A stretch of DNA of 64,000 nt from Lytechinus pictus (Eukaryota), in assembly GCF_037042905.1 (NCBI RefSeq), contig NC_087245.1, positions 20,462,001 through 20,526,000 of the forward strand, written 5' to 3'. Below, one piece after another: positions 1 through 64,000 of this stretch. Made by a program: the position numbers and the translations under genes. The notes beneath the pieces are model-generated. The model was not told where the DNA came from. It saw only the letters and a program-made list of their open reading frames with translations, and searched no databases. The first letter of the stretch is position 1. The number at the start of each line of letters is the position of its first letter.

Positions 1-236
1 ATACCATAATACGTCCCGTAGGACGGGCGTATAAAAACAACAGACACACATAGCACACCTTCAAAGCTTTCGGAAATGAGGTAAGAATTAAAAAAAATTA
101 GTCTGTACTTTCTACTACAAGTAGCCTGCTTGTAAAAAGATAGAATGGGGAAAGAAGAGGAAAGGTATTAAACAAAGAAACGAGGTAACACCGACACAGG
201 AATGAGAAAAGACCAATTAACAAAGAGATAGCTTAC

Positions 237-274
237 CCCTGGCCTAGGAAGAGAGAGATATACTTGTTTGTTGT
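237..274 (-). CDS. CTNNAL1: Alpha-catulin 38-nt coding micro-exon (likely exon 12)
   Basis: (N)NKQVYLSLPRPG resembles the catulin 'YLSLPxP' linker. Strong acceptor ttttttctctccag, donor gtaagc; phase 1 in, phase 0 out restores the frame. Confidence 0.85.
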
Positions 275-694
275 CTGGAGAGAAAAAAAAAATATTTTTT
301 AAATAATAGAAATTTTTAATACAAAAGATTAATGTACGAAAGAAAATATAAGAGGAAGAAAATATCATAAAGAAAATGATAAAAATAGAGTAGAATGATG
401 TAAAAGAACGATCTCGATAAATATTAGTCCAAAACAATAACTGATTATCTAGAGTATATTGAAAACAAAATTAAGATATCAATTTTCAGAATTGGAAAAA
501 GATGAATATATATATATATTTGTTGTCTTCCTTTAGAAGACTCATAGATTCAATTTTCCCAGAGATAAGTGCAACCTCATTTATCCTGGCAACTCTATCA
601 CTGAATGATACCAAGCTATACTCCCTGTAAGTAGTAAATTGTAACAAAAGGACTAAATAGAGCTATATATTAAGTATCATACTTAAATCCTCAC

Positions 695-845
695 TTGTTT
701 TGCCAACGCAGCAGTCGTTGACCTCCTTGACTAATGTACTAAGGTCGCTAATCTGAGTTTCCCAGGTATCCGCAAAGACATCCAGATTCTCTCGAGCTAT
801 TTTACTATTATGGTTCATTGCCAGAGTGATTGCGGCTCCTGTTAG
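695..845 (-). CDS. CTNNAL1: Alpha-catulin coding exon (likely exon 11), 151 nt
   Basis: Manual translation LTGAAITLAMNHNSKIARENLDVFADTWETQISDLSTLVKEVNDCCVGKT, with the 'SKIAxENLDVF..xWExQI' catenin motif. Acceptor ttcag, donor gtgag; ends in phase 1. Confidence 0.92.
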
Positions 846-1390
846 CTGAATTTGAAGAGAAAGGGAGAAATAGTAATTTCTATTTTCTTTTTAATTCAGG
901 AATAAAATGAGTGGTCTCAAAAGTCATATGATCACCCTGACTTTGACCAAGATGCAATTATATACAATTTCAGTGACCTGATATAGCTTTGATGAATAAA
1001 GAATTAATAGTGCATTGCATTGATAAAGATAATCATCAAATCGTTTTGTCAATCTTTTTATAACAACTTGGATATGATAGCAGATCTTTAATTTTGTTCT
1101 CCTCGATTTGAACTCAAGCAGTGAAATGCCTAAGAAAAAGACACTCTTTCTTGACTATGTTTCATCCAGTCTTAGCTTTATTTACCTGTTTCTGTTGCAC
1201 CTAACTGTCCACACCTCAAAATACTCCATATCTGAGGTATTGAATTAATTTTCATGCATGGTTTCATGAAGTTAAAACAGTATCATACCATCCAACAATC
1301 AACATCCCCACCCCAGGCTTCACCCCTCCCCCCATGTGTGAGAGCCGTACCAAAATCCTGAGTCAAGAGGTTAGTTATCTGTCCACTTAC

Positions 1391-1483
1391 CTGCGTGTCC
1401 AGTGTGGCTACACTATTCTCTGCATGGTCACAACTGATGGTCAGTGGAGCTAGTCTGGACACATGGCCAAGTAATCTACAAAC
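1391..1483 (-). CDS. CTNNAL1: Alpha-catulin coding exon (likely exon 10), 93 nt
   Basis: VCRLLGHVSRLAPLTISCDHAENSVATLDTQ. Acceptor taaag, donor gtaagt. Confidence 0.88.
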
Positions 1484-2017
1484 CTTTATAATGGCAAGAG
1501 ACATAATCATTTGGGTGAGACAATAAAAGTAAATAGTGTAGTATCCCAATTCTACCTTTAAGAGCGGTTTAGGGTGTTTTGGAGAGACACAAAATGCATT
1601 AAGAATATGGATTTTGTTCACTTTAATGTTAAATATTCTTCCCCGTAGTGTGATATACACAGGGCTTGTTGCATAAAAAAGTTACCATTATGGTATATTT
1701 TATATTCAATTTAACTTTATGAGATACTTGATTTCTATTGGTTGTGGACCATTGTTACCATGGTAACAACATTATTTCATCTAGTTTTGATTACATAAAA
1801 GTACACTACACTAAGTAAGCAATATATGTTGAAGATGGTTTAGGAAGCCTGTATTCACACTCACAACACCAACTTAAAATCCATTGTCAGAATCTAGCTT
1901 TCTGTGCATTGCTGCAATTTATGATTACAAGCTTAAAAATGTCTCTTGAATAGAAAATAATTATGTTTGGAGAGGACCACGACAAAAACCTTAAGAGGAT
2001 AAAGAAGATTGCCTTAC

Positions 2018-2176
2018 TTCTCTAATTTGATCAGCGTAGTCATGGAATCTAATGGTAAGCTGTTGAACGGCTTCGACCTGCCCCTGAGTGGCTACTTCCT
2101 TTAGTTTATGTATGGTACTATGGTCATCACCAACCTTGAAGACTTCTGATGCATGATCTAGGGCTGTGTGTTGAAG
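2018..2176 (-). CDS. CTNNAL1: Alpha-catulin coding exon (likely exon 9), 159 nt
   Basis: Manual translation LQHTALDHASEVFKVGDDHSTIHKLKEVATQGQVEAVQQLTIRFHDYADQIRE (not in the ORF track). Acceptor ctcatcag, donor gtaag. Confidence 0.88.
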
Positions 2177-2818
2177 CTGATGAGAGATATAGCAAAATAA
2201 TATCCTTCATCGATACTGCATATACATGGGTATATAAATATACAAAGGTTCACTGAAGTAATCAGGTCATTTTATTTCTGTGTTGAAGCAAAAGTCAGGG
2301 TCATAACAAATGTGTGCCTCAGAGTTAATTTAAACTATGGTCTATGAATTGTTATAATTATCAATGTTATCATTATTATTATAAGCATTATAATTCTTGT
2401 TGTCATCATAATAATCATCATTATCACCTATATAGAGCGTTTTAGCCATAAATTAAAAACGCGTATTTTGGTCTGCATCAATTGGTTGTGCAGTATCAGA
2501 GCGTATCCCTAGAATGACCGAAATTCCGAAGAGTATGCCATAGGCTCCTGTACAAAATTTGCTATTGAATATGAGAGGATATTCAACAGTATAGTGCGCA
2601 TGCGCGAATGCATGAAATATACAACGCGTACAACAATGAAAGCAATGCGGTGCGCAGCATAAGAGCATGAAGTCATAATGAATTACATGCAAGTCGCATG
2701 TCAACGACCAAATTTGATCTATTGAGTGATGATGCCATTTATGTGATAAGTGATTATGACTTGTTTAATCAAATTTCTCCCTCTTTTTGATTGCTAGGGA
2801 TGGGATAGATGATAATAA

Positions 2819-2960
2819 TTATATTGGATGGCTTTCTTTCATGGAATACCAGAAATATTCCACTCGTTAAGGCCAATATTCCACTCATCTTCAATTCGTG
2901 GAATATTTGCCCAAACTCTTGGAATATATCTGGTATTCCATTCTGAGCCATCCAATATAA
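2819..2960. mobile_element. Short palindromic non-autonomous element, superfamily unknown
   Basis: 15-bp terminal IR TTATATTGGATGGCT/AGCCATCCAATATAA; inner mirrored GGAATACCAGA..ATTCCA / TGGAAT..TCTGGTATTCC. Confidence 0.6.
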
Positions 2961-3681
2961 TATAATTATTGTTAGTATGATATTATTTTCCTTATTCTTA
3001 TCATCATGACAATTGTGTCATTATAAAATAAGCTACAAATTCTTGAAAAATGGACCATTTTCACAGACCTTCCATAAGTCTAAGGTTAATGATATTCCAT
3101 CAAACCTTATCTTTTTACTTTTTATCCATTTGGCATAGCTTATCAAAGAAATTATTTGGATTAGCTAATGACTGCTTGTGGAAAGAGGGTATAGTCTGTA
3201 TAACATGTTGCTATGCCAGGAAAGCTCATGCATGCTTTTAACTCTTCAAGAAACTACAAGTTGAAAAAGACAAAAATGAACATGAAAATTATTCTTACAT
3301 TCTTCTGACTTTTCAATAAACCACAATATGCATTATTCATAGATAAGAGTATTATTCATAATTGTTACCTGATGGCCCCTTTTTTTTATAAGCCTTGCTT
3401 CTCTGGGGTCACCTTACCATCATTGTATTTTCCCCTAATTATGTTTCCAATTTGTTTGTATTGTTTTTGTATTTGATGGTTAAACAATAAATTGAATTGA
3501 AACAATATCAAACATAAACTTCAATTAAATTAATCACCTAGAAGTTCATCACTATATACTTTGAATTTTGATGAAAGCTGCAGGGATCACTGACATTGTC
3601 CCCCAAAATACCTTGATCTGCTTTTATTACATTATCCCACCGACATCTTCCAACAGGACTTGATTTAAACCAGATAATCAC

Positions 3682-3768
3682 CTGTTTCTTTAGATCTGAG
3701 ACAGATTTGACCATCTTGACCACCAGAACCTCAAGCTCATCTTCCTGTAGGTCAGATGGATGTTTGTC
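3682..3768 (-). CDS. CTNNAL1: Alpha-catulin coding exon (likely exon 8), 87 nt
   Basis: Manual translation DKHPSDLQEDELEVLVVKMVKSVSDLKKQ. Acceptor ttctcttcatag, donor gtgatt; phase 0/0. Confidence 0.85.
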
Positions 3769-4571
3769 CTATGAAGAGAATGGTGAGAATGGATAAGAGA
3801 AAGGTGGCAGAAGGGGGGATGGGAGAGAGAGATAGAATGGATGAGAGAGGAAGAGAGATACATGTAGGTAAATAGGTAGTAGGGAAAGAAACAGTGATTA
3901 TAAGAGGGAAATATAGGAGAGAGGGAGTGAGAAAGAACAAGTGGAAGAGTGAGAGAGAGAGTGGACGTGGGAGAGAGAGAGGGGGGGGGGGGTGATTGTA
4001 TGATTGATGGTTCAATGTGAATTTTCAATAAGGGAATGTACGAGGATCTTCATAACAGTCATGCCTAATATTTTGCTCCTGGTAAAATACTGTGATTATC
4101 ATTATATTATGGGGATTTTAAGTAGAATAAAATAAAAATAAAGGGGAAACAAATAAAAGCTTGTATTTCCAGGAATAAGCACAAAGGTATTAGTTGAAGT
4201 TTCATGCTAAAAAATGGAGATTGATAAGAATAAACGAGAAATTAAAAATAAATCCCTTGGGAACCTTGATATAATGATTTCCATGAAATTCAACTCAAAT
4301 ATATATGTAAATCTGTTCCTTGAGCCATTATTCATGTGAAACAGCTGTATTACCGATACCCATCTTATCATTATCAACATGTTTGTAAAAAGCCATGCAA
4401 CTGGACTAAAAATGCATTAGAATTTAGATCCACATACTTTAAGCCTTACACATACATCTTATCTGGAAATGTATTAATACACAAAGACTTCCACCATAGA
4501 AATAAAGTCGATTCTGAGTTAAAAACTTGGATATAAATTCTACAAGTTGGAATGTATAATTGGGTGATCAG

Positions 4572-4716
4572 GGGCCCGTTGCAGAAAGAGTTGCGATCAA
4601 ACGCAACTCAAAAAATCTTGCGCAACTTGATTTTCAGCCAATGAAGCACCCATATTCGGGATTTGCGCTTGATATTTTGACTTGCATTTAAACGCAACTC
4701 TTTCTGCAACAGGTCC
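4572..4716. mobile_element. PIF/Harbinger-like MITE
   Basis: TIR GGGCCCGTTGCAGAAAGAGTTGCG / CGCAACTCTTTCTGCAACAGGTCC; CAG on both sides as a 3-bp TSD. Confidence 0.8.
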
Positions 4717-4770
4717 CAGTAATATTTAGACAAGGGTTTTTAAGTGCTCTATGGATGTACTGCATACATA

Positions 4771-4967
4771 GGAGGGTGTTTCACAAATATCTAATTGTGA
4801 CTGCTTTAATGCTTGCGCGCACATGATATGTAATATGCAAACTTATTGATTAATATGCAGTAGTGTGTGTCCTCTAGGTATGATTCAACCAATGTGTTGA
4901 TGCCTCTTATGCCGTGTGCAACTGAGTATTTAAATGCGACTCTACAAATCTTTGTGAAACACGCCCC
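4771..4967. mobile_element. PIF/Harbinger-like MITE (degenerate)
   Basis: TIR GGGTGTTTCACAAA / TTTGTGAAACACGCCC. Confidence 0.65.
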
Positions 4968-4969
4968 TC

Positions 4970-5237
4970 GGCCCCGTATTACAAAGAGTTACGAATGATT
5001 CAATCAATCTCAGCTGTATGGAAATCCATCCATGTTATAATTTCTAATACAGGAAATTTGCACAATGTCCTCTGTAATTAAAGAGAAGCACACTGAATTT
5101 TCAAGAAAACAATCAATGTATATATGCATCATATCTGGAAAATGTTTTGAACATACATGTATTTTAGATGTTGACGTTGCTGGCTTTCCATAGTTGTGGT
5201 TGATCGGATCAATCGCAACTCTTTCAGAAACACCCCC
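4970..5237. mobile_element. PIF/Harbinger-like MITE (degenerate)
   Basis: GGCCCCGTATTACAAAGAGTTACG at the left end, CGCAACTCTTTCAGAAACACCCC at the right end. Confidence 0.6.
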
Positions 5238-7216
5238 AGATGTGAAATGAGGCAATTAAGAAGCAGAACAAGCTGCATCTTTGATTAGGGTCCTTCTACG
5301 CAAGGTGGAGAGGAAATTACAAGAAACTCATTTCCTACATAGGCAGGATATAAAGGCAATCCCACATGAGATGTTCTCACAAGATGGCTATGATGTTTCA
5401 ATGTACGTTTCTCAAAATGGCTACATATAATGGAAATGTCTATTCAACAACATCTGGGGATTGTAGTATGTTGTAATTTTGCAAGGATAGATCAAGGATT
5501 TGTTAAAATTTAAAGTGAACCCCCCCCCCCTCCTCTCGTCCATCTTCCTTACTCACAAAATAAACATATAGGATTGTGTTAGAGAGCAGGTTTTTTGCAT
5601 TATCAGGTTTGTTGTGTTTTTTGTAAGATTAGCATCTTATTCTAAATAAATTAGAAGGGGGAAGGCAGATTCAGCAAACCCTACCCCTCCCCCTCCATCC
5701 ATCCTTCACCTCCTCCATCCTTCATCTCCTCCTTCCCTCGCCAATGTTCATTTGGACCTATAGATTTCTAATTACACAGGATCGAGTCTTGTTCTTTTGG
5801 CGCCCATAGGGCAGTTCCCAATTAGGGGTATGGAATATTTTCACCGAGCCTTCTGGGTATGAAAACATTCCTTGTTGTTCTAGCTGTCTTGGGGTGCTCA
5901 TATAGTACATTAAACACGGCATGGCCTTCATTCTTCACACTGGTCAACACACATTATCCATTCACATCAATCAGATCTTCATTGAGGAAGAGACAATTGG
6001 GGATACACAAAAATGCACCACTCCCGCCCCAAATGGATTAACATTTTATATCAATATAAACATATTACTAATAACACAAATTACATATCAAACACCAATA
6101 TGAAATAAAAAACCCTATATATTTCTGTGATAAATATATCAATAAGCATAAATATTAACATTATTCTCAGCATAAATCCTATACAAATTATTTACTTAAC
6201 CAATTACCCTAAAACTAATCAATCAAGGGGGATTTGAAATCTAACTTCCACCCCCCCAAAAAAAAATGTCTCTCATAACAGTGTGTAAAGAAAAACCAAC
6301 CTGGAATTGGTGAAAATAGTATCTTATTTCTTCTATTGCCTCTTTCATGCACAAAATCCGACAAGAAAAACATTCATAAAATCCTATTTTGAAAACACCA
6401 ATACGCTTTTTACACTTGCAAAAATTTCCTTAACCCTGTACTATAGGTGGGCCTAAATTGCCATTTAGCCCCACCTATAGTATGGGATTATTTTGGCCCA
6501 GCATAATAGCAGGGTCATTCAAGCAATTGCTGTGCTAAGAGTGATAGTCTGGAGTTGAAAGTCACTTGTGAGAAACGAAACCCAGCCAAGCTAAGGACAG
6601 TGTTCAATGTAAGCCCTAGGGGACAACGGAGCCAGCACCGTCCAATCAGAGATAAGTGCTCATGAATTGCTACCACTAGTCCAGTATTACTGAATTGTGT
6701 GAGAGAAAGGAAGCATTTCCTTAACTGGGGTTAGGTAGAAAATTTGGCCCGTGTGAAAAAGGAAAACAAATAGTATGGGGTTAAGGATAGTACAGGGTTA
6801 AGAAAACATAGTGTAAAAAGTCTATAAGGATATGATAGGAAAAGTTAGAATACAGCATTACACTGACTCCGGGTGTAAGGGGTGCATAAGATTGCTGTAA
6901 GAATGATGACTGATAATATCTGACTGATGGTCTTCCCATATACAGGTGGAAGAGGGGGGGGGGGTGCATCACACATCTGACAAGAGGAAATGATAGCAGG
7001 TGTTCTGGTATTTTCAGAAAGGAAATGGCAACTGATAATAACTTGGTAATGAGATATACAAGAATAGCTCTTTTATATTGTAATGATGGCATCTCATTTC
7101 ATTTAACAAGCAAGAAAAATGAATGAACATTCATTTATGCACAACAACCACTCTTGAATAATCGTTTATGAATGATTTCCGAATGCCATACATATAAACA
7201 TCAAATAACACTTCAG

Positions 7217-7345
7217 GGGCTCATAAAACAAAGCTTAGCAATCATTTTAGAACTTTTTTTCACGATTGATTGCATTGACTACAATGTACAATCAATCGTG
7301 AATATCAAGTGTACGATCAATTGCTAACATTTGTGTTACGGGACC
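7217..7345. mobile_element. PIF/Harbinger-like MITE
   Basis: CAG flanks, imperfect TIRs, internal hairpin CACGATTGATTG...CAATCAATCGTG. Confidence 0.65.
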
Positions 7346-7470
7346 CAGGATAAGTTAGATCCATTCACCAAAGACCTGCACCCTAATATCAATACAAAAT
7401 GAAAAACAATTCGATTTATCAGACATTGTCTATATTCATCGACATTAAAAAACTATCATAAATCACTTAC

Positions 7471-7680
7471 ATGCATTATCGTTCTCCCGTGGTCGTTGAG
7501 AGCCGTCAGATTAGCCCGGGCCCGTTCACATAGGGTCAGTATCCTCTCTCTGTGTTCATGTGAAGTGTAGGCAGAGTCTGTGAAGTCCTGGGTTGTGTCG
7601 ACGAGCAGGTCCATGGCTAGCTGCATCTTTGTTCTTGTCGGTTCATCCGCAAGGGTTACTTTGGAGGTTTCCACCAGATC
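7471..7680 (-). CDS. CTNNAL1: Alpha-catulin coding exon (likely exon 7), 210 nt
   Basis: DLVETSKVTL...TQDFTDSAYTSHEHRERILTLCERAR...IMH; 'DFTDSAYTSHEHRERIL' is characteristic of catulin. Acceptor cattag, donor gtaagt. Confidence 0.94.
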
Positions 7681-8618
7681 CTAATGAGGAAGTCATGAAT
7701 ATTCATCACTAGACACTAGATTTAATTAGCTAATTTGTGAAAGAAAACTTGGGGGTTGTACATCTCATTTTCATTTTCTTTCCTCAGTCTTTTTTCAGGT
7801 GTACTTGATTAGCTTTGCAATTACCTAAAAAGTTCAAGATGTGACTGTTACATGTAGATATGCAATCTAACTTTTCTTACGGTTCTACAATTAACTTGAA
7901 ATACATAATTCATAGATTAATGAACATCTTTACTGGATTTTTTGTCATCTTCTTGTGATAAATGGAGTTGCATAGATCATGTCCATCAGTTTGCTTGGAA
8001 TACATACTTGATGGATTGGATAAAAATCTGTGACATTATCGAGTCATCAAACCTAAGTTTTAATTTCAGTTTAATTTTTTTCTCATTTCCAACAGAACAG
8101 CATACAAAGCCATAAAAATACAATTAAAATTATAATTATAAAATATAATAAACAAACATGTTACACAATATATATATATTTATCTGAATTATACATTTGA
8201 AAATTAGATGGATGATTAAATAACATGTTGGAAATGGAGAGGTCCTCTGTGAATCTGTGATGTAAATCATGGACCCCTCTAATTAAATTATTCAATAATA
8301 ATAATAATGATAGTGGCCAACAGAGAGGAAGAAAGAAAATGAAATAAGAAAATAAGAATAAAGAATAAAATAAGAGAGCTAACATAGCTATGATAGTTTA
8401 TAACATAGTTTATGATAACCAACAAGAATCATGACCTTTTTTTAAATTGAAATTTACTCCATTTTCTCCTGATCTTTTTATCTCATTTCCTACTTATAAA
8501 GATGAACTAAGAAGTGGACCCATCTGCGATAGAAACCTAAGAAAGATGAAAAAGCCACCAAGATATCATACACACACTTTAGGATAACTACATCTAAAAA
8601 CATAGCAACAAGACCTAC

Positions 8619-8813
8619 ATGTAACTCTTGCATGATACTGTGCATATTAGGCCACGATGTAATGCCATTGGGGGAAGAGTGAGAAGAGATGCGCTTGTTG
8701 TCATACTTGTCGTAGATGATGTCTTCCACGTTGGAAAGGGCTTTCCTCATGTTGACGAAAACCGAATCACGGGTCTTCTTGGCTGGCTCACATTCTGGAT
8801 GTCTAAGGCACGT
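8619..8813 (-). CDS. CTNNAL1: Alpha-catulin coding exon (likely exon 6), 195 nt
   Basis: TCLRHPECEPAKKTRDSVFVNMRKALSNVEDII...MHSIMQELH with the 'CLRHP' motif. Acceptor aaccag, donor gtagg (donor position slightly less certain). Confidence 0.88.
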
Positions 8814-9512
8814 CTGGTTATGGTTTGGAATAAAAATAGGATTCAAATTGAATGGGATTAAAATCACATTGCAGAGAGGTATTGGGCACAGGATAGTCTC
8901 AGCAAACAAACACTTGTAGAATATACAAAGACATTTGGCTGGTGCATATCAAGGTACAATCAGCTTCAATAGGACGTTCAGAATAAAAGAGCCAACTTCG
9001 ATGCTGATTCACCAAAAGTTATTTTTTGGTTTGTGCAAAATCAAGCTTTATGCGGGTATACAATGACCTCTATGACACTCGGCCTTGACATTGTGGCAAA
9101 AACCTTATCAGAACATAGTTCCTGCCTTAGACATTTATCAGCCAAGTTTAAAGTTAAATCACTAGACAGTTTTTAGGTCATCACAAGAACATTGATTGGA
9201 CAGATGAACAGATAATCCCAAATCAAAATGCCTCTATAAGCAATCCATATCGGGCAAAGAAATAAAAAAAATGGATGAATTTCGTAAATCAAATCATTTA
9301 ACCATGCAATTCTGCTTTCTGTATCCAGTACGAAATGGACAGAGCAGGACAAATATCTTTATTAAAGTTGTAAACACAGAGATTGGACTGAGGAAATACC
9401 TCAGTACCTCTGAACTATCAGGGTACTAAATCTTCCTTAAATTGATCAAACTACCCTGATCCCTTGAGAAGATGGAATGATGATGAATCTGATATTGATG
9501 TCTTTGCCTCAC

Positions 9513-9602
9513 CTTACATGATGTCAGCAGCATTGTGGTAGACTTCTCTAGGGTCGATCGGGTGCATGCCATCTTGGCTTTAGCTCTCTCATCTTTTAAA
9601 TC
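9513..9602 (-). CDS. CTNNAL1: Alpha-catulin coding exon (likely exon 5), 90 nt
   Basis: DLKDERAKAKMACTRSTLEKSTTMLLTSCK. Acceptor tttatcag, donor gtgag. Confidence 0.94.
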
Positions 9603-9674
9603 CTGATAAAATAATAGACAGTAGTACAAAAATAAAATATATCATTGAGGACACTAGTAAGAAATATATATAGT

Positions 9675-9966
9675 GGGGCGTCATGGTCTAGTGGTAATGA
9701 CTCTCGTCTTTTAATCTGAGGGACGTGGGTTTGATTCCAAGCCATGGCATGTTTTCCTTCAGCAAGAAATTTACCCACATTTTGTTCACTCAACCCAGGT
9801 GAGGTGAATAGGTACCTGGTAGGAATTTATTCCTTGAAAGCAGCGTGCGTTAACAGCTGCTCGGCTAAAGCCAGGGTAATTATGCTGCATTGCCGTAGAG
9901 CGCTTAGAGACTTCTGATAAAGTAAGTGCCAAGTGCTATATAAGCAAGTATAATTATTATTATTAT
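9675..9966 (+). mobile_element. tRNA-derived SINE
   Basis: Pol III A box TGGTCTAGTGG (9684-9694) and B box GGTTTGATTCC (9728-9738), a CORE/Meta-like central segment CCTTCAGCAAGAAATTTACCC...ACCCAGGTG...GGTACC, and a (TAT)n tail. Confidence 0.8.
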
Positions 9967-10321
9967 CACTGGAGCAGTTCTAACCAGTTTGGACTGTTTC
10001 AAATGTAACAAGTATGTGTCTGTGTGTGATTATTCTAATGGCTGAGAAACATGATGTGTATTACACTACTCAAAAAAAGTTAAGGACCACTTTTTAAAAC
10101 GTACATAAAGATTTTATACAAGGTGTTTTATTTCTGGAAATACCTCAGTACAACTGTCCTAAATGTCCTTAAACACGCTGTAATCAATTTCACGCATGGA
10201 TGGTTTCAGTTGTTGCACAATGTCTCTCGCATCACTGCACATCCTGAAAAGTGGGCCCCGAGGGGTATCAGCTACCGACATGAAGTGGTAAAAACGAATG
10301 TCTGAGTGTCTTTCAGGCAGT

Positions 10322-11350
10322 TCAGTAACGAGTGTGACCACCTCCTGCAGCAATAACGGCTTCACAGCGCTGTCTCATGGAGCTGATGAGGCGATTGATG
10401 TCTCTGACGTCCAGTGCATCCCATGCAGCCTCCAGAGCCACACCCAGCTGCTGCAGTCCAAGTGGATGGGCTTCGAGCTGCTCGAGACTCCTCCCCATCA
10501 TGTCCCAGACGTGCTCTATCGGGTTTAAGTCCGGGGACCTCGCTGGTCACTCCATACGCTCAATCCCCTGGCCCTCAAGGAACTCGGTCACCACCCTAGC
10601 TCGGTGGGCACGGGCATTGTCATCCATGAAAATTATGTTTTGTCCCACATTTTCTGCAAATGGCACCACTATAGGTTCAAGGACCTCATCCCTGTACCTC
10701 ACTCCTGTCATTGCTCCCCCTGGGACCACGTAGAGACGAGTACGGTTGGCGTAGGTGATGCCTCCCCACACCATGACGCTGCCTCCCCCATAACGGTCAT
10801 GTTCTGCAATACAGGGGTCTGCAAATCTCTCTCCTGGTCGCCTCCAGACTCTCGAACGTCCATCATTGTGGTCAAGGGAAAATCTGCTCTCATCTGTGAA
10901 CAGAACTCTACGCCATTGCTGTCTGGTCCATCTGACATGCTCCCGGGCCCAGTTGAGACGAATTCTTCTGTGAGCAGGGGTGAGTGGGACACACTGAGCT
11001 GGCCGTCTGGCATGCATATTGGCTCTGTGAAGTCGGTTACGGATTGTTTGAGTGGAAACAATCACTCCAGTTGCTGCAGCGAAGTCATTGTTGAGGCGGC
11101 GTGCACTGTGAAAGCGGTTGCGGAGGCTGAGATTCGTCAAGTAGCGATCATCTCTAGGGGTTGTCGAAACTGGTCGGCCACTGCGGGGTCTCTCGGAGTA
11201 TAGCCCTGTCTCTCGGTGTCTTTGATTTGCTCTGCTAATGACACTGTGTGACACGCCCATCATTCTGGCTACTCTTCGCTGACTGAGGCCAGCTTCCAGC
11301 ATCCCTAGGGCTCTGGCTACATCTGTTTCACTTAGGTGGTGTCTTGGCAT
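10322..11350 (-). pseudogene. Second Tc1 transposase copy with a nonsense mutation (TGG>TGA at 10547), giving a 267-aa product without the catalytic E
   Basis: Mirror image of 11682-12710. The frame stops at GIERME*; the downstream codons remain otherwise intact. Confidence 0.92.
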
Positions 11351-11674
11351 TGCTGTTGTAGGCAAGTTGTTGATTGTACAGACTAAAGACGGAAAATGCT
11401 TTGGAAGACACTTGTCTTATGGCCCACTGCAATGATGCCAGAGACATCATGAAAGAACTGCATGTGTGAAATTGATGTCATTGTGTTTGATGGCATTCTG
11501 GACAGCTGTATCTTGGCATTGCTATTGTCAGCAAGTTGTTGATTGTAGAGACTAAAGACAGAAAATGCTTTGGAAGCCACTTTTGTACGGGCACATTGCA
11601 ATGATGCAAGAGACATGAAAGAACTGCATGTGTGAAATTGATTTCATTGTGTTTGATGGCATCCTGGACAGCTG
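11342..11674 (+). repeat. Two diverged tandem direct repeats (~167 and ~164 bp) forming the centre of the palindromic element
   Basis: Units start TCTTGGCATTGCT at 11342 and 11511 and end GGACAGCTG at 11508 and 11674. Confidence 0.9.
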
Positions 11675-11681
11675 GATAGCA

Positions 11682-12710
11682 ATGCCAAGACACCACCTAA
11701 GTGAAACAGATGTAGCCAGAGCCCTAGGGATGCTGGAAGCTGGCCTCAGTCAGCGAAGAGTAGCCAGAATGATGGGCGTGTCACACAGTGTCATTAGCAG
11801 AGCAAATCAAAGACACCGAGAGACAGGGCTATACTCCGAGAGACCCCGCAGTGGCCGACCAGTTTCGACAACCCCTAGACATGATCGCTACTTGACGAAT
11901 CTCAGCCTCCGCAACCGCTTTTACAGTGCACGCCGCCTCAACAATGACTTCGCTGCAGCAACTGGAGTGATTGTTTCCACTCAAACAATCCGTAACCGAC
12001 TTCACAGAGCCAATATGCATGCCAGACGGCCAGCTCAGTGTGTCCCACTCACCCCTGCTCACAGAAGAATTCGTCTCAACTGGGCCCGGGAGCATGTCAG
12101 ATGGACCAGACAGCAATGGCGTAGAGTTCTGTTCACAGATGAGAGCAGATTTTCCCTAGACCACAATGATGGACGTTCGAGAGTCTGGAGGCGACCAGGA
12201 GAGAGATTTGCAGACCCCTATATTGCAGAACATGACCGTTATGGGGGAGGCAGCGTCATGGTGTGGGGAGGCATCACCTACGCCAACCGTACTCGTCTCT
12301 ACGTGGTCCCAGTGGGAGCAATGACAGGAGTGAGGTACAGGGATGAGGTCCTTGAACCTATAGTGGTGCCATTTGCAGAAAATGTGGGACAAAACATCAT
12401 TTTCATGGATGACAATGCCCGTGCCCACCGAGCTAGGGTGGTGACCGAGTTCCTTGAGGGCCAGGGGATTGAGCGTATGGAGTGGCCAGCGAGGTCCCCG
12501 GACTTAAACCCGATAGAGCACGTCTGGGACATGATGGGGAGGAGTCTCGAGCAGCTCGAAGCCCATCCACTTGGACTGCAGCAGCTGGGTGTGGCTCTGG
12601 AGGCTGCATGGGATGCACTGGACGTCAGAGACATCAATCGCCTCATCAGCTCCATGAGACAGCGCTGTGAAGCCGTTATTGCTGCAGGAGGTGGTCACAC
12701 TCGTTACTGA
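11682..12710 (+). CDS. Intact Tc1-family DD34E transposase, 342 aa
   Basis: N-terminal HTH region, GRP linker (RSGRP), VLFTDESRF, VMVWGGI, FMDDNARAH and WPARSPDLNPIEHVW with 34 residues between the second D and E, C-terminal GGHTRY. Confidence 0.95.
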   Translation: MPRHHLSETDVARALGMLEAGLSQRRVARMMGVSHSVISRANQRHRETGLYSERPRSGRPVSTTPRHDRYLTNLSLRNRFYSARRLNNDFAAATGVIVSTQTIRNRLHRANMHARRPAQCVPLTPAHRRIRLNWAREHVRWTRQQWRRVLFTDESRFSLDHNDGRSRVWRRPGERFADPYIAEHDRYGGGSVMVWGGITYANRTRLYVVPVGAMTGVRYRDEVLEPIVVPFAENVGQNIIFMDDNARAHRARVVTEFLEGQGIERMEWPARSPDLNPIEHVWDMMGRSLEQLEAHPLGLQQLGVALEAAWDALDVRDINRLISSMRQRCEAVIAAGGGHTRY

Positions 12711-13135
12711 ACTGCCTGAAAGACACTCAGACATTGGTTTTTACCACTTCATGTCGGTAGCTGATACCCCTCGGGGCCCACTTTTCAGGATGTGCAGTGA
12801 TGCGAGAGACATTGTGCAACAACTGAAACCACTCATGCGTGAAATTGATTACAGCGTGTTTAAGGACATTTAGGACAGTTGTACTGAGGTATTTCCAGAA
12901 ATAAAACACCTTGTATAAAATCTTAATGTACGTTTTAAAAAGTGGTCCTTAACTTTTTTTGAGTAGTGTATATCATTTATTGTGATGCGGATCCTTGTTA
13001 CTAAAAAGCCATCCTCATCTCAAAATCATGAATGTTCAATACAACTAGTCACTTTTATCAGTCATTAGTCAATTTTCCTGCTAGCCATGATAGATGACTT
13101 GTCATGTGATAGATTTCAGCAGATTGCTTGACCAG

Positions 13136-13319
13136 GTGGGTGTTTCATAGAGCTGTTCGTCATTTAAGAGCGACTTTAAGAACGAGTGGTGAACCTTTCT
13201 TACGCTCTAAATAATCACCAATAAGCATTTAATGGTCAAATATCATTTACCACAAGAAAAGATCACCAGTCGTTCTTAAAGTCACTCTTAACTTACAAAC
13301 AGCTTTATGAAACGGCCCC
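13136..13319. mobile_element. PIF/Harbinger-like MITE
   Basis: About 70-bp imperfect TIRs (GTTTCATAGAGCTGTT...GACTTTAAGAACGA and the reverse complement); CAG TSD at 13133-13135 and 13320-13322. Confidence 0.8.
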
Positions 13320-13901
13320 CAGGATCCATATCACCATTTTATAACCACTCATCTTGAAGGGTATACATCAACTGAGGGAAAGAATCAACATTGTAAAGGT
13401 GAGGAATAAATCAGGTGGTAAGAGCCTATCTCACCATCCGACTGGGGAGGTAAGATTATATGTTAAAGATGTAGCTGAAATAGTATCCTAATGTAAATTC
13501 AACAGTGAAAAAAAAAAAACAGGGAAAAAACGGTATGACAATGGAGAAAGAAAGAAAGAAAAGTGAGGAACAAAGAAGTAATTAAAAATACTAATACAGA
13601 ATACAGCTCTAGAGACCCAAAAATAGAAGGTAGCATTATTAAAATATTAATAAATGTGAAAATGTAATAGATAAAAGAGGAAGGGAGATAATGCAAGGGG
13701 TAGAGAGAGGGAGAAAAAAAACATATAAAAGAGAGTAAGCATATGCATGAGAGGGCAAAATAAGACAGATTGAGAAAATAAATGAAATACAAAAGAACAA
13801 GGGAACAAAAAAATCATAGAAAGAGAAAGAGACAAATAGTTAATGAAAGAGAGAAAGGGGCATTGAAAGAGAGGCTGGATATAAGAGCATCCAAAACATA
13901 C

Positions 13902-14021
13902 CATCTGTCTATCCCCAGTTAAATGGGCTAGTTCCACCATCTCCCTGCCAAACTGACTGAAGCATTGAACAAATTCAGTAAAACTTCTGGTCTTATCGAT
14001 ACGCTCTAAGCTGTTACAAAC
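13902..14021 (-). CDS. CTNNAL1: Alpha-catulin coding exon (likely exon 4), 120 nt
   Basis: VCNSLERIDKTRSFTEFVQCFSQFGREMVELAHLTGDRQM; the 'FxEFVQxFSQFGxEMVExAHLxGDRQ' motif is catulin-typical. Acceptor ttccag, donor gtatg. Confidence 0.95.
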
Positions 14022-14534
14022 CTGGAATGTAAAAAGGAATATTATCATATACAGACAATTAATTTTTATCACACATTGATATTCAATTATCTCACCATTG
14101 CTAAATGCACTCCTCGTGCCAACTATCGCAAGGCTCGACAAAATACATCTAAAGCCTCTGATCACTTTTCAGCTGCCTATATCAATCACTGCTACTTTTT
14201 GTTGAAAAACAGATTTTACAAAGGGCATTGCAACACAAACAAAATAAGTGATTTCTATGATTCATTGCACATAGTGACCAATGCAATCAATCATTAAAAA
14301 ATCAATTCTATGATCAATCATTAAGGCTCGCATTACAAGTCCTTGAACGTGTAATTGTAAAGTGATGTGCATCAGGGGATAAGTCCCCTGACTTTGAACC
14401 ACAAGGTCCAGGGTTCCAGTCCCACTGCAGCATCGATGCCATTTGGAGGGATATTTATCTACTTTTGCCACTCTACAGCCAGGTAGTGGTAGTATATTAA
14501 ATTTATTGTTGTTTTCACAGCATTGTGTTATCAT

Positions 14535-14725
14535 ACTGTATAAGCTGTTATTTTCGCGGTGGTTTTATTTTCGCGGATTTCGCGAATTGCCTATCGGCCG
14601 CGAATTTATCAATCAGTGCCAATGTCCCCAACAGCAAAGTTTTGCTATTGAAAACATCCTGTGAACTGAGAATATTGAGATATGCACCTTTATATGTACA
14701 AAAAATAAGGTTTAGAAAGTACAGT
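14535..14725. mobile_element. Degenerate non-autonomous DNA element
   Basis: TACTGTA...TACAGT ends with repeated TTTCGCG motifs at the left end. Confidence 0.4.
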
Positions 14726-15061
14726 TAGTGATTCAAAAAGTTAGCTAGAATTTCACTTTATTTTATCTCTCAAACAAAATCAGAGCCTAAACTATTTTCT
14801 AACATAATTCTTTCGATATTTATTCACTCACTGTAATATTACAATGTATTTTCCATGAAATAATTTGATTTTATTGTCATCTGATTGACTATATACACAT
14901 GTATTGGCAGCTATTTGCATACTCATTAATATTCATAAGTCACATGACCAGAGCTTTTAGAGGGGTAAGAATCTGTTCACAGAATTCAACATTTTTGCAC
15001 TGAAACCAACTTTTTACAAAGTTAATCTAACAATTCACAACTTTAAAAGATTACTCTTACA

Positions 15062-16447
15062 CAGGCCTCTCGATTAACTTTAATTTTTGGAAGTCAGCCG
15101 GGCACCCTGGACTGAACTTTAGGTGGTCAAATGGCAGTTTAGTTGGTCATCACATGCATATTGAAAATATTGTATCATGACAAATTGTAAAGTGTATCAA
15201 CTCTGTATATGTAAGTTTGCTGCGAAACACTACATTACTGGTGGAACCTTTCTGTGGATTAAAAAGGACAAACTCAAGCCTTTGTTTCAAATGAGATTTA
15301 AAAAATTACTCATGATCCTTTTCACAGCTTTTTTTACTTGAGACTTGTTCATTTTTAGACTTAAAGTTAGAGGTACATTTTAAAATGAACAAGGTAAACT
15401 CTGAGTCTCTGTGCTTAATTTGTTTTCTTTTAATGCATGATATCCTGTACTCATAGTTTGTTTTTAGATATCATATTAGTATTTTAATTTTGCATTGTGT
15501 AATTATGTATGATGTTTATGTAATGTTTATATTTTTGATTTGTAAAAGATTCCACAATTCAGCCTCTGGCTGCGAAAGAATTTATAGCAACTTTTTATGA
15601 AATGGGCCCCAGAAGTATACATTACAGAAAGAGTGGGAACAAAACCACAAGTGGCTTGGATGAGGCAAAACATAAACAAGTGATCATGTCGTTGTCCATT
15701 CCCCAACATCACAAAATGTGTCCTCAATCACCAAATTACACACAACAAGCTCACCACACGCTGAATTTGATACTATAATGAAAGGACTTAACTTTATTCA
15801 AGTTCAATGGGCTGATCAATGGCCGGATACGCCGGCCGTCGATCAGACCCTGAAAGTCGTGCGCTAGTGCCGTGGGCTAGCCGAACCGTCAGTGGGTTGA
15901 TCAACGTACATGCCGCAAAATAATGAAGGGAATTGAATATGTGGTCATATTGAGAGCGTATGGTAGTGCTGCACAATACCTAAGTGGTGGGATCACCAGT
16001 CTGTTGAATGATACCATATACTGCAAAATAAGAGTGTGTGCCTCATACACACAAAATTTACAAAACTAGGTACCAGTCTTGCTCAGTGTGTGCATGCACT
16101 CTCGATCACGGGAGTGAGATTGATTGCATGCGTGGGACTAGACTAAGTGTGACTGTCTTTGATGCGCGATGTGGATCGAATCTACAGTGAAGTCGGGGAG
16201 AATTGTAAAAAAAATGGAATAATCAGTGCAGAATTCGTCCAAACGGATTTCAAAATTTCTAAACGTAAGCAACAAAATATAAGTTTAAACGCTCTGCATG
16301 AGAGAAGTTTCATTCGTTTTAGACCTACATGTACTCATTTTCGGTTTTCTACATGGTCAGCCCAGGCACTATTACCCAACTTTTAGGGTGCCCGACGGAG
16401 CTTCAGGCGGTCAATGGCCCCCGGACCGCCACCAATTTCGAGCCCTG
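15062..16447. mobile_element. hAT-like non-autonomous element
   Basis: Ends CAGGCCTCTCGA... / ...TTCGAGCCCTG, shared subterminal motif GTCAGCC(G/C)(G/A)GGCAC, imperfect 8-bp TSD CTTACACA/CTTACATA (left copy overlaps the terminus). Confidence 0.65.
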
Positions 16448-16742
16448 CTTACATATCAAACCGTGACATGATGAATTTTCAGATCTAAAGGTACAAAAAG
16501 GTGAAAATTAAGCCACTTTTTTCCACACTTTGTTACAGTTTGTAACTGTTTTTACCGGGACATATTTATGTATAAGCACACATCAGCTTTAGATGACAAT
16601 GACATTTGGACAATTTTACTGTTTTGCTACATAAAAGATTAAAATGAACTGGCATAATGACAAGTGATATTACAAGAATAGAGAGATATTCATGGTTACA
16701 ACTACTATTAAAGTAACACCCAACACGAACAAAAACTATAAC

Positions 16743-17565
16743 CAGGGCTCGACACTAGCAGCGGTCCGACGGTCCCAGAGCGGTAAAAATCGCTGTCGGG
16801 CCAGTAGATTTTCAGAAATAGGAAGATTTACTGGTCCGACATGACCAGTAAAAAATATCATTTTCGGGCCAGTAATTTTTCCAAAAATAGCAAGATTTAA
16901 GGGTCCGACATGACCACTAATAAAATCCACTGTTGGGCCAATAACTTTTCCAGAAATTGTCAAAATAACTGCAAACTATTTCCCCCCGTTAAATTCTGTC
17001 ATTCACACTAGAGTAGCATACAGTGTACATGTAGCCAGCCACACGACCCACGTGGTAAATTCTCTACTGGCTGCGCGAACGAAGCTTGGCTAAACTCTGG
17101 CAGAAATCTCTCACAGAACTGTAAAAATTCACGGTTCATACTCATGAAAGGCTCTTATAATGTCCATATTTCCTAAAAATTGGAGTAACTCTGTCATTTG
17201 TAAGCAGTAAAAGGAGAAATTTTCACTTCTGTTTTGGTTCAAACAGATCGGGTTTCGGGTGATATCTTCTGAATACATAATAGCCCCACATATGCATTTA
17301 TGTGTGTGTTGATACACTTGGTTTCTGACTCTCTTTCGTAGTTATTTTAATTGAGCCAAAAAGAAACTGATAAATTATTTGATGATAGTTTTAGCTTTCT
17401 TCCTCTGTTTTCTTCCTATCTTTCTTTCCTTCTTTCTTTTCAATCTTTCTTTGTTTCTTCCCTCTTTTCTTTCATTTTTTTTGTTACTGTCTTTCTTTTT
17501 TAATTTCCCTTTTTTCTTTAATTTGTTCTTTCTTTCCTTTTAAAAATATTTTTCTCTATTTCTTT

Positions 17566-17597
<32 letters not shown>

Positions 17598-18677
17598 TTC
17601 CTTCCTTCCTTCCTTTCTTTCTTTTTGATATTTTTCTTTCTTTAATTCTTGAGTCCATCCATCCTATATTCATCTCTTCTCTCATTCCTTTCTTTCCTTC
17701 TTTTTACCCTTTTCTTTCCTTCATTCTTTGTTACTTTCTTTGTTTCTTTCTTCCTTCCATCCATCATTTATTTACCCTTTCTTGTTGTTTTTTATTTCTT
17801 CCTTCTTCCAACCCTTTGTCTCTTTCTTACATTCATTCCTTCCTTTCTTATGTATGTCTTGTTCTTTCCTTTTTCCCTTTGTTAAATCTATCCTTTTACC
17901 TTTCCTTTCTTTTTTTGACTGCTTGCTTCCTTTCTCTCCTTTATTCTTTCATTCCTTCCTTTCTTTGTCTCTCAGTCTTTCTTTTTTTCTTCCTTTCATC
18001 TATTCTTTTCTCTCTTTTTTTATATTGTTTGCTTCTTTCCTTCCCTTCCTTTATTTCTTTCCTCCTATCTATCATTTTACCTTTCCTTTATTTCTTCCTT
18101 AATTCCTTTCTTCCTTCTTTCAATCCTTCCTTCCTCTCTTTCTTTATTTTGACCTTCTTTCCATCTCTCCTTTAACCCTTTCTTTTTTATTGCTTCTTCT
18201 TTCTTTCCTTTACTACTTACTGGATTTGTTCTTTCTTTCTGTATTGCTTGCTTCATTTCTTTCCTTCATTTCTTTTTTTCTTTTCTTTCTTTCTTTCTTT
18301 ATTTTTGTTCCTTCTTTATTCCTTCCTTCCTTTCCTTCTTTAGTTCTTTCTTTTTTTCCTTCCTTCACATCTATCCTTTCTTTACCTTTTCTTTTTTTCT
18401 TCCTTCCTTCCTTTCTTTTATTCTTTTCTTTCTTTCTTTCTTTCTTTCTTCGTTTCTGTCTTGCTTTCTTTTTGTCCTTCATTCCTTCATTTTATTTGGG
18501 GGGGGGGGGAACGAAAGGCTAGAAAAATAAACTTGCGCCTTTTTTAAATGTTTTCTTTATTTTTTGGGACCAGTAGATTTTAGGTTCGGACCAGTAAAAA
18601 TTTGAAGAACTGGGTATCTACTGGTCCGACATGAATAGGTTGGACCAGTAGAAAAAATGGGTTAGTGTGGAGCCCTG
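16743..18677. mobile_element. hAT-like non-autonomous element with an internal pyrimidine tract
   Basis: TIR CAGGGCTCGACACTA / TAGTGTGGAGCCCTG (14/15 match); repeated GACCAGTA and ACTGGTCCGACATGA motifs near both ends; no clear TSD. Confidence 0.7.
17390..18492 (+). repeat. About 1.1-kb CT-rich low-complexity tract
   Basis: Degenerate (TTTC)n/(TTCC)n; the source of several spurious F/L/S-rich ORFs. Confidence 0.9.
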
Positions 18678-18730
18678 TTAAAATATAAAAAACAACATGA
18701 TCTCAATGTACACTTGAATAGAACACTTAC

Positions 18731-18906
18731 TCGATTTCTAGAATTTGATATCTGCTTGATAACAATCTTGTCAGCTAACAACAAGACCCTGGTAATAGCT
18801 GATAGAAGACCTCGGGCAGCCCGAACCATATTACCCTTTCCAGCTGGACTGGTCATCTGTCCCGCAGCATCATACGTTACATCAGTCAACTTGGCAATAT
18901 TACTTC
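18731..18906 (-). CDS. CTNNAL1: Alpha-catulin coding exon (likely exon 3), 176 nt
   Basis: (G)SNIAKLTDVTYDAAGQMTSPAGKGNMVRAARGLLSAITRVLLLADKIVIKQISNSRNR contains the catenin-family 'AARxLLSxxTRVLLLAD' motif. Acceptor cacag, donor gtaag; phase 1 in, phase 0 out. Confidence 0.93.
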
Positions 18907-21467
18907 CTGTGTTTAGAGAGGAAGAAGAAAACAAACTTTTCAAGGCTACCTAATTTTTCTGGCATAAAGCGTTGGGTAAGCTAAGTCATCCACTTGTTGG
19001 GTAAGGGTAGTTTAATTGATTGGGCAAACTCTTTTTTTTTTTAGCATTTACTAAAAGTTTGACTGAAAATCAGTCAAAATATTGCCCCAAGGTTTGTTGC
19101 TCATTATTTTTTGTTGTTGGAAGCATTGGCTTTGCACTTTCACAGTTCACCTTGCCATATATGCTTGTGTATATATATTTTTTGCAGCAGTTAACAAGTA
19201 GATAGTGAATGGGGGGGGGGGGGACAGACCTCCCCTCTTTCCTCTGAATAGACATCCCAACTTCCAAGGAGTGCTGGCAAGGTAGAAATGTTGTGTGGTG
19301 GCATTGAAATGTCAAAATAATAAAAATCAAAACATATTTCTTACCAATAATGGGTAAGGGGAAAGTACTCTATTTCTTACTTCAAATGCTTTTTATTTCA
19401 TAGGTGATAAATAAAGTAGGTGTTAGAGTCTTGGAACATTTTCTTCATGTTCAACAGAAAATAAGATGCATGAGGGACATATGGGTGCAACTTAAAAGAT
19501 CTGAAAAGGACAAGAAGAAGGGAAAAGGGTTAAGATGCAGAAAGAGAGAGAAAAAAGAAATAGTAGATTTGTAGAGAGACAGTCACATGAAGAGAAACAG
19601 GAATGAGAAAAAAGGTGTCAAAGAAAGGAAATTAGAAAGGAGGAAATATATGAAAGAAACATCTTCGAAATTGAAGTAAGATAAAATACTCTAGCTAAAA
19701 ATACAAACATTTAAAGGTTTGTCATTCAATCTTCTATACAGAAAACTGAAAAATAAAGAAGAGAGCACAATAGAGAGAGAGAGAGGCAGATAGATAAAGG
19801 CAGAAAAAACAGAGACGAAAAAGACGAGGAGGGAGACAGACAGACTGATAGAGAGTGAAAATGACAGAGATTGAAACCGAGGGTTAGAGTTTGAGCGAGA
19901 AAAGTACAATGTAGCTGAGAAATAGAGGAGACAGAGACAAAGACAGAATCATTGGACAGGGCAGGGAAAGTGATATACTGTAGATTTCATTGGTCCAAGC
20001 AATGGACAAAGAAACAGAGAGGACTTCAGATAAGTCTCATTTTTAGAAGACATAAAATCATCAATAAACATCACATCAGAAGTGGGTCAGAATGCTCCAG
20101 AAAATCAAATTAATCTAAAGAATCCTAGCAATGATGAGCATTTCATGACAGACTCTCAAAGAATGCTGCAATGTCATGCACCTGCCGTGAATTTTCCATT
20201 ACATTAACAACATCTACAGATCAACAGCATGAAAGCTATCTACTGGGTTCCGCTCCGCAGCCTTGGAATTCTTTTTTCAACAAAAAATTACTTCAAAAAT
20301 ATAATCAGTAGTCTGTATGGAATCAATGTATTCACTTTCAGCCATCCAATCATAAAGCAACAAATTTTGAGGAAGAAATAGAATACATGTTCTAACAATC
20401 TTATTTACTTTGTTGAGTTAAAATGATCACATCCAAAATAACGAAGAATCCTGAGTAGGATGTTTATCATTATAAAGCAAATAATGTCCAGTTGATCAAA
20501 CTAAATATTTGCTACACTTTTAAGGAAAGATCCTTCAGTATCCCCTCCCCCTATTCCCTAAATTAGAGAAACCTTACATGTAAGTAGATTAATTTGAAAC
20601 TATCCTTTTTACATGTATTTTAGACAATTTAAGATATCACCAAAGAAAAAAAATATTTTGATCACTTCCACAAGACTAAAATTATAAATGTAATAGTAAA
20701 TTGGGCCGTTGTTTCATTGTGTAATATTATACCAAATAATTACTTTGTGTGACAAAAGAAAGATTTTTTTTTAAGTCTGAAAGAACTATTATTTATCCAT
20801 CTGAGACAATATCTATACTGTACATCATGCTCTTAAAATGTTCCATCAGTCCAAATGAAAAAGGCAAAAAGGACTATCAATGCAGTATCAAACACGGTCT
20901 GAGCAACATCCAACATGTATCTGATTTTACGATATGGGACCCCTAAAGCGGTGTGAACAATTACATCCCCTGCCCCGATCTCTGTACTCCCTATATAGCT
21001 TCCGCCTGCCCTGCGGACATAATGTATCTCACTTTAATCAACTAATCAATGCCAACTGATACAGGAAATGAAACTCGGATGAACTGGACGGTCTGAATGG
21101 TCAGTGGCCAGTGTGAACGTATCCCCTGATGCTTATTACCCAATGCTCTTCAATTAACATGATGTGTCCAAATAGAATCTATTTTCACGATCTTTAGTAG
21201 ATATGAAACTTATATTAATGTTCCACATGTGCATGTTATAACTCTGCAAATAGAAATAAATCCACAGCTTCATGAACAAAAATACATACCGAAATTTATA
21301 ACTGTTGGTAACATTCTACTTAATGAAACATTCATTTAAAAGTATATGAAAAGCTCACTTGAAATTCACAAGATGAGTTGTATGTTGATACAGAAATTAT
21401 ACATGAAGAAAATGGGATTAGAACTTGTTACATATGCATAGACCTCTATATGAAACAATGATTAGAA

Positions 21468-22105
21468 AAAATGGAATATTACCAAATTGGCATTAAACAG
21501 CGTGTGATTAGGACCAAAAGGGCATATAAATGGAATGTTACCAAATTGGCATTAAACAGCATGAGACTAGGACCAAAAGGGCATATGACAAAATGGAATA
21601 TTACCAAAATGGCATTACACAAAGTGGCCCATATTCTGAAGTCCAGTGTAACTTAGACCATCTAACGCTGTGTTAAAGTTATAGGAAGCTGCAAATGTCA
21701 AAATATTGTTTACGTTTAATTTTCATGTTTAATGCGCTCCTTCCATATGCTTTAATGATGATAAGAACCATCTCTGTAATTATTCCCAGTCAGTTATGAA
21801 TGATTTGAGTGCCAAATGAGCAGACAAATTGAACTTGTACTTTTAGCTACATGCATACCAGTCGTAACTGGCTATCCAGTTTAACCACAACTTTAGACCA
21901 GAGTTTGAATCAAACCCAACGTCAGAATACAGGCCAGTGAGATTATACCAAATGAGTATAAGACGATGTGATATATTAGACAAAGTGGGATAAGACTAAA
22001 AAGACATTACACATTACACAAAGTAAAATTAGATCGGATGGGGATTAAACCCAGCGGTATGAGGCAAAATGAGCAGTGTACAAAGTAGGAGAAGACCAAA
22101 TGGGT
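21468..22105 (+). repeat. Degenerate minisatellite (~20-bp subunits, ~60-bp higher-order unit) interrupted by a MITE
   Basis: AAATGGAAT(A/G)TTACCAAATTGGCATTAAACAGC...TAGGACCAAAAGGGCATAT about 2.5 times; ACCAAATG/GACAAAGTG subunits resume after 21938. Confidence 0.6.
21626..21935. mobile_element. PIF/Harbinger-like MITE
   Basis: TIR GGCCCCATATTCTGAAGT / ACGTCAGAATACAGGCC; AGT on both sides. Confidence 0.7.
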
Positions 22106-22124
22106 AATTCACCTCCCAACACCA

Positions 22125-22364
22125 CACTGCAAAAACACCGGTGTTAATTCAACACCAGCCTGGTATATATATATATATCGGTCCACACCACCAGAGAAGT
22201 GTTGAAACAACACCAGTTAAGAATCAAACCGATATTGGTTTAACACTAAATTGGTGTTGCTTAAATGCCAAACCAGTGTTGTTTCAACACCTCTCTGGTG
22301 TGGAGTCTGTGGACCGATATAGATACCATGCTGGTGTTAAATTAACACCAGCATTTTTGCAGTG
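22125..22364. mobile_element. CACTG-ended palindromic MITE (EnSpm/CMC-like, by inference)
   Basis: CACTGCAAAAA...TTTTTGCAGTG ends; about 85-bp mirrored arms with repeated GGTGTT/AACACC. Confidence 0.75.
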
Positions 22365-24106
22365 CTCTAGACCATATATGAAAAGGTACCAAGCAATATA
22401 AACCAATTTGATTGGTGTCCGATCAAGCATGAGTCGGGAACAGGATTGTAGGTGCTGAGAAAAAGGCCAGGTGATGCAGTAATTCAAAGTTGTGAAGTTG
22501 AATAAAATGCAATTTGTCATGCCTTCCTGGAGCTCAAAACCAACTGAAAAAGAGCGCCTACACCTCTTAATTGAAATCGTCTATGCTTCATCAAACATAA
22601 AACATTTTCACACATGTGTCTGCCCTTCATGTTCACGCCGTAATTCTATCCCACCATGCACTTCTTAAAGGTGGGCTGTGTAGTAATGTTGAATTTCTGC
22701 GAACGATCCTCGATTTGCTGCCTCTATTGTAGAAGCTTCATCCAATCCCATTGGCATCGCTCCACGAGGAAGTCAAAATAAGAATCAGTACTGATGATAC
22801 TGATTCCAAACAGATATTGAATACATCATACACTTTAATATTATACACTTTCTATGTTTCTTTAAACATCTTTTAGAAATACAATAAAGGGAAAAACAAA
22901 ATGCAATGACTTGCTATGAAAACCCTGACATCCAAATGAAATTTTAATACAATAATTCAACTTTTCTTAGTTTTTATTTCGAATTTAAAACTGATAGTAT
23001 AATTAAAATTTATTTCAAACACAAATAGCAAGAACTTACCAATTTTGGCAACACATATGATTTTACAGTCTCAAACATATTTTCACAAAGAATTGAGCAA
23101 TAACATTTATATACATGTAAAAGTCACTACACCTGTGTACGTTTCAAATGTGGAAACTATAATTCATTGTTTTTTCACAATACCATATCTTCACCAAAAC
23201 TTAAGGAAAACTTGAATATTGACTGAATGATATGTTTTACATTTTGAGTGAATAGCTCATCAAGATCATATTACTAAACTAATTATGTACTATAACCATG
23301 AATCTTTATGTCTAGAAACAGTGTGGATCAATTTCTTTGTGAACATCCCCTCATGATCAAACCTGTGGCTGCAAAAAGAGAATCCATAACGGGTGATGTT
23401 TCTAGACTTGATAGCGTTAAATCAGGACAGGGTTCATTCTGCAGAAGTTTTTTTAAGCTAGATGATTACTAAAACCAGGTGCGGATCTAACAAGATTAGA
23501 CTCAATACTTGACGGGACATCCATCTTGCAAAAAAATATGGCCCTGCACCAAACCCTGACTGAATCTTCCGTTAAACATCATGACTATTGGGCATCACCA
23601 GCTTATGCAAGACAGAAACTTAGTATGAACCGGATACATTAACTGTCGTTCTTATCTTTTAGACGTTTAAACATCTTTTGACAGTCCATGACATGGGCTG
23701 TCTTCAACCATTAAGTGGAGAATTCAGATTGGTGACAGTAAAAAGAAATACTAGACACGCCTCCGTTGAATACATGAAGGCAAAATAAGGCAAGCTTGTT
23801 CACTGGAAAAAACAGCCAGTGCATTGTTCGCAGTTCCTTTACACAAATATCACACACATTTGTGAAAAACAAAAGAAAACTATTAAAATGCAGTAGCAAA
23901 AGCAACTGTGGACAAAAAGTATCATAAGGATATCATTGCACTGAATAAAAAGAAGAACTTCATATAAAAGTTGCATAAAAGTTGTATGTACACTGTAGCT
24001 AATCCCATAGTTTAAAATAACGATCCCTGTTGGGATAACCTACAATTATCCTTCAATGGTTTTGGCTATACCCATTATTTTAAGTGTAATTCCCATTGGT
24101 TTCAAA

Positions 24107-24304
24107 CAGGGGCAGATCTTTCCAAAGGGGGAGGGGGCACATTTTCCAGAGGAAAAATTTGACAAGAAAAAAAAAAGTCTTCACTCTCAAGGGGGGGACA
24201 CTTCTGTTTTAAAGGCATTTTTACATGACAAATTTTAATTGTGCCTCTCAAAGGGGGGGGGGAGGCACAGGCCGGCTTCCCCCCCCCCCCTGGATCCGCC
24301 AGTG
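24107..24304. mobile_element. hAT-like MITE
   Basis: CAGGGGCAGATC...GATCCGCCAGTG termini; 8-bp TSD GTTTCAAA/GTTTAAAA (7/8). Confidence 0.7.
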
Positions 24305-27300
24305 GTTTAAAACAACATTTTCCATGCAAGAACAGGATGGAATAGGTTAAGTATGATCACAAAAAGAGTATACTCAGGGACTCAGTTTAATAATTATGAG
24401 GGGAGCAATAAAAAACTCTCCTAAAATTTTGAAGGGAGCACTACAAAAAGCTCTTCTTTGAAATACAAGGGGGACTCTCTTGTCTGATTTCAAAATGGAT
24501 GGAGGAACGTACACTAAGTTACAACCCACAACCAAAGGGGACAAACAATCAGATCTATGCAATATTTATCTCATTGTACTCTTTAATGTCATTTTTGCAA
24601 GTGTGTTATTGCTTACAATATAATTATGTGTTATTTACAAAACCTTGACAAAGAATGAGGTTTTCAAGTTTGACTCTAACAGTTTGATGATTGACTGACA
24701 ATCTTGTTAAGAAATTTATGAGGCGAGTGATAAATCGCTCTACCAAAAATGGATCAAGGAGAGCGGTAGCGAGTGATCACTCTCACTCCCCTTAAAACTG
24801 AGTCCCTGTATACTAGAATAGCAAACCAAGGGTTAAAAGGCAAAGAAAGAAATTATATCTTTCCAATAAAGCCTGCCAGGCATATATACTGGCACCCAAA
24901 ATGTGCCATCTACATCTTCATGTGGCTATGGCAGGAGCGAGTGATTTATTCAAATCTGTGGAAATTAACTTTTTTAGATTGCCCCTTAACCTGAGGCCAT
25001 CAATAGAATTTTCCTTTTTAAAGAGTAATAGGCTAGACCTCAGCCACCTTATTTCATTCCAAGTCACAGTACAGAAATATGTCCTAAAAGGTGCATGGCT
25101 GTATTTAGGAAATTAATAGTATATAAATTGATCAATTCATGCAAAGGAATTTCAGAGACAGGGTCTGAGACTCAAGTGTAATAACAACATTACACAAAAT
25201 ATTGTATAAAAAATAAAACCGTTCAATGATTTAATATCTAGATGCATACCACTACAGAAAATGTTTAAACAATTCAAAGAGAAATTTCAACACCAAAACA
25301 ATTCAGCTTTAATATTACTTACATATATTGACCGCGACGTTGGTCAGTTTAACTCAGAACATATACAACATTTAACGATAATACCAAACTTTAGTCCAAC
25401 TTTCTTCATAAAATCTCTAATTATGTATTAATGAGAGTAAATGACAGGAATTTTCATGCACCGACCATTCTAAAGTTCTGATCATAGCGTACATGTACTT
25501 AGCATTAGCACAGAATACATGCAATCTTTAAAAAACAGTTTGCAACTAATAATAGTTAACTTATAAACAACAATAATAATGACATTTGAACTTCTCACAG
25601 ACAATGGTTATATCATCACTACTAGAACAAACACTGTCTCTTTCAAATGAAATACTTGTCTGAGAATTAAACTACTTCGCTTGAAGATCCATTTTCCTTC
25701 CGAACCAAGGCAACAATGAATAATTGAAATGTGGAAGCCCCTGGAAAAGGATGGTAATATACATGTGCATAGCCATGTCTGTTTGCCGCCAGAATTCAAA
25801 ATTATTTCCCCAGCATCTGGTAATCAATAGCCACATCTATTTTAATATAACCTGATGTACAAGCGCAGCATGCATCGTACCCACTACCCAGGCTCATCAA
25901 TAAGTGTTTCTGCATCTCCAGTACTTCTGGCACTTTCCAAAATGAAAGATTTTTCATTTCCGTGGTCAAGAGAAGAACCAATATTCATACCTATTTCCAC
26001 CATCCCACTCTACTCCATCTGAATTCAAATGTCCAGTTGGGGATATTCAAAATCTTACCCATAGCTTTAGAAACATGCCCATTTGATAGTTAAAAAAAGC
26101 AAAGAAGAACCTTGATACAAGTCCATTATGACTATATAGGGACTACTAAAACAAATGCTTATCTGTAAAGAGCACTTAAATTCTGTAAAAACATGGTTTA
26201 AAGTTTTAAACAAGTTGTTTTTAAAAGTTAAAACAATTGTATAAAAGTTTAAACAACTTTTTGTTAGAGTGCCAGGCATAAACAACATGCTTAGAAATTT
26301 AAAGAATGTTTTAACAGTGTACGTCATGGTTCTGTACTCCTTTTAACCTTTTCCTTGAATCAAACATTTTAGGCCTAAGGTAAAGTAAATGAGGTCCATA
26401 AATGATGCAATGGATGATGTCAATTTTCTAAAAATAGCTAATGAAATCATAAATTATATACACATATTTCGATAAAGCAGCGAAATGCAATGTAAGAGTC
26501 CTTAAACATTTTCTCTTTTTCTTATTAGTTTGTGAATACCTTCATCTCATGATATTCCAAGGAAGAAATAGGGAAGTTTGCATACTTCATAGGAGTTTGA
26601 AAACTCCTGAAACAACAAATCATTGTCACATGTTAGTGCCATTAAAACTTACCATGTAGTACCCCATGAAAATTTATAAATAAATTAAACAAAATGCAAT
26701 ACAGCTGATTCAAATACTAAATAGAGAAAGTGTAACGGTCCGATGGCCCACTTTGGATTCTGACGAAGATGAAATCATTGAAGCATTAAACACTCGTTCT
26801 AAGGATTATACCTCCTTCATTTGGCTATGATATACTGATCCATAAGCAATTGCTTCATTGATCTGTTAATGGAGGCATAATGTGTGAAGAATAGATGGAC
26901 CTGACATCTTGCCAAAGCATTCATACGGAAGACAGGTGAAACTGATCCAGTGGAAACACAAAATTGAGTTAAAAACTTAAGGTTTTTAGGGTCATGAGAG
27001 GCTTGAAATTAGGTTGAAAATTGGTTTGAAAGAAAAACCAACCCTGCAAGCTCACACTTTGAACTAGTTTATTTACACAGGCTGAAAGATCATGTTATTA
27101 TTCATAGGCAAAGTTAAACACTGCCACTGTACTCAACTTCTTTCAGATAAAATACAATAAGGGTATCGGTTATAAATCAATTAATTTCACAGTCAATTAT
27201 CTACCATTTCCTACTTAATTTGGAGTACTTGACTGCAAACTGTTTATATTACATCATTCTTTGGAACATTTTGCAAATGCTACTGAATGAAATTCTATTA

Positions 27301-27392
27301 TATTATGGAACACATGATTATATGTTGTTTCATCCTGAATGATAACTAAAAAACATGTACTGGACCCTGTTCCATAATGATTGTCATTAATG

Positions 27393-27535
27393 TAGGGATG
27401 CCAGTTGGAATTGATCAGAGGGCATGAAAATCACCTAAAATATAATATTTTGTACACAAAAATGCTAAAACTATGGCCTGAAAATAAATTGCAAGGGCCT
27501 GAATTCAGGCTTTTGCCTGAAAACTGGCATCCCTA
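27393..27535. mobile_element. MITE with TAGGGATGCCAGTT TIRs and a 6-bp direct flank
   Basis: Perfect 14-bp TIR; TTAATG at 27387-27392 and 27536-27541. Confidence 0.75.
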
Positions 27536-27571
27536 TTAATGGTATTGTTCCATGCCACAGTTATCACTATA

Positions 27572-28950
27572 CAGTGCGTATAAAAAAAAACGGGACAGAT
27601 TTGAAAAGTCTATAAAATTTTAGTTTCAAATAATGATGTCTATATTTTGGTGTTAATAGATGCTCTAAGGTCTTATCTTTGAAATGCAATTTAAAAAAAT
27701 AAATTTTATTCATGCTTGACCGAACACGGGACGTTTTTGTTGGGGGTTCAAAAAGAGGCTTGCGCCAGAATTGCAGAATATGTGTAATACAATGATCAGA
27801 CTTCTTGCTAATCAGGAGACTTCCTCTTGACCTTTTCATTATCTGTGCCACAATTTTCGAATTATGTTGTCAAATTTCATTTACAAAGTTATTTATTTAA
27901 TTGAATTATTTTGTTTTTTCATTTAAACTTCTCTTACCTTTTAATTTTCCTTCAAAAGTAACTGAGAAAAGAAGATTTTTTTTTGTTAACCCAAGCAAGA
28001 AGATTTGAATTATTAATTGGGAAAACTTGTGATTATTCAAATCGTTTTATTATGTGAAACAAATTATGTTATGTACCTTTAAAAGACATGAATCTATTTT
28101 TCAATGGGTCATTAATTCGTTGACCAAGTTTAATTGCTTGACAGGAAACACAGGAAGGGATTCATGTCTTTCAATGACAATGGTGTATTGAGTCAATTTA
28201 GAAGGAGCTAGATATGGCAGATCGGGTAAAATGTATTAAAAAGTTGTGAGCGAGCGAAGTGAGCACGCAAATATTCCCAATTTTTTTAATTACAATATCA
28301 AATTTTGTGATAGATTTTGACATAATATTCAGCAAATAATATCATATTTTACTTTCTATCTTTCCTTTTATTTCCTGTCCACTTTTTTTCTTGGTCATTA
28401 TTTTTTTTAATTGAGGGGGGGGGGGAGCAACCCCCGAGCGCCCGCCCATCTGTGTGGCTTTGTTCAAAAGGCACCATAACCTTTGTAGCACATAATGAAA
28501 GGATTTGAATAAAAAATCCATGCTCTCCCATAATTCGGTTGAAAAAAAAAAATTTAGCTTGAAGAAGGAATATTCAAAGCTAACAGAGAGCATATTAAAA
28601 AGAGATAACAGAATAATTCAATCAAATAACTAGATCTGAAAATGAATTTTGACCGCATGATTTGAAAATTATGGCAAAGATAATGAAAAGTTTAAGAGGA
28701 AGTCTGCTAATTAGCAAGAAGTCCGATCATCATATTACTCATATTCTGCAATTCTGGCGCAAGCCTCTTTTTGAACCCCCAACAAAACCGTCCCGTGTTC
28801 GCTCAAGCATGAACAAAACTAATTTTTTTTAATAGCATTTGAAAGACAAGACCTTAGAGCACCGATTAACACCAAAATATAGACATAATAATTTGAAACT
28901 AAAATTTTATGGGCTTTTCAAATCTGTCCCGTTTTTTTTTATACGCACTG
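27572..28950. mobile_element. Non-autonomous Tc1/mariner element with ~310-bp TIRs
   Basis: TA|CAGTGCGTATAAAAAAAAACGGGACAGATTTGAAAAG... mirrored at the right end followed by TA; arms about 27572-27881 and 28641-28950; no transposase ORF inside. Confidence 0.9.
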
Positions 28951-30744
28951 TATACTATCAAAATCATGATATTCTATTGGCCGAGAGCAAACAGTTATAG
29001 AAATTTAAGTGAGCTATAATCATCCCACCGCTGCCACCAGTTAAAGCCTAACATGGATTTTTTATATTTCTCAGAAGATTTAGGACTAATTTTCAATATG
29101 TGTCCAATATCTCAACCAGGTGATCTGATGAAGAGGGATAAACACCAATTAAAGCAATATTTAAGCTGTAAAATGAGTACAAGTAGGGCAGAATAACGAG
29201 GTTTGAGGTATGGAAATGAAACACTATGAATAGGAGGTCACATCTCTGGTGCAATATTACATGGTACATAATAGAGCTCATAAAAAGTGTACGTTCATAT
29301 CTACTTAAGAGAGTAGAAAATGGAAGACCTGCTTGTCTGGATATGAAACAGTAAACTATGTTCCTTTAAATTAAGCCCCCTTGAAAAGAAAATCAATGAA
29401 AAGTTTAAAATGTACTTCATACTTGTGAACTTCCTTTTGATGAGGAATGCAAACTAGTGGAATTGGGAGTAGAAGGGGAAAAATTAGATCACCATCTTCT
29501 AGACGTGCCTACAGGGTTCAGCAACAGACGCTGAACTAATGGAGTTGCCTGGCAGAGCTTGTCTCACTTGTCTCACTCCTATTGCGATAATTATTTTGCC
29601 TTACAAGGTCCAATAATATCTCACAATGTACATCTTCATCTGCTCCTCCTGGCATTCCCTTGAGACGATGATAGCGAATGCTTGGAGAAGTAAACTAATG
29701 ATGTCTGCAAGGGACAGTCGTAGTTCAACCTGGTCTCTCTCAAAACCTGTCGACATCACGACTAGGTGGTAAAAGATGAATTTTTGTGGGGAAACGTAGC
29801 TATTCAAGTAGGTGTTAAGATAGGGGCTAGTAAATTATTTCTAAAGACCTTCCATTATATATTTCCCCACAATGAGTTTAAATTCTTGTCTCTTGATGCA
29901 AGACGATGTCCATAATATAGAACATATTTAAAGTAAAGCACAAAGGGTACCAAATCAGTTAAAGTTTTGTATCAAATGAACTGCTGAATGGATAGATCCA
30001 GGGAGTGTCATGTATATCACAACGCTGTTGAAGAAAGGTCTATTCAACCTGATTTACACCCCCACTTACAGATTAACATGAAAATGAGTAAAAGAATTTT
30101 CAAGGTATTTTTCTTTCAAGCAGACGGAGCAATTCTACTAATAACAGAGATACATGGAAGTATATAATGTAATATGTTAAATGAAATAAAAATCGACATG
30201 TAGTTGAAGAAACCTTTACAAATTCTAACAAAACAAAAAAATCTCCAACGTGTAGTTGAAGAAACCTTAACCTTAACTATATTCTAGAAAAAAAAATATG
30301 CTGGGATCTTTGCATGTGAACATATTTAATGTATGGCTTCACACATGCTCATCTTGCCTGAAGATTTAGATATAAATAGAGCTGAACTAATGAGGTAACA
30401 CGGGGGCAATCATTACATGACCCGCTACTTGGAGTTTTCGAGGTAAATATAGATATCTAGAAAAGGAAGTTTTTGCCTGTGACAGCTATGCAGTTCTACA
30501 TGTATAAGACAGTTTATTGCTTTGAATATTTCATGTCATAGATCACTTCTCTTGTTCTTTGAGAATTCATTCAAGCAAAAGCTCATTCTACTTTAAATGA
30601 TAAACGATCATTAATTGCTGATTTAGAAATATTTTTCTAGAAACTTGATAAATATAGTTCAATTTTTTTTTAAATCTGGTGCAATAGAAATTTGTATGCA
30701 ATAACCCCCCCCCCCCCATCCAATACAATGACATTACAAAACAA

Positions 30745-30897
30745 GGCCCAGTTTCATAAAAAAGAAGTTATTAATGGCAAGTTCAAACAAATACAATTAC
30801 CACGTGAAAAGTGCTTGTCAGCCAATGAAATCTTTGGATTCTACTCTAGTTTTCATGAAAAAAGGCTGTCAATGATAACCTTTATCAAACAGGGTTC
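30745..30897. mobile_element. Degenerate Harbinger-like MITE
   Basis: GGCCCAGTTTCATAAA / TTTATCAAACAGGGTTC imperfect TIRs. Confidence 0.4.
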
Positions 30898-31186
30898 TCA
30901 AGGTTACATTTTAGCTCAAAAGTATTAATGAGAGATTAATGAAGTAGTGATAAAACTTGCATTAGCCAACCAAAATCATGTTTACATGCCAACTTGGTTC
31001 AAAAGAATGACCAGTAACCAATCAAAATTGGTGTTCCAAAATGCAATTAAGCTCCAATTTTGCATGGCTGAACACAGGTCCTAGGATCTTTAACCAACTA
31101 TATTCAAACCAATGGGGAGCAATTCTATGGAGATTTGTTAAAGCCTCTACTAATGAGGTTGCCCCCTCAGGTAGAACCACTCTCAC

Positions 31187-31376
31187 CTGCAAGTCTGGCC
31201 TCCCTGCAGGCAGCACTCATGTCATCTCTGATGTCATAGTTGTCGCCGGCTATGGTCTCGCCCACAGCGACAAACTTCTCAACAGCAAGATGCACAGCTT
31301 GACCCACGCGTTCGATGGCACGGCAAGTCTTCTCCGACCTCTTCGATTTCTCCTTGTGGTTCACCAGCGTTGTGAT
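31187..31376 (-). CDS. CTNNAL1: Alpha-catulin coding exon, first one seen in the window (likely exon 2), 190 nt
   Basis: Translates ITTLVNHKEKSKRSEKTCRAIERVGQAVHLAVEKFVAVGETIAGDNYDIRDDMSAACREARLA(G), matching the alpha-catulin N-terminus. Acceptor ttgacag, donor gtgag, ends in phase 1. Confidence 0.93.
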
Positions 31377-34300
31377 CTGTCAAGATAAAATCAACATGTT
31401 AACACTGCTTCCTGTCCTTATTCTCATGAGGTGAAATATATCATGAAAATAGCCATTCGTCTGGAGGTTCGATATCAATAAATTATTCAACCAATAATCA
31501 TCATTGTTTCCCCCTTCTGTATCCTCCTGGGATCAAATGTGTCAGGAAAATACTCATGTTAACATTTACTAGCATTTGGATGATCTATAATGTCAACGTC
31601 AAAACAAAAATGTTCTTCTTTCATTATTTTGCGAGGGGGGATTTTTTATTCAAAAAAAAAAATTCACATCTTCATCACCACAGAGTCAAACGTCATAGCA
31701 TATTATCAATTACATTGATTTATTTAAGCTTAATGCAAAACTAAATTAGCTGCTACAAGCAATGATTTCATGAAAAAGTCTTCAAAATCAAGTTTTCATT
31801 ACAATACTGTTATAGATCTATATCTTGTTTGTTAGTATACATAACCTAACTTTGTGAAAACGGTTGTTGTCAAACAAAGGTTCCGGCAGGAATGCCATGC
31901 TTATATTGCTCATCTTTTTGCAATTACACATTATTAATCAGAATTATTCTTGCACATATTTCTTATTTATTTATATACATGTATACAAACACCTGGGTGA
32001 TAGATTGTTAACAATGTTGGAAATCACATTTAAAAGATCAATAGTATAAATTCTCTTGTAAAGCTCTACTATCTGTTTAAATGAATTGACATTCACACAA
32101 AGAATCAGAGAGTAGAATATCCTTTACTCTCTTCGTTGGAGCAACAAAAAAAAAGGTAATTTCTTCTGGTTTTTTAAATCTATTGAATGAAACTGTCAAT
32201 GAATTAACACATACTGCTAGATTACCGATTTAAAACATTCCTTGATATATCTTTGTTAGAAATTGACCAAAGAACTTAGATAAAGATGACATTGTTTTCA
32301 TCTTTTTAAGTGTGTGTCTGTGTTTCTATATGCTCTGTGCCATTCTTTTAGAGGCAAAAAGACTTCATTAATTAACATGCTGTTGGGCACATGTGAAACT
32401 TGTTTAACGTATCCTTAGAATATCCACGTCGGCTTTCTCTGCTAACGTAGCCACTGCTGCAAAACTGGAGCATCTATTAGAAGCCAGCATCCATTCTCCA
32501 TCAACATTTCTTATCTGTGCCCTATCCTCTGACTTCACTGAGAACCGGCAGGTCGATCTTCATGCACGGTAAAGCTATCATATTACCCTATTCATGACTT
32601 TAGCACTCCTCTTCACTCTCATCTACAAGTCCATATGCCTTGCGATCCCTGACATAACGTCTCATCTTGCTACAATGTAGGGACGACTGTCTTACGGAAA
32701 AGGAGCCTACCTAACTCAATTGCGGATTGATAATTTCTTTATCAGCAAAGGATAATTTGATTAGAGATTTCCATAATGATTGCAAATGTGACATTTAGCC
32801 TGCAGGCTGGATATTGCCTTTCACTTGTTTTAGACTTATGCATGCCACATCATTAAAGACAATACCTGTATTTTCGTTCATGCTTAAGTTGTACAATACC
32901 AAGAAATTTTACTACATACAGTATCGCAGCTCTAGGTATTATTTGTATGGGATGCACATGCACACCACCTTTGCATTATGAATTCATCCCATATTTTTAT
33001 TTATTTATTCATGGATAGAAACCAATAATGAATTCCTTGAAAGTGAATATCGTTCAAATGTAAATTCAAATGTTTCTTGCTGTTTGCAGCAAACATAAAT
33101 GTATTAAAGAGTAATGATAAGAAATGACTTTTTAGAAATATATATCTTGATACTTTCATCAGTGTGAAAGTATAAAAAAATCACTTCAGTATTCCTCTTA
33201 TCCTGCCAATATGTTGAAATGAAAATAACCATCTGAAATCTACAAGGTAGAATGATTTTGATGATTTGTGTTGCCAATCCAATAATTTCTGAACAAAGCA
33301 TGTCTATTTCTATTACTCTCTGATATTAATTGTAATGTATTGTATCAGAACACAATTGCGGACATTATCTCTCCCCCCTTTTAAGCGTGCATCTGCTGCA
33401 TCATTTTAAACAGGCTCCATGCAAATAAGAGATTTTTAATCTAAAGACCATAACCGCCACCCCCCCCCCCAAAAAAAAAAAACAATAATGATAATCATAA
33501 AATAATGAAGAAAAAAAACTATAAATAAAATAATAAACAATAATAAATGTTACAAAAACAAAAAAATAATAAATTTACTTAATTTGTTCATAGGCCTATA
33601 TGGATTAAAAAAGAAGACCCCTTAAAAATAAAGCTTACTGATTGATCATGGGGCTGTCTGATCATGCACAATTTTTAATAAATAAGTGTTTGGTACCGCA
33701 AAATCGTAAAATAGCCTTAAAAACAGAAATACGAAGCTTTTCGACATGCACTCATCAGAGTAAAATCGCATGAATAACTAAAACGCCAGAGCGAAACAAT
33801 ATATAATAAAAACAGAAGAGACAATCGACGCTAAACGGCGAGCAGTGATTGGCTATCAAGGTAAACAATGTAGGCTTAATACCAAGCTTCAGTATGTCTT
33901 TTTAAAGGCCATTTTAGAATTCTGAATGCAATCAATCATAAAAATCAGCCACACGATTAACTGCAAAGCTTCGTATTACAAGGCCCAGAATTAAAATTGA
34001 TTTTTTTTTCCTCATGTCATCGTGGAGCAATCATTGCAAATCACATTTTTGTGAACTCTTTCCTGGATGACACCTGATTGACAAGCACTTTTCATTTGCA
34101 ATGCACAGGTGAACACTCTACACATGACTGACCTAATAACCTTATTCTAAAGGTTCGCTACACTGCATAACAAGCTTGGCGATGAAAATGGGCAGGCCCC
34201 AAGGTAAACTGGTCAATTTATCTCACTCAAACTGTCCAGACACACAATTTTATCTTCTGCTTCGCTATTTTGGAAGCATCCTTTTTTTTTCACTAAATCC

Positions 34301-35143
34301 AATGCTGCTTTTTTATTTTCCTCACAATCATCATAATACCTGCCACTTCTATTTGTCTTCCTATTACATCACTTCTGATCGAAGAACTGTCTAATGTGAT
34401 GCCATTAATTGAAAAGGAAATCACCATTCTTATTTTCATACATGTACATCTATGTACAAGTTTGTAAACACGTCCACAAAAGCTTGCATATCAACAATCA
34501 ATTGTTTCTCTATCCCATTATTCATTCATACCACTTAGAATTAAATTGCATACCAGCATCAGAAATGGGTTGATGAACTCCGACATCCCAAATACACTTA
34601 CATTTTTCTGGCAAATAATAACAAATATGGCAGCAACGATGCCTGACATTTGCTTATTACTTTTCCCCTATGCCCATAGCCAGTGAAGTGACTCATTTTG
34701 ACTCACGGCATTATTACAAACACTCGCAACATCATGACCGGTTCATATCGTTTGCGTTTCCCCGGTGCAAGGCGGGGAGATCATTGTGCGAGCCTTCCGC
34801 AGGGAGCTCAGTGCAGCATTATAATTGTGTATGGTTGATCGATTTGATGACCGCATGTGTTGATATGCAGAATGTGGCCCTTTCTTATCCAAGCCTCGCT
34901 GCATTTATGTGCATGCATACAACCCCGAGAATTGGCTAGACACCCTCTTTGATGCATAAACATGGACACTTCATACCTGAAGATGGTACCAAAAACACCT
35001 TGTAAAAATTGATATACATAAAATATTTTCCAAAGGCAAAGTGTGATGATTTTATGACCTACTGTACATATATGTAAAAGGCTTGAGCTTACATGAGAAC
35101 AAGTGCACTGGATAATAATATATTTGAATTATTTGGTGTATAA

Positions 35144-35539
35144 ACAAGATGTACTTGTAATGCCCAGTAACAATTAATATGCATTAAAATATCATGCACA
35201 TAATTATAAGACTTTCATTATATCATGAACAATGCCTAATGCTTTGGGTCTTATAGGTAAAGGGCTTAAAAAGAAATAATGATATTTAATAAGTGTGATT
35301 TCATTGCCTAAAGTATGTCTAAACATAGGCAAAAGACTGATGTACAAGATGTACTTGTAATGCCCAGTAACAATTAATATGCATTAAAATATCATGCACA
35401 TAATTATAAGACTTTCATTATATCATGAACAATGCCTAATGCTTTGGGTCTTATAGGTAAAGGGCTTAAAAAGAAATAACGATATTTAATAATTATGATT
35501 TCATGGCCTAAAGTATGTCTAAACATAGGCAAAAGACTG
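35144..35539 (+). repeat. Tandem duplication, 200-bp period, two near-identical copies
   Basis: ACAAGATGTACTTGTAATGCCCAG...AAAAGACTG at 35144-35339 and 35344-35539, with only a few mismatches. Confidence 0.92.
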
Positions 35540-36583
35540 GACAAATTATATTGTATGTTGATATCCAAGGTTCGCATATATTTTCTGTACTTACATGTAC
35601 TTATACGCCCCATTTACTGTACACATTACATTTCATATTCAGTGAATTCTGCAGTGTACCAACCTGTGGGTGTCACTACATTTCCTATCACTTTATCTCA
35701 TCTTGATAGTACAGTCCAGCCGCAGTACAGATATCATCTACAATGTACATGATTAATGAGTTTTCAAAAACCAATCCTGTCATTCATATCTCACCAATCA
35801 ATATGAGCAATATACTCTGAAAAAAATAAAATGGTAGCAATATAAGAGGGGGAATCAATACGAGCTAATGGTGACATGATTATTATTTATTTATTGAGTC
35901 ATGGGGGTATCATACAGTTACATAAACCAAACATCTTTCCTCCCCATTCCTCTTTCGTGCTTTGTCATATTCACTTGTAAAGTCACAGGGGAGAGTAATC
36001 CCTTCCATTTGCACTTTGATATACAGAAATACATGTTTAGAGCCCGAAGATCATAAAATCCATGTTAAAGTGTGATTTCAAACCATCTTCTGTACACTCT
36101 ACAGACAAAAGGTGAAAATTGATAATACATTCACATCTTCTGAAGATAGTAAGTGTCAGTTGTCAGAAGGACATCCCTACTGTAGACTTCTGGCATTGAG
36201 AGGACTAAAGGTACATTCATGAATAACCCACTGAATGGTGCACTTTGAAATACCCATAACACAGGCAATAGCATTACGTTCGCCAAGATAATGATGACAA
36301 CGACGATGATAATAATGTAGCAAGTTTGCAGGGGTTTCGCATTGTAATATTCAAGCCAAAGTTTTGACATGAGGGGAAGATAATGTACATCCTTTTATAG
36401 AATACAAGAGTACATGTATTTGCTGATCAAGATGTTTCCGGTTCAGGTGGGTATTAAGGCACACAATGTCTTAGGCTTTTTAAACAAATTCTCTCGTTGC
36501 CCTCATCTGACCTACCATAAAATGTGAAATAACAATCTCTCTCTTTCTTTTTTTTAGCAGACCTGGCTTAAACAAACATATTA

Positions 36584-36689
36584 TACACAATGTTTTTGTG
36601 AGAAAATGTCAGATTTGAGTGAAAAAATATGCACAATTACACAATGTTTTTGTGAGAAAATATCAGATTTGAGTGAAAAATATGCTCAA
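36584..36689 (+). repeat. Tandem duplication, 54-bp period
   Basis: TACACAATGTTTTTGTGAGAAAAT(G/A)TCAGATTTGAGTGAAAAA at 36584 and 36638. Confidence 0.85.
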
Positions 36690-39600
36690 ATTTGTGTCCA
36701 ATGGCTTTAAACAGCACTCAAATATATGTTTTGATTGCATAAATAAATTATCACATGCCTGATTTTCTTTGTGCAGTAAAGATAGTAAAAAATATATTTT
36801 AAAAAAGACCCAATATTTTTAATTTTCATTTATTTATTCATTTATTTTTTAATTTTTTTTTTGGAGGGGGCTTATGAGGGCACGATAACAATATTCTAAA
36901 GCCTTTTCAACTACCTTGAAGACTGAATTACTTGTAAACTCTGGGTATTTTTCTTGATTTGGTGGATGTGAAAACACCTCGTGACATTCACCAAGAATTG
37001 ATCTCTAATCCTTATCAGTCCCCGGCATGTCACATGAAGGGTTTTACGAGATACAGCTGCTCTCATTAACCTCTTTAATATGCCCATAGGGTATAGGTCT
37101 TTAGTCTAATCCTACACTTAAAGTGAAATAAAAGTAGATGCAGTGAGCGGTAATTTCAAAAGAAAGTGTTCAAAATCATGGTGAATTGCTATATGTATAT
37201 CATGAGGGCAAAATATAACAAAAAGCATGCTTAAACGTATAAAAATAGAGAAAACTTATTTAACTTAACTCTGTAATGCTAGAAAATGCTTAAACTTTCC
37301 AAACCAAGAAGCACATGTGTGTATGTTTTATCTTGACAAGACCTGGCTTAAGACAAAATGCTTTGCTTATTTTGTCCTCATCATTGAAGCAATAGCCGAA
37401 TAATTTTCTGGGTAATGGTTTTTGCTGGATTAATAATAATGATAATAGAAATAAACATTTATTGTAGAGCAAATACGCTTCTATACACTTCCAAAGGAAA
37501 CACATTAAAATTCATGATATTTTTTAACACATTGAAATAGTGCATGAGACAACGCTCCCAAAGTCATATTATAGCCTTTCTGACCAATTTTCAGACTATA
37601 TTATGCTTAATATGTCATTTAGGGAATATTGGATGGCCTTGAGTGGGATGCGCAGAAATATTGTTCTTCAGCGAGTAACAATATTTCTACACATCCCACA
37701 AAAATTGGTCATCCAATATTATTATTAAAAGTGCAACTAATACGCAATGCAATTTCATTGTGATGTAACAATAGCTTCATGCGCACAATCATTTATTAAC
37801 CTAACCAATGATAATCTTGTGGGCCGGGCAAAATATTAATTTCGTCCAACTGGACAGTTTTCATAGGCATACACGTTAAAAATCAGTTTAACTATTTTGT
37901 CTCTTTGAAAAAACCTTGAAAGACGTCAAAAAATATCTGCGCTTCTAAAACCCTACATCTGAATAATAATAGACAATGTTGTGTTTAAATAAAAACAATT
38001 TTTTTTTGCATTGCTTTTTAAAAAGTTGACCAGGATACGCTAAAATCTCAATCAAATGTCTACAGAGCTGATTTCCTAACTGTGACAACCCAAGAAATAT
38101 GAAGTACATGTACCTACAAACAATGTTCTTGCATTCTTGGATGCAACACAAGATATAAGTAGCTGGTACTTCACAAGTGGCTACTTCTTTTGACACATAC
38201 ATGTAAAGAAGAAGTTTGTAAGAAGTGGGGTGAAGTACAATGCACTTAACCGTTTTAACCCAGTTGTTTTGACGAGGACCCTGGTTGCATGAAATAGCTT
38301 AGGAAAGCTTCAGTTACAAAGTAGACACTTGTTGTCTTTTGAAGTCTGCCGCCATTGCCGACATCAAATGCTATTCAGTATGAAGAACTGGTTTCCGCTC
38401 TCCCAAAATGCACAACATTTAGGGCAATGTTCTAACTGACATTCAAGAGACTTTGATAGTCTGAGCAAATGTGTTTAACTCTGAACTAGCTCTGGTCAAC
38501 TGAACGAGGGAAGAGAGGAATGCAGCCAATCTAGCTTGTTCCAACTGAGTCCCATGGCATTCGCCCGAGCAACAAATACTCTTCTATAAAATCTGAACAT
38601 CATGAAGGCAGAACATAAATGTTAACCTTTATCTAAAACCAAATCCTAATTCTAATCTTCACATATTTTGATCTATAAAAACCTATTGCAAACCTAACCC
38701 TAATTATAATACAGGAGCAGTCATCTTGGGGGCAAATTGCCTTGTTCTGACATTCTGAATGACATAGGTATCAGACCTGGCAGTTGGACTGCGTGACATC
38801 TAGATGATATGCCACAGGAATACATATTTATTAGTCAGACTCTCCTCCTCCTATCCTCCTCAGAAAATGTCACTGCTATCACTGTTTAAAACAGATTGAT
38901 TCTATTTTCATCATCGTCCCTCAAACAAGTTTAAACAAGGTTATACAACATGAAATACTACTGCCCCTCACATGTTTTAAGGTTAAAAGAGAGCTAGTTT
39001 TCCCTATATAACCTTCAACCTTTTGCCTAATCTGGTATCATCTGGCATTTTTAAGACTCCGCTCTTCAGAAGATATTTAGACTCAAGAGCTTTCTCTGAG
39101 ATTGCCAGTGATTTCAATCTCCTAAGATCACATTTAATCCCCTTCAAGTCTCACCCATATTCACTCCTCATTCAGACTGATGTCTGAGGGGTAAGAGCTG
39201 TCTTATTAAGTTCTTATCCGTTCTTGTTCCTGTCAGGGCGGATCAGACACTGACTCCGAGCAACGGAGAGAATATAAAAAATTGTGTGATTATGGGAATC
39301 ATGCGGCATCTCTTATTCTCTTCACACTTTGCGCATGGGCACATTCAATGAGAACATCTTTGCCCCATCTGTCCACACCCAGGGGTGTTCTCTCCTCAAA
39401 ATGTTGTCTTTGTAGCCCTCCGCCAAAAGGGAAGGGAGAGAATCCTTAGAGAACAAAATTCTCCAAGGATCAGACAATTCACCTCCCCCTCTGATAGTGT
39501 CAATACACGTCATGAGAAAGAATAAGTTCAGGATGGACTGTTCTGTTCACTTGGATGACAGTCTGAACACTGATAAAGCGGATGCCATCAGAAGATAGAT

Positions 39601-42235
39601 GACATGACAGATAGAGCATGAATCTAAATCTTCTTTTTTTTCATTCCTAGATTACCCTCATTGCCACTGTCTTCACCAGAAAATGAGCATTATATCAGGG
39701 GCTTTCTCGTAATGAACTCTTTGCATGTAAAGATAAGGATAACCTTGGCTAGGAGTTTTAAAGGTGAGAAACACAAATTAACCTGAGAGCATACATTCTT
39801 GATGAAATATTTTCAAAATTTTACATACATGTACTTTCCCCATTCTCATGTCTACATACATTTAGTGGAAAGGCACATCCGGGTTTGACCAAAATATGAT
39901 TGAATCCTAAATTTGAAATTTTATTTTGTTTCATGTCTGTAAAATGGCATGCATTCATGAAGCAAACAATGTCTTTGTAAATCTATGAAAACATGAATTT
40001 TAATACTTCAAAATTTTTTTAGTGTCAGCTTCATAAATGCAATAAAATTTTCACCACATTCAGCCTGTGTCGCCCCTCTCCTTCCCTCTCCCCCACACTC
40101 ACACACTTCTCCTCTTATGCCCCTTCACTGAGATGGATTGAGGATTGATTCAAAGCGGATGACAATTCATCTCAACTTGACTCCAAACGTGACTTGGGCT
40201 GAAAATCTCCCGCTTAGGCCCAACCCAAGCAGAAATTTATTACGGGTAAACAAAAACCGGGCGGATATCTTTTGAAGACCGATTAGTCCAAACCCTTCTG
40301 ACCCCATCTTAGCCCATATCAACTTAACCGTTCATTTCAATTGGATCTTCAGATGTAGGAAAACACTGGATGACGCTGACGGAGGCTACGCTGTGCAGAG
40401 GACAATTCCTTTCTTTAATACCAACTTGAATTCTAGGATGCGTGACCGAATCACTCAGGGTAGCGTGAATTTGATGTCAGTGAAGGCTTTGGACGATAAT
40501 AATTCAATGGTAATGCCGGCTTCAAATTAGATCGAGCAAATTTCTTAACTCTGTTATACATAATGCAAGAAAATTGATGAGTTCAAGGTTGAATACCCTT
40601 TACATGTCATAAAACAACTTTCGTTGAAAGTACTAAACCATACAGTTTGCTACTATTCAATTGCTTCATAGCTGAATTTCTTTTCGCGTTATTTGTGCAA
40701 CATGATTCTACTCTCTGTGGCCGAGAGTGACAATACAAACTGAGTTATACCATCCTTTAAATGTGCTATGCAAGTATATCATAGGATAAATGAATAACTA
40801 CCATTTGCATGAAAAGAGACAACTTTCCTCTACAAACATCCACGGTTTAATACCGACCGAGATAAACACGCACACACAAATTCAATCTTCCTCCAAAAAA
40901 ACGTGTTATGCAAGTAGAGCGAGGGATACATGACTAAATACCCTTTGCTTGAAGACACACGACTCCCTCTTGGTAAATAGGTTTGGACTATATACCTGGC
41001 CAGTCATAATGGATGCGTGACTGAATCATTTAGGTCAACGTGAATCCTGTTTTAATAGGATGAGGCTCAAGATATGAGAATGTTTGCTCTTTGTTGGAAT
41101 AGAGAGCTCCAACTCCATCTGACATTTTCAAAGTATTACAGGCCGAAAAGACAGGATGCATCTGGCATATACATATAGAGCAACAGCTCAAGCGGGCATG
41201 TGTTAACCAGGGGTGGTTGGGGAATAGGTGAACTTGTACTTAAGGTACCTCTAGGTACATCTAGGCTTGAATCCTACTAGAACTCCATGATCTAGGCAAG
41301 TATTCCCTGAAAGCTAAATCCCCAGGCATATATGCTTTATATCTACAATAAATCATTAGTTGTACAGGAAATCCATTTCAAGAGAACAGGCATAAAAAGT
41401 AACTAACTTCCCAGGTATCAAGTAGAAAAGGGATATATTTTCTACTTCAGCAATGAAGTTTATAATATATCTTGCAAATTCAGACATTTTAATGTCAGAA
41501 AGCTTACTTTTACCCACAGGAAATAAAAATCTTCCATTTAATCTATGACATTTGAATCTAAAATTTGATATTGCACATTATCTTTTACTTTTTCTTTTTT
41601 ATTTGTGCAAATTTGGGAAGTCCATCACATGAACCATTTCAATTCTGAATAATTATGACCAGTGCTGGACAAACAAGATAAAGCAGTTCTGAATTTAGCA
41701 TCTTATTTTATAGTGAAAAAGTACTTCCTTACCTCCCTGAGCAATATGTACCAAGTAAGGTCAACTATGAATACTTTCATTTTTAATAGATTGATTCCTT
41801 AGCCTGTGATTCACATTTCATGAATCTTGAGGCATTTACTATATAGTACATGTAGGTATCATCTATCTCAAACATTTTTACCTTGGGAATTGTTATTCTG
41901 TGCATAAACTTCATCAATTGGCATATATTCACTGCCTGATGATCACAGAAAAAAGTCAATTGGAAAGAACTTTTCCATCAATTTATACTTGTCTGATTCC
42001 CAACCAGAATGAGATGAAGATCTTCTAGTTTCTGAACATACATCAAGACTTTCAAATTCCTATATATAGCAAAAAGTGTATGCTCTTTTCTTGCCTCATG
42101 TCAAATTATCTTGTAACTTTAATGAGTACAGACTAAGTCATGGGTGTATTCTTAGAAGAATAGGTAATTATCTTCCACATGGGTAGTAAATTACCCTTCC
42201 TGAATAACTGATCTAAAATGCTAAGTATGTTTCCT

Positions 42236-42967
42236 AATTCTCGCTACCCCAAATAGGAACAAAAATCTCATAATGCGCGAGACGAGATAATTTTCACTCG
42301 TCGGGTCGTCATCACCACTTCCGGTTCAGAGTCATGCATGTTCGCGATACTGAGTTTTCCACCACGCTGAAATCGATGCCAATCAGCGTAATATGTACAG
42401 ATTATCATACTTTTTATTTAATTTGGTCAGTTTTGATTCCATTTGAATTATAAATTAAAATAGAAAATATATTTCACGTGAAAATCATTTTTATTCATGT
42501 TTTTATTTGGTTATAAAAAATTTTAAAAAAAATGAATATCTTAAAATTTTGCATTTAGTGACCGGCCTGACATCACGATCGTATTCGACTAGACGCTAAA
42601 TATATACACTACAGCATTCATTCCGTTCAATTTTTCGTCGACCACAAAATGGATAAAAAATCAGTTTCGGAACTTAAAAAATCTTAACTGACAGAGGGAT
42701 ATGGAAAGCGTCGGGCAGAATTAGTGACTTTAGCAGAAAAGGCTGTTAAACTGTATCGTGAAAGAAAGGGTTGTGATCACGAACTTTCCGAGCGAAAGCG
42801 ACGTTGTGTTGTTGTGGATGACGGCACTGTTGATCTGAATGGCAAAACAGTGCATTGGACTTCCGAACAGGAAGTTGTAATACCGAAAAGCTGTCCCATA
42901 ATGCAATGCGCGTTACAGGGATTTTTCCCGGATCTCGGCGAAATCGCTATTTGGGGTAGCGAGAATT
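42236..42967. mobile_element. Internally deleted DNA transposon with perfect 21-bp inverted ends and a decayed SAP-like ORF fragment
   Basis: AATTCTCGCTACCCCAAATAG / CTATTTGGGGTAGCGAGAATT; CpG-rich interior; frameshifted MDKKSVSELKK-LTDRGI-GKRRAELVTLAEKA from 42649. Confidence 0.75.
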
Positions 42968-45900
42968 GCATGTACATTAGTATGTGCACATCTAAGGATG
43001 GAAAATTAAAATAAAGTTTCCTCAGAAACTATATGAGTCAATAAGTGGTAAATTTAGTCAACATTATTAGAAACCCCAGACAAAAATAATACAGTATCAA
43101 TTCAAACATTTAATTTGTGATATGAGCAGGCAGATAACACCATATCAAATAAATTTCTGAACCATCCTATGAAAGCCCCAAAACATTTTGTATGGAATAA
43201 TTCAAGTGAAACAAATCAAGCTATTAAAGTGCAAAATGATTTTCTCTGACATCCTATCTGGAAAAAGCGAGAAAATAATGCTATCTTTCTTGATGCAGAC
43301 AGCACCAGGTTGAACACACTTTTTATTATTCTCATCAAGTCTTACATCAAATGTCAGAAAGATTGTCCTCACAATGAAAAACTCATTTTGAGGAGTGTGT
43401 GAAACCATTTTGTTTCCTCTTTACATCAGAAAGGCACATACGTACCAATTAGGGAACTTTATCAAGAGGAGATCATTTCTTCTCGAAGATAAAAAAGAAG
43501 TGACAAATTGAGATTGATGCATCGAAACATGCCAGACATAAAAAAGCAACACTCTCCCATTAGCACAGCTATTAGTACAGGAACCTAATTGAGTAATTTG
43601 TTATAATGGGAATTGATAAACACTGCAACGGTGAGAAAATTTAGGCTAATATCGATAATAGAAGTTCAGACGATAATCTCTCTCCCTGGATGGAAAGAAG
43701 TTAATGTTTTGTTTTCACAGTGAAACATGATATCAATTTGCAAATTTTCAGTAATTCCATCCTCATGATTATTAACCTACATGTAACATAAGTATAATAA
43801 GTAACATAAGTACATTATTGCAATTAAATTAATAATCTTTCTTCCAGATTTATAACATTTCTGTATCATAATGAAACAGAATAATCATGAAATATCATGG
43901 CAACCCCTGGATTACATCTCTTTTCATGAAATATTATTTCTATTAAAATCATTTATTTAGAAATTAACAATTCTTTGTGGCACAAATTTACTCAGAATTC
44001 ATACCCTGAATAAAATTGAATATCCATGTAAAATTATCTCTGTTTGAATTTCATCTCCAGAATTATTAGCACAATTACCGTTGATCCATTTCACCCCTGG
44101 GTAGAGCTGAAAACATGAAACTGTGTAAAGAATATATTTTAAAAAAAGAAGAAGATATTTCTTATGTCTCTTGCCAAAACTGGATTTTGGCATTCATAGT
44201 CAATTTAAAATCACAAAGAATATGTATGTACATGTAGGCCCTACTTCATAAAAAAGTTCAATTGGGTAAGAGCACCCTAGGTTTTGATGTGTAGATACTA
44301 CTCAATGTCCCGTTATGGACCAAATGAAGATGTTTAATACTGTGAGAAGAAATTTAGTCTATTCAACATCATAATTTTGATTAATGGTACATGTATCATT
44401 CATTGAAAAGAAGACATCTGGTTGTGACAGTGCATGTAATTGGCAGACAGAGACATTTGGTCTAAACAAGAATCAAGTAGGGATTTCATATATATTTTCT
44501 GCTGAGTAGATGAGTTCAATCATACCTTTTTCCTGCTTGCTTTCATTTTCATTCTTATCCATTTATCACAAATTTTACTGAACAAACATCTTCTCATGAA
44601 AGAATAAGAAAACAAGTCTTTAAAAAGACCTTATACTTTTCTCTCAAAGCATTTCCAAGAGCTTTCCATACAACATAGAGCATTTATATTAATGCAAAAT
44701 TTCATATTTCTTTCTTGAAATATCCAGTCCTCAATAGCTCTCTTGTGAGAACAAACAGGCATTCTGGGTCCCCATACTTTATTTCGCTTTAATCGTCTGC
44801 GAAATGCCAAGCCATATGCTAGCAATAAATCAACACAAACTACTTATAGAGTGTGTTCAAACATGATTACAAATCAAAACTCAAACACAAATCATGATTA
44901 CTTGGTAGAGCATTCATTTGTGCCATTTCTCCCTCTGTTTCAAACCCACCCACCGCACATCACAGATCGCTGAGTTTGGCCCAGTCAGTACTCAATAGAG
45001 GTCAACACAATGCATATCAGAACCGGGAGAAGGCTGGTTGTGTGTATGTATGTAATTTAATCAAGATTGAAATCTTTTTCCATATCGAGTTTTTTTTTCT
45101 TTTCTGTTTCTTTAACATTGCAGGTTTACACTTAATGGACATTAATTTTTACAATCAACAGATTATTGCTTGAACGTAACTTTGATTTGAACCATGTCCA
45201 TGTTTGAACTAATCGAATGCACATTTGCATAGGGCAATAAAATGACAACTGAACACAGCTCAAGATATGAGACTGATCTAGAATAGATACACAGACATTT
45301 ATTACCACTGCATATCATCTCCATCAATAAATCATCTCTTTAGTATGCTGTTTGTCCAATTTGTAAACTTGAATTGCAAGCAAGGCTAACTTTATGATAG
45401 TCAGGTGTGTATTTACAATGAGGTACACATGCAACATTAATTTCAGAAGGAAACTGTGGTGGAAATAATTTTTTTTTAACAAGAAAGGGTTTTTATTAAT
45501 TAATTTTTACAGTTTAAATATAGCTCCAATTCAGAATCCCTTGTTTAATCATTGAACGATAATTTTTTTAAAAATCTACATCAGTCCAAGTGTTGGGGAA
45601 TCAATGCCTCTCTATTGTAGCTCCAAATAATCAAATAAACCATTAATTTGAACAAGGTTACGTTGAGTGACTTTCAAGAAAAATGCAAAAGTACGACTGG
45701 TTATCTTATCAATTCTTTAGCATTGACCATCAGCAGTCTACCACTAACAAGCTCTCTTGTGTCCTCATCAACTGTCACAGCCTCATGCTTAATGCTGCTC
45801 AGGGTTTTAAACTAAATCCCACTCTAAGCCAATCTAGGGTGTCAGGCGCGATACAGCGGATCGCTTGTCTTTTGGTCACGAAGTTGAGGTGACCTCTTTA

Positions 45901-48059
45901 CATGTATGTAAACAACATGAATATAAAGGCATGGGACTGATGCCCTTGAAAACTCAAGGGCATGGAAGGAGATCTGCTGGTGTAGTTACAGAGCCTTTAC
46001 ATGGCCGCCTAAAAGCAGGCAGCTGACTTTCACCCAAAGTGAAAAATATTCGGAGAGTCCAGCAACTTTATTATGAAAAATGGTTAAATGTAGTACTGTG
46101 TAATTATGCAATAGTCTTAGTTTTTTAATAATTCATTCACTTCTGATATTACTGATCGATTAGATAAACAGAACAGTGTAGGCTATCTACATCTATGATT
46201 GTGTTTATCATGCATTAATAGAATTGATGGTTTTAATTGTTTATGTATATATTCTCTGGAAACTCTGTTAAAAATGATTTGTTGAAACGTATTGGCCAAG
46301 TAACTTGACTGTGAAAATGAAATAAACCAAACTGGAAGTGAAAGGGACACTGAAATTTCAAATTACAGAACTTGTAACTTGGTTGTTAATGAGAGAGTCA
46401 TGTGACACCATTGTATATATACAGGATACACGTGGCAAAATGCATTTTCACAAGTATTATGATATAACTTTATACCTCTTAAACACTTCAACAATTGGAA
46501 GTTATAATGACAGCGAGAATCCCAAGTACATTTGTCACTTGGATACCAAGAAGGGGGAATTACATGAATAAAATCAACAAAGATCATCAAATGTGACGAA
46601 AAATATGGGGCCACAATTCTACTTGTGAAAGATCGAAGGAAGCCACTTGGCTCAACTTAAAATGCATTTGCTCGCCGTGAATTCAAATAAAAATATGAAT
46701 TTTTAAAGCCATTGAAGTGCTGAGCTTCAAATAATGCACTCTTTAGCCATGACACTGAAAAGTGTTAATAAACTGAAATAAATCAATTGTTACTTTTCCC
46801 AAAGCTTAATGAGATTCAATACATGTATATCATTGGTAAAGGCATTCCTCAAACATTCCTCATGTCGCGATGACAGAACCACCACCATACATCAAACTCC
46901 CTCGTATATGACAATATTAATGGAAAACATTATTAACTAATTCTATGACAAAGCTAACTTCAGGATATCTAGAGGCTTAGCTGATTTAATGAACCTGTGT
47001 TGTTACAGCCAATTTCAAATCATGAATAATTTATCAGCAGGAGAGCAATGAAAAGTGCAAGTGACGTTTTTCGGCAATTACACTTGACCTTTCGAATAGT
47101 TTCTACCGTACTAGAGAAAATTGAAACCTAGAATGGCAGAAAAGAAAAATGGCATTGCAAACAAAATCTACTTTAATAAACTCATTCTTAAAGCAAAAAA
47201 TAATAATTGAAAGTTTGATGATTATAAACATTTGCCATGATAATGCTGATGGCCTTTAATAATGCACTTTGAATAATTTAAAGCATTCATTTTTTCATAT
47301 TAGTGTACACATAACATGATTCAGATACCTGTTGCATTTAAGCAAGGGGGATTCTGGCATAATAACATGATTAAACAAGGGTATATATTTTGCATGAATT
47401 GAAGAAAAAAAAACATTTATTTGAACCAATTGTAATATGTTAACATGAAACAAATACAGAATTGAATTGAATTCATTTATTCATTTACCATTAAAAATAT
47501 ACAAAATCGAGAATATACATGTACGAACAAACATTACAAAGCATAAAAATGAGACATTACACAGATGATGTATCATACTTAATAAATGCACAATAGTTTG
47601 TTTTATACATATTAGGAAAATTGGATGTCCATGAAAGCAGTGTGCTTGTTAAGTTGGGTCACCCAGAAAAATATAAATCAATAAAGAATGATGGAATGTA
47701 TGGAATACTAAAAGGGGAAAAACTTGCATCAGAAGCTAATTATATGGGAAATTTCAAGAACATATCGGTCAAGTTTAATAGACATTATTTCATCATTATG
47801 ATTTTCCAGGTGCATAGGAATGCGTGATGGTCACCGTATTTCACGTATTAGCAAGGACGGTGCAGCGGTCGGGATAATTCTCGAGAAATATGCCGACAAA
47901 CGTTGTGTGCACTCACACATTCCTCATAATAGATGCTCCCGAGATAGATCAGATCATCTAGCCTCGGGAAAGTAATCACATCAAAAAGATTACACCAGGA
48001 AAAAACTTGGCTTCCCCAGAGAAATTAATGTCTCTCACTTGCTGAGCCACTGCCATCTA

Positions 48060-48420
48060 AAGCTCTCTCTCTATTTCTCCCTTTTTCTCTCTAGCCCCAT
48101 CCCCCTTCCTCCCCTCTCTATCTCTTGCTCCTTCTGAGTATTCTGCTGTCCTGCATGCCTGTTCCCCCTCTCTCTCTCTCTCTCTCTCATCCTCTACCAA
48201 TCTATCCCACTCTCTCCATTACTCTACACCATCCTCTTTCTCTATCTCACCTTTCTATAACACCCCCCTACCTTCTTATTTTCATGACATTCCCCCTTCC
48301 CTAACTAAGAAAAGCTAACCTTTTTCTTCTTTTTCCCTTCATTTTTGACCACTTATTCCCTTCGATTTTCTCTCTGCCTCTTCCCTTTCTCTCTCTCTTA
48401 CTCTCACTCCCCAATATCCC
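48060..48420 (+). repeat. CT-rich low-complexity tract including (CT)n
   Basis: Read directly; (CT)n near 48168-48188. Confidence 0.8.
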
Positions 48421-49449
48421 TTTACTGTTTTATATCTGTCTGTCATTATTCATGGGAGATCACACTGAGAGCAAATTAAAAAAATGAATAAAGCATGAGA
48501 GTCTGATGTCTTGACCCAAAAGAGAAGCTTTATGCAGAACATGTTGGAAAGTAGGGTACACAAAGAAAGAACCTGGAACAGTACTTTGATTTAAACCGCA
48601 TAAGCGTGTCATTGCATCTCAAGACTCTAGTTGTGTTAAATTCTAAAGTTCCCCCTATTTGCAGGTCGAAGTCTCCATCCCTGTATAATAATCACATTTA
48701 AAACTCATTTTAAAACCCTTATCGTTTAAAGCCTCAATGTCAAACAATTGTCACAGTGTGTGTAATGCTGGATATTATAAAACCATCCTAAGTTTTCAGG
48801 TTTCCAAGAATTATCTGTCCAATTTTTCTCAAAGGGGTTGATATTTTTGTTTATTAATTGTAAGGGCATTTCCTCAAACAATCAGCTCATACACATACAC
48901 TTTTATGTCGATAAAGGTAATTTTTCCTTTGAATTTGTTCATTTTCATAGGGGGGAAAATAACATTTGTGGGTTTTTTTATTTTTGCTACAGTCTTATCT
49001 ATAAAACTCGAAAACACAGACTACGTAGGCAGCACCTGGACTAGATTGGCTCAGAACAGAAAGTCATAGAAGGATCACGAAGAGAGTTACATCCAACTGT
49101 GGATGAACTCAACCTGAGGAAAAAAAATCAAATAAAAGAGAATTGTCAGAGGCATGTACAAACCTGGAATTGAAGTTGTTATTGGATGTCATCTTCAATG
49201 AATTTGCACTGAATGTGGAATAAAAAAGTTCTAAAAATAAAACTTAATGACTTCACATCTGCATTAGATGTTTAAAAACACCCCCAAAAAAATCAATAAA
49301 CTACAAAAGCTGTTATGTGTGCAGGAAGTGATATTTTCCAACTAGCTTCGTCAAACTTGAAGAGCTGGCCATCTAAAAGAGCTTTAACTATCATTACACC
49401 TTTAAAGCCAGTCTTCAGCTTTGGTTACAGTTAAAACAATGGAATTTTA

Positions 49450-49865
49450 GACACCGTTCTACCTTCCTAAAAATAGAATAGTGGAAACTAGTTTAACATG
49501 TAGTGAGAACAGTCGAAGCGATCTTCCAAACCAGTTCAGAAAACCACCTCGCGACAGTTTTCAAGATCGTTTTGCCGTGTTAAACTGGTTTTAGAATGAG
49601 GACACAACCGTTCTTCGGAAAGCGATCTTCGCACATTTTGAGTGCGCTACTCAACACGACAGGTGTAGAATGCCTAAGATGCGGTTTCGAATTTTGCGCA
49701 AAACGTGTCATCCAACTGAGAGCGTTTCCATAGCAATGCAATGTGTTTATGTGAAGTGATTTTGAAAACCGCTTTTGTGTGATCAAGTGGGAACGCTAGC
49801 AAAACGATCTTCCAAACTGAATTCCTGAATTGGTTTCCAGTACGAAAGCGTAATGAGAACGGCCT
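49450..49865. mobile_element. Degenerate Harbinger-like non-autonomous element
   Basis: CCGTTCT / GAGAACGGCC ends, internal repeated CGATCTTC motif, CpG-rich relative to the flanks. Confidence 0.45.
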
Positions 49866-52146
49866 CATATTCAACTATCATTCTACCATCACAATATTTA
49901 AAGAGAACATAGTGACTTTATATCACTTTTCAATGACAGATTCTTAATGAAATTTATTTGTGTGTGTGTGTGTGTTTAATCAGATTTTACAAAATCAAAA
50001 TTATATTTTCTTCTAAATAAAGTCTTTTTTAACACTTACACAATAACATAATAGAAAAAAGAGATTGGAAATCTTGAAATCTGCACCCCATTCCAATGGG
50101 CCATGGGTCAAACACAGGCCACATACATACATAGGTTATCAAAATTTGTCATAAGTTGTCATAAACACAGTTTGAACCCCAGGCTCTACAGACATTCTTT
50201 TAATAACTGTGGAACAGGAATATAGCTATCAAAGGGCGTACTAGGGATATGACAAGTTAAGATGAAATGCACCCAGCTATCCTTCATGCATGCATCATGT
50301 AACATTATTAAAACTGTTTATATGAGTTGACGTCCCAGGGGGGAAAACCCCCATGCCTGAAAGATGATCTATCCCACTTGATTAATGAGAAATCTGACTA
50401 TCTGCCAGGTTCCCGGCTGGCAAAGCTTGTCTGCCTAACATACACAATCTTTGGGTTGTATCAACTAAAGAGGGAGAGACAAGTAAATTTAGTTGCTGAG
50501 ATTACATCAATACTTGGAGGAGAGGGGATGGCTGGGAGGATATTCAACTGTGAACTGGATTCAAACATCTGGAGCCCCTGCACTCGTTATAGCAAGCATT
50601 CAAGAGACCCTTTTTTTCAAGGAGCCCGGATGTAACTATGCTGCACATTGTTGGAGGGAAAGATGAAGATAAATGAAAAGCCTTAAGCACTTGAACTTGT
50701 CAATGTAACATAGCCTGTAAAAAGACGAGCACAAAGATTGTGGATGAGAAATACATAGAAGGGTAAAGAAAGCAGCAACATAAAGTAAAGAAAGAAAGGG
50801 GAAAGGCAGAGCATGGATTTCTTATATTTCCATTTCATTATTCATACTTATTCATTTTTTGTATTCCTTCTCAGACTTTAAGTGCTTACTTACTTTACAG
50901 CCCCCCTCATTTACATATTTTTGCCTTACATTCTTTTAAAATTGTAGCATTTCAATTAGGGAAATTATTTTGCTAAACTATATATAATGGTTCTGATAAA
51001 AATGACAAATGCATACATCTGAAGAGTCGACTGAGTATGAAGACTTGATGGAATGGATTATTTACTTTCAATTTCGCGTGCATTCATGGTTGAGAACGGA
51101 CAGTGAAAACTACTAATCACTGTCGTATCGTAGTTTACAGGTACAGACCTTTTGTCTATTGACACTGTGTGCTAAGGTCTAGTTTCTAAGACTAAGCAGA
51201 CGGCACAGGCTACATCAGATGTCATCATTCTCTTTATTGCAACCATTATATTAAAGTGGGTGTTATCTAAGAAGGTTTAAACTCATGTCTCCGCAAAATC
51301 AAACTCAGCTAACATAGCACTGTCTGTGAAAAGAGACTATTTGCAGCATGCATGAGCGCCAGGGTGAATGCCAGCTAAAGCTAATATGCAATTAATTGTT
51401 CATTTGCCCGTACCAAGCTATTATGGATGGCAAAGATTGTAATGTTGCTATTTCAACAAAGATCACTGACAACATTTAAAGGGATTGATTATCTAATTTT
51501 TTAAAATACATCCTGATAATAAGCATCAAGGAATATGTATGATGTTCCACACCAAATTGTCTTCCATAGAGAACTAAGAAAAGTTAGCATATCATGTAAC
51601 TCTATTTCATTCACCAAGAGACAAGATCAAACAAAATAATAAGTTTTATTGCTTTATAATAAGAACAGGTATAATTATTTCTCAACCCTTTTTCTTTGAA
51701 AGTATGATTTTACATAATGAATTATCTAATCATGAGGCTAATGCTTGCTTTACATGTACCTTACAAAGATTCAGAGCCATGTCTCTCATGCTACGACAGC
51801 TACGTACATGTATGTAGTATCCGGCAAATGTCTTTTACTCACCAAATTATATTTACTGCTTAAATGTCTATTAATGTGATGATTCGAGATGAAAAAAAAT
51901 GCTTCCCGGTTCCCGGATTCCTACGTGAAAGACACACTACAACACCGACTTTTGGAAGGTGATTTACAGGTGTTTGCTCCTGTACATATCTTTGTTGATT
52001 TGTCTAATTGTTATTTTTATCCCTGTTGGTGGAGACTATTTCAATGCTGTCTTGAAGCATTGCAATTAAAGTTTGAAGGAAATAGGACAATTAATAGTGG
52101 CTGCTTGAAAAATTACATTATACAAATTAGATTGGGACAAGTAGTA

Positions 52147-52352
52147 CACTGTTCAATATAATTGAAAATGAAAACATGCTGTTTACTATGTGAATCTCAC
52201 AGTAGTTGTTTAAACAGTTTAAAAAAGCGTTTAAAATCTTAAACAACCATGCTTAAATTATTGATAATTAAATATTTGAATTTAAACTTTGTTGTTGAAG
52301 ATTTTAAACACTTGTTATTTCTATTATTTTATTGTCATTATTTTTAACAGTG
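52147..52352. mobile_element. CACTG-ended MITE remnant
   Basis: TA|CACTGTT...AACAGTG|TA; internal TTTAAAC-type repeats also seen near 26190-26320. Confidence 0.5.
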
Positions 52353-52974
52353 TACAAAAGGTGAAAGAGTACTCCCACCAAATCATTAAATTCTCAAACT
52401 TGTTTAATGAAGAGTTATTTTCTTGTTTACAGTACATTGTATTTGTTTTTGCAAACATAAATCCAGTACACTGTACAACTATCCACCTTACAAGTGTCTA
52501 GTATAAAAATAAAGGCTACATAAAAAATATTATGTATTCTGATATGAATCATCATCTTCACAATGAAATCAGCATCCATCGTAAATATTAATCATCATAA
52601 TGCAGAAGAGATAAATTAGGTCAAGTCAGGATCCATCAATCAGAAACCAATATCAATATTATGCAGTGAGGTTCAATTCAAACATACATGTAGACAGCAT
52701 TCTACGAATTTCCCATATTGATAATTACTAAATTTCATTAAAACAGCTGATCATCACAAAGCAATTCCTTTTTTTCCAATCATGATTCATTTTGATTATA
52801 CTTTCTTCAAAGTATAATTACATTGAACATGCTACATACTATACACTCACCCCACCCTCCTCTCTCTCTATATATATATATATATGTCCATCTCCCTCTC
52901 TAATATCACAATGCAATGTGCCTTTCAAATGAAACAAATATTCAGAAAGCTTTTAGGATGCAATATGTACAATT

Positions 52975-53355
52975 ATAAAATAGTTGTATTATTTCAAGCA
53001 TCGCGATTGGTCAATACGCGTCACATGACATCCAACTTTTTTTGTGCACTGCACGGTAGTGCAAAAGGTGTGCAACGAAAATTGACATTGCACGCTCGAG
53101 CAAACCAGTGCGGTAAAGTCCAACAAAACTGTACTGTAACTTTTTAAAAAATTGTTTCTGTGTTGCTATTTTATAAAACAAATAATGCACTTGCTCTGTC
53201 GTGCGTAAAAGTAAATGCAGAGAAAGCTCGGTTTCTTCAGCTGGAGCACACTGGGCACTCGCCGCAAGCGGCTCGTGCACAGTGCGACTCCTATCTAAAG
53301 AAACCTCGCGTGCTCTGCATTTCCACTAACGCACTCGGCTGCATGCATTATTTGT
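52975..53355. repeat. Probable interspersed repeat (CpG-rich, with a short GC hairpin)
   Basis: Abrupt CpG enrichment; CACTCGCCGCAAGCGGCTCGTG hairpin; GATTGGTC...CACATGAC head. Family not assigned. Confidence 0.35.
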
Positions 53356-56300
53356 ATATTAAACTTTGCAAGCGAATCATTTGGAGTTGTACAGTTGTAA
53401 TGGGGTAGACTTTGCTTCCATATTGCAAAATCCTTTTTCAACGCCGAAAAGTATTCATTTATGTTTTTAAAGTTAAGCAGAGATGTTTTGCTTTGCAGAT
53501 AATTACATGTATGCATCAAAATAGATAAAATATACTGAAGTAGATATTAAGAGTCTATCATTTTCAAAAGGCCAAAGGTTTCAGTCCTAATTGGTAAATA
53601 GCATGATGGCATAGAATTGGATCAGGAGGAATCAAACAAAAACATAAAACTACAACAGGATGAAATATGATAAAGTTTATAATACAGAGAAAGAAAACTT
53701 ACAAATTAATTTACTACAAAATGAGCTCAGCCCACGCATTCAAAACAGAAATTGAGACACTCCCAGGCAGAAAAGTACATGTACAGTGTACCATGTGTAC
53801 TGGTGGATCTTTCAAAATAATGAATAAAATTATAAAGAACAAAATCAAAAAGACATTTCCTTTCTATAGTATCAAGGAATCAAATTTTCAAATGATGAAT
53901 TACACTTTTAAAAAATATATATTTCAAAACTTTAAAATTGTAGGGTTATAAATGTTTGTTTATTTCTTTCCTTTTTTCATTCTTTCGTTTCCTGGCATTT
54001 TGAAGGTGAAGAAGTAGTTTTTGATATTTTATACACAGATGATAATTGAAAAGTTGTACACAGTTTGAATACAATTCACATAAAAAAATTGAACAGTACA
54101 TGAACGTGTTAATTGTACTGCAAAAATAAAAAATCTTTACTACAACAAAATTTAAGTAATGTTTCAGGATTTGTTTTCATGTAAATTGGTATTTGATACA
54201 GTAGATAAAATTAATATGGAGAATTGACAGAAACAAACTCAATATTTTAAAGAAACACTTGTAAAACAATAATGGCAAGAGTTTTAATATGATTTGATTT
54301 CAAAATACTTATGTGCAAGGTAACATAACTTATTCCCTTGTTCTCTCTTTAATCAATACCACCCTCAACCTAGTCTGCAGGCACAGACCCCGATTGAAAC
54401 TTTAACATGTGGGTATCCACGCAAAGACTAGCTCATGTACAAAACTTGAGAGGTCCTTCAGTACACAAGGCATGAGTAGGCTGCACATTCAGACCCTAAC
54501 TCGAGTGAAGGGTTTGCACAGCAGACTACCCCCAGCTCATCCCTCCTCATTCACATTGAACACAGTTGAAGGTAATTCCATATACATTCAATTGACATGC
54601 CTGAACAAAAAAACATGTTATTGATTGATTTTAAAACACATAGTAATTGTTTGCACATGGAAAGTACAGAAAACCATTTGCAGGTCATAAAAAGTCTGAA
54701 TTAAATTACAAGTACCGGTAGACTGTAACTTGAAGAAAAGCTTTACAGCAAGACAATTTTAATATGTACTAAATAATAGAACAACAACCTGGCTATTTGA
54801 TTCAATTGCTTTATTAATAAGAATTCTGTTGGTATTTCATAAATATTTCAAACATCACTCAAATATTGATGTTCATTGTGGGTTGTGGTCAGTCCTAACG
54901 AGTCGACAGGCCAATCTGTCTACTCTACACGGACATGTTCATAATGCTTGCAAAATCGCCATACATAAATTATGCACATTTTATAGCCTGAATATTGAAA
55001 CGTGTTTGTGCAAATTTTAACAGGTTGAATTTAGTGTACAGTATGCCTTTAATTGAAGCACAGGATGCAATGTTTTATCTCCTTTTAAAACCAAAGATTT
55101 TCAGATATTGTACATTTATCACAAATCTTCATTTCCTTAAAAAGTATCACAATATTTATGATTGAAATACTCCAGTTCTAGTTTGTGCTTTATAGTGATT
55201 TGTTCAAACTGAAGAATAAGTACGATATGCTGCCAGATGATAAGAGATCAATGCACGTCTGCTGAGAGTAACATGCATTGCACATAAAAATGCATTTTAT
55301 GAATGAGATGCATGAAAAAGATGAATAAAAATGTGATGTCTGAATAGTTCTGCTGCTTTCAGTCATATAGCTTAAATGTGAAGGCATCTGAGAAGCAATC
55401 CTTTGTAGCTAATATTTTGATACAATATTCTTCCAAAAGAACATGAAAAGAACTTGATAGCCCATATATTATTTGCATTTTTACCACAACAGGAGTTTTT
55501 CCTTTACATTAACCCTTTATATATTTCTCACAAGTTAAAACAAGCTTTGTATGATTTCTTTTTTAGTATATGCCTTTAATTCAAATTTAGTCTACAGTCT
55601 TCTGAATGATGAAATAACATACCAGTACATTTAATATTAATTGAAATGCTAAATTCACAATGATTCATCATGCTCAGTTACCTCATTCTCAACAATATAT
55701 CCATGCCTGGCTTCTTCAGAACAAAGAAGGTATTCAGAAATGAAAATAATTCAATATTCCAAGGCCCTAGATTCTGAGCAGTTAAATTTAGAATGTAGAA
55801 AAAAAAATTAAAAGACTGATGTGCAACGTACTATAAAATTGAAACTAAAGGGTTGAACCAGAAGAAAATAAATTCCTGACTACATAGAAGATAATGGTAA
55901 TACTGGGGACTATTTTGCAACATACTCTACTTTTACTTGTTTGTTCTTTTTAGGGGGGTACATAGCTGTAGCCCTTGACCTTCATGTAACTGGGTAGATA
56001 AAAAAAAGTGCATGTGTAAACTTTCATGTACAGAACTTGAGATAAGTATGTTATTTTTAAACATACATTGAACTTCGGTATTATAACCAAAGTCCAGAAA
56101 ATCCCTTCTACAGGCTAGTAAACACAATAGCACTTTACTAGCCAATCTGGACAAGTCACTTTGAATGAATAGGGCCTATGTCCAGCTAATGAGTAGAAAA
56201 GTAATATATGGAGTGAAATAAAATGCTATAAATCGACTGAAATAAAATGAAATTACTGTACTATATGTAGAAATACCAAAAGTATAATGCAGATTCATAT

Positions 56301-59300
56301 TGTTCATTCTATCCATACTAGAAATTTCAATTAACTAGGCCATGACCCAGAACTGCGAACTTAAAGCATGGCACTATATCATAGATAGCTTCTGAGACTC
56401 TGTGACCCTTGTAATGTATACTTTAATCTTGGGATGATAAACATTTAGGCTACTGTCCATCATATCTTATAAGGTAATGAGGCTGAAAATCCCACAGGGT
56501 CATTTTTGCTTGGAATATATCCAAGGATGGGCTGCAGTAGGTTAAACCTGCTATCACAACACGGCTATAAATATTCATTAGAGGCAAGTCACGTCAATAC
56601 AATCGATAGGTGGAGGCGAAGGCTATCTGCACTGTACCTAAATTGGTTGGAGAGCTGGAGTAGCTAGACGGAGGAAGGCGGGCGAACGGCCTTGTCGATG
56701 GCCAGCCGCTGTGTGGAGAATGGGAGTTTGGATGGGGGTGTTTGGAGTGGGGGAGACAGGATGGAGGAGATGCTGTTTTGAAATATCATGAGCAAGGGAC
56801 AAGATCGCGATTTAATTAAGGATGAAAATTCAATAATACCATTTCTTTTCGATCGAAATCTATTTTCCAGTGTTCCACTATGGCGTCTCCAGATGGGTTC
56901 TTCTTCTTCTGTTCTCCATCCACTTATTCCATTCCTAATTAGTTCTCTTTCTCTCCTTTCCTCATCCTTTCTTTCTCTTTGATCTCCATCAACTGGATAT
57001 TTGCTTGCCTTACCCCTCACCTCTCATCCCTTTACTTCAATTCTCTCACCTCCTCATTCCGCCGCCTCCCATTTCCTGCTCTTTCTTTCATATTCCACTT
57101 TCAAATTATTACAAATTCCTTTACATGTATAATAAAATCAATATTCCCTTTAATAATCCTCTTTTTACATTAATTCAATCAACTTTGATACTGTTTGTAA
57201 TCTATACAAATTATGTCTGTTTGCTTTTAGGAACTCCCTGTACCCTATCCATTAGCTTTGCTCTGATGATATAGAATAATAATCCATACAAGCAATGAAT
57301 GCCTGGCCATGATATTCATTAGGCTCATTTCACATACGGCAACTAAACCTCTTAAACATGAATAACTACTATAACCCAAAACAAAGGCTTTCTCCTTGGG
57401 ACCTTGTAATGTAGCACACTTCCCAATTATACATGTGATATATTTTAGTATCTAGAGCTTCTATCAATGCAAACTCATATCAATAATTTCATGTTGCGAT
57501 TCAAATCAAATGTAAAATATTTTGATTTTTGGTTGTTTCCATTTTAGGGGATGGGTTATTGCTTTTGAGCATGTGAACAGGCAGTAAGTCATGTTACATG
57601 TCAAAGTGCTACTCAGATCAAGGTTTGGGCCAACTGTTTTTATTCCTTGATGAACATGCCTGCAAGGCAAACAATCCATTGAAATATGCCATCTCTAAAG
57701 TTTGGCTTTAGACCGACCCACTCTTCAGGGGCCATGGAAATCCGTAAATGGAATTTGTCTAAGAGCCTTCTAGGCACAAAGAATCATGAATAGTTACAAA
57801 GGCGGTGGTGGAATGCAACACATTAGATTATGGGTAGGTAATTGCTTCATATTCCACTTTCCATGACATACAGTATGGCACTAAAATAATGTTTCTGTAG
57901 GCTCTAATCAGATTTGGATATGAACATATAGAGTGGACATGAACAAATAGATTGCCAATGAAAAATGGCTTATGCTTTATTTGTCAAAGCACATTACAAA
58001 AGTGCCCATAACAAACAAACAAACATGTATTTATTTGTCAACCTTCACGAATACAATATAATTTGAATTGCTTTCAAATGCCAAAACCATGGAGTTAGTA
58101 CGAGATCATATTTTAACATGCAGAGACTGATTTTAGTTGTTAAAGTTGTATAGTAAATATTAAAATCCATGAGATTTTAGGAATACATTAAACATTCACT
58201 CTGTAACCGAAATATAACATTTTGCAAGAAGGATATGAGCACTCAGAGCAAGTCAACAGACAAAAATATTGTTTGCTAAATACCTGTCTGTAAAGAAAGT
58301 GTTTGTATGCTATTAAATCAACGAGGATGTCCTTTACAAAACACATGAACTTATCAAAGCCTTCTAAACTTTAGTAAAGATCATATTGAATGTATGTGAA
58401 TTGTTTTGAATTATTATCTTACAGAAGTGTCTTGTGACCTTCATAGCATTCAGTACAAAAATTATCTCTTTTTGTTTATTTTTCTGAATAAAGGCCTATT
58501 TAAACACCTCTCCAATTGCATATTCTACAAATAATAAAAACTACTATTACACAAATTGAATCCTGATATTGTCACATTTCATGCCTGAGATTTGGTTTCA
58601 TACCAATATATTTTTCATCTCATTTGGTTTGTGGCCCAGCTTTTTGAATTGGCATAAATTTAGCCATACAAATATTATATTAGAATTGAGATCACATCCT
58701 TCACATAGACATATCTGATAATTAATTTAAACTCTGAAAATGAGTAATCTTTACATTTACAAATACTAAAACTTAATAAGGACTTTAAAGATATGGTTGC
58801 TTTTTTAAGCGATAAATGAACTTGGAGAAAGCAATTGGAAAAATCCTCTCATGAACAGTGGAGACACTTATAAACAACATTCCCAACTCATTGTATCTCA
58901 CACTGAAATGATGTGTTGTGATGGCTGAGATCTTGATTAAAAACAGCTTGACCTGAGGGAGAACTAGCTAAATTGCAGCATATCTGATACCCTGAGCTGA
59001 ATAATATTGATAGGTCGACAGGTAGAGGGAGGTAAGTGGCAGGTGAACGACCCTCCTCTCGAAAAACATTGAAGTTTTGATAATGATATCAGGGAGGAAA
59101 AGAGAACTGTGTTCCAAGAACATTAATTCTGGATTTGGAGATGGAAACTGAAGGGGGAAAAACAACTAGGCCCTACATGTATTGGAAAATTGTTTTGAAA
59201 AATAATCATTCATTGCACGTTCATGTAAATAGTTCATCTAATATCAAAGATATTATAATTGCAATTGTTCACACATTTATCCATTAAAATGCAATAATTG

Positions 59301-62300
59301 ATTAATCATCACTGCCATGACAGACGAGACCATGTGACTTAATCAGTAGAGCTCTACAAACCCCATCCATATAATGTACAGAGGAAAGTGGAAGAATAGA
59401 CAGCTTAATACACCACATTCATTTAAAGGGACTGCAGAAAGGGGGTCATGTTCAGCCCCCCCCCCTTCACATCCATTCCATAGCCCCTGTCTTACATAAT
59501 TATAAGGAGCACATAATATCTTGATATGGCAGCAGCAACATACCTCTGCAACAACTTTTACTGGGTCATGTGAGGGATCATGTGACAGTATTGGGGGTGA
59601 ACAGCCAGGCTCTGAAAACAAGCTTCCCTCATCAGCTACATGAAGACAAGTGAGCATTAATAACACACAACATGACACATCATTCCTTGGAGGATCGATC
59701 TAAACGAGCCCTTAGGGGGATTCTCAGACAGGATATATGAGATACCTCTGATGAATGATATTGCCTGTTGAGTGCAAAGAGGGGGTTAACCCTAATAAAC
59801 GATATCACCTACAGAGAGCAAGAAGGGCAATAGGATCTATGGGTATTTGGAATAAGGTGTTTACCGTATACAATATAAGGGTACACAGGTTTGTTTAAAG
59901 AGTTTTGCTTCGGTTCAGATATTTTTTAACATGCACGTTCAGTATGTTTTGTTTAAATCTACACCTTGGTAAGTAGAATATTGATGGCGCATGATTAGTG
60001 TCGTATCATCATTGAACAAATACAAGTAAATCAATAATGATAAATAAACAACTACCCTAAACAGGAAGAAGAAAGAAAATAAAGCAAGAACCAATAGAAA
60101 AATAAGAAAGATCAGCACTATCAGAAGTAGATATGAACCCATTGGATATGTACATGAATGTACATATGTGCACAACATAACACCAAAGACACTATAAGGG
60201 AAGACCGGACACTTCAACGATTTTTTGAAATGCTTGATTTCGCTCATGGGAGAGGGTGCCTATAAACAGCTTTGAGTAAATAAACTATCGCACATTGACA
60301 CGCTGCTGTGTATTAAACATATGGGGAAAATGAGAGAGGGGATTTGGGAGAGGGCACAAGGGCGGCGCATATTTTCTACCTTTTATTACCCTGGAACCTC
60401 AATTCTAATTGAAGAAAAAAAATTAAATGTAAAAATCGTCCCTTCCTCCACTCCTCCCCCATTTCCCTCATATGTTTTGTTTGTACACAACCAAAAATGG
60501 CGATACACGAAGGCTGGCAAAGGTTTACTAACTGACCGCTGTCTGTGGGGCGCCTTTCCCGAGCATTTCATTGCGCGCTCTAGTGACTGTCCAGTGTTCC
60601 TCTTGGCGTGGTCTTTGATAACGCACACACACAAACATTCATATTTCAGATTCTGCCAACATTTAAAAGTTTGCTTGCAAAAGTATCCCCCATGCATATA
60701 TTGTATAACAAAATACAGACTCTGTATTAAAGTTACTGGACCTTGCAACAGAAAAGATAAAATCAGGTGTATAATTACTCATAGCTGTAAGTCTATATAG
60801 CAAGCCATGAACAATTGTTTAGAAACAATCATAAATAATTTCATCTCCATATGTTACATTGCCTAGGAAATACACTGCTTTTTATACCACTCTAAACCGA
60901 GGCCTCATACTAGTTTAGGTACATATGCGCTTTTATTACTTCTCCTTGAAGAACTCAAGGGAAATTATGTCCATCTAAGTGTCCGACATTTAAGGAATTG
61001 TTTGCTTGCTATTTACTTGTTTTTGCATATGCTCTCCAGAGATATCAGCAGTGTCTACTTGGAAAGCATGTATCTAATTCAGTAACTAATATGGAACAAG
61101 TACCCATAGCCCAAGGTGCTATCTTAGAGTGGTAACATTATGAAAAGATCAATTGAAGCTCTTGTATAAAAGCAAACAAACAATTCATGCCATTTAAATG
61201 GCACAATCGGACGATTCATCTGAAATAAAGATTTGATGATCAATAAGAGTGTGTTGGACGCAGCTTTATTACAGCTTGATTATATGGACCAGGCTATTGC
61301 CGCGAGGGGGTTATAGTATTGCGATGATACCCGGGTTAATTCCATTTACACGACAGGTAGGATATCGGGCACAAGGGGTATCTACGGAAGACGGTATTTG
61401 TCTGAGACTGTTACCACGCTGGAGGCCATGTATCACCACCATACTCCGAGGGCTGTGGCGTTCCATGCGTTTGGGCTTCTTCCTTACCACTTTGGTAAAT
61501 AATCATGTCGCGTGAGGCTTCAAGATGTATCGTTTTCACCTCTCCAACTCCGGCGTGTGCAAACACGGGCAGGTGATTAAAGCGACGAGTCATCGGGGGT
61601 AAATACGGGGCTACTTTGGCTCAGCAGGGCAGAGGATACTTCAAACTACCTGTCAAGTTTCCTTGAGCCACGCTGAAATGTTAACATTGCAAATCAGACA
61701 GAAAAAAAGTAGCAATACCTCAAAGATCCTCAAACATCTGCCATTTTAAAGTGCAGGATTACTGGGATACAGAAAATGTATAATCGGCGATTTCTTCATG
61801 GCATAGTAAATCTCGAGATTGAGAGTAATTGACAGACAGCAGCATTTCATTTGCTTTTCTATTCATGATATCTCAATATTATAATTTCTCACATGTATAC
61901 ATGACACTCTTCATACATTGAAAATTTCATGTAATATGTATACAAAGTGAAAATTGAATCATGGAAATTTGGAAAACAAAGTCAAAAGCATTCAAACTAC
62001 AGCAAAAATAAGGTCCACAGCACATAGTTATTCTGAAAATACCCTCTATATCCATAATAATCTTGACCCCTATAAGCTACTTCGAATCCATCCATCTAAT
62101 TGGCAGAGCACAATATTTGTTTTGAAAATCACTGATACGCCAAACATTTCATCAAACGCTCCCCTGTGTACTTAACAGGTGAGGGTTTATTTCTTTCTTC
62201 ATGTTTTTTGGGGGGTGAGGGGAGGGAGGGACACACTCTCCTCTTCTTATCTCCTTGACAGACTTTAACAAAGAGCCATCTTAATGACCTTTGCTGTTTC

Positions 62301-63719
62301 TTATCCTCAAATGAGTAAATCTGGATTATCGAGTGATAGATCAAACACAGTTTGTGTCCATGTCCATACTTGCTAAATTTCACAATGCTCAACTTTAAAG
62401 AGAGGAATGTTCGATGTAGTCTGATCTATGCATACCACATGCAGTCCTCCAATTCTGGATCGCAAATGGATTAAATCTAGGGAAATCAATACCTCTTTAA
62501 AGACTTTGGAGTAAATGAAGCAATACTACAGACAAGGAGATAATGATCAAGTATCTGTTTCTCTCAATCTGACCAGTTTTTCTCAGCACCAATTCTGATG
62601 ATATCAAGAACTATCATCCATGGTGGCAACCCCCCCTGTTTTGCAAAATCTATTTAAAAAAAATCCACATTCCTGCATGTGAACTTTTACGATGAAAATA
62701 TTTCACAAATGGTGCAAAATACATGATCGGTAGTACATGCGTGGGAAAGTTCTGGTACAGATTTATATCTCTGGCTGCATTTATATGACACTGTTTTACC
62801 CTAGAAACAGTTTACAAAGACCTTGTTTCAAACCATGATTGTGTTCAGATAATCTTACTTCATCTGTACTTAAATATCTCTCAAAATGCGAACATGAAAT
62901 GCTGAAAAGGATGTGTTTTGGAAGGAGATTCCGTAGAACCAAAATTGCTGAACATCGCTTAAATGCAAGAGAGATTGCAATCTTGATTATGATCGATATG
63001 ATGGACCCAATAAGGAAATACATTTCCATTGGCAATTGCAGACACTTCAACTTGACCTATGCTACCTAGGTCAAGTGACGACATGTACATGTGTAGACTT
63101 GAAATGAGAATCAGTGTGGATGAAAAATCACTTGAATGCTATATCCAGCAATGGTCGTGTTTTGGTTTAAATAATCTTTAATTCATGCTTGTGATTCCAG
63201 CTTAATAGAATTGACTGAACACATCTTCTTCACCCTCAACTCAGAACCCATAATGACACCATTCAAATTCCCACAGTAATCTGTATCGATTCTAATCCCA
63301 GATGGGAATGTATCATTTCTTTATCTGTCTGGACATGATATCTCATTTGTTTGTATATTTGAAGACTTCAGATGCAAAAGGCAGTGCACACCATTTTTGC
63401 TAAAAACACCCTTTTAAACATATTTTGTAGTTTATACTGACTTACATGTGGGAAAATTTTCTCAGTTACTCCAAATTTCCTGTAATGGAGGTTAGAACTT
63501 TAATTTCAAGATGGGTCCCTGTCTAACCAATACTTTGACATTTTAGAATCGAGTGCATAAATGTTTACTCCTTTTTCAACATCTATATCTGTCAGTCTGG
63601 CTGCAAATATATTTCTAGATATCCTTTCAATCTTCCACATTGTTGATTTGTTTCTTCTCATTGCATTGACGCCCAACGGCGACAATGCATTGTTCTTGTT
63701 CCGTATTCCTATTCCGTCG

Positions 63720-63766
63720 TCTTCTTCTTCTTCTTCTTCTTCTTCTTCTTCTTCTTCTTCTTCTTC
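63720..63766 (+). repeat. (TTC)n microsatellite
   Basis: About 15 perfect units. Confidence 0.95.
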
Positions 63767-64000
63767 CACAAAATCCCATTTGTTTAACACATGGTGTTTG
63801 TTAGCTCTGCCCTGGCTCCGTCCCTCATCCAAATTCATCCAAACTTGGTAGACATGTTGTCCAGCATCCCTAGTTGTGCCCCTCGTCTTTCTTTTTTCAA
63901 AATCACTCATGCATGACCATCTAGGCGCCATTTTGTAAATTTCAAGTCCATTTGCATACCATTACTAATCTCGTCCTAACTCCCGCATCCTGCATTCTAC

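Follow-up and report, generated by a model that had tools for sequence, protein, structure and literature searches.

The window, by which we mean the whole 64,000-nt stretch of Lytechinus pictus contig NC_087245.1 that was analysed, contains a palindromic unit of 2905 bp (10064–12968) within an intron of an alpha-catulin gene. It is the longest among the 39 inverted pairs in the window, and consists of two inverted arms of 1291 bp each (1293 if the TA is counted) flanking a 323-bp spacer. The features of the locus, from left to right, are:

9513–9602, minus strand: exon of alpha-catulin on the downstream side of the element (Vinculin match with E 0.006, which falls short of the curated cut-off)
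9603–13901, minus strand: alpha-catulin intron, 4299 bp, GT..AG, 68% of it filled by the element
10062–10063, no strand: left TA, likely a target-site duplication (from the sequence)
10064–11354, minus strand: left arm, comprising the 3' terminus, 258 bp of 3' sequence, the transposase gene and 4 nt of leader (arm comparison and public contig)
10064–10097, plus strand: terminal repeat of 34 bp, apparently carried at both ends by the parent family (joint 10097/10185 on the X11 contig with the normal 5' end; length inferred)
10322–11350, minus strand: left transposase gene, interrupted at codon 268 by a TGA (10549–10547), 267 aa
11339–11508, minus strand: 5' repeat unit 1, the family's native upstream region, overlapping the left gene's first codons
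11509–11674, minus strand: 5' repeat unit 2 (166 bp), resembling unit 1 at about 88%; family copies have another unit after it
11664–11681, plus strand: twin-specific junction, with the break after 11674 at a unit boundary (sequence against family path)
11678–12968, plus strand: right arm, an inverted copy of the gene and 3' end (arm comparison and public runs)
11682–12710, plus strand: right transposase gene, open, 342 aa, DD34E (Pfam DDE_3 and HTH_Tnp_Tc3_2)
12969–12970, no strand: right TA, likely a target-site duplication (from the sequence)
13902–14021, minus strand: exon of alpha-catulin on the upstream side of the element (40 aa, 100% identical to Lytechinus pictus alpha-catulin-like, P0149)

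When the arms were compared (10064–11354 against 11678–12968), exactly 11 mismatches and no indels were found, i.e. 99.1% identity, in agreement with the figure of about 11 given in an earlier note on this DNA. The arms extend from 4 nt ahead of the ATG to 258 bp past the position of the stop codon. The identity ends exactly at the TA, beyond which the next 100 nt outward match at 29 of 100 positions; the TA-flanked 2905-bp unit proposed in that note is thus borne out, and its flanks are unrelated. Rejoined, these flanks match no repeat elsewhere in the window. Both outer ends are 3' ends, also as proposed, and no 5' terminus was found inside the unit, where the best match to the 34-nt terminus reaches only 19/34. 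Terminal inverted repeats bounded by TA are a Tc1 trait; a single gene between a 5' and a 3' end is another, and is seen in the parent form described below and not in the twin unit.

The right-hand ORF encodes the triad D153, D244 and E279, with 34 residues between the last two (DD34E), and both Pfam domains, HTH_Tnp_Tc3_2 and DDE_3, score above their cut-offs, giving a helix-turn-helix DNA-binding part and a DDE domain. Judged by sequence, its transposase is a Tc1 DD34E member, the whole unit being a derivative and not a canonical Tc1. The left ORF stops before the catalytic Glu, so that E279 is absent. Trp268 is retained in 100/100 aligned homologues, and the family's letter at the left stop codon encodes Trp in all four of the public runs aligned. 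The earlier claim of a full DD34E ORF in each arm consequently holds for the right arm and fails for the left. The right gene in turn carries four private replacements (D67H, H81Y, C180Y and G211V) and retains only 4–6 nt of the native leader, with an upstream in-frame ATG at 11628. The gene that has the native upstream region is now broken, and the open gene lacks that region apart from these few nucleotides; the present copy is therefore likely non-autonomous. A search of the PDB with an exon-bearing ORF returned no matches. A scan for sigma-70 promoters found one site against 0.8 expected, a bacterial signal that is irrelevant to an animal gene.

The spacer is composed of two direct repeats of about 166–170 bp each, 87.9% alike over 173 nt. 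Each repeat is the reverse complement of the first codons, the 5' leader and a subterminal-like stretch, the last being 71–73% similar to the 3' subterminal region. Read in this way the spacer is not unique DNA but the 5' region of the family itself, present twice in tandem; the N-terminal extension of a database protein (P0128) also matches unit 1. The left arm runs without a break into this native 5' region. The spacer repeats, the left stop and the intron position are features absent from the earlier note.

To characterize the parent family we turned to public sequencing data. Transposases at least 98% identical occur on short ENA and Logan contigs. The protein P0123 (18 contigs) is identical to the left gene except for the stop, and 4 residues set it apart from the right gene. 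Their 90% cluster also includes a named protein from the sea spider Nymphon striatum, which shows 33–36 differences over 337 residues. Part of 11300–13600 is contained in 20 of the 24 listed runs. The top word share was 0.60; a single-gene form lacking flank and junction would be expected to give 0.593, and presence of the flank would raise the expected share by 0.26. As the top share matches the expectation for the element alone, no run is demonstrated to contain this locus. Two runs from the same sample as X7 contain next to none of the element's words; given this, and the coded labels of the organisms A–E, we make no case for horizontal transfer among them.

Four of the 24 runs (three contig runs and the raw-read run X23) were aligned to 9500–11705. 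In all three contig runs one contig of 1498 nt follows 10068–11565 with 3–4 differing letters, and unit 2 is succeeded by one more unit (a joint that "goes back 166"). Past the units a normal 5' end was seen in 7 raw reads of X23 and in two of the three contig runs, X1 and X11; for X7 none is listed. In X1, X11 and X23 the last 5' unit gives way to 74 nt that resemble the 3' subterminal region at about 90%, and in X11 the same type of contig extends to the terminal repeat. The parent would therefore be a young single-gene DD34E Tc1 with an ordinary 5' end and a tandem 166-bp 5' region, its length, summed from pieces, being roughly 1.9 kb. Conventional single-ORF copies, which the earlier note had named as a sign against its reading, are indeed the form seen in the public runs, though none of these is demonstrated to hold the locus itself. 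In the twin unit the right arm takes the place of the family's last 5' unit and 5' terminus.

The twin junction was found in 0/4 runs: no contig covers it in the three contig runs, and no such joint is listed in X23. Depth in the bin 11646–11705 (8.54, 10.4 and 2.01) is matched by that from the loop contig alone (8.55, 10.44 and 2.01), and the main and loop contigs are uninterrupted at the points where a common twin form would branch. This negative result covers 24 of 802 pieces, those listed, and contigs drop rare forms. We conclude that the twin is at most a minor form in the samples examined, which does not imply its absence. Since none of the four runs spans the junction or ties the element to these flanks, we considered whether a fold-back read or mis-joined haplotypes could have produced the structure during assembly. 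This is very improbable: the palindrome ends exactly at TA-bounded termini, each of the 11 arm differences pairs one family letter with one private letter and there are no indels, the flanking exons are correct in order and strand, and the junction offers no overlap usable by an assembler.

At the junction the family path is followed up to 11674, the exact end of unit 2; three letters come next, and then the right arm. The end of unit 2 and the left gene's leader have 5 nt in common (ACAGC), and 11664–11680 is a slipped duplication of 8–9 nt carrying one change. Near-tandem 8-mers occur at 3/2889 element positions, 2 of them at the junction (a post hoc count, the length having been picked after viewing). 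This scar can be read in two ways, as a 5-nt match plus the slipped duplication or as the start of a unit 2. The second reading would suit a composite of two copies, in which a second copy inserted head-to-head at the first copy's unit-boundary TA, lost its 5' part by deletion, and the pair then moved by its outer 3' ends. The family does have a TA directly after the breakpoint (the 11509 type of boundary), the right arm's leader (ATAGCA before the ATG) fits a unit-2 type start and not that of the left gene, and two young copies would likewise have no derived change in common. Such a history nevertheless needs three events, no trace of an inner terminus was found (19/34 at best), and the slipped duplication explains every junction letter with one substitution; we regard it as improbable. 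A cryptic inner end at the unit boundary (TA then CAGCTG) was also considered and rejected, its likeness to the terminus being limited to the first letters. The arm layout, the family path and the missing inner terminus together support the earlier view of one composite unit, as opposed to two complete insertions.

We then used the family form as a reference to date the arms. The public contig differs from the left arm at 10200, 10547 and 10634, and the right arm has the contig letter at all three. All 11 arm differences are private, 3 to the left and 8 to the right (an asymmetry that is not significant, p 0.23), corresponding to a divergence from the family form of 0.23% for the left arm and 0.62% for the right. 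Over 1291 bp no change against the family form is common to both arms. The unit was therefore likely born with two intact genes, the duplication having likely been copied from a family-type template that carried an intact gene. On the same sequence comparison the duplication would fall within about the first third, at most about 35%, of the copy's age. Of seven coding changes, five are replacement or nonsense, against a neutral expectation of 0.76 (p 0.67, with weak power); the arms have apparently decayed independently and without selection.

These numbers also bear on the idea that an established twin-gene family exists in which selection maintains both genes and arm-to-arm conversion keeps the arms similar, an idea for which the 99.1% identity of the arms and the one open ORF might be taken to speak. 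Conversion would leave changes against the family form common to both arms, and we saw no sign of it, as there are none. Moreover, either arm resembles the single-gene form at least as closely as it resembles the other arm, and one nonsense and four replacement changes have accumulated. For the present copy this idea is already largely refuted, and we give it very little credence. The label "twin-gene" used in the earlier note is accordingly apt for the likely founder and does not describe the present copy, with its left stop and a right gene that has four replacements and has lost its native upstream region.

Altogether, we favour the reading (probability roughly 0.62) that the unit is a derivative of a single-gene Tc1 whose 5' end was replaced by an inverted gene and 3' end, likely by a template switch, and which likely moved as a 3'-3' unit. 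Once an element had excised, repair synthesis proceeding from its 5' side would have switched at the 34-bp terminal repeat to the 3' end, and copying would then have run inward through the gene, the new strands being joined at the 5-nt microhomology with a short slipped duplication. This corresponds to the gap-repair model with template switching proposed for Goblin, which is described from 15 copies (PMC3814204), carried much further inward. The founder, with two intact ORFs and two complete 3' ends, may next have excised and inserted at a new TA, its transposase supplied by its own left gene, which kept the native upstream region, or by ordinary copies. Insertion into the alpha-catulin intron and independent decay of both arms would have followed.

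Movement as a palindrome is likely: the two ends are complete, and amplification is known for 3'-3' derivatives. Rpmar49, in which the 5' part is replaced by the 3' part, is described from 13 independent copies (PMC4678618). Mos1 with two right ends is reported to transpose in vitro 26-fold above the natural pair, and Mboumar-9 with two right ends to be 3-fold less active than its natural pair, with the left end preferred (PMC4505599). The Mboumar-9 result indicates that the end preference is not general. Alternatively, an ordinary copy already in this intron may have excised and been rebuilt by the same template switch, so that the twin never moved. The twin junction in 0/4 runs agrees with such a one-off, the terminal repeat common to both ends would allow the old 5' outer end and its TA to persist, and the lack of common arm changes is also expected if the event came soon after insertion (within about 35% of the copy's age). 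The data here fit formation in place equally well; we hold it to be possible yet unlikely.

The position in the host gene may also have consequences. By tblastn, the exons of alpha-catulin follow one another in the gene's order along the minus strand from 31427 to 237, and the exon match points to a Lytechinus-like sea urchin. Host transcription reads the broken left gene in the sense direction and the open right gene in antisense, and the host pre-mRNA is predicted to fold into a 1.29-kb duplex spanning the whole transposase ORF. For the central 631 nt the computed fold has -395 kcal/mol and z -26, as expected for any such repeat. The predicted hairpin is a possible substrate for editing or small-RNA production. 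A flanking exon reaches a contig depth of 211 in run X1, the RNA nature of which is a guess.

Among described systems the unit works like the end-replacement derivatives, in that one end is swapped for an inverted copy of another part of a known parent. In Rpmar49 and Rpmar17 of Rhodnius prolixus an inverted 3' part likewise replaces the 5' part and gives very long TIRs with transposase homology; these are described as non-autonomous mariner elements (DD34D), with a replaced part of 221 bp in Rpmar49, compared with 1291-bp arms that hold the whole coding region here, and with Rpmar17 copies mostly of 900–950 bp, the longest over 1700 bp (PMC4678618). The MITE Goblin, derived from Ozma in Aedes aegypti, has inverted 3' subterminal sequence behind its left TIR, and its junction shows microhomology and a small insertion; by its published description it differs in being 213 bp long, with 54-bp TIRs and no gene (PMC3814204). 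Dromar7, 11, 28 and 36 of Drosophila are similar in carrying an inverted copy of the other end and unusually long TIRs and in having amplified, but are reported as 5'-5' rather than 3'-3', under 1 kb and non-autonomous (PMC4161770). Unlike these, the unit is no MITE, being neither short nor devoid of a whole ORF (2905 bp, one open 342-aa ORF). What would be new, judging from the sequence, is that the copied part is a whole gene, compared with the shorter non-autonomous elements of the described cases.

A possible parallel is found in maize, in Mu killer and the Ac composite-insertion killers, where an inverted transposase duplication can be read from a host promoter into a long hairpin RNA; these belong to other superfamilies, in plants, carry partial genes and are described with silencing shown experimentally, whereas the sea-urchin unit is known from sequence (PMC3440606; bioRxiv 10.1101/2020.01.07.897926). 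Like those loci, the unit is an inverted transposase duplication predicted to be capable of forming long dsRNA.

Fold-back elements, such as FB and the sea-urchin TU, are a further point of comparison. Galileo resembles the unit in its long inverted arms, with internal sequence recruited into a TIR that reaches at least 1107 bp, and differs in belonging to the P superfamily, in arms that are internally repetitive and, as described, in longest-TIR copies that lack a transposase ORF (PMC3573991). The arms here consist of the ORF, in contrast to the long, internally repetitive and non-coding arms of fold-back elements, and no tandem array was reported in 10064–12968. In Tn5 and Tn10, two inverted transposase modules act via their outer ends, and one Tn5 module has a nonsense change; those modules are full IS elements with both ends and with cargo between them. 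The unit has no inner terminus and no cargo, its spacer being the family's own 5' region, and so is not a composite transposon. Tn630-NC1 is grouped with bacterial composite transposons of the Tn5/Tn10 type (PMC11544213).

A search of titles and starts of abstracts, with Repbase, Dfam and most subscription journals outside its scope, found no paper on a Tc1 element with two whole inverted transposase genes, urchins included. The unit is an extreme case of a described end-replacement class. In a protein scan of JGI metagenomes, 237 pattern matches yielded 14 loci, all distant (28–44% identity); two whole inverted genes were found in 0/14 (self-comparison of 14/14, tblastn on 4). None of five pattern matches on viral contigs was a relative, and the terminal 27-mer was found on no prokaryote contig and no viral contig.

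The finding extends a known end-replacement rearrangement from small non-autonomous MITEs to a unit that originally carried two whole genes. If it was a single accident, it is a neat example of a gap-repair error and little more. If it spread, a 1.3-kb near-perfect palindrome is able to get through the Tc1 transpososome and be maintained in a genome, and neither TIR length nor a single-ORF layout would serve as a family marker. A bolder and rather doubtful possibility is a naturally autonomous lineage of palindromic Tc1 elements, created by end replacement, in which the transposase genes themselves serve as TIRs, which outdoes its parent in spreading thanks to two preferred 3' ends and whose intronic copies help to silence the family by producing 1.3 kb of dsRNA across the whole ORF; if true, such a lineage would be an animal, self-mobile counterpart of Mu killer. 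Finally, having parent and derivative in one laboratory sea-urchin genus makes it testable whether 3'-3' ends confer a transposition advantage in nature, and the same pairing makes it testable whether silencing of a young DNA transposon in an animal begins with fold-back copies located in introns.

The single-gene DD34E Tc1 parent family, as represented in public sequencing runs, carries a tandem array of ~166-bp units (window equivalent 11339–11674), each of which closes with the gene's first codons. The number of these units may vary within the family. A 30-aa extension found in each of the three database proteins P0126, P0128 and P0134 resembles a blend of units 1 and 2 of the array (5' repeats 11339–11508 and 11509–11674).

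Inverted sequences were also seen near distant Tc1 relatives that a protein scan had located in JGI metagenomes:

L003, 4499–4659 vs 5259–5422: pair formed by an inverted ORF piece, 93% alike
L008, 4356–4711, also L007, 144–499: self-palindrome of 356 bp, with a partial Tc1 relative downstream

The L003 element is a distant relative (39% identity), and the inverted ORF piece, 160 bp long, lies directly outside its 5' repeat. In L008, the self-palindrome is itself enclosed by a 149-bp inverted repeat pair.

The window holds further repeats and host gene exons besides the palindromic twin-gene element (10064–12968):

9700–9965: interspersed repeat of very high copy number, between the twin-gene element and the downstream alpha-catulin exon
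18907–18725 and 31427–31185, minus strand: more alpha-catulin exons, matching the database protein P0150 (782 aa)
27572–28950: second TA-flanked element, with inverted arms of ~360 bp, 89% alike
35144–35539: 200-bp unit duplicated in tandem, copies 97% alike

In the second TA-flanked element, the ends begin with CAGTG and no long ORF is present in the 667-bp centre; it is likely a non-autonomous element of Tc1/mariner type within the alpha-catulin gene. The repeat at 9700–9965, for which summed contig depth exceeded 100,000 in the contig run X1, is likely a SINE. The start of the L. pictus alpha-catulin-like protein P0149 (589 aa) falls within exon 18907–18725, and the annotation of this protein may be truncated. 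Finally, the word TACATGTA occurs 32 times across the window (1–64000), against ~2.2 expected from base composition; it is not a word that the twin-gene element's ends would obviously leave behind on excision.

In raw-read run X23 (over window 10064–10804), a relative from organism F seems to be present chiefly in an internally deleted form: depth is ~20 as far as 10830 and 0–3 beyond, and in three reads the terminal repeat is joined to the opposite strand at 10804. An annotated transposase of the sea spider Nymphon striatum, P0121 (KAG1665120.1), is ~90% identical, which hints at horizontal transfer between marine phyla.
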